Position numbers and translations under genes: made by a program
DNA from: Rhizophagus irregularis
Lineage: Eukaryota
Direction of reading: 5' to 3'
NCBI RefSeq assembly: GCF_026210795.1
Contig: NC_089436.1
Location: forward strand, 2,542,001 to 2,606,000
DNA length: 64,000 nucleotides
In this document: positions 1 to 64,000 of the stretch, one piece after another
Layout: every line of letters begins with the position of its first letter
How positions within the stretch are numbered: position 1 is the stretch's first letter
The notes under the pieces: generated by a model
Database searches by the model: none
What the model saw: the letters and a program-made list of their open reading frames with translations, nothing else
What the model was told of the DNA's origin: nothing

Positions 1-1829
1 TGTTGAAGCTGGATTATCGTTACCATTAAAATATCTGGAAATTTGATCATTTTTCAAAATTTGATTTGACGAATCGTTCAAGTACATCGTTCCTAAATAA
101 TGGCTTCAATTCGCCAAAAATTATCTTTCTAATCCACTTCGGTAGTGATTTGTACGACTCAAAAAGCAAACGTGCCATTTGAGCTTGAGTAATGCTGCCT
201 GAATTGTGTGGATCGATGAATTCTTTTAAGGATACGCTGACGTGTTACAAATTTATAATAATTTGCGTAACGTCCTTTGGAAGAAATTAGTAGAAAGGTA
301 CATTAAATATAAAAATAGTAAAGAGAAGATTAAGCCGAATGTAAATCTAAAGAATCGACAAATTAAGGAAAATACTAACGGAGGAGAATGAGAGCGCACT
401 TAAAATCTCATCATCTTTGGGTTTTATTGTATTGAGAATTTATAAGATGCGCACGACAAATTTTTCTCATTTTACGGAAGCCTTTTCACAGTTACTTGTG
501 ATTTTCCAAGCTCTTCGAGATATAATATTGCGGCTTCTATGGATTTATCAAATTTTTATGTAGTCTTTAAATAATAATAATCATACACGTGATAATACAG
601 TGGCCATAAGTCACACGCTCCTGGGTATAATTTCATGGGATGGTTTTTTCCCCGAAGGGAAAAAACCCTGAACTACTGTAGTTACTGAAACAGGAATTAT
701 ACACGAGATCTTTACGTTGTACTAAACTAATTTTGACGACAGTACAATTGGACAATTTCCAAAATTGTTGAATCCCAATAATAAATAACATCTTTTTTCG
801 ATAAAAAAAAAAGGTAATTTTCTTTTCATTTAATAATGGGAAAACCATCATTACATTCTAGGAAAACGGCCTGGCGTAGACAAAAAAAATGACAATATAA
901 AAAATTTAAACAAAAAGAAATTGAAATATCTGATCTCCAGATACAGCTCCAGGATTTCCAAAAAGCTGTTGAGACAGCCGGTGAACAAGTGATTTCCAAG
1001 CTAGACAAAACTGAGCGTGAAAACGCAAATCTATTGAAGTGGATCGATATTTTTTCAAATCAAATCTCAAGTCAGGAAGAAGAGATATATAAGCTTGAAT
1101 TAAAGAGTTATTTAGCACAATCATCATCGTCTCTGTCATCTCCACCACAGCCACCATCATCATCATCATCATCACAATTGTCACCGACATCTTTTAAAAG
1201 CATGGATGAGTACTTTAAACATAATCAAGTTAGTAATTTTTTAGGTATTGTGCAATTTTTAATGATTTTTATTTTTATAATTAATGAATTGTTCTCATTT
1301 TTTAGTAAAAGAAATCTAGTAGTTCATTATTTTTTTTTACTATTCTCATTTTTTTTAAATAAAAGAAATTTTTGTAATATTGAAATAAATACATAAAATA
1401 ATCAAATTCGTATTAATAATATATCGTGTAAAATATGTTTTATTTGCCAGTAAATAATAAAAAAAAATATTTGTAAAGGTTTAACTGGGAAATTTTCGCC
1501 TATCAGGAGGATATGGGGAAATTTTCGCCCGCTAGAACTCTACGATAATAATCGCCATAAGGTATACATAGTAATCGAACCAGAGACCCGCTGCGATGCG
1601 GATTTCCTATCTCAAACTACTCTACCACATGCGATTATCTGTTTAAGGGATATTTATTGATTACTCTTTATTACTAAATTACTGGATTATTGATTGTGCT
1701 ATTCCCTAATAAGGTTTGTACGATCACTGTAAGACCTGTTATGTATGTATATATACATGTTAATTGTTACTGCGTTAAGAGATTGTTAATTTTTTTTTTT
1801 ATCAAAAATTAAATGAGAAAACGATTACA

Positions 1830-2255
1830 CTTTACAGAAACTTACCATTTTTAATCAATATAGAATCGATATCGTTAAGTTTATCTTAACGGTATCATTT
1901 CGATATCATTTCGATATCATTTCGATATCATTTCAATATCGATTTAATATCGATATGATATCGAAATAAAGTATTATCACTTCGATATCATTTCGATAAT
2001 AAATCGATATTGAAATGATATCGAAATGATAATTAAAATGATATCGAAATGATATCTTTAAATTAAACTTAAAGATGTTGTTTCGATATCATTTCTATTA
2101 TCATTTTGATATCATTTCAATATCGATTTAATATTGAAATGATATCGAAGTGATAATACTTTATTTCGATATCATATCGATATTAAATCAATATTGAAAT
2201 AATATCGAAATGATATCGAAATGATATCACTTGAAAACTTAAAGTTTCTGTAAAG
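1830..2255. mobile_element. Foldback/MITE-like palindromic element rich in GATATC motifs
   Basis: 14-bp TIR CTTTACAGAAACTT (1830-1843) / AAGTTTCTGTAAAG (2242-2255), with CA on both flanks (possible 2-bp TSD). Internal long inverted repeat ~1935-1994 / ~2137-2195 and tandem TTTCGATATCA units. Confidence 0.6.
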
Positions 2256-2514
2256 CAGTTATGATAATTGATGATTATAAGGTCAAGGTTACGATAAAAA
2301 AATAATTTTTAGAGAATGACATAAATAACAGATTAATAGTTATATTTTAGCGTCAAATTGTGTTAGTGAAGTTATTACGACATTAACTTATTAACTTGTG
2401 AAGTCACATTCTATAAACTTTTAAAACAATATGATATATTGTAATCTTTATTATAATAAAGGAATAAAAAACATATCAATGTTATCACGGTCTTTTATGT
2501 GATATGTACTGTAT

Positions 2515-4116
2515 TTATGAAAAAAGATGGAGTTTTAAAGAGCTAGCAATGTTTCTTCCGCTACGGAAAGGAATTTCTAGATCTTCTGTAATAACATCTA
2601 ACTCCTTAACCTTTTCTTTGATATTTGCGCTTTCAGTTTCAACCCAGACTATTTTGAAGCATTTTCTGAAGAATTCTATTAATTTATCTAGTGAAGTTTC
2701 CGATAATTTTGTAAAATCGATGGCTGAAACGTATCGGCTTAAGATTCTCTTTAAAACCACCTCACGTGATATGAAGTTGTTTACTTCCTCGTCGGTAGGA
2801 TCTGAACTTTCCGTATATTCACTTTAATAGAAAAAAATTTTAAATCATTAAATCATTGTAGTAAAAACAACATAACGATATGAACGTATCGATCACCTTT
2901 CTACAATTTGTCGAAATTCTTTTACTAATGTTGAAAGTACATTTTTCAATTGATATCGATAGTCGGAAAATGATTTACGATATCGTTCGTTAATTGACTT
3001 CGCCACGCTTTGATAAGCATCATGCCCAAAAATTTTTTGTGTTATTTTATCAAACGCATGATCGGACGGATTTCTAGTTCGCAAAAAAAGACATTTCATT
3101 TCTTCGTCAATAAGACGATAATTATCCTAAATAGTAATAATATCAATAATACATAATACATCAGTAATTCTGCTGTGTAATAACGATTGTTCTTAATTGG
3201 TAAGAATGTAACAACCAAAATAAGAAATGGACTTTACGTTGTCAGATGATGACGAAGTCGAGGTGGTTAGTGGCAAATTTGTTGATGGCTGCTTCGTCGA
3301 GGCATCAAGCATTTTGTTTGCCAAATGTAGCACACTTGGATGTAAGACCAACCAATTGCAAATTTGCAATTGATTGGTCATTGCGCCAAACTGAACCGGA
3401 ATTTCTTCTTCACTCTCTAGAAGTAATATTAAATGAGAATAAAATTATATTCATTAATTATGTTCAGATTTTATGTTTTACCGCTTTCATCATTTTCATT
3501 TTCTTCTTGTTCTTTATCTTGCTCTCTCCTATCCCTCTCTCTCCTATCCCTCTCTCTTCTCTCTTTCTCTCTTCTTTCTTTTTCTCTTCTTTCTTTTTCT
3601 CTTCTTTCTTTTTCTCTTCTTTCTTTTTCTCTTCTCTCTTTATCTCTCCTCTCCATCTCTTTCTTCTCATTTTCTCTTCTTTCTTTTTCAATATTTCTTT
3701 CTTCTTGCTCTGGAAGCATATCTTCATTATAACGAAGTAAATTTATTTTTAAATAAATTCGCAGAAATATCATTTCAATTGAATAATAAAACAATTATTA
3801 TAAGGTATTTACCCAAAATAATTCTTTCAATATCATCATCTTGTCTATTATTACCTTCTCCAATATCTACATCTTGTCCATGTAAATTATCTTGTTCATG
3901 TTCACTTCCTTCCTCTCTCCTTTCATCTCTTTCCTTATTATAATTACGTGAAGAGTTGGCAACATATGTACGAATAGTTTTTGTAGTCTTTGCAGCTTTT
4001 GTTGTCTTGTCTTTTAGGTATCATTATAATAGTATTAGGCGCAATTACTATATAAAATTTCAAATCAAAAATATAATTTTATTACCTTTTCCTGTTACTC
4101 CTCTGCGTTTAGTCAT
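2515..4116 (-). CDS. 6-exon hypothetical protein (~394 aa) with low-complexity E/R/K tract; probable transposon accessory gene
   Basis: Hand-spliced model complement(4086-4116, 3813-4010, 3482-3721, 3238-3416, 2897-3126, 2515-2821). All introns are GT-AG and the frame is continuous (MTKRRGVTGKDKTT...EREKERR repeats...EEMKCLFLRTRNP...LKLHLFS*). It links four ORF-track fragments. Confidence 0.65.
3520..3690. repeat. 15-bp coding tandem repeat (encodes EREKE/RRERD)
   Basis: Repeated TTCTCTTCTTTCTTT units on the + strand. Confidence 0.8.
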
Positions 4117-4249
4117 GATAAACAAACAAGATGGTACTTATTGGTATTGTGCTAGTAGCAACGTAAAGAAATAGGTGATTCCTGACGAAACGAATACAGC
4201 ATTATCTTTATTTATTTATAGAGATTTCTCCTAATATTAAGAAAAAATT

Positions 4250-7200
4250 ACATCGTGACCGCAGCACATAAAAGGAAATTGGGTTAGCATTCTCGAAAAA
4301 AACGTTCATGGTTACATTAAATCTTGGATAGTTGATCGGAAGAATTTGTTAATGGTTACATCGATTCTTTATGAAGAAAATTTTGGGAAAATTTGATGTC
4401 TTAACGGTTACATGTAAAGAAATTATATATGAGTATCGTAACCGTAGGACATAAACGGAAATTTGGCCAACAAAATTTTCAAATTATTGGAATAATTGAT
4501 CGGGAAAATCCTTAATGGGTATATTAGCTCTTTGTCCGCAGAACATTAATGGTAATTTCGAGCAATATTAACGGTTACAAGTAAAGAAGCTATATATGAA
4601 TATCGTGATCGCAGGACATAAACGGATTTTCGGGATAATTGATCAGGAGAAAAAATTTGTTAATGGTTACATAATCAGGGTTGAAGAATTATACTGTACG
4701 TACTATATTATGCTGTCCTAATACTTAAATAGAGTACATTTTTTATATGTTTAATATATTATATATTTATTTTAATAATTAGGATTGATAATAAATTATT
4801 AACTATTCTTTTAATCTTAATAGAAAAAATATTATATTAAATATTTAACAGTGCAATATTAATGGGCAATGGAAAAATTGCGGTTACATGTAAGGTGATC
4901 GCAGGACATAAAAGGAAATTTAGATTCAGATTTGGGGATAATAAAAATTATTAATGGTTACACATTGATTTTTTATCTGCAGCGCATTGATAGAATTCAG
5001 GGGTAATCTGAAAAATTTGACAGAAATATCGTGATCGCAGGACATAAACAGAAATTTAGATCAAAAAATTGATCGGAAAAATATTTGTCAACAGTTCTGT
5101 TGATTCTTTATCTGCAAAAGATCTTTATCTGCAGCACATTGGTGGAATCTAGGGTAATGATCTGAAAAATTTGACATGAATATCGTAGTCGCAATAAATA
5201 AATAGAACTTTAGGTCAATAATTGATCGGAAAAAATTATTAATGGTTACATTGATTTTTTATCTGCAGCGCATTGATAGAATTCAGGGGTAATCTGAAAA
5301 ATTTGACAGAAATATCGTGATCGCAGGACATAAACGGATTTTCGGGATAATTGATCAGGAGAAAAAATTTGTTAATGGTTACATAATCAGGGTTGAAGAA
5401 TTATACTGTACGTACTATATTATGCTGTCCTAATACTTAAATAGAGTACATTTTTTATATGTTTAATATATTATATATTTATTTTAATAATTAGGATTGA
5501 TAATAAATTATTAACTATTCTTTTAATCTTAATAGAAAAAATATTATATTAAATATTTAACAGTGCAATATTAGTGCAATGTATACAGTAAATTGATGAA
5601 TTTTGGGCAATGGAAAAATTGCGGTTACATGTAAGGTGATCGCAGGACATGAACAGAAATTTAGATCAAAAAACTGATCGGAAAAAAATTTTGTCAACAG
5701 TTCTGTTGATTCTTTATCTGCAAAAGATCTTTATCTGCAGCACATTGGTGGAATCTAGGTAATGATCTGAAAAATTTGGCATGAATATCGTGGTCGCAAT
5801 AAATAAATAGAAATTTAGATCAATAATTGATCGGAAAAAATTGTTAATGATTACATTGATTTTTATCTGCAGCGCATTGACAGAATTTGTTACATTAATT
5901 CTCTATCTCGGAATTATTTTAAAAAAAAACTTTTACAAGTTGTTGACCCAAATTTCCTTTTATGTAGTGCAGTCATGATATCACAGTCATAATATTATAA
6001 AAAAAATTACTTTGTACTTTTTTCCCAAAGAATTCAATTGATATTTTTTTAAAGTTTGACTGTCCATATCTTATCAGTTACATATAAAAATACCACATCT
6101 CAGATCAGAGTTTTTAGATTTCTAATAAAAAAAAGTTAGAAAGAAAATGTCCTCTCCCAAACCTAGTAGAGAAGAAACAGGTATAAAAAAAAAAAATACC
6201 TCATATTAATTCATTAAATAACGTATGATAATATTCATATAATTTCTTTCATATATAGATAATACGATATTGATCTCGCTAGACGATCTAATAAAAGAAC
6301 AAACCCGATTGAACGATCTTCGCCAAACCAACATTAAAAAGAAATGGCAACGTCCGTCTCGTAACAACCGAATGAAGACCATGGGAGACTGGGCTCAGAT
6401 GGTGAAAAAAGTATGATCATTTGATTCTTTAATATTTTGTGATAATTTGAAATATTTAACACTTTAAAATTATTTGTTAGAATTGATATTGCCATTATAT
6501 GAAGTTATATCTCATTACAATACCGCACAATATTACTATATTCACCTTCTTTTCAATTTATTTCAATAAAAAAATAAATCTTATGTAATTTTATAATTGT
6601 ATATATCCGTAAAGCTCACCACTAGTGATTTTATCATAATAATTGATCGTAATAATTTAAAATCATAAAAATCAAAATTTCATATAAACCGGAACACGAA
6701 TTGCTAACAATTTTTTTCTGATCATTTGTCTTGTCTAAATGTGCTGCGATCACGATATTCTTAAAATGTAATGTCAATTTTTCAGAAAAGCTTTGTTAAC
6801 CCAATTTCCGTTATGTCCAGCAGCCTATATAAATTTCTTTACATGTAATCGTCAAAACATCAATCAAGAGCTTTGTTAACCCAAATTTCTATAGTTACGA
6901 TGTTGTTCATTATATAATTCATTAACAGTTAATGTAACTAACTATTAACGAATTTTTTTTCCGATCAATTATCCCAAAATTTGATGATCTAAATTTCCGC
7001 TTATATCTTGCGGTCACAATATTCATATAAATTCCTTTATATATAACCGTTAAAGAAGTCAACTCATCAGATCATTGCCTCAAAATTTCGTCAATGCATT
7101 GTAAGTAAAGAACCAATGTAGCCATTAAGAAAATTTCCCGATCAATTCAAATTTCCGTTTATGTCCCGCGGTCACAATATTCATACAAAATTTCTTTGCA

Positions 7201-7660
7201 CGTCAATTTTAGATCATTTTACCAAAATGTACTGTGGACAAAGAACTAACGAATGTAACCATTGACATTTTTTTCTGATCGATTTTCCCAAAATTTAAGA
7301 AATTAGTAATCTAAATTTCCGTTTATGTTCTGCAGTCACGCACGATATTCATACAAAATTTCTTTACATGTAACTGTTGTTAACACGTCAATTTTAGATC
7401 ATTTTCCCCAAGATTTCCATTAATGTACTGTGATCCAAGAACTAATGTAACCATTGACATTTTTTTTTCTCGAAATTTCGTGAAATTCGTAATATAAATT
7501 TCCGTTTATGTCCTGCGGTCACGATTTCATACAAAATTTCTTTACATGTAACCAGATCATTGCCCAAAATTTCCGTTAATGCACCACGGACAAGGAACTA
7601 ATGTAACCGTTAAGAAATTTGTTAACCCAAAATTTCCGTTTATGTGCTGCGGTCACGATA
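4250..7660. repeat. Dispersed degenerate repeat array arranged as two inverted halves, including a ~0.7-kb direct duplication
   Basis: GTGATCGCAGGACATAAACGGAAATTT-like units face forward in 4250-5830 and appear as reverse complements (AAATTTCCGTTTATGTCCTGCGGTCACGAT) in ~5950-7660. The block ~4600-4860 is repeated nearly verbatim at ~5311-5572. Confidence 0.75.
6147..6486 (+). CDS. Small 3-exon ORF (~63 aa), unknown function
   Basis: Exons 6147-6180, 6259-6410, 6481-6486 with GT-AG introns; MSSPKPSREETDNTILISLDDLIKEQTRLNDLRQTNIKKKWQRPSRNNRMKTMGDWAQMVKKN*. Confidence 0.5.
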
Positions 7661-7788
7661 CTATGATATCCAATTGAAAATATTATAAAAGCAGTTAATG
7701 AATTAAATACACAAACGCGCATGGACATTTTTTAAATTTATGATTTTATTTCATTTTATTATTCCTTATTATAATTATTGTCATAGCC

Positions 7789-10700
7789 ATGTTACGAAAT
7801 AAACCTCGAAAAGCGAATATTGCTGCAATACCTTTTCGTATCCGTAATAATTTTAGAAGGTTGCCCAACAGATTTTTATTATCGGATAATGATGACAATG
7901 AAAAAATGGTACAAAAAGATTTTGAAGATGATAATATTAGTGGCGAAGAGTATAATGAATATGGCGACGGAGATGATGATTTAGAACAACGAAGTGATGA
8001 TGATCATATAGAACAGCGAAGCGATAATGGTGATGATTTAGAACAACGAAGCAATGATGATCATTTAGAACAACGAAGCGATAATGATCATTTAGAACAA
8101 CGAAATGATAATGATGATGATTTAGAACAACGAAGCAATAATGAAGAAGGTGATACCAACATGATTTCAACATCATCAGAGAATGAAACAGAAAGCGATT
8201 ATATAATGTCCTTAGAAAGTGATGAAGATTATGAAACAATGTCGTCAGATAATGAAGAAAGACATGATTCTGATATCTCAGAAGAAAAGCTATTCGTTGA
8301 TGAAGCATTGGCTAAAGATAAGTTACCATCTTTTGATGGTGATTTTGCTCCATATTTTCAAAATTTAACTACTGCTGCCTTATTTTGTTGGATTTATAAA
8401 CATAATATTTCAACAAATGCATATGAAGATCTTGTTGACATTATCATGAGACCAGAATTTAATAGAGATCATATTGTAAAGAATATTCGGAGATTTCGAT
8501 CATGGAGGAAGCGTCTTCCTCTTCCCTCAATATCAGCAAAATCTATCTCAATTTCATCAAAAAAAACACCATCAACTTTAAAGGATTCAAAGATGGCATA
8601 TCAACTTTCAATAAGTGATATCATTTGGAATGTTCTTAACAACCCATCACTATTAAAGGAAATGTATTTTGGTGCTGGTGTCGATTCAAAAACAAAATCC
8701 GAGTACTGGCATGGTACCTTATGGGCAGAGTCACCTCTTTTCGGTCAAGAACAATTAATGATATCAGGGGGTAATTATTTATTAAATGCAAGCTGATGGT
8801 AGAGAGGCGAAGCAATAAAGTACAAGAGACTAACACTTTTTTCATATGTATATAATAGAGATATACCAATGCGGCGATTTTGTTTACTATTACGATAATG
8901 AGCGAAAACTTGGCAGATTGAGAGCGATATTATTAAATGAAGAGAACCAACAGTATCGGCTGAGAATCCAAAAAGTTCTAGATTATAGTGACTTGCCTGG
9001 AAATTTTAAGGGAGAATTAAGACAAAATCGCTCTCTTTCCGGAGAAGTTTGGTTACAAGATGAACCATTCTTGACAATAACAACATCACAAATTTCCGAA
9101 AAGGTTGCTGCAGATACACTACGAATTACCGAAGTACTTTATAAACATCATACACACTGGCGCATTCGTGATGCAACGTTCTCTTATCAACATCCTTCAG
9201 AATATATTTCCATAAGGCAGCCACCATCTCCAACAATTCCGGTTTATAAGCTGTTTTTGGACATATACTACGATGATTTTGGAACATTTAGGAATGTTTA
9301 TCATTCGTTAGGAGGTGTTTATGTGCAGTTTGGAAATATGCCTGCCCATCAAAGAAAGTTGCTCAAAAATCACTTTGTTCTCGGGTTTGTTCCTTTCGGT
9401 GGTAATTTCAATGAATTCATGTTGCCATTCATTTCTGAAATGAAAGAATTCGAACAAGGAAAATTAATGGAAGTGAATGGCCAAGATGCTTGGGTGATAG
9501 CCGGTTTAGGTGTCGTAACTGCTGATTTACCACAAGGGAATGACATGTGTGGTGTATTACGACATAATGCCAATAAAGGTTGCCGCACTTGTACAGCCTC
9601 TCGAGAATCACTTACCAACTTCTCTCAGGATGTACCAGCAACATCAAGATATCATCACATCACTGACGATCAATTTAAAGAGATATTTGATGAACCTGCT
9701 ACCACAAGGCAAAGACGACTTTGTACTGAGTTCGGACTAAGAACAAGGCCTAGCATTTTGGATAGGCTGCTAAGAGAAAGGCATCTACAGACACCTCAAG
9801 ATGTATATCATGCAACTGCTGGGAAGATTGGACGACTTCTTAAATTAACGTATGATCTTAGAATTTAATTAACTTTAGCTAGATATGTAACGAACAAAAT
9901 CTTTTAATAAAGCTTTTTGATTTCCACAGGTGCGAATTATTTTCACAAAAAGGAGAGGACGAGTTTATCAAAGCCTGGAAGAACTTAGAGAAACCAAAAA
10001 AATGGTCTCGTTTGCCAAATCCAATTAGCCACAATGCTAGTTTCATGATGTCTGACTATCTTAGGCTCGCTATGATAATGCCTTTTATACTTAATAGTTT
10101 TTTAGAATCATCAAGCTTAAAGGAAAATGAATCCAGAAGCATTCTGCGACGAATTCAAGAATCACGCATTAACATGGCGAAAAATGTAATAATTGCTTGT
10201 TGGGTATATGTAGCAAAAACAATGAGGATAGTTTTTAAAAGCAAGTTTACATTAGATTCGTATGACGAATTACAAAAATGCCTTGAAGAAGAAATGAAAA
10301 TTCTTCCAAAGGTACAATTATTCATAATTCTTATATAATTTTTTATTTTTTATTTATCAATATATAAAATATTATTTAATAATGTGGCTTTAGGTTTTCC
10401 CTGAATTTGCTAACTTACCAAACCTGCATATCAATATCCACTTGCTGGTGCATGCAAGGACTTATGGTACTCTTATAAACACTCAAGTTGGTATCAAAGA
10501 GATGGTGCATCGGATCTTTAAAGCAATGGTACCACAAACAAATTGCAAGAATGTCGAGCTAGACTTGTTAAAGCGGTATACTACGCTCTTTGCAATTCGT
10601 CATTTAGTAGATGGAGGCGCAGATCAAAGATTATCACAACCTTGTAGAGGTTTCGCTACTATGTCCTCAAATTTTAGAAATTTATTGACTAATTGGTATA

Positions 10701-11357
10701 TTACTGAAGACAAGGTATCAAATGAACAAGAACTGGAAGGAAATGAAGAAGGTTTGTATTACAATTTTATAATAATAATATTTCCGCAATTATTAACGTA
10801 TTTTTATTTTATATAGCGATTTCATCTCCAGTGGATTTTATTACAAATATTATCTTAAAGAGGAGCTTATCCGTCAGGATCGCGAAAATATCATGAAAAA
10901 TTTGCCAAATTTCAAATCTGAGCTGCTTCTTTCATTTATGGACATTGGACAAAAGTCAGCTCTTATATATTCTCAAATGAGCTGGTATGAATTGGCGACA
11001 TACACTATGGAAGAAAGCGATGGCGTATTTTCCAAAGTACATCTTCATATTGGTGACGTCGTAACAATACACGAGGAAGACAGTGGTGAATGTTATGCGA
11101 TTATAAAAGGGATCTTCAAATACAAGGGCAATGATGATAAATATTATGCCTTTATTACTATTGATTGGTTTGACAATATTAACAGAATTCACAACGTATT
11201 GAAATGTCCTCTTTTTCGCATTCAGACAAGCCAAGACATTCGCTGGAGAAGAATCTTCCCGATATCAATAATTGACCACGTACAGAAAGTTCACTTTGTC
11301 TATGATACGAAAATTGATTTGTGGATAAAAAATAATTATTATTTTACGGCTATATAG
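7789..11357 (+). CDS. CMC (CACTA/EnSpm-Plavaka-like) DDE transposase with C-terminal BAH-like domain; 5 exons
   Basis: Exons 7789-8770, 8859-9849, 9930-10311, 10394-10751, then 10817 or 10861 to 11357. Motifs: LFLDIYYDDFG..SLGGVY..GN.P, ADLPQGND..G..H.A..GCR.C, QDVYH, PNLH..HL..R.YG..KE..H..FK, and a BAH-like IGDVV..YAII..I..WF. The acidic N-terminus carries six D/H-(L/I)EQR(S/N) repeats. The acceptor at 10816 gives a frameshift; the acceptor at 10860 keeps the frame. Confidence 0.75.
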
Positions 11358-13384
11358 CTTTATTATGCAGTACTATGATTCTTTTCGGTATATTTATTTA
11401 TGATAACGTGATTTATTAAATAAATAAAGATAACGATATCGTTACGATATCGTTTGATATCGTATTCATGAATTTATTAGGCACGTGACTTTGCAATTTT
11501 TATCCAATCAAATCATTGTTTGTTAGACATGTTAAACATTCGCACGATTATGTTTACGTCTACATCTCTCTATTCAATTTTTTTAAATTTTTTTTTAATA
11601 CCGAAAAACATTTTGACAGTTTTTGTTATCAACAGTATAATTTATTCAAAAAAATATATTCATATTAACAATTACAGTCAGACCACTGTATATGCGCGTC
11701 TATTTTTATTCCGGCGTACGACAGGTACATATTCTGCTCTCGCTGGGTTATGTTAAACTATCTTTGACATTTATATAACGCGTCAAAAATAATTACGCGT
11801 TCAGTTTTAATAGTTTTTACCTTTTTATAATAATTTTTTTTTCATATCAATACCCAAAGAAAAAGAATAAAGGGAAAGAAGAAGAAAAAAGAAAAAAACC
11901 ATTGTGAAAAAACGAAAAAGAGAAAACAAAGGAACGAAAAGAAAGAGAGATTATCCTGAAATTTTTTCACAAAAGGTACTACTGTACTTGGGGATCATTT
12001 GAGGGTTTTTTTTTGGCCGCTGATGAAATGCACCATTTTTAAGACCTCTATATGGTAGGCCGTATCATGGAGGCAGGGTATGCACATAGCGAAAGCGCCG
12101 TGCTCCTATGTAATACTTGGGATCTTGTGGTATCAGAAGGTAGTGGTGATGTATCATTGGTCATAGGCAGTTGGGTGCTAATGGCTGACGACCTAAGGGA
12201 CACTCTAATGAGGTAGGCCCCGCCGGACGAGCTCAACCCACTTATTGCATTTTTTGATTCTTAAGGTTGAAAATCTTGGTCAAGTGTTCTGAGACCAATT
12301 TTTATTTTAAAAAAAAATTTCGTTTGATTTCTATAAATGCAGTACTTTAATTTATGCATCTTTTTTAGGATTAACAACCAGCATTTGCAATGACTTTAAT
12401 AAATCTTAAGAACTATCATTTAATTAGGTTGGTTTGTATCTTCAACTCCTGTATTTTCTCATGGACAACTATATGTTGCATGTTCAAGAATAACATCAAG
12501 AAAAAATTTAAATAATTAAATTTTTACTTTATTTCAAGTTTAGGTTTTAACCATTAACTGCTAATGTAGTTAACAGGTGAATCCTAGTAGTATTTAATAT
12601 TTGTGACGAAATCCGATAATGTTGTGCGTAACTACTCCATTATGTTATAATGATATCGTCACGTTGGTTTATGTTAACCATCCGGGGAGAGAGAGATGTG
12701 TCTAATTTACCAGGTACGATCATATCTTTAATTTCGCAGAAACTTGCACCATAATCTGTGTACTTATTAATTTAACAATTGTCACAAAGTTTCGATACAA
12801 TATTAGTGTCATAACAGTTAACCATCTGGAGAGAGAGAGATGTCTAATTTACCAGGTACTTATCTTTAATTTCGCAGAAACTTGCGTTGTATGTAATACA
12901 GACTCTTGTCAATTCAGTATTTGGTATAATATTAGTGTCTTATGTTAACCGTCAGAGAGAGAAGCAATTTACCAGGTGCGTCGTAATCAGGAAACTTACA
13001 TCAATTCAACATTTATAATATTATTGTCATACCGATATTGTCGCATTGTTTTATGTTACTAGAGAGGGATGCGCCTACATAATTTACCAAGTACGATTAA
13101 ACTTCGCAATACTTATCAATTCAACAATTGTGAATCAATAATGACAGAACGTGACTACTTCAAGCTGTAATAACAATGATATCGATACGTTGTTTTTATT
13201 TTTCATTTTGACCATCATAATTGCATATTAATAATATATATGGCATTATCAATTAATAAAAATTATTGAATGTACTAGTACCTACGGTTCACAATTTTTT
13301 CATGACCCAAAATTCTTGTCAAATATCATCTTGATACTGTGTAAATGTCGTCCTGATATCTTAATAATATTTTTAAATGAAATA

Positions 13385-13960
13385 ATATTTTTAAATGATA
13401 TCGTAACAGTACGGTTTGATAATTATATCGATACATTTTCAACATCATCGCAACATCTTCACGATAACATCACGATTTTTAAATGATATCGTAACAATAC
13501 GGTTTGATAATTATATCGATACATTTTCAACATCATCGCAACATCTTCACGATAACATCACGATTTTTAAATGATATCGTAACAATACGGTTTGATAATT
13601 ATATCGATACATTTTCAACATCATCGCAACATCTTCACGATAACATCACGATTTTTAAATGATATCGTAACAATACGGTTTGATAATCATAACGATACAT
13701 TTTCAACATCATCGTAACATCTTCACGACGACATCACGATTTTTTTGAAGATATCGCGACGATATAGTTATGATAGTCTTAACGATACCTTTCCAACATC
13801 TTCGCGATATTAAATTACGAAATCAATATGATATCGTTCTGATATCAAAATGTTACCGATTTTAATATCGCGAAGATGTTGGAAAGGTATCGTTAAGACT
13901 ATCATAACTATATCGTCGCGATATCTTCAAAAAAATCGTGATGTCGTCGTGAAGATGTTG
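13385..13960. repeat. 88-bp tandem repeat (4 copies + diverged 5th) ending in a ~97-bp perfect hairpin
   Basis: TAAATGATATCGTAAC recurs at 13392, 13480, 13568 and 13656. 13716-13813 is the reverse complement of 13862-13959. Confidence 0.85.
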
Positions 13961-14199
13961 AAAATGTATCATTAAAATATTGTGGCAAATTTGAAGATTT
14001 CAGCAAAGTAATATGGAAAATTATAGAATTATCAAAGAATTTTATCTTCCTACTGATACTTTAATACAAGAATGGGCTATTTACTGTGGACTTAATGAAT
14101 CTATTGAAGAGTTTGATGATTTGGATTTGTATTGGCGAGGTAAAAGACATATATTACTAGAACTTAGTTCACTGGCTTTAATATATATATGGTTGCCAG

Positions 14200-16554
14200 T
14201 AATGTTCCGAAAAAAATCTGATCCGATTCGTATCCGCGGATCTGATCCGAGACAGATCGGATCGAATCATAGATTTTATGATCCGTGATCTGATCCGGAT
14301 CAAAAAAATTTGATCCGATTCGGATCGAATCAAATCAGATCAACAATTCATTCAAATAGGATCAGATCGGATTTGATTCGAGCGGATTCGGATCGGATCT
14401 GGATCGGATCAGATCAAAGCGCCCTGTTACGTTGCGAAATGTTAAGTTAAAAAACGTTTCGCAACGTTTTTATTAAAATGATTAAAAACCGTTGCGAAAC
14501 GGTTTTTTTATTCGTTAAATTGAAATAAAAAAATGTTTCGCAACGTTTTTTTATTAAAATGATTAAAAACCGTTGCGAAACGGTTTTTATTCGTTAAAAT
14601 GAAATAAAAAACGTTTCGTAACGTTTTTTTATTAAATAATTAAAAACCGTTGCGAAACGGTTTTTTTTTCATAAAATAATACGAAAAGATGCCGTTTTGG
14701 CATCTTTTTTGATAAAAAAAATGAAAAAGATGCCGAAACGGCATCTTTTTTATAAAATAATACAAAAGATGCCGTTTTGGCATCTTTTTCTCATAAAATA
14801 ATACGAAAAGATGCCGAAACGGCATCTTTTTTTCATAAAATAATATTAAAAGATGCCGGTTTGGCATCTTTTTTGATAAAAAAAAATGAAAAAGATGCCG
14901 AAGCATCTTTTTTGATAAAATAATATTAAAAGATGCGTTTCGGCATCTTTTTTGATAAAAAATGAGTAAGATGCCGAACAGCATCTTTTTTCATAAATAA
15001 TATTAAAAGATGCCGTTTTGGCATCTTTTTTGATAAAATAATATTAAAAGATGCGTTTCGGCATCTTTTTCATAAAATAATACGAAAAGATGCCGTTTCA
15101 GCATCTTTTATGATAAAAAATGAAAAAGATGCCGAAGCATCTTTTTTGATAAAATAATATTAAAAGATGCATTTCGGCATCTTTTTTTCATAAAATAATA
15201 CGAAAAGATGCCGTTTCGGCATCTTTTTTGATAAAAAAATGAAAAAGACGCCGAAACGGCATCTTTTTTCATAAAATAATACGAAAGATGCCGTTTCGGC
15301 ATCTTTTTTGATAAAAAAATGAAAAAGATGCCGAAACGGCATCTTTTTTATAAAATAATACTAAAGATGTTGTTTCGGCATCTTTTTTATAAAATAATAC
15401 GAAAGATGCCGTTTCGGCATCTTTTCTCATAAAATAATACGAAAAGATGCCAAAACGGCATCTTTTTTGATAAAAAAATGAAAAAGATGCCGAACAGCAT
15501 CTTTTTTTCATAAAATAATATTAAAAGATGCCGTTTCGGCATCTTTTTTGATAAAATAATATTAAAAGATGCGTTTCGGCATCTTTTTTTCATAAAATAA
15601 TACGAAAAGATGCCGTTTTGTCATCTTTTTTGATAAAAAAAATGAAAAAGATGCCGAAACGGCATCTTTTTTATAAAATAATACGAAAGATGCCAAAACG
15701 GCATCTTTTTTATAAAATAATACGAAAGATGCCGAAACGGCATCTTTTTTATAAAATAATACGAAAGATGCCATTTCGGCATCTTTTTTGATAAAATAAT
15801 ACGAAAAGATGCCATTTCGGCATCTTTTTTGATAAAATAATACGAAAAGATGCCGTTTCGGCATCTTTTTTGCATAAAATATTACGAAAAGATGCAGTTT
15901 TGGTATCTTTTTTGATAAAATAATACGAAAGATACCAAAACGGCACCTTATTTGATAAAAAATGAAAAAGATGCCGAAACGGCATCTTTTTTCATAAAAT
16001 AACGCCGTTTAACATTTCTATTTATGCATTTAACAAAAAAAACGTCTTTCGCAACGTTTTTTAATTGTATTAATGAGAAATGTTGCGAAACGTTTTTTAT
16101 TTGATAATTTAACGAAATAAAAGCATTTTTTGCAGCGGGTTTTAACTATATAAATAAAAAACGTTGCAAAAACGTTTTTATTTAATAATTTTACCGATAA
16201 AAAATCGTTTTCGCAATTGTTTAATAAAAACGTTGCGAAACATTTTTTTGTTTGATAATTTGCCATAAAAAGTCATTTCGCAACGTCTTTTAACAATATT
16301 AATAAAAACGTTGCGAAAAACGTTTTTAATTATGAAAACCGATTCGGATCCGGATCGGATCCGGATCAGATCAGATCAAATCAGTTGGGATTCAGATCGG
16401 ATCGGATCGAATCTAATTCAGATTCGGATCGGATCAGATCGAATCTAATTTGGATCCGAATTGGATCGGATCGAATCTGATTTAATTTGATTCGAATTTG
16501 GATCAGATCAGATTTAACTCAAATCCAGTCTGATCCGATCCGTTCGGAATACTA
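14200..16554. mobile_element. Non-autonomous hAT-type element with GATCC/GATCAG subterminal repeats and a nested repeat core
   Basis: Exact 8-bp TSD GTTGCCAG (14192-14199, 16555-16562); imperfect TIR TAATGTTCCGAA / TTCGGAATACTA; GGATC-rich arms 14215-14420 and 16340-16545. Confidence 0.85.
14425..16335. repeat. Satellite of ~38-40-bp palindromic units flanked by AACGTTGCGAAACG repeats
   Basis: About 30 units of AAAGATGCCG(AAA/TTT)CGGCATCTTT separated by near-invariant ATAAAATAATACGA / ATAAAAAAATGA linkers (14686-15990). Outer arms carry GTTGCGAAAC / GTTTCGCAAC motifs. Confidence 0.9.
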
Positions 16555-17044
16555 GTTGCCAGTATCTGGTGTAGATATTGAACGTAGTTTTTCTAGTTAT
16601 AAAAGCATTTTATCAGATAGAAGAGTAGCGCTTAAAGAAGAAAATATTCAAATGCTTAATTTTCTTTATTTTAATCTTAGTAATAATGATGATTATAATA
16701 ATGAATTGATGATTTATGAATAATATAAATGTATAAATTTATTACTTAATTGTAAATAAATAAATAAAATTTGTATAGAATATAAATTATTAAAAAGTTT
16801 TTCATAATCGGAATTATGTTAATTCTGGCCAGAATTATGGTAATTCTGGCTGAAATTATGGATCACGATTTTCACGATTTTTGTGATTTTTCACGCCTGA
16901 TTTTTGGGCCATCACGACGTCAAATCCTGGACACCCTAACGGGTATCCGGATAACTATCACGTGATCTGGCTACACTCGTTTTTTTTTGTTTGTGACTTA
17001 CAGCTATTTGCGAAAATAACGGACCAGCCGGACCACCTAATTCA

Positions 17045-17215
17045 TTTTTTGACTGCGTATGAAATTTTCATACAGTCATACGCATGGTAATATCTGCCCG
17101 GACCGTCAAACTCATTTTGAATTTTTCATTTGCAGTCATGCAGTTATATCACATAATTCTAGCAGTATACTATGCGGTATGGCTGCGTATGAAAATTTCA
17201 TACGCAGTCGAAAAT
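17045..17215. mobile_element. Small MITE-like inverted repeat
   Basis: GACTGCGTATGAAATTTTCATAC... / ...GTATGAAAATTTCATACGCAGTC. Confidence 0.5.
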
Positions 17216-17970
17216 CGTCCGTTATTTTTTTATATTCTTACTTATACTCAAACTCGTCCGTGACTGATTTCTTTTTTATTTTATTTAACTCTTACTAAAC
17301 AATAATACTAATTAAATTACTTGGCTTTAAAATTTATACGATTGATACATGATATTGACGGATTATTTCAGATATCCTCTAAGAAACCATTAAAAAATCC
17401 TTTAGCAATCCGCGAAATTAACGGATGCTATCCGGTTTATTTAAAACAGATATCCGGATATGAAAATCCTTAACGGTGACCGGATACAATCACTACTTAG
17501 CAGGACTGGGTCCCAAATCAGTCTCTATATAAATAATAAAATAATCTGTCTAATAAAAATAATCCGTCTAATTTAATCACATAAATATTTATTGTAAATG
17601 TTTATTTTTATTGTTTTCCAACGTATAAAATAAAATAAGAAAAATAATTAAATTTATTATTGTTCTTTATTGAATTAAATATAAAAAGCAATAGTCTGAA
17701 TTCAGTCCGAACTCAGTCCGTCCATGTATCGGGATCAATAAGCCCTGGGACTTTAACCGGACCTTTCACACCCTAAGTCGTTATTATTTGTCGAATAATT
17801 CATATTAAATTTATTACGGCTGATGGTTATTGACTTATATACTGACTTTAAAAGTTTGTGTTTGGACTTTATAAAAGAGAATTATATTTGATAGAAAATA
17901 ATTATACGAAAAAAAATAAAATATTGAAATAATTCCTAACGCTAATTACGCTAACTATTAACATCTAATA

Positions 17971-20079
17971 TTATGAATATTCAATATCATAAACATCAAT
18001 GTTTAATTGATTCAATAAATTAGTTGCTTTCTCATTATCTTGTAAAGCAGCCTTCATTAACCATCTAATTCCCTCATATTCGTCCTTTGGAATATTACAT
18101 TTTCCTTTATAATATATATCTCCTAAATTAAATTGTGCGGTAGGATTATTTCCTTCACCAGCTGCTTTTTTGAGATATTCCAAAAATATTTGTCGATTAT
18201 TTTCTTCTTCAAGTTTATTTAATAAAGTAAAAGCGTAACGTAGTTGAGCGTCAGAATTTCCTTCATCTGCAGCTTCTTTAAATAATTCTTTGCCTTCTTC
18301 TCGTTCTTTAATACCATCAAGATATCCTTCCCACAAATAACGACCTTTCCAATATTTTGCTGTTGTATTATTATTTTTCGCATGAAAGTCGAAACACTCC
18401 CATGCTTTTTGATGTTTTTCAGCTTTAAAAGCTTTTATACCTTCTTCTAATGAAATTACTGGTTTAAAAATAACAGGACTAATAACTTCATCCGGTAATT
18501 CTAAATCAGCATCAGCATTACTAATATACTTTGACGAATCTAGGGATTTATCGCGAAGTATATCTGTTGGATTCATACGAATAGAATTATGTAGTTCTTC
18601 TAACATATCTAATAATTTCATAAAAGAGATACGTTCTTGTGGATTTTGCTTCCAGGCTATGAATATAAAAAATTAAAGAATAAACATTAAAATCCTCCTC
18701 AAAATATTAATAATAATAACTTATTTATTATTATAAAAAAAAAAAGAATACTTACTATCATTTATAATTTTTTTGATTTTTTGATTTTCAGGAGTTGAAA
18801 TTTCGAATGTAATTCTTTCTCTATGGCCTTTAATAACATGTTTCTTAATTTTATCTATTTCCCAACCTTGATATGGAATTTTTTCAAAAGTAAGTTCCCA
18901 AAGTAACATGCCAAAACTAAAAATTTCACATTGAATTGTATATCGAGAATTGGTTAATTTCTCAGGAGCTGAACAATGAACTATATTGTCTGCCTTAGTT
19001 GGATCCATTAAATATGAAGTAGTGATTCCATCAGAATCGTAACGAGCCAACTCAAAATTATAAATTTTAGGTTCTAAAGTTTCTGTCATTAAAATATTAT
19101 TACATCCCAAGTCATGATGCAAAATACCAGCACATTGTAAAAATATGAGGCCACGACAGATTTCAAGAGCAATTCGGATCTTATAATGAAATGGTATATC
19201 TTTTTGTTCATAAAGCTGCCTCAAAGATCCACGTTCAGCCCATTCAAAAACCATAACATTACGATTTTCAATTGTTGACATACCATAAAATTTAAGAATA
19301 TGTTTACATTCAGACGATTTCATTAAAATTTCATGAATTTTTTGTGTTCTTGAACACGTTTTCATTTTTTCTTCGTCATTTGAAATGTATTTACAAGCTA
19401 CCTCTAATCCTTTATAAGTTTTCTTAATTATAAAATTAGGATCACATCCACGTTTGTCAGTAGATTTTACAGATATTAAGTCTTTTGAGTCAATCTTATT
19501 TACGTTATATGAAACATCTGAATGGTTTCTCATATGTTTCACCGCATCATAAATAAAGTCAATTTTGTTGTTAACTTCGTTGTTATTTTCAAGAATATCG
19601 TTATGCATTTTTTTAATATAATTGCTCATTTCGTCCAGATCATCCTTTAGCGCTTCTTCTTCAATTTTTCTTTGTTCTTCACTAGCAACTGCCATAGTAA
19701 AATGTAAATCCTTCATTGCAACATCATAATCATTTGTAAGTTTTTGAAATTTATTTTTAACAAAATCTGCTTGCGTATACTTTTTTAAACCACGAATATT
19801 TGAAATTTCCGCAGCAAATTTTTCAATTTCTTCTAAAACATATATGAATCTGTTAAACGCTTTATAATAAACCTCATCATTAAATATATCTACATTTTTT
19901 TGTTTCCTACGTTGTAATGTATCGATAGCGTTCTCAGTTAATTTCACTCGGTTTACTAGAGCTTCGCAAATATTTTTGTTATATTCTGCCGTTTCATAAA
20001 TTTTTACAATTTTAATAATTAAATCTGTAGCCTTGTCAATTAAGGGTATATACGGGGCAAAAATTCCAACGGATTCCAT
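17971..20079 (-). CDS. A1: MLKL-like N-terminal helical (4HB/HeLo-like) domain + coiled-coil brace + pseudokinase + Sel1-like repeats (~669 aa)
   Basis: complement(18756-20079, 17971-18656), intron GTAAGT...ATAG. N-terminus PYIPLI..A..LI.KI..IYETAEYNKNICEALVNRV. Kinase fold has VACK, no GxGxxG, HHDLGCNN, YNFE for DFG, and APE. C-terminus has Sel1 motifs (AKYWKGRYL, AQLRYA, AQFNLGDIYYKG). Confidence 0.85.
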
Positions 20080-20849
20080 TACGAAATAATAACGATAAAT
20101 TGTTTTTTAAAGAAAGAAAAAGATAATTGATAAATTTTTAATTTTTATCTTCAAGCAGATATTTTATATATATATATATTTTTTTTTTGCACGATATTAT
20201 TATATGAGAGAAATAAAAAATCGATTACTTTCTTTTTTAAGACATTTATCAAAGGTTATTATAACATGCATTGGAATATTTTTTCCGGTTATAATTATAA
20301 TTTTTTTTGCCCAATTTCCTTTTCTATATATTTTCTTAACGGTTACCTATTTTATATTTTCTTTAACAATTTCCTTTTCTATTTCTTTGAAGAATTCCTT
20401 TTTTTGGAATTTGATTATTACACAAAAAATTCCGTAAAAAAATTTGATTGTGTTTGGATAAAATTGAATGTTCTCAAAAAATTGATACGCGGTTTCACAG
20501 TTACAAATTACTTAATTACTTTCATGTATTGGAAAACGTACTCCGGTCATAATCAACCTTCTTGCATATTACTAAGAAGTACTAAACGCCGTTGTACATT
20601 GTTGTTACTTTGTTAGAGCTTTCAATTTTGTCCACAGAGTCCACAGATCAAAAAATATGAAACGTGGAAATTCCTTTTATAGTTTAAGTTTAAAATCACA
20701 AATCAAAATAGTAAATTTTATGAGCCCTAATTTAGAATAATGGATCGGTACATATTATACCAAAAATATCAGTTAAAAAAAAAAAAAAAAATCTGCACGG
20801 TTAAGTAGCGTATAAAAAGAGGTACTATATCTAAAGAATTGAAACGAAA

Positions 20850-23368
20850 ATGTCTCTTCTAAAATCTATAAAATCGGCATTTAAGTCGAAGAAGAGTAAG
20901 AAGAGTAGAAAACCGATAAACGGTGCTATCATTAATGAGGAAAGAAGTAATAATTGGATAAATAATTTAATTAAAGAAGAACAAATTGAATTCTATAATT
21001 ATTCGGACTTTAAAGATAAGAGAACAATCGAAGAAAAAGGGAAAACCATCATTATTGCTAATTTAAAAGATGAAATTTTTGTTTTGAAATCATTTTATAA
21101 TGATGATGCAACTCTTCACAAAGCTATCAATGAGGTATAAATGTTTACATATATCCTAAGCTTCAATTAAATAAGAAATTAATTTAGATTACCGTATTTT
21201 ATTTCAGTTAAAATTACATAATAAATTTGTTCATGAAAATATCTTACGATTTTACGGAATTACGGAAAACGGTACGATAAGCAATATTAAATCTTGACGT
21301 AATTAATATAATGAAACCATGGATGTAATTTATTTTCTTTTTTCAGATTTTCCTCAAACGTCTCTAAAAAATAAGTACATTTTAGTTTTGGAATATGCTG
21401 ATAGTGGTACATTAAGTACTTATTTAGATAAGCATTTTAATGAACTTAATTGGAATGATAAATATAAGTTTGCATTTCAAGTAGCAAGTGCTGTATCATA
21501 TTTACATGATAATGATATTATTCATTATGACATGGTAATCTTTATACATTCTATTTTTAAGTATTGGGAGAATTAGTAATTTATTCTTTGTTTTATTTAA
21601 AATAATAGCATGAAAACAATATACTTGTGCATCAAAAGAATGTTAAATTAGCGGATTTTGTATTTTCAAAAGAAGCAGAATCACTTAATACGGTACAAAT
21701 ATTTAGTATGATACCTTACGTAGATCCAAAAAGTTTCAATACTAAAAATTATGAATTGGATAAACGGTCTGACGTATACAGCATTGGTACGATTTTATGG
21801 CGAATTTCAAGCAGAGTTAAACCATTCCATCTTGAAAGTTACAATGTAGTATTAGCAACTGCTATATTAAATGGTCGGAGAGAACGTATTGTTAATGGAA
21901 CTCCACCGGAATATAGTGAATTATATATAGGTAAAAAAACTTATTCATTATATAATAATCGAATAATATAATATTAATTAATCTATTAATATAGAATGTT
22001 GGAAACATGAACCTGATGAACGACCAGATATGCGAAAAATTATTTCGACCCTTGAAACTTTTTTAAATGAGTTTGTGTTACCTGAAATCATTAATGATAA
22101 AGATAATGAAGGAATAAAAGATGATGCAGTTGAACTTTTAAATCAGTTCATTTCGCTTAAAATTTCTGATAATGAAGTTCTTAAAAATAGCTTGAAAAAT
22201 AAAGAAGCTATATTCATTCCATTTAATAATTTAGAGGATCCAAGCCCACTTGGTAAAGGAGGTTATGGATCTATTACGAGAGCAGTTTGGACCAAAACTA
22301 AAAACTTTGTTGTTTACAAAAGATTTATTAACCATGATAAATATAATGCATTTGATGTATTTATCCATGAATTAAAAATTAATTTATGTCTGCCTTATTA
22401 TACTAGTGATAGAATTATACGTTGCTTGGGTATTAGCCAAGGTAATTAAAATACTTTTTTATTAAAATTTTATTTTATTTTGTTTTTAATAGCATCTCTT
22501 TTTTAGACAATACGACAAAAGAATATTTACTTGTTATGCCATATGCTAATGGTGGTAACCTTCAAAATTATCTTAACAATAATTTTAAGAGCTTAAGTTG
22601 GGATGACAAGAAAAAGTTGGCATTTCAAATTGCAGAAGGGCTAAATTATTTGCATAACGAAAATATATTACATAAGGATCTGGTAAGTGTACTTTTTTTA
22701 AATTTATATGTGTTTAAAACGACCTAATAATTCTTTTTTATTTATTTTAGCATTCTAAAAATATAGTTATTCATGAAAATAATGCTAAAATTATAGACTT
22801 TGGTATTTCGAAAATTCAAGATCAAATATCTGCAGAACATGCGCATAGTAATCGTGGTATTATTGCATATATGGAACCTAAACGTCTTTCAGATCCAAAA
22901 TTCCCATATACTAAATCTTCAGATGTTTATAGCTTTGGTGTATTGATGTGGGAAATTTCCAGTGGTTACCCTCCATTTAAAGATTGTATTACAGACAAGG
23001 AAAAAATTGCACTTATTTGTGCTGGAATACGTGAAACTCCATTTCTTGAGACTCCTAAAGAATATGAAGAACTCTATATAAAATGTTGGGATCAAGAACC
23101 TGAACAAAGACCAAATACTGGTGAAATATTAGATGAATTTAAAAAAACAAGACTTGAAGAAAATAAATTTATTGAAGGTATATTATTGATTGTTTTTATG
23201 TATTATGTTTAAATTTGATATTATATTAATTAAAATGAAATCTATAGAAAAAAGCGATAGTTGTAATTCAGATTTAATAGGTAATTTGTTTTTATTATTA
23301 TTTTAAAGTGTAAAACATAACTAAATTTATTATATCATTTGTATTTAGTTACAACCAAAACTGCGTAG
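20850..23368 (+). CDS. B1: tandem kinase (degenerate kinase + intact TKL-type non-RD kinase), 9 exons, ~653 aa
   Basis: Exons 20850-21134, 21208-21271, 21347-21534, 21609-21930, 21995-22441, 22507-22682, 22751-23177, 23248-23280, 23349-23368, all GT-AG and in frame. Domain 1: no Gly-loop, HYDMHENN, DFV. Domain 2: GKGGYG, VVYK, HKDLHSKN, DFG, YMEP, DVYSFG. Confidence 0.85.
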
Positions 23369-25068
23369 TCTCCCAAATTTTTTTTATCCATAATGAATGG
23401 ACTGAGGATAAATCATTCTAGTTAATTAGGAATGATATATAATTAAATAGCTTTAGTAATTAGCTGTTAGCAATTTGGAATTTCAATAATAACTGAAAGC
23501 TGTAACTTTTTATTCCTCGTTTCTTAAACGTATTTGTGATGGTACAATTTCTTCTCCAATGAAGATAATTTTGTTTAAAACAATCGAATTAAATAAATAT
23601 TACTAAAATATTTTGTACAAAGTTCATATCATATAGAGATCAACAACTTATGAGATGTGAAAAAAATTCTTTTTTTAAAACTTTCGCGGGTATTCACTAC
23701 TAACCAAAAAATGTCACGAAAGTGGCGCATTAAGGAATTAAGTGCGGCTTCATGTGACAATTGGTACATATCGTGTGACAAATAGGATTTCGTCATGAGG
23801 GTGTCAAAAAAAGTTTAGTAACATTTTACATTTTAACAACCCTCGTATTTATTTGTCTGAGTTACATAGAGGTAATTTTTCCATATAAAAAAATTTTTGT
23901 CCCCAGAATAATTATCAAGTTAGGATGTGACAATACGTGACAAATTCCTTATCCCTAATTCCAAAAAGCCAGAAAATAAATCCGACACCATTTTTTTCCA
24001 GGTGACGCCACGCAGGAGAAATCTATTTTTTCCTATTTTGCGTATTTCACATTTATCAATCCGGTTTTTTTTCGATTTACCATTTAGTCTGAATCTTTTA
24101 GGGATATTACACTTCATTGTCAAGTAAATGATACTAGTTATGGAAAACTTCGCCACGAGGATTTACATGAAGGATTTTCCATCCTACCATCCTGGAATGC
24201 TGATTGCTGTACATTTGATGATAAAACGAAATTTCAACAGGTAAGGAAAAGCTAGATTGAATTAAGGATATTGAAGAACTTATCCAAAAACGTGTAAAGT
24301 GCATTTGTCAATGTCGTTATTTGATTACTGGAAGCAACAATCACCCATGCTCCCACGACTTTAAACCATAGGCGTCTTTGAAAATATATACAATTTCCTG
24401 AATCCCTATTTACCGAACCCAATATTCTAAAATCTAATTTTTCTGAATCCCAATATTCTGAATGGATAATTTTCTGAAACATATAGTAATAAACTGTATT
24501 TTTTAAATATTTTAAATAGTTTATAAGTTATAAAAAAAAGATTAAAGAATTATTAGTAACCAGATGACAACGATTATTAAAGCCAACTATGAAATAACAT
24601 TTATTGGAAATAGGATGGAAACCGAGTCTAGACCAGTTCGAGAAATTGGCATTCAAGTAAGTCAGGTAATTGACTTCGGGAAAACTGATTTTTTTAGAAT
24701 AAAATATATTAGAGCGTGCGTATGGAAGTTTGGGAATACCAATTCTCACGTAACGATAGTTATTTTCACTAAAGTATAATATCCTACTCTAAACAAATTG
24801 CCTTTACTTGTTCTAGGTTTACACTTTGCAGTAGAAATTATTTAATAAATAAATAACACATCCTTTCAAGGTGAAATAGTAATCGACGTTACAATATACT
24901 TGAAAATTGATTTAAGCAAAAAAAATGTATTTATTTACAAAATAAACACAATGTTAAACGTGTTTCAAAAAAAAGTTATTTTTGAATTTTCCTGCAAAAA
25001 CTTTTGAAAATACTAAATTTGACGCTTAAAATTTTTTTAAATAAAATAATTAACTACAAGTGGTATTA

Positions 25069-25304
25069 CAGGACCCCGAGTAATATATAAATAGGTCATA
25101 GGAAATTGGAAAAATTTTACTATTAGCTCTACGCATTTTTTCAGGGCCGGAATTATGATAATGTTGGTCGGTTACTAAAATAAGTAATAAAAATCTGACC
25201 AACATTATTAAAAATTATCTAAAAAAGGAAAGATTTTCATGGTTATTTTGGCCTTTTCTACGCATTTTTTCCTATGACCTATTTCAGTATTGTTCGGGGT
25301 CCTG
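25069..25304. mobile_element. MITE
   Basis: TIR CAGGACCCCGA..AAATAGGTCATAGGAAA / TTTCCTATGACCTATTT..TCGGGGTCCTG, with GTATTA duplicated on both flanks. A related half-copy lies near 61536. Confidence 0.7.
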
Positions 25305-25999
25305 GTATTACTGTAAAATAACAAGATTATAACATCAAATCAGTGGATGTATTGATGATCCACGTGATTTAATACATTCTATTTGGTAGATCTTATTTTT
25401 TTTTGAAATTTTTGGGAGGGGAGAGTTAATATGACAAGGTTAAGATCGTCTGAGATTGTTTTTCTGTTTGTAGATAGGAGAGCCGGTTTTTCTTTTTTAT
25501 TTTGTAATTTTTGTACAAATGATCTTGTATTGTTTAGTTTATTACTCCTAACGAAATTGAACGCAATCTTAGTACAAAAAAGTAAAGAAATTTAGGAAGG
25601 GTGTAAAATTTTCAGTAAGTTCTACTTTAAACTAAACTTTCATAATTTTCATAAAGGTTCAGAACTTCTGATGAGTTATAAGCATTTTATTTAGTAATTT
25701 TTGAAATTTAAACATTATTTTGATACACTTGTGGCGATTGTGACTACCGACTACACTTAACTCGAACTCTTCCTATACTATAGAGAGGAAGTCCTGAAGA
25801 AAAGATACTGCCCAGGGGGAATGAAGCTCATAAAACAAATCGATCTATATTTAAAACTAGCTTTTAATTTAAAATGAAATTATCTAATAATACTTAGCAA
25901 AAAACTGGCATGATACTGTATATACAGTATGTGTTCAAGTATTTACTAGTATAGTTAGTTACTCTAATTTTATTAGCTTGGAGAAAAGAATGTACATTG

Positions 26000-26460
26000 T
26001 AGGGATGCCAACGGTCGGTTTAAAACTGCGGTTTTCAACCAAAACCAAAACCGACCGATAAAACTACTGCAAAACCGAATAAATAATGGCACAAAGTATT
26101 AACTAGTATAATTTTTGAATAATATTCTTTAAATTTACGCAATTTTTTTACAACAATAACGCCGGTGATGCTATTTTTCAGAGAAACGAAAATCACGTGA
26201 TCAACGCGTAAATTCGATAATTTCAAAAATGAGAATACTATACATAAAAACACTAGTATCATAGTTTTAATGGTAATCTCAATAAACAAAATCATTTTTT
26301 TTTTTCTAAAAATTTACAATTAACCGATCGGTTTTTTGATCGGTTTTTTTTATAAATAAAACCGACGGTTAACCGGTCGGTCTTGGACTGAAACCGAACC
26401 GATAACCGAACCGGTAAAAACCGGTTATGATCGGTTATAACCAAACTTTTGGCATCCCTA
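26000..26460. mobile_element. hAT-type MITE
   Basis: TIR TAGGGATGCCAA / TTGGCATCCCTA; exact 8-bp TSD GTACATTG; AACCG subterminal repeats. Confidence 0.9.
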
Positions 26461-29400
26461 GTACATTGTATGTGCCGGACGGACATCAGAGTCCTTTGGA
26501 CTAATTTATTTGCCTACCTCTCGATCCCAATTTTTTTTTATTGTATTTTGCACTACATCAACATATCACGATACACAAAACATTTTTTACTTAAATCTTA
26601 AATAGTGATAAATCTTATTAAATCTTATTAAATCTTTTACTACAACATTTCTATTTCTTTGTAACCTATCTTCCGTTTCTTTATTGTATATTTTGACTAC
26701 ATCAAAATATCACGATACACAATTTGATAAAATGAAATTAGACGCTTGGTGAATTTGTGGAAAGTATGGAAAGTAATAGGACTTCTTTTTATTTTGTAAA
26801 TAAAATAAAAGTAGAAAAAAAGTTGTTTTGCAAGAAAAATGAAATAAAATAGATATATGTGACAAAGCTAATAATTTTTACGAACAAGTTAGTAAGACTT
26901 TTGTATATGTTATATATAATAATGTTGACATTTAAAAATGGGTTAAACAGTTAAAAATTTGTGATAAAGGGGATGTATTTTATTTACTGTACATTCTTCG
27001 CGTGGTTTCAATATTCGATACTAATAAGGTTATATTGAGATTTTTTGGTTGGCCATCTAAAAATTTGAATAAATACAGCGTGATTTAAGATCCATATTAC
27101 GTGTATTTTTTTTTACTACGTAAATTTGCTTAAATGAAAGTTTTGACATGACATATTGACTTTTACTGCATTTAATCTTTAAATTCTGATAAAGTAATCT
27201 ATTATTATTCATATTACTAAAACGACAATTTATATATCAAAATTGACGTTACCCGACATATAGAGGTGACAAATAGTGTTTTTATAGTAACTGAAAAAAA
27301 TCCCGAATAGGCGGTGAAAATGAAGGATGGAAAGTTGTAAAATTTCTAACTCTAAATCACTTACCTTAACCTCTTCGCTATCAACGTAACTATATATACC
27401 AGGCTACTATTAAACATAGTAGGTGGCTTTGTAAAATTCAGAGAAATTTCCTATAAGGAGAAAGCTATTATTAACCTCTTTAGTCTCTACTATATAATGG
27501 CGGTAATAATGGTGGTAAAGAGAACATACTTCAGTAAGGTGAATTTATTTTTTTTGTAAAAAAAAAATTATCTTTAAATCGTCCCATATTTTATTATGAA
27601 TTTATTCTTAACAATGATCTTATGATCACGTGGCTATTCTATTTTTTGCCAGATTATTTTTTTCCTGTATTCATTTCGCGGAAGTGCAAGATGAGACCAA
27701 ATCTAATTACACCTATTACGGTATTAAAGTTGTATTATTTTGTATGTATGTATGAGGAACTTAAAGAAATAACACTTTATTTATTTTTTTTATTTATTTT
27801 TTTATTAACTAATCTTATTCCTTTCCTCTCACCGTTACAATTTGCCGGGCACAGAAAAAAAAAATGCTAAACAAAATTCCAAATTTTCTTTTTGTTGAAT
27901 ATGAACTGAATGAATGATGAGATATATATATTTTTGGATCCTCGGAGATTATTTTTTACTGGTCTCCAACAGTATCGTTCGTGAGTTGAGAATCACGAGA
28001 GATGATTCTTCATGGCTAAAATTATCTGAATTTTTAATTTCTTGGATTCTTATGCAATACAATCTTTTCAGAAGTATTCATCTGTTTACATAATTCTTTG
28101 TTCAATACGATTGTGGCAATCGAATACAAGCTTTACCAAACTACCAGTATATGTCAACAGCAAAACAACCAAAATTACTGTTAGAAAGGCGCCCATTTAA
28201 TTATTGTTTTTGATAATCATATTCAACATTCAGCTATTTGAGAAAAATTCAAAATAATGGTTGTCTCTCTCGGTATCAGTTGGTAAATTTGTATATTTAA
28301 ATTACTGAATGTTTCAGTGGTGTAATTTACTTAACCGATTTACCGATTTATATTTATTTTATTTTATTTTATTTTTTTTTTTGCAGCTGAAATGATTTTT
28401 TTATTTAAATTTTATAATTTAAAAGTTAAAAAAAAAAACTTTTTAAAAATGCGATCGAACGATAAAAAAAATTATTTTATTGTAATACGAATTTTTCTGA
28501 CAAATTCGCTTTCTTTATTTTTAGAAGAGAATTCTCTAGAAATGGTCCTTTTCTTATTCGGTTTTGGCAATTAGGTATATTTTTGCAGCTTATTTTGATT
28601 GTTTCATTTTCACTTGTTTCTAACTAAATTTATTTTCTTAATTTTTATCGGTGATACGGCTCAGTATAGTTTCTAATTAAAACTGAAACCGAATAGATTG
28701 GTTTTGCCAAACTGAAACCGTACCAAACCCGAGACTCTCTCAATCTTAATAATTTATCCAAAAGCATTATCTTCCATTATTGGTAACAAGACCACATAAC
28801 CTTCCTTTATTGTAGACTGCACGAAGATCGTTATAAATCAAGTTACCTAAATAATCATAGTATGGTATTATGTATGCCATTTTAATCTGCAAATTACTCT
28901 CCACATTTAACACATTTATTATCGGCCGAGATTGTTCATGAAAAAGTAAATTTGGTAGTATTTTATAGGATATTTTTTTTTATGATACACAAGAGATATA
29001 TTACGATTTTCGATTGCATATTATTGTTTGATAATTTTGAAAAATTATTATGAAACAAATGATTCGAAAATGTTTATTGATAATAGATCACAATATGCAC
29101 TAAAAAAGAGAAGCAAGGAGAGAAGTCGTTCATTCGTTATTTATATTCATTATTATATGTTGAACATTTGTTATGTGAATGCATGAGTTTGGAATGGTTA
29201 ATTGCTACCCTATTTAATCAGGTTAACCCGGTTAATTTAACCGGATACTGTATTTAATAAATTTTGGAAACGCATATTTAGTAATTAGAAATTAATAATT
29301 CCGTTAATTATAATTGAGCATTTGGCAAAATTTATGCCAAGGGTTGAGTTGTGACAACGATCACATCATCAAAATTTTATTTTTGGTAATTTTACAGTTG

Positions 29401-30137
29401 TTCTAAACTAAGTGCTTATAACATGGGAAAATTGCGCGTTTTATAAATAAAAAAAAAAAGCTGCAATGTGATTGATCAATTATTTCTTTAAATTAATTAC
29501 GAAATATTTTCTGCGCAGTCTTTCTTATAAGATAATTTAGCATTACAGTCCGAAAGTTATCAGATAATGTGTATACAGTATATATATATGGTTTTAAATT
29601 CCTTTCGAGTATTTTCTTCCGCTTTCAAACCAGCATAAATTTCTTGTATTGTTTAAGCCAAGACTCGTACAATATTTTTTTCCTAAGTTCTAAACCTTTT
29701 CTCGATTATAAGTTGGTTTCACTAAGTCTATTGCTTTCTTCGTTTGTCATTGTTCATCTCTCCACTATACGTAGCGTTTGTTTCTTCTTCACTTGTTCAA
29801 TATTCTTAAACAATGTCTCGTGTTCGTTTTCGACTCTAACCAAATCATCACGTATTTATTCTAGACCTTATGGCTTCATTAGGTTTTTAATTTCAACCAT
29901 TTCGCGTCGAAACTTGGCTAATTGCTCTTTACTCTTTAAAATCCCTGTACGCGACCTACTCTTTCAGTTCGTTATCATTATAGACGAAATCATAATATGT
30001 ACATTTATTATTTACATTTTTTAAAATATGTTACATTAAAAAATGAATTGTATTGCGAAATTATATCCCCTGAGTAGTAAACCTTTTCCAGTAAAATTAT
30101 GTACTACGGGATTAATGCCATTATCTGGCAATGCTAA

Positions 30138-32586
30138 TCACCATCTAGCATCATCTGGTAATTCTAAATCATCATCTATATCTAAATTTTTCTCGGGAAG
30201 TAAACCTAATGAATTTACGTCAAACATACAACGAATAGAATTATACAATTCTTCCAACATATCCAATAATTTCGTAAAAGAGGAAATACGTTCTTGTGGG
30301 TCTTGCTTCCAAGCTATAGTATTTATAAATTAAAATGTATATTTTAAGTACATCATACTCAATAAAAATATATAATGAAGATTCTTTAAACAAAATACTT
30401 ACTTTCGTTTATAATATTTTCACAGCCTTTTTGATAAATTTCAGGAGCTTCAGCTCCAAATAAAATTCTCTCTCTACCACCATTAATAATATGATCCTTA
30501 ATTTTTTCTACTTTCCAACCTTTATATGGAACTTTTTCAAAAATAAGTTCCCAAATTAACATACCAAAACTAAAAATTTCACCCTGAGTTGTATATTGGG
30601 AATCAGTTAATTTTTCAGGAGCTATCCAACGCAATATATTTCCCGCTTCTTCTACCGAAGGATCTGTAACATTATTATCACCAGAATAACGTGCTGACTC
30701 AAAATTATAAATTTTGGGTTCTAAACTTTCTGTCATTAAGATATTTTGACATTTCAGGTCATTATGTAAAATACCATCCTCTTGTAAAAATGTGAGTCCA
30801 CGACAGATTCCAAGTGCAATCCGGACCTTACAATGCCATAAGATATTTTTTTTTAAATAAAGTTGTCTTAAATTTCCAAGTTCAGCCCATTCAAAGATCA
30901 TAACATTATGATTTTCAATTGTCGAAATACCGTAAAATCTTAGAATATATTTACACTCAGATAATTTCATTAAAATTTCAAGAAGTCTTTGTGATTTTGA
31001 ACTCGTTTTAATTTCTTCTTTGTTAGTTGATATGGATTTACAAGCTACTTCTTGTCCCTTATAAATTTTTTTAACTACAAATTTACCACGCCGGTCATCA
31101 GGTTTTCTTATTTTAGGATTAGTTAAATCTTTTGAATCAACCTTATTTACACGAAGTAAAGTCTTTTTATATGTGAGTTTGGTGATTAATTGATCAAGAA
31201 TTAAAGCAACTTCTCGAATATTTGGACGTTCATCTGGTTCATAATTCCAACAGTCTAAATTAAAAAAAATCGATAAATCAATATATTAGACTTTATAATA
31301 TTTAAACTTGGAAAATCAATTGCATAATTAGACGTAGGTAGCTGAACTGTTTCTTGCTCGTAATCTTTATCCAAAGATTGAAAAGCATTTTATCATCGAG
31401 CAAAATGTTGCAAGATGTAACGCTCTTGTCCTTGGTGATAATTGAGATCTCATTACTGAGCGCAGTAGCTTATACCATCTAACAACAAATCTTTACAATG
31501 AAAACATCAAATTACCTGTATACAAGTCACTGTATTCTACAGGGGTGCCATTGATAGTTTTTTCTCTTTCTCCGTTTATTATCTCTGAGCTTAACCTTAT
31601 ATTATAACTAATTTTTTCAAATGGTTTACGTCCACTTGAAATTTGCCACATTATAACTCCAACACTATATACATCGGATTTCTTATCTAATTTATAATTT
31701 TTGTTATCGAAGCATTTCGGGTCTATATATGGTATTACACCAATTACACTACTAGTTTCATTAGATATTTCATTAGATATTTGTTTCGATAAACCAAAAT
31801 CCGCTAGTTTGATATTTTTTTGATGTATAAGTATATTGTTTGCATGCTGTTAAATTAAAAAGAATTAATTTAATTAGTTAAATTGCAAAAAATAAAATCA
31901 ATTACATATTAAATATTACCAGATCACAATGAATGATATTATTATCGTGCAAATGTGACACAGCATTTGCTAATTGCAAAGCTAATCTAAATTTATCATT
32001 CCAATCAAGTTCATTAAAATGGTCGTTCAAATACGTGTTTAGTGTGCCACTATCAGCATATTCTAATACTAGACAATATTGATAAGCTGCATCTATAAAA
32101 AAATAAATAAAAAAAAGTTATTTCATGTAGTAAAAGAATGAAAGAAAGAATTAATTTGTCATACCGTTATCTGTTTTTGTGTATCCGTAGAACCGCAGAA
32201 TATTTTCGTGATGAACAAGCATGTGTAATTTTAACTAAATCATTTCAAACTGGATTGTATTAGAATTTATATATTACAATCGAAAGTATAATTATAATTA
32301 ATACCTCTCTAACGATAAGAGTTGTCCTATCGCTATAAAAAGATTTCAAAGCAAAAATTTGATTTTTCCGAGTAGCACATGATACAATTCCGTAGGAACC
32401 CCTGCCTATTATTTGAACGGATTTGAAGTCCGAATAATCATATTTTTTACCTATTGATTCTAACCAATTGGTTGACTCCTTATACTTTGAAAATTTTTTT
32501 GGCAACGTCTTCTTTAGCAAACACTTGCTGGATTTTATTTGTTTTTTAAAAGACTTGAAAAGTGTCATTTTCAGTTTAAGTTTCAT
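30138..32586 (-). CDS. C: chimeric kinase-pseudokinase (B-type kinase fused to A-type NFE pseudokinase; no MLKL-like N-terminus, no Sel1), 6 exons, ~627 aa
   Basis: complement(32305-32586, 32165-32234, 31920-32092, 31516-31846, 30403-31254, 30138-30313). Domain 1: GRGSYG, FALK, HCDLHANN, DFG. Junction within exon 5: [10 protein letters not shown]...[12 protein letters not shown]...GQEVACK. Domain 2: [15 protein letters not shown]. Stop follows [12 protein letters not shown]. Confidence 0.8.
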
Positions 32587-33209
32587 TTTTGAGAATCTTC
32601 GTATATTTATAGAAGTCGTCTAAGAAACACCGAAACACCGGAATTTGACTCCCGTTGTTATGTATAAATATTTATTTTTGGAGGATTGTTTCATTTATTT
32701 ATATGGAAATTCATATACACATGATTTCACACGAAGGGTGTTACAGATTTCCTAAAATGTTAAAATAATAAGGGATAAATCGGAATCCATTACATTCTTT
32801 CTAGAAGAATAACGTAATGCGTGACAAACAATCCAACTATACAATTAGTGGAAATTGATCAGCAGCATGCTGAAACTGAGTGAGAAATTATAATTTTTTT
32901 TTTTATATTTTGATAGTTATATAAAATTTTAAACTTTGAGGCGATAAGAATGCTAATCTGTTGACCCCTGTTTATTTATTTATCATGTACTAAAAACAAT
33001 TAGGATCATCATATCTGCATTTTTATTAGCAATAAATGATCATCTGATTTTATTTGTTGAACGAAGGATGAAAATGGAATATACAAATACAAATATAACC
33101 AAAATAAAAAATAAATTAATAGTTATAATAGGAATAATACGGTAATAGCTACGAAGATACTAATATAAAAATAATAAAGTAATTTTATATATGACTATTT
33201 CTATTTGTA

Positions 33210-34484
33210 CACTAGTGTGCGAAACACGTATCACGTGAACATATAAAATTTTTATTGGCTAATTTTTCGATTTTATTAATTTAATTAATCAATAAAAATT
33301 GACTTTATTAAATCACATTACATAATGTTTTGATACAAAGGTGTTATAATACATAAGGAAAGAACAAAAAAAAAAATACAATAAGGAAGGATAAAGTGAA
33401 AGATCAAGGGAAAATAAAGGAAAGAAAGATCATAAATTAAAAAGATGGAGATGAACTAAAAGGAAAGTGATGATAAAAACGAAATACAATGAAAATGATG
33501 GTGAAAAATGAAATACAACGAAAGGTGATGATGAAAAACGAAATACAATGAAAAGTAATGATGAAAAGCGAAAGGTAATGAAAAATGATGATGAAAAACA
33601 AAATACAACGAAAGGTGATGATGAAAAAAGAAATACAACGAAAGGTGATGATGAAAAACGAAATAAAACGAAAGATGATGATGAAAAACGAAATACAATG
33701 AAAAGTAATGATGAAAAATGAAATGCAACGAAAGGTAATGATTAAAAACGAAATACAACGAAAAGTGATGATGAAAGGTGATGATGTAAAACGAAATATA
33801 ACGAAAATTAGTTATTAAGAACGAAATATAACGATGACAAATGAAATTGATGATGAAAAACGAAACATAGTGAAAATTGGTGAAAAACGAAATGTAACGA
33901 AATTTGATGATAAAAAATGAAAGATGACGAAAAAGAGATAGATAAACAATAAAGGATGAAGGGAAATGAAAATGAATGAAAAATAATAAAATAAATGAAA
34001 AGGGATAAAGGAAATAACAGGTAAATGAAAAGAAACAAAGGAAAACGAAAATAAACAAAAAAAAAATAATGAAACAAAGGAAATGAAAATAAATAAAAGG
34101 AAAAAATAAGTGAAAAAAATAAAGGAAGAACCGAAATATCCACCCATAATAAAAGGAAAAAAGGAACTGGTTAATATTGTCTTAAAGCAGTCAGCAAAAA
34201 AATATAAAATAACTGAATGAAAAGGACTCACCTTGAATTTCTGCTGAAATGAAAACTGAAAACAGTCGCGCCTAAAAAAGAAATGAACGAGTTACAAAAG
34301 AAAGGAAAATAGAAGTGAAAAAAAAATAAAAAAGAAAAGGAAGAAAAGACTTACCTACTGTATTTGAATCCCAAAGCTAAATTACAAAAAATTCGAATAT
34401 CAGTGGCGTGAAATTTTCGAAAATAAAAATGGGTGTAAGTGTGTAACATAGGTGAACACATGACTTGTGTTTCGCACACTAGTG
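33210..34484. mobile_element. Non-autonomous CACTA-type element with purine-rich interior and 30-bp tandem repeats
   Basis: TIR CACTAGTGTGCGAAACAC / GTGTTTCGCACACTAGTG with TA on both flanks. Internal GATGATGAAAAACGAAATACAACGAAAG-like ~30-bp repeats at ~33470-33900. Confidence 0.8.
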
Positions 34485-34723
34485 TAAATTAAGCTAAAGT
34501 GGCAAGAAATAGTGCTCAAATTCATATAATTGTATAAAAAGGGTTCGAAGCCACTTTATAATTCCACAAATCTAGTAATATTACGATATGCTTTTAGAAT
34601 AGGTGTCTAAGTTTATTAACAAAATTTAATAATCAGTCGTTTATATCAATAGATTTATCAAAAAAATTGACAATTCCAAAATTATAGTCACGTGGTTAAA
34701 AGGTAGTCATTGTGCAGATAATA

Positions 34724-34997
34724 TAGTGTTTGGAATCATGTAACAGTTATTCGAATAACTCGAGTATATTCGAGTATTTGAATAAGCATAGTGGTTATTC
34801 GAGTATTCATTTAGCCAGATATAGTATAGTTAAAATTCTAATTGGGCATTAAATCCTTAAATTTAACTGAGTTAAAATCATAATTCAGGCTAAAAAATTA
34901 TGTAAATCATTACTATAAAAGGAAATTTAACTGAATACACTATATAAATTTAAATGAATACTCGAGTATATTCGAATATATTCGATTCCAAACACTA
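34724..34997. mobile_element. hAT-type MITE 44 bp downstream of the A2 stop
   Basis: TIR TAGTGTTTGGAATC / GATTCCAAACACTA; 8-bp TSD AGATAATA. Confidence 0.85.
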
Positions 34998-35041
34998 AGA
35001 TAATATAAAGTTTTTTATTAATGTATAATACGATCATAGTC

Positions 35042-37168
35042 TTATGAACACTTGTTAATATCATAAACATCTACTTTTAACTGATTCAATAATTTAGTTG
35101 CTTTAGAATTATCCTGTAGAGCAGCCTTTATTAGCCATTTGATTCCCTCATTTTCGTCCTTTGGGATATTACATTTTCCTTTATAATATATATCTCCTAA
35201 ATTAAATTGTGCGACAGGATTATTTCCTTCATCAGCTGCTTTTTTGAGATATTCCAAAAATATTTGTTGATTATTTTCTTCCTCAAGATCATTTAATAAA
35301 GTAAAAGCGTAACGTAGCTGAGCATCAGAATTCCCCTCATCTGCAGCTTCTTTAAGTAGTTTTTTACCTTCTTCTTCCCGTTCTTGAATATCGTCAAGAT
35401 ATCCTTCCCACAAATAACGACCTTTCCAATATTTTGCTACTATACTATTATTTTCTGCATGAAAGTCGAAGCATTCCCATGCCTTTTGGTGATCCTTATC
35501 TTTAAAAGCTTGTATACCTTCTTCTATTGAAATTACTGGTTTAATAGGACTAACGTTCTTATCCGTTAATCCTAGATCAGCATCACTTGTTTCTTTTGAT
35601 CCACTTAACTCTAACTTATCAGGAAGAATATCTAATGAATTGTTGTCTGCAATACGAATGGAATTGTATAATCCTTCTAACATATCCAATAATTTCATAA
35701 AGGAAATACGTTCTTGTGGTTCTTGTTTCCAAGCTGTAGATATAAAAAATTTAAAATGTACAATTTTTAGTGTGGACCTTATAGTAAAAGTATAAATGCG
35801 TTATAACGCAGAGATATTTTAAAGAAATTACTTACTGTCATTTATAATTTTTTTATATTCTTCTTGACATATTTTAGGAGTTGAAGACTCAAATGTAATT
35901 CTTTCTCTGTGACCTTCAGCAATATGCTCCACAATTTTTTTTGCTTCCCAACCTTGATATGGAATTTTTTCAAAAACAAGCTCCCAAAGTAACATACCAA
36001 AACTAAAAATTTCACATTGGGTTGTGTATCGAGAACCGGTTAATTTTTCAGGAGCTAACCAAGGAATTATGTCTCCAGCAGCGGTTACATCTATCGGTAA
36101 TGAAGTAGTATTTTTATCAGAATAATTTGCTAACTCAAAATTATATATTTTAGGTTCTAAATTTTCTGTTATTAAAATATTTTCACATTTCAGGTCGTGA
36201 TGCAAAATATCAGCGTATTGTAAAAAAATAAGGCCACGACAAATTTCAAGAGCAATTCGAACCTTATAATGCCATAAGATGTGTTTTTTTAAATATAGTT
36301 GTCTCAAAGTTCCACGTTCAGCCCATTCAAAAACCATAACATTGTTATTTTCAATTATTGAAACACCATAAAATCTAAGAATGTGCTTACATTCAGATAA
36401 TTTTACTAAAATTTCAAAAAGTCTTTGTGTTTTTAAACACGTTTTGGATTTACAAGCTACCTCTAGTCCTTTATAAATTTTCCTAATTATAAAGTTAGGG
36501 CCTTTACCACGTTTGTCATCAGATTTTACTCGTAAGGGAGATGTTAAATCTTTTGATTCAATTTTATTAACGTAATATAAAGGTTTTTCATCATCTAAAT
36601 GCTTCTTCATATGTTTTACCATATCATGAATAATGTTGGCTTTATCGTTATTATCAAGAATATCGGTACGTATTTTTTCAAGATATTTTGACATTTCGGC
36701 AAGATCTTCCTTTAAAGCTTCGTCGTCAATTTTTTTTTGTTCTTCGTTAGCAATTGCCATAGTAAAATGTAAATCTTTCATTGCAATGTCATAATCATGC
36801 GTAAGTTTTTGAAACTTTTCTTTAACAGAATATGCATTTGTATATTTTCTAAAACCATGAATATTTGTGATATCCGCAGCAAATTCTTTAATTTCTTCTA
36901 AAACATAAATGAACCTGTTAAAAGCTTTATAATACTCATCATCACAAAGTTTATCCTCATTTCTTTGTTTTCTACGTTGTAATGTTTCAATAGCATTCTC
37001 AGTTAATTTCACTCGGCCTACTAGAGTTTCGCAAATGTTTTTGTTATATTCTGCCGTTTTATATATGTCTATAATTTTTTCAACTAAATCTGTAGCTACT
37101 TTAATTAAGGGCATATATGGACTAATAGCTTCTCCAGCGGCCCTTATAGTCTTTATAGTCTCTTCCAT
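35042..37168 (-). CDS. A2: MLKL-like domain + pseudokinase + Sel1-like repeats (~674 aa)
   Basis: complement(35836-37168, 35042-35733); ATG at 37168 (the ORF-track start is a GTG). VACK, HHDLKCEN, YNFE, APE; same intron position as A1. Confidence 0.85.
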
Positions 37169-37976
37169 TATGACAGAAGTAGTTGAATTTTTTAACACGG
37201 ATGTTTTAATTATAATAAAACTATCTTTTATATTTTTTGCGTAGCGATAAAAGTCAAATTTTTATCGAATACAAAAAGTATATTGCTTTGTCATATTGAA
37301 TTTTCCCTTTTTATTCGGTCATACATAAATACTTTCACATGGAAAATTTTCTCCGATTATAATCCGTTGCCGATCGATTTTATTTTTTGATTTTTACTAA
37401 AAAAAATTACTTTATTTCTTTGATAATTTTCCTTTTTTGTAAATTTGGATTAAAATTAATAACGAGAATCCGTATTAACATTCTTGATGGAATGTAATAT
37501 GTCTGTATACTTTTACAAAAGATAGAAAATCCAAAACGAAAATCGATTTTTGGTTTCACAGTTGTCACTATCACATTGAAAAATTAGATTTTCTATTGTA
37601 TTTCAATTTTTTTTTTTTTTTACACAAAATCCAAGAAAGGGTTTCACAGCGGAGTTTTGTACTGACAAACCTGGAGAATTTCCTCCGCGATCAACCTTAT
37701 CAGTTACAGATTTATTTCGTGTAATAAGAACATTTTTAGCAAAGCTTTCATCGTTTATTATTTTGGATGAATTACTTTTATTTCAGTTTCTTTTTTTATT
37801 TTGTGATATGCATCAAATTTAGAATCCAATGAACACGAAAAATAACATCAAAATAAGGGATGTCTGAATGAATTCACGTGATAGTCAAATCGAATGAAAC
37901 CTAATTTATAATGGGCGTTAAAAAAAACAAAAAATAAAAAAAGCTCAAATTCTATACGAATCCGAAAACTGAAGAA

Positions 37977-40498
37977 ATGTCTCAAATAAAATTAACAAGT
38001 CCTTTAACTTCCAAAATAGCTTTCAAATCAATATTTACTAATAGGCGAAAACCAAGTATAGAAAAAAAAGATACCAATAATACAGAGAAAGTCGATCGGT
38101 TAGAAACTTTTATTAACGAAAATAAAATCAATTGCTATGCATATTCGGACTTTAAATCTGTTCAACAGATCAACAGAGAAACTTCCTTCATAAAACGCGC
38201 TATTTTAAATGATGAATTTTTCGTTTTGAAATCCTTTAATAATGATGATGAAACTATTCGCCAAATCGTTTGTGAGGTACATTTGTTCTGAGCTCCGATT
38301 AAATAATGGTCAATTTATTTTATTAATACTTTTACATATATCAGTTAGAATCGCTACGTACTATTATTCATGAAAATATTCTAAAATTCCACGGAATAAT
38401 AAGGATAGAAGACGGTACGATAAAAAAAAATTAATAAATTATATCCTAACCACCGATGGTGTTCAGGTTCATTAAACAAACTTACTTTTTTTTCAGGCTT
38501 ACCCAATATGTATAAACATATTTTGGTTTTGGAGTATGCTAATAATGGTTCATTAAGTGCTTATTTAAGAGAACAAATTAATAAACTTGATTGGAAAAAT
38601 AAACTTAGCTTAGCTTTACAATTAGCGAAAGCGGTTTCATATTTACATGACAATGATATTATTCATCGTGATCTGGTAACATTTATTCAATTTTTATAAA
38701 TTGATTATTTAATGCAAATAATATTGAATTTCTTTTTTAACAAAAAATAGCAAGCCAATGAAATACTTATACATCAGAAAAGTATTAAACTTGCAGCTTT
38801 TGGTTTGCCATCAGTAGTAACTAAAGATACACTATCTTTATTTGATACTATACCTTATATGGATCCTATAAATTTCGATTGTATAGAAAATTGTGAATTA
38901 GATAAACGTTCTAATGTGTACAGTATTGGCGTACTTTTATGGCAAATTACAAGCGGTCGTAAACCATTTTATACTGAGAGGCCTGATGTGGAATTAGCAA
39001 AAGCTATATTTCGTGGAAGGAGAGAAGAAACCGTTATGGGAACTCCAATGGAATATAGTAGATTATATAAAGGTAACAATATTTAATTCACTCTCTAACT
39101 AAAAATTCTAACATAATAATTTATTTATTTATTTAGAATGCTGGAATCATGAACCAAATAAACGACCAGACATGAAACGAATTGTTTCAAATCTTAATCA
39201 GTTATTATTAGCTGAAAACTCATCACCTACTAATTCTCAAAAAGAAAAGAAAGACGATGCAACTAAATGGGTTGAAAATGTCTTGAAAAATAAAAAAGTT
39301 GATTTCATACCTTTAAATGATTTGAAAGATCCAGAGCCACTTGGTAAAGGGGGTTTTGGATATATTAAGAAAGCAATATGGACCAGAACTGGAAAATATG
39401 TTGTCTATAAAAGATTAATTAATACAGATGCTGTCAAATACAATACGTTGGATGCATTTATTCATGAATTGAAAATACATTTACATCTATCTATTTATAG
39501 CGATAGAATTGTACGTTGCTTAGGCATTAGCCAAGGTAATTAAATAAATATTTTTAACTTTAAAAATATTTAATTATCCTAAAATAATTTTTCCTTTTTT
39601 TAGATGATATAACACAAGAGTATTTGCTTGTTACACAATTTGCTGATGGTGGAGACCTTCGAAATTATCTCAAGAAAAATTCTAAGAATTTAACTTGGGA
39701 GGACAAGAAAAGATTAGCATATCAAATTGCAGATGGGCTAAATTATCTGCACAATGAACAAGTTTTACATAAAGATTTAGTGAGCACCTTTTTTTTATAT
39801 ATTATTTGATTATTTAATTATTTATTGTTAATTAATTATTTTATTCTAGCATTCCAAAAATATAGTTATCCATGAAAATAATGCTAAAATTATTGATTTT
39901 GGTATTTCAAAAATTCAAGATCGAACATCTGCAAGTTATACACGTGGCCGTGGTATTATTGCCTACGTAGATCCTAAACGTCTTTTGGATCCAAATTCTT
40001 CATATACTACAGCTTCAGATATTTATAGTTTAGGTGTATTAATGTGGGAAATTTCCAGTGGGTATCCTCCCTTTAAAAATAGTAGTTTTAGCGAAGGTGA
40101 TCAAGCTGCATTGAGTGCTTCTATTTGTAATGGGAATCGGGAAAAAACAATTCCTGGTACTCCTGAGAAATATGGAGAACTTTATAGAAGTTGTTGGAAT
40201 CATGAACCTAATGAAAGGCCAACTATGAATAAAATACTCGATGAATTTGTAAAATGGGGGTTTGGAGTTAATTCTGGCAAAAAAAATAAATTTATACAAG
40301 GTAACGTGTGTGCACATTACTTTATTGTTCTTAAATATTATTTAATTAATACTATTTAAATCATGCAGAATCTACGGATGATGACGATGACGACGATGAT
40401 AACGATTTAGTCGGTAAGTATATTTCTTTTTGTTTGTATTTTAAAGATTTAAATTTAAATATTTATTTAATTATTTAACCATTTTAGTTAAGACTTAA
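37977..40498 (+). CDS. B2: tandem kinase (pseudokinase + intact non-RD kinase), 9 exons, ~650 aa
   Basis: Exons 37977-38276, 38345-38414, 38497-38675, 38751-39072, 39137-39535, 39604-39779, 39850-40300, 40369-40413, 40488-40498. Domain 1: no Gly-loop, HRDLQANE, AFG. Domain 2: GKGGFG, VVYK, HKDLHSKN, DFG. Acidic tail; intron pattern identical to B1. Confidence 0.85.
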
Positions 40499-53539: not shown

Positions 53540-54004
53540 TCCAGAATTTATCCAGAATTTTTTCATGTCCGGAATTTGTTCAATTCAAATTATCTGAATT
53601 TTTATTATGTCCAGAATTTGTCCAGGTTTATACAGTCAACCCTTGTTATAACAAACCCTAGGTTCTAGACCTCAACTTCGCTATAGGGCTATAGTGAAGA
53701 TTTTAAGAGATTTGATTGGTTAATTCGTTATAACAAGGGGAAATTTATTATAGTTGTCTGAAAAATTCACTATATCAAGGGTTCGTTATATCAAGGTTTG
53801 ACTGTATGTCCAGAATTTGTCCAAAATTTTATACTGAACAAATTCTGGATAAATTCTGGACAAATTCCAGATATGTCAAAATTTTAAGTAACATTTGTAG
53901 CAAAAAATAGACATTTTCTGGACAATTTCTGGACAAGCCAGATTTATTCTGGACAGTTTCCGGATATTTTCATAGACATTTTCTGGACATTTATTTTTAT
54001 AGGG
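53540..54004. mobile_element. Degenerate TCCAGAA/TCTGGA-repeat MITE (right end ...TTTTTATAGGG), same family as 59760-60024
   Basis: TGTCCAGAATT / TTCTGGACA repeats in opposing orientation; the terminus matches 60024; left TIR not found. Confidence 0.55.
53633..53804. mobile_element. Tc1/pogo-like MITE nested in the previous element
   Basis: TA|CAGTCAACCCTTG...CAAGGTTTGACTG|TA. Confidence 0.8.
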
Positions 54005-54675
54005 CAATATTTGCACCTATAATACAGGTTTTTACTTGTAAATAATTCAAGCTAATTATAATATTTACTTATTAAAATTAAAAGGTTATTACTTATAAAA
54101 GTTGGCCAATAATAATTTGATTTGTATAAAGATCTATTTATTAAAATTTGATATAAAATTAGAGTCATACCCTAGGGCCGGTGACCGGCCCTTTCTAAGA
54201 GTATGATATATACCATAAATTTTAACACTTATTTGCAGAAACAAAAGTATTGATAAGATATAATTTAATTTTGTTTGAAATAAATAAATAATTTATTTTA
54301 TTTTTTTTTTCATCTAAAATATTTTAATTTGTTTTTTACGCTTTGATTTAATAATCTTGTAATTGGCCTTAAAAGAAGAATTTATAAAAAACAATTTTTT
54401 TAAAAAAATTCTTTTCATTTCTAACTAAAATAAATAATTCAATAAAATTTATTTAACATGATTAAAAACTTAATATTGTAGGATATTTCAAATCAAATTT
54501 GGACGATTCTATGTCCACATATGTTTTTAATAAATCAATTCATGTAATATATATTTTAATAAGTAAATTCATACTAAATTCATATAATGTTTTTAATAAT
54601 TAGTAAGTTTGTATTATGTTTTTTAATTATAATTTTTTACCTAATAAATATTTTTTTAATAAATAAATTCATAAT

Positions 54676-56529
54676 GGTGTAGTTAGCCGAAAAATTCAGC
54701 CGAAGGCGCAGTAAATTTTCGGCTAACAACACCCAGCCGAAAAAAATTCATGTTGATCTTGAATATTTTTTGAATATTTTATTGGTTCAACATCTACTAT
54801 TTTCGGCTAGATATTTACGGCTAACTACATTATTATTTTAAAAAAGTGTAGTTAGCCGTAAATATCAAATGCAATACAATAATTTAAGTGGTAACAGGTA
54901 ATGAAAATCCTGATTGTTCATATTATAATATTTACCATTATTATTTAACGGTAAATATTATGTAATTATTACAATAATAATAATTATATACTTTTCTTGA
55001 TAATATTAATTTATGTAATACAGAATCGTTAATTATTAAATGGTATTGTTTGGTGTAAAATTGTTTCTTTAAAATATTTAATTTTAATATTTGCTTGTAA
55101 ATAATTTTTAAATTCTTGGAAAATATTCAATAAAATGGATTTAAATATAATCAAAGATAATTTTTTTTTAATAAACTTTTTTTCTTTGTTATAAAATTTG
55201 CTAAATTTACTGAAATACTTCACTTAATTATGGATTCTATTTAAACAACTTTTAATTAAAACTAGAAAATTCCTTGCCAAATTACCAAGTTTAAGTGAAA
55301 TAATGTCTTATGGACAAAAGCATAAAAAAATTCAAATTTTATCTTGTGATCTTTCATATGTAGATGTTTGTATATCTGAGGGTATAGTTATAGATGAAGG
55401 TGCATGTTTATTATTACCAGATGAATTTAATGGTTATATATATGCTGATACAACTGCTGATGGAAATTGCTTATATAATGCAGTATCCTATTTTTTTATT
55501 CACAAAAACTCTTTATCAACACAACTTCGTCTATTTACAACATTAGAGTTGATGGCATATGCTGATGAATATCTTGTCTTAGAAGTCTTTGAAAAAGATT
55601 ATTCGTATTTAGATAGAGCATTTTTAAAAGCAAATAATAAGAAATATTAGCAAATAGAATATAGAAATATTGCACCATTTGTTGCTGAGATTATGGAAAT
55701 GTGTCGTATAGGAGCATGGAGTCCATTAGGTGCTCTATATGGTTTAGCCTCAGTTAAATATTAGATCACGAAAATATGTAAAAAGCTCTCAGCCAAATAA
55801 AAAACAAAGGTTAAACAAAATTAAAGATGATGATCCCATTGAACAATGGAAAGAAACAAAAGTATCACTAGAGGATCAAATAATAGCAAATGGATTTGTT
55901 GAAGCATTTCAAAAGTGTAAAATTCTTTTAAAGGTATTACACAACAAATTGCTGCTGATGAAATTTGTGAATTAGCTAAATCACAAATTGGATTTGGACA
56001 ATCAGCTGTTTCTAAAATTGTTAAAAGATCTGAATTATCTGCTAATGCATTGATGAGAAATGCTATTAAATTATGGATTGAGAAACAAACTGAAAGTAAG
56101 GCATTTGTGGTATGATTAAATTGAATAATAATATAATTAAAATAAATTTTGTTTGAACATTTATTATAGCTTAATAAAATATAAATGATTATAAAATTTT
56201 ATATATTTTATAATTAAATAAGTTAAATATATTAAATATATATAAAATCATCACATTTTGATGTTGCCTCCTTGTCTTGCTGGTTCGCTTTGATCTCCTG
56301 GAATATTATATATTGGCGTTTCTTGCGCCTCTGGTTGGATATTTTTGGCTAACTACACTATTATTTAAAAAAAGTGTAGTTAGATGAAAATATTCAGCCG
56401 AAAATAGTAGATGTTGAATCAATAAAACATTCAATAAAATATTCTAGATCAACATGAATTTTTTTCAGCTGGGTGTTGTTAGCCGAAAATTTACTGCGCC
56501 TTCAGCTGAATTTTTCGGCTAACTACACC
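54676..56529. mobile_element. Long-TIR (~190 bp) element, Mutator-like, carrying a decayed OTU/vertnin-like ORF
   Basis: GGTGTAGTTAGCCGAAAAATTCAGC... (54676-~54866) is inverted at ~56339-56529; no clean TSD. Confidence 0.8.
55230..56115 (+). pseudogene. OTU-like (vertnin-type) cysteine protease remnant
   Basis: TTADGNCLYNAVS...LRL.T.LEL; in-frame TAG at 55648-55650, then ...EMCRIGAWSPLGALYGLASV; further breaks downstream. Confidence 0.6.
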
Positions 56530-56857
56530 ATTATAATAAATTCGGATATATAATTTTTCTTAATAAATCAATTCATGTAATATATATTTTAATAATTAAA
56601 TTTGTATAATGTTTTTTAATAATTACTAAATTTGTATAATGCCTTTTTTTAATAAATAAACTCATATAATGTTTTTTAATAAATAAATTTAATAAATTTG
56701 GGTATATATTTTTTTTTTAATAAATTCGGGTATATATATTATTTTTAATAAAATTCAGATATATATTTTTTTAATAAAATTCGGATGTATTTTTTTTTAA
56801 TAAAATAAAATTCAGATATATATATATTTTTGGATATATATATTTTTTAGAGTGAAT

Positions 56858-57008
56858 TTATTTACCGCACCCTGCGTTACAACGCATCCTTCCTTTTTTG
56901 TAAATTGTTTATATCGATCTTTAGTTTATACACCGCACCCCCCCTTAAAATGGCAAATGATAAACATACAAATATATATAAATTTGTAACGCAGGGTGCG
57001 GTAAATAC
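56858..57008. mobile_element. Small MITE
   Basis: TATTTACCGCACCCTGCGTTACAA / TTGTAACGCAGGGTGCGGTAAATA. Confidence 0.75.
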
Positions 57009-57377
57009 ATTATTTCTATTTTTTATATAATTTGAATATATGTATATTTTAATAAAATTCAGACATATTTTTTTTTTTATATTTGATAATCATTTAAAGA
57101 ATGTTATTCGCTTTATATATTTAATTTCCTTCAATTCCTATTATAATTAATCACAAAAATTAGCCTCCTGAACAATGTATACGAATAATAAATATTTCCT
57201 TGATGTTAATATGTAGTTAGCTCCCAGATTTTTGGCCAGCCAATTGACAATTCATAATTCCTTAATGTCAATATATGGTTAGCTCATGATTTTTAATCAA
57301 CCAATTCAGATCATGCTGCAGATCATGATCAATTTTTTTTTTTTTATATAAACGACCATTGTTCGTAATATTGAAAC

Positions 57378-57452
57378 TCAATATCAACTCAATATCAATA
57401 TCAATTCAATATCAATATCAATACAATATCAATATCAATATCAATATCAATA
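57378..57452. repeat. (ATATCA)n microsatellite
   Basis: Directly visible imperfect hexamer run. Confidence 0.8.
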
Positions 57453-58333
57453 ATATAAAAACGTACCCTATACTTAGCGCATAAGAGCTAACTAAATTAG
57501 TAAAATTTTCCTTCCTTTCCAGGATAGCATGATTAGCATAACAACCAATTACAAGGACTATCACTATTAAAATGAAGATCACCTGATATCATTAATTATA
57601 TAGCGTGATCTGTATATGGTTTCAATAAGATTTCCAGTAAAATTTAGTAACATGAAATTTTTTAATGAAATAACAAACTTTATTAAAATTTTTTCTTTTG
57701 CCTATTTAGCTTATTAATAACAAAAAATAATAAGCATTATAAAGAAAATATATATCTTAATTACATATATATATGGGCTTAAAATACCATTTATTACTAA
57801 AGAGTTTTGAGATTACTTTTTAAAATGGGAAATATCTTTTTTGACTTCACAAATTTGTAGCACATTGTAAAAGTGTGTATTATCGAAATATTAAGCAATA
57901 AATTGTAAAAATTTAAATACGAAAAGCAAAGATTTTTTCGTATGTTTATTTTCAAAAACGGAAAAGAGCGGAAAATTACTAATTAATCCATTAAAGCATC
58001 TGATTGCTACAATACTCGGACAGAGCATTATTATACTCAGTACATTATTTACTCATTTATGAAATTAGTACTTTGATACAGTCATATATAGCTTTTTCAA
58101 ACTTAGTTTTTAAATTCTATTTAAACTACAATAATTTTTGCAATATTAAAATATTTAACAACTGAATAATTTAAGATTTAATCGAAATGATATGTGGGAT
58201 TACATATTTACATATTCATCATCATTATATGTATAATTACTAGTCATCTTTACATATTTTTAATTACATTTGATATTGTAATAATATGAGGTGAATTTTC
58301 TTTTGATTATTCAAAATTATGTCATTCTTAATA

Positions 58334-58832
58334 CAGTCGGAACTCGATGTATCGATATTCTATATACCGATAATTGCCTGTACTGATAAATTTTTATTGT
58401 TCCATTTCACAATTAATAAAAAAACCTTATTGTACCGATATTATATATAATTTCGTGATGTAACATGTACCGATACTCACCCCTTGTCCCTTTATAGTAG
58501 TCTATAGTACGGTATACCGATATTTCAGGTTATACTGATTTAATTCAAGTCAGCACTATAAACTTGGCCTGAATTAACAAGAGGGTTTCCATCATTCCAT
58601 CCAAATAATTAGATTTTTTAGCTCTTGTTTCAACACAAAATGTGAACAACTTTTGTTTCATGAATGTATGTTAACGAGAAGCTATAATTTAATCTTTAAA
58701 TAAACTCAGAGTTTGCATAATGCCACCAAGAATTAGACTTTGGCCTGCATTATGATTCACTATATAATGATAATTTGATGTAATGATATATTTTACCCAA
58801 ACCAACAGCATCAGTATATCGAGGTCCGACTG
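58334..58832. mobile_element. pogo/Tc1-like non-autonomous element
   Basis: TA|CAGTCGGAACTCGAT...ATCGAGGTCCGACTG|TA. Confidence 0.75.
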
Positions 58833-59759
58833 TACATAAATTATGTGATTTCTGAATTTTTAGGATCAAGCATATTATTCTATAGCTTATAAGAGTATTA
58901 ATTGATACCATTTTTGATGTAAAGAATTTCAGTTTCAAATTTTAACTTCTGATGAGTTGAGAGGATGTAATATCAAATCATGTAATAGTTAAAAAGAACT
59001 TTAGAACTTTTAATGATTTTATTCAATAACTAACAAATAGTATTGTAGGGGTTAATATCTCAATATTCTTTGTGAAACAATACAATAATCTTTGAGTATA
59101 ATTATTATTAATTTATTATAAAGTGAAAAGATTATAATTAAATCACAGAATTTTTAAAGTGGAAGTTTAAAATAATAATTCCTTTATTGTATAATGTACA
59201 CTTTGGTATTTAAAATTTATTTGACAACCAATAAAAGTTTAAACAAAAATTCATCTTTTAAAATTCTATGCAACGAACTGAAGTTATAAAGTGTTTAAAA
59301 GTATTGACGTAATAATAAGAAACTTGCTTATAGCACATGAAATAAATGGATAATACACTATAGATGTAAAATTAGACAATACAACATTACATAAAGGTAT
59401 GGAGAAACATTAATAGAAGACTTTATTGTGGCATCAGCTGCCAATCAACAGTCATTACTAGTTAAATTAATTTTGTCTTCACATATTATAACAAAAATGA
59501 TACGTTCTCCTGATATAAAAGACTATATTCTTGGAATTTATAGCTCAAATAGTAAGAATATTTTAGAATTTCTTTTTAATAGTACTTAACACTACTATTA
59601 TTAATAGGTATTGATCATCAAGACTCGTATAAATCATTTAAAATGATTACGTCCTTAATATTGTTGTAATTAGGGATGGTAACGGTCAGTCATGGTCGGT
59701 CATCGGTCGGTCATAACCGGTTATAAACCTTTGACCGACTGACCGTTTTGACCAACCAT

Positions 59760-60024
59760 CCCTATAAAAAAAAAATGTCCAGAAATTGTAGCTAAAAACA
59801 TCCGGAAAATGTCTGTGTGTCCGGAAAATGTTCAGAAAATTGCAATATTCCAGACACTTTCTGGACGCTGGGTCTGAACCCTCCTAGACATTTTCTGGAC
59901 ATTTTCTGGAAAATGGAAATTTTCCAACGTCCGGAATATTGCAATATTCCAGACATATTCCAGACAAATATACATTTTCTGGACGTTTTTAGCTACAATT
60001 TCCGGACATTCTTTTTTTATAGGG
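59760..60024. mobile_element. Nested MITE with CCCTATA termini and 3-bp TSD (CMC-like)
   Basis: CCCTATAAAAAAA..TGTCCAGAAATTGTAGCTAAAAAC / GTTTTTAGCTACAATTTCCGGACA..TTTTATAGGG; CAT on both flanks. Confidence 0.85.
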
Positions 60025-60166
60025 CATTTTGGCCGACCATCTGACCAACCGCCTAACCAACCGCTTAACTGATTATTTTTGCTAGAAAATGATCATCTAT
60101 TAAGTACTTTTTTTTAAAAAAAATCAAAATTTAAATGCATTGTACTAATAAGATAATTTTTTTTTA

Positions 60167-60614
60167 CAGCTGATTTCATAATATGTGGGACACTTAGCAA
60201 ATTTTAAAGAACTCAGAAGTATTCAGTAAAGCTTGATATAAAATAAAAATTATACGCTAATTTTGGAGTACTATTCCGAGAATGGTGGTATCATTTTATC
60301 TTATTTTGAACTTTTACCAAATATTTCTGAGTTCTTTAAATTTTGCCAAGTGTCCCGTACATTATGAAATCAGCTGTAACTGGTAATTTTAATCAAAATG
60401 ATTACAGCTGATTTCATAATGTACGGGACACTTGGCAAAATTTAAAGAACTCAGAAATATTTGGTAAAAGTTCAAAATAAGATAAAATGATACCACCATT
60501 CTCGGAATAGTACTCCAAAATTAGCGTATAATTTTTATTTTATATCAAGCTTTGCCAAATACTTCCGAGTTCTTTAAGATTTGCCAAGTATCCTGCACAT
60601 TATGAAATCAGCTG
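60167..60614. mobile_element. Two 210-bp TA-flanked MITE copies in inverted orientation (60167-60376, 60405-60614)
   Basis: Each reads TA|CAGCTGATTTCATAAT...ATTATGAAATCAGCTG|TA; the two interiors are reverse complements of each other. Confidence 0.85.
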
Positions 60615-60717
60615 TAAACGGTCAGTTAAACGGTCAGTCATACCGATCGGTCATGGTCATGACCAGTCATGACCGGTTAATAACCGTGACCGTTGCCATC
60701 CCTAGTTGTAATTATTA

Positions 60718-61469
60718 CAGCCGATTTCATAATGTATGGGACACATGACAAATTTGATGCCAAGAATTTTGTCAGTTGCCGGGTTGTCAGTTGCCGGGTT
60801 GTCAGTTGTCAGCAATTAAATAAGCATGTGATATCTATTACTTTTAACAGATGACACATTATCTTCCAAATTGATCAAATTTGTAATTTTTGCAGTTTCA
60901 TTTTGAGTAAGCTGTTTGTCTTTAATGGCTTTATTGAATATATAGATTTTAAATAAATTGAGTAATAATTTTTTCCGTGATATCTGTTCATACAATTTTT
61001 GCATATATTAACATTACTTGGGGTTGGTGAAAGTTTGATATGTGGAGAAGCATTGGCAAAAAACCAGTTGAGAAATTCTATTTCCAATGCAACCTTTTGT
61101 TTTGTGGCACCTTTTTGTGTAAGTGGCTTATGGCAAAAATCTACAGTATAGTCACGTTCAATTTTTTTCTTCTTCCATTCAATTTCTCTTGACTGGCAAG
61201 TACAGTTTTGGCCATATAGATTTTTACAATCTAAGCAAATAAGACAAATGGAGCAAATTTTCAATCGAAATGTCAAAGGATGAGTCATTATTGATGCTCT
61301 AAAAATTATTGATATTGATAAAATAAAGTTAATATACTATTATTACCATATATAATTATTATAGTTATATAAAAAAAGCTTATTTTATAATGTGCACGTA
61401 CACCGACAACCCGACAAAAATTCTCGGCATCAAATTTGTCATGTGTCCCGTACATTATGAAATCAGCTG
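60718..61469 (-). mobile_element. Longer member of the CAGCTGATTTCATAAT family with a truncated Cys-rich ORF (61288 to ~60816)
   Basis: ~43-bp TIR CAGCCGATTTCATAATGTATGGGACACATGACAAATTTGATGCC, TA flanks; internal CSICLICLDC..CTC..CKNC ORF with a frameshift. Confidence 0.75.
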
Positions 61470-62511
61470 TAAATTGGTGATTTTTTGAGTTGAATTAAGA
61501 GAAGCTTATTCTGTTTTAAGATCATTATTGACGTATAGGACCCAGAAATATATAAATAGGTAGGGTAGGGTACGTAAATGCGTCACCATCATAGTGGAGT
61601 TAAGCGGAATAAGGTTTTGATTTGCGTACAAGATTTTTTCGTCCATAGTTAGGTCATCAGATTGCGTATTTTATATCAGCGTACAGCCCATAGTAGCCAT
61701 CTGATATATTTTTTGGTCCTGACAACTTTCCATGTTGAGAATCTATTTTTAGAGTATTGATTATTACTTGAATTTTTTGTGTTAAAACTCCTGATGAGTT
61801 GAGGATGAATACTTTGAGCATCTCACTCAGAATATAACTAAGATAATCTCATAAAAATGAAATACAGAAAATCGCTTTAAATTTGTTACAGTTCCAGGGT
61901 AAGTAAAATAAAAATTACTTTATATCGTGTATAGTAAATAAAAAGTGCAGCATTCCGTGCATCTTATATTTTCCATTATTAATAATTTACTCGAAAATGT
62001 GAAAAAAGTAGTAAAAGTGAAAATTTTATTACATAATTTCAACTACACTTTTTGTTAAACTTCTTTATATAGGGAGACGACTGGTTTAAGCATATAAAAT
62101 ATAAAAGTTAAGCTGAAAAAAAGAAAAAAGCAACGGAAGTTGCATTAGGTCCTAAATTACAAAATAAAATTTCTACGATATAGTATTTAATAATTATTTA
62201 AATTTAATGCTTTGGGATCTTTCAAATATAGCGATAACTATTTTGTAAAAATTTTAGTCTATATTCACTTTCGAATATTTATCTTAGTTTACATTATAAT
62301 TTGTAAAAAAAAAAATATTATACTGTATTTTGTTTTTATTTGTTTAATTAAATATTGTATAAATTCATGATTTATATATGTGTGTATATATATGATAAAC
62401 TATTAGGAAGAAGTATCGTAATAAATAATAAATAAATAATATTTGATTTTTATATAATTATTTTATGCTAAATCTAAACTTTTATTTACGAATATGCTAA
62501 GAGCCTAAGAC

Positions 62512-64000
62512 TTAATCATAGACACCTACTCCCAATTTCTTTAATAAATTGATTGCTTTAATATTATCTTGTAAAGCAGCTTTTCTTAACCATTTAATTC
62601 CTTCAACTTCATCTTTTGGAGTATTACATTTTCCTTTATAATATATATCACCCAAATTAAATTGTGCAGTGGGATTATTTCCTTCATTAGCAGCTTTTTT
62701 AATGTATTCCATAAATATTTTTTGATTTTCTTCTTTATCAAGAAATTGTTTAAAAGTAAAAGCATAACGTAATTGAGCATCAGAATTTCCTTCATCAGCT
62801 GCTTCTTTAAGTAATTTTTTACCTTCTTCTTCACGTCCTTTAATATCATTAAGAAGTCCATCCCATAAATAACGACCTTTCCAATATTTTGCTGTCGTAT
62901 TCTTATTTTCTGCATGAAATTCAAAACATTCCCACGCTTTTTCATGTTCTTTATTTTCAAAAGCTCTTATTCCTTCTTCTAATGTAATTACCGGTTTTAT
63001 AATAACAGGACTAATTTCCTCATCTGGTAATTCTAAATCATCAATACCATCTTTTGATCCATCTAAATCCAAGGTTTTATCAGGGAGTAAACCTAGTGAA
63101 TTATCTTCAAACATATAACTAATAGAAGTATATAATTCTTCTAACAAATCTAATAATTTCATAAAAGGAATACGTTCATGCGGATTTTGCTTCCAAGCTA
63201 TAAATATAAAATCGATAATTAAAATACAATACATCGTAATGTTTGTCTAAAAATAATAATAATAATAATAATAATAATTTTTACTTACTGTCACTTATAA
63301 TATTTTTATATTCATTTTGATAATTTTCAGGAATTGAAGACCCAAATGTAATTTTTTCTCTACCACTTTTAGTAACATGATCCACAATTCTTTCTATTTC
63401 CCAACCCTGATATGGAACTTTTTCAAATGTAAGTTCCCAAAGTAACATACCAAAACTAAAAATTTCGCATTGTGTTGTATAAGGTTTATTGTTTAATTTT
63501 TCGGGAGCCATCCAACGTAATATATCTCCTATCGTTTGATCCATAGTAGTAGTTTTCCAATCAAAAGAACGTGCTAACTCAAAATTATAAATTTTAGGTT
63601 CTAAACTTTCTGTCATTAAAATATTTTCACATCTCAAATCATGATGTAAAATGTCAACATGTTGTAAGAATATAAGGCCACGACAAATTTCAAGAGCAAT
63701 TCGAACTTTATAATGCCATTTGATATCTTTAACTTCATAAAGTTCTTTCAAAGTTCCACGATCAGCCCACTCAAAAATCATAACATTACGTTTTTCAATT
63801 GATGAAATACCATAAAATTTAAGAATACGTTTACATCCAACAGATAATTTCATTAAAATTTCAAGAAGTCTTTGTGTCTTTTGACTCGGTTCAATTTCAT
63901 CCTCAGTAAATTTACAAGCTACATCTTGTCCTTGATAAATTTTCTTAATAATATATTTAGGTTCTTTACCACGTTTATCATCAGGTTTTCCTCGTATAGG
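62512..64000 (-). CDS. A4: pseudokinase + Sel1 paralogue of A1-A3, 5' part outside the window
   Basis: complement(63289->64000, 62512-63197); VACK, HHDLRCEN, YNFE, APE; same intron and same Sel1 tail. Confidence 0.8.

What the first reader, a model, noticed from the sequence alone, without database searches (positions are those of the whole stretch)
30138..32586. 'Rosetta-stone' fusion of B-type kinase and A-type pseudokinase
Seen: gene C lies between the two pairs. Its first four introns match the positions of B-gene domain 1 and its last intron matches the single A-gene intron. The switch occurs inside one exon ([10 protein letters not shown]...VNKVDSKDL). It lacks the putative killer domain and stops just before the Sel1 repeats. 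Its first kinase keeps GxGxxG, K, HxD..N and DFG, which B1 and B2 have partly lost. Inference: the fusion supports a functional A-B link, and C may be a decoy, an inhibitor or an independently born tandem kinase.
Basis: partly seen in the sequence, partly recalled or inferred. Interest (0 to 1): 0.8.

Follow-up and report, generated by a model that had tools for sequence, protein, structure and literature searches.

The report
Fungal kinase fused to MLKL pseudokinase
In the root-symbiotic fungus Rhizophagus, a spliced and conserved gene joins a likely active kinase to the switch domain of neighbouring MLKL-like proteins, and it would likely regulate a cell-death or self/non-self system encoded by this highly variable gene cluster.

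Summary
Gene C is real. It has six exons and 627 codons. All five introns are spliced in RNA contigs, and the fusion junction is bridged by spliced contigs from three studies. Relatives with the same layout occur in R. irregularis, R. clarus, R. diaphanus and Glomus cerebriforme.

Its second domain groups with the local A-type MLKL-like pseudokinases. Its first domain is not a copy of B1 (AU p=0.010). It is a sister lineage of all B domain-1 kinases, with which it shares a polybasic leader (11 of 12 B/C proteins against 2 of 67 others). The intron match is weak evidence, because unrelated kinases share two of the positions. B genes keep an intact second kinase that C lacks, so the 'Rosetta-stone' A-B link is only partly supported.

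New here: the cluster segregates as deeply divergent haplotypes within R. irregularis (C against C' 78% identical; flanking A4 about 99%), as non-self-recognition loci do. My best reading is a fungal kinase-pseudokinase, born independently of plant tandem kinases, that regulates neighbouring MLKL-like executors. The function is untested.

The parts
30138..32586 (-). Gene C, 6 exons, 627 aa: polybasic leader, kinase, MLKL-type pseudokinase, short acidic tail
   Evidence: gene model; RNA contigs; relatives
32305..32586 (-). C exon 1: polybasic leader (about 32586-32446, net charge +11 in the first 30 aa; alternative start 32568) and kinase N-lobe with Gly loop and Lys
32165..32234 (-). C exon 2
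   Evidence: both flanking introns skipped in RNA contigs
31920..32092 (-). C exon 3, ending in the HCDL part of the catalytic loop
31516..31846 (-). C exon 4: catalytic Asn, DFG, C-lobe of kinase 1
30403..31254 (-). C exon 5: end of kinase 1, fusion junction (about 31171-31150) and most of the A-type pseudokinase (no Gly loop, [15 protein letters not shown] in place of DFG)
30138..30313 (-). C exon 6: end of the pseudokinase and A-type linker; stop just before the position where A's Sel1 repeats begin
17971..20079 (-). A1: MLKL_N-like helical bundle, pseudokinase, Sel1 repeats; head-to-head with B1 (770 nt apart)
20850..23368 (+). B1: polybasic leader, degenerate kinase 1, intact kinase 2 (653 aa)
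   Evidence: identical to P0238; motifs
35042..37168 (-). A2: MLKL-like gene directly upstream of C on the same strand; head-to-head with B2
   Evidence: model pLDDT 80; top Foldseek hit full-length MLKL 4btf
37977..40498 (+). B2: pseudokinase-kinase tandem (650 aa); lies in tandem upstream of A3, the layout from which a deletion would give a C-type gene
41753..43890 (+). A3: MLKL-like gene
62512..64000 (-). A4 (cut by the window end): fourth MLKL-like gene, the conserved anchor of the cluster

Best explanation
C is a spliced, conserved tandem kinase gene whose first domain is a sister lineage of B domain 1 and whose second is an A-type MLKL-like pseudokinase, and it likely works as a membrane-associated switch kinase that controls the neighbouring MLKL-like A proteins. 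Origin (inferred, about 0.85): in this tandem array an ancestral B-family gene, with its basic leader and a still intact domain 1, lay upstream of an A gene on the same strand. An in-frame deletion removed B's domain 2 and A's helical bundle, and the Sel1 tail then eroded. This happened before Rhizophagus and Glomus cerebriforme split, and the fusion later duplicated into at least three lineages (C/C', C2, C3). Mechanism (inferred, untested): the basic leader would bring C to the membrane. The A-type pseudokinase would hold kinase 1 in check and dock C on A or B partners. Disturbance of that module by a non-self or microbial factor would release kinase 1 to phosphorylate an A protein's pseudokinase and expose its helical bundle, as RIPK3 does to MLKL, in the sensor-executor logic of wheat tandem kinases.
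For: Shown: intact ORF and exact splicing in RNA contigs of 3 studies. Purifying selection: 12 of the 23 coding differences listed between RNA contigs and the window are synonymous, against 21% expected (p=0.001); paralogue dN/dS is 0.31-0.51. Lys, Glu, HxD, Asn and DFG are kept in 7 of 7 C-type proteins aligned but in only 1 of 8 B domain-1 sequences. The pseudokinase nests among local A genes. The kinase sits in one clade with B domain 1, and the tree with C sister to all B is not rejected and scores slightly higher than the free tree (p=0.54). Basic leader in 11 of 12 B/C proteins against 2 of 67 others. A truncation series of A's Sel1 start is visible in C2, C3 and P0243. The A2 model's best PDB match is full-length MLKL over 468 columns; MLKL_N hits 49 of 60 A proteins. 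By accession order, C or C' stays next to an A2-lineage gene in two R. irregularis haplotypes and in R. clarus, and every haplotype seen carries at least one C-type gene. Haplotype divergence is deep: C/C' 78%, A2/A2' 82%, A3/A3' 83%, B2/B2' 60-62%, against 98.7-99.7% for A4.
Against: No kinase activity, binding or killing is shown for any gene here. The catalytic loop is HxDLHxxN throughout this family, without the usual Lys, and its activity is untested. MLKL_N scores for the window's A genes are below Pfam's cut-off (23-25 bits against 27), and the MLKL match has rmsd 15.9 and TM 0.32/0.51. Adjacency to A2 may only reflect birth in place. One haplotype appears to lack C, though it then also lacks A2, B2 and A3 and keeps C2. 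Kinase and Sel1 genes are high-copy, fast-turnover families in this fungus (PMC8647823, passages), so chimeras can arise without a functional link. The direction of control (activator or brake) is not constrained by any result.
Confidence: 0.38

Rival explanations
1. C is a brake. Having lost the killer bundle, its A-type pseudokinase sequesters the kinase that would activate A (likely B domain 2) or poisons A oligomers, as poxviral MLKL does, and so protects the syncytium from its own executors.
For: C lacks the helical bundle but keeps the pseudokinase. It is present in RNA from root and rhizosphere samples of several studies. Every haplotype carries a C-type gene, and C is absent only where A2, B2 and A3 also seem absent. 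Viral MLKL is a precedent (PMC13519141, passages).
Against: Viral MLKL also truncates its activation loop and loses the phospho-sites. C keeps a 25-residue segment with Ser/Thr, within the A range of 23-27. A pure decoy would not need the catalytic motifs of kinase 1, which 7 of 7 C-type proteins keep.
Confidence: 0.25
2. C is a chimera produced by routine rearrangement in a tandem kinase array. It was kept as one more signalling kinase and has no special link to A or B proteins.
For: Kinases are joined to whole A genes in 19 of 220 proteins (12 with a kinase score of at least 160 bits; some may be merged gene models), and three such kinases lie in three other places in the tree. Intron positions are shared more widely. 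These are high-copy gene families (PMC8647823, passages).
Against: C has been retained since the Rhizophagus / G. cerebriforme split, has duplicated into three lineages, and is under purifying selection in both halves. All C-type genes that could be placed by accession order lie beside A or B genes of this cluster.
Confidence: 0.3
3. C is an assembly chimera or an untranscribed pseudogene.
For: No full-length 627-aa record of this haplotype was retrieved among 108 + 15 hits. Only 171-aa and 186-aa fragments and a 547-aa model with two internal gaps were found.
Against: Spliced RNA contigs cross the junction in 3 studies. 14 DNA runs of 5 studies hold 96-100% of the sampled words, though 12 are flagged as possible sources. 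The same junction is present in R. clarus and R. diaphanus proteins.
Confidence: 0.01

Closest known systems
Plant tandem kinase proteins (WTK1/Yr15, RPG1, WTK3/RWT4 with the NLR WTN1)
   Same: Two kinase folds in tandem, one predicted catalytic and one pseudokinase; birth by fusion of different subfamilies; location beside a putative death executor (PMC8761531, passages; 10.1101/2024.08.30.610185, abstract).
   Different: Fungal, and built from Glomeromycota kinases. The pseudokinase is taken from an MLKL-like executor. The neighbouring executors are MLKL-like Sel1 proteins, not NLRs. No ligand or phenotype is known.
RIPK3-MLKL necroptosis pair, and plant MLKL helpers such as wheat R3AK
   Same: A has a helical bundle plus pseudokinase whose best structural match is MLKL. 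C physically joins a kinase to that pseudokinase. MLKL can act as the executor in a paired locus (10.64898/2026.08.07.743466, abstract).
   Different: A carries C-terminal Sel1 repeats. C has no bundle. No RHIM or amyloid motif was looked for. Specific homology of the pseudokinase to MLKL, rather than to tyrosine kinases, is not shown (MLKL is 9th by sequence; BTK leads by Z-score).
Poxviral MLKL decoys
   Same: An MLKL-type pseudokinase that has lost the four-helix bundle (PMC13519141, passages).
   Different: C is host-encoded, keeps its activation segment, and carries an intact kinase in front.
Glomeromycotina MLKL-Sel1 proteins (TCDB 1.A.105 homologues)
   Same: The A genes are these proteins; they were noted as Glomeromycotina-specific with Sel1 repeats (PMC8778642, passages).
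   Different: The passages read name no partner kinases, fusions, gene clusters or haplotypes.
Coprinopsis cinerea somA incompatibility locus, and ascomycete het loci
   Same: Repeated kinase/partner gene pairs with highly divergent, copy-number-variable haplotypes beside a conserved flanking gene (10.64898/2026.06.24.733965, passages).
   Different: somA pairs kinases with NACHT proteins and is mapped genetically. Here the partners are MLKL-like and no phenotype is known.
Janus kinases
   Same: A pseudokinase in tandem that restrains a kinase (PMC13519141 and PMC8761531, passages).
   Different: The domain order is reversed, there are no receptor-binding domains, and C arose by fusion with an executor gene.

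Membership tests
Tandem kinase-pseudokinase (architecture) | Two kinase folds in one polypeptide | tested here: met
   spliced RNA
Tandem kinase-pseudokinase (architecture) | One domain with the catalytic motifs, one without | tested here: met
   By motifs only: domain 1 has K, E, HxD, N, DFG; domain 2 lacks the Gly loop and has NFE
Plant TKP immune receptors | Domains from plant receptor-like kinase subfamilies | not tested
   No plant sequence was put in a tree; the nearest relatives found are all Glomeromycota
Plant TKP immune receptors | Effector sensing that triggers a paired executor | not testable with these tools
   needs cell assays
MLKL family (gene C) | N-terminal four-helix bundle | tested here: not met
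   The N-terminus is a kinase; no MLKL_N or bundle hit
MLKL family (A genes) | Four-helix bundle plus brace before a pseudokinase | tested here: inconclusive
   MLKL_N in 49 of 60 A proteins but under the cut-off for window genes; top Foldseek hit 4btf, E 2e-14, rmsd 15.9
MLKL family (A genes) | Membrane permeabilisation after phosphorylation | not testable with these tools
   needs experiment
Viral-MLKL-type decoy | Loss of the killer bundle | tested here: met
Viral-MLKL-type decoy | Activation loop truncated, phospho-sites removed | tested here: not met
   25 residues with Ser/Thr in C (21-22 in P0001 and P0221) against 23-27 in A genes
Viral-MLKL-type decoy | Sequesters the upstream kinase | not testable with these tools
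   needs binding assays
Rosetta-stone pair (A-B) | Both halves exist as separate genes in the same genome | tested here: met
Rosetta-stone pair (A-B) | Fused halves are orthologous to the specific separate genes | tested here: inconclusive
   Descent from the B1 lineage rejected (p=0.010); sister to all B allowed (p=0.54); sister to Sel1 kinases allowed (p=0.28)
Rosetta-stone pair (A-B) | Domains are not promiscuous | tested here: not met
   The same kinase family joins Sel1, TPR, SH3, other kinases and whole A genes
Fungal allorecognition locus | Highly divergent haplotypes within a species | tested here: met
   60-83% between haplotypes against about 99% for A4; gene order read from accession numbers
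Fungal allorecognition locus | Trans-species polymorphism | tested here: inconclusive
   C groups with R. clarus at 82/86 (unstarred); the alternative grouping is not rejected, p=0.167
Fungal allorecognition locus | Incompatibility cell death on fusion of unlike haplotypes | not testable with these tools
   needs anastomosis assays

The most novel reading that the evidence does not exclude
This cluster is a necroptosis-like non-self-recognition locus of arbuscular mycorrhizal fungi. MLKL-Sel1 executors are paired with tandem kinases, and C is a fungal counterpart of plant tandem-kinase sensors that was built from the executor's own pseudokinase. Ancient haplotypes, possibly older than the species, would decide which isolates can fuse.
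Probability: 0.22. Interest if true: 0.88.

Novelty: new variant of a known kind. Interest (0 to 1): 0.58.

Why it matters
The molecular basis of non-self recognition and regulated cell death in arbuscular mycorrhizal fungi is an open question (own knowledge). The 2025 review of fungal cell death has no occurrence of 'mycorrhiz', 'Rhizophagus' or 'Mucoromycot'. This locus offers named, expressible candidates (A, B, C) and naturally segregating haplotypes, so the question becomes testable in yeast and in anastomosis assays. If C controls A, kinase-to-MLKL signalling and tandem-kinase sensors would extend to fungi by convergence. If not, C remains a well-documented case of gene birth by in-exon fusion, and a corrected gene model.

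Tried and rejected
Structure and binding: AlphaFold2 of the R. clarus C relative with 7 sequences failed (pLDDT 35) and was not used. A complex prediction of that relative's kinase 1 with the A2 pseudokinase gave no verdict (score 0.01, alignments not used), which is no evidence either way. The VIA re-alignment listed only kinase-domain matches and did not test the bundle. The Atlas search returned only generic Mucoromycota kinase clusters.

Genomes and reads: no whole genome is held for this window. Contiguity of the junction in independent DNA runs, and expression of A and B, remain untested. The metagenome scan gave 7 loci of 178 candidates; none is C-type (six match A-type genes and one matches only a pseudokinase).

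Range: among the best 150 cluster representatives, only P0003 and P0243 join kinase 1 directly to a high-scoring A pseudokinase. Low-scoring Gigaspora multi-kinase proteins (P0282, P0361) were set aside, so no C-type gene was found outside Glomeraceae; this is weak evidence of absence.

Other checks: no coding remnant was found in C's long intron 4 or its flanks. Single or multiple origin of the three C lineages is unresolved (one clade in 0 of 200 bootstrap trees, but AU p=0.36). Earlier scan notes: none found. Rejected: assembly chimera; pseudogene; duplication of one kinase (C's two domains are 26% identical); descent from the B1 lineage.

Full report
Setting. The window is 25-30% GC with short GT-AG introns. 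Proteins identical to its B1, A2, A3 and A4 are in the collection, and B1, A2 and A3 are named Rhizophagus irregularis. The region holds four A genes (helical bundle, pseudokinase, Sel1), two B genes (two kinase folds) and gene C. A1/B1 and A2/B2 are head-to-head about 0.8 kb apart. C lies 2.5 kb downstream of A2 on the same strand.

Observation. C domain 1 is 53% identical to B1 domain 1. C domain 2 is 60-65% identical to A1-A4. The two C domains are only 26% identical to each other.

Is it real? 14 DNA runs from 5 studies hold 96-100% of the sampled words, but 12 are flagged as possible sources. Four RNA runs were laid. Three give spliced contigs across the junction; one 1697-nt contig runs from exon 3 through the 3' UTR. 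The fourth gives a 151-nt piece over the junction. All five introns appear as exact skips. These are contigs, about 98% identical to the window, and they do not reach the start codon. Of 23 coding differences listed (25 further rows were not shown), 12 are synonymous against 21% expected (p=0.001). Pairwise dN/dS to paralogues is 0.33-0.51 for the pseudokinase and 0.31-0.39 for the kinase.

Relatives. 7 of 108 longer homologues have the same kinase-then-A-pseudokinase layout: R. clarus (2), R. diaphanus (1) and R. irregularis (4). A partial one occurs in Glomus cerebriforme. They form three lineages, C/C', C2 and C3. C2 and C3 still carry the first residues of A's Sel1 region, P0243 a few, and C none, which fits progressive erosion of a whole A tail. 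No full-length record of the window's own C was retrieved; I found only fragments and a 547-aa model with two gaps.

Where the halves come from. In the pseudokinase tree (41 rows chosen from 105 domains), all C types lie in a 21-row clade with A1-A4 and G. cerebriforme A genes (95/96*); one origin is neither recovered nor rejected (p=0.36). In the kinase tree (48 rows: 46 chosen from 127 domains, plus 2 gapped C-type domains), C types plus one single kinase form a clade (98/95*), B domain 1 forms another (100/97*), and three single or Sel1 kinases form a third. All sit in one 19-row clade (98/97*). Descent from the B1 lineage is rejected (p=0.010). Sister to all B (p=0.54) and sister to the Sel1 kinases (p=0.28) are not. 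Both trees used LG+G4 without the mixture model. An independent character favours B: a polybasic leader in 4 of 4 C and 7 of 8 B proteins against 2 of 67 others (related proteins are not independent counts). One B (P0117) still has an intact domain 1. So C's kinase likely came from an early B-family gene, before that domain decayed. B2 followed by A3 on one strand shows the layout from which one deletion would give C (inference).

Limits of the Rosetta-stone argument. B1 and B2 keep an intact domain 2 (LGKGGxG, VVYK, HKDLHSKN, DFG), and C has none of it. Intron 3's position is shared with B domain 2, and intron 1's with a distant kinase on L003. Kinases are joined to whole A genes in 19 of 220 proteins from several genera, 12 with strong kinase scores; some may be merged gene models. 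The fusion thus links A to this kinase family, but does not prove that A and B interact.

Is A an executor? The A2 model (pLDDT 80) has full-length MLKL as its top PDB match (E 2e-14, 468 columns, rmsd 15.9). MLKL_N hits 49 of 60 A proteins, below the curated cut-off for the window's genes. For C's pseudokinase alone, MLKL ranks 9th behind tyrosine kinases. The architecture is MLKL-like; killing is untested.

Haplotypes (new here). Gene order was read from consecutive accession numbers on single contigs, so orientation is unknown. One R. irregularis type matches the window (C2 ... C, A2, [B2 inferred], A3 ... A4). A second has A4 ... A3', C', A2', B2', B, A ... C3, B, and R. diaphanus shares the part from A4 to A. 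A third has C2, A1, B1 and then A4 within three numbers, so it seems to lack C, A2, B2 and A3. R. clarus has B, A4 ... kinase+A2, C, A1, B1 ... C2. A4 is 98.7-99.7% identical across R. irregularis records and 90% to R. clarus. In contrast C/C' are 78%, A2/A2' 82%, A3/A3' 83% and B2/B2' 60-62% identical, and C is 81% identical to R. clarus C. No listed contig carries both C and C'. Trans-species sharing is suggested (82/86) but not shown (p=0.167). Ancient paralogues with reciprocal loss would look the same. The pattern resembles the kinase/NACHT somA incompatibility locus of Coprinopsis (10.64898/2026.06.24.733965, passages).

Mechanism. Shown: the anatomy, expression, constraint, origin and polymorphism. 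Inferred: membrane targeting by the basic leader, activity of kinase 1, restraint and docking by the pseudokinase, and phosphorylation of A. I favour a switchable activator (0.38), because the catalytic motifs are kept in 7 of 7 C types and the activation segment is not truncated as in viral MLKL. A brake (0.25) and an unlinked kinase (0.30) remain open.

Literature. Nine full-text searches were seen as listings with abstract starts. None listed a description of this fusion, of tandem kinases paired with MLKL-like genes in these fungi, or of this cluster. Passages read: PMC8778642 (MLKL-Sel1 homologues only in Glomeromycotina), PMC10197012, PMC12881547, PMC8761531, PMC9815663, PMC8647823, PMC13519141 and 10.64898/2026.06.24.733965. 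Abstract and outline only: 10.64898/2026.08.07.743466 and 10.1101/2024.08.30.610185. No supplements were read; genome papers' supplements and subscription journals may mention these genes. The labels A, B, C, C', C2 and C3 are working names.

Verdict. C is a real, old and maintained fusion, a new fungal variant of the kinase-pseudokinase architecture. It lies in a cluster with the population signature of a non-self or immune locus. Its function is not shown. Interest 0.58.

Noticed in passing
window 33208-34486: Element between A2 and C with 30-nt terminal inverted repeats (87% complementary, TA at both outer ends) enclosing a 30-nt minisatellite; likely a non-autonomous DNA transposon in C's upstream region.
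   Followed up: no
window 31255-31515: C intron 4 is 261 nt, against 70-89 nt for C's other introns and 64 nt for the matching B intron; no coding remnant found.
   Followed up: partly
window 45979-47589 (-): 537-codon frame with a weak NAL1_N hit (E 1.5e-4) and a GDSG motif, suggesting a trypsin-like protease inside the cluster; proteases control other fungal death systems (link from own knowledge).
   Followed up: no
window 47910-49874 (-): Sel1-repeat-only frame, 16 matched repeats.
   Followed up: no
window 62512-64000 (-): Fourth A gene, far more conserved than A1-A3 (one 90% cluster with R. clarus); a B-type gene is its neighbour by locus tag in R. clarus.
   Followed up: partly
window 7744-11756 (+): Run of long frames with no convincing Pfam match and raised GC.
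   Followed up: no
proteins P0008, P0018, P0030, P0038, P0043, P0044, P0047, P0138, P0179, P0246, P0247, P0259; P0022, P0158, P0196: Kinase fused before, or after, a whole MLKL-like protein in Rhizophagus, Diversispora, Funneliformis and Gigaspora; real fusions or merged gene models.
   Followed up: partly
L003 2330-3510 and 4600-6235: A distant kinase directly upstream of an A-type gene on the same strand in a metagenome contig.
   Followed up: partly
C catalytic loop, about 31930: C and C' are non-RD (HCD) while R. clarus C, C2 and C3 are HRD; non-RD kinases are common in plant and animal immune signalling (recalled, no call).
   Followed up: no
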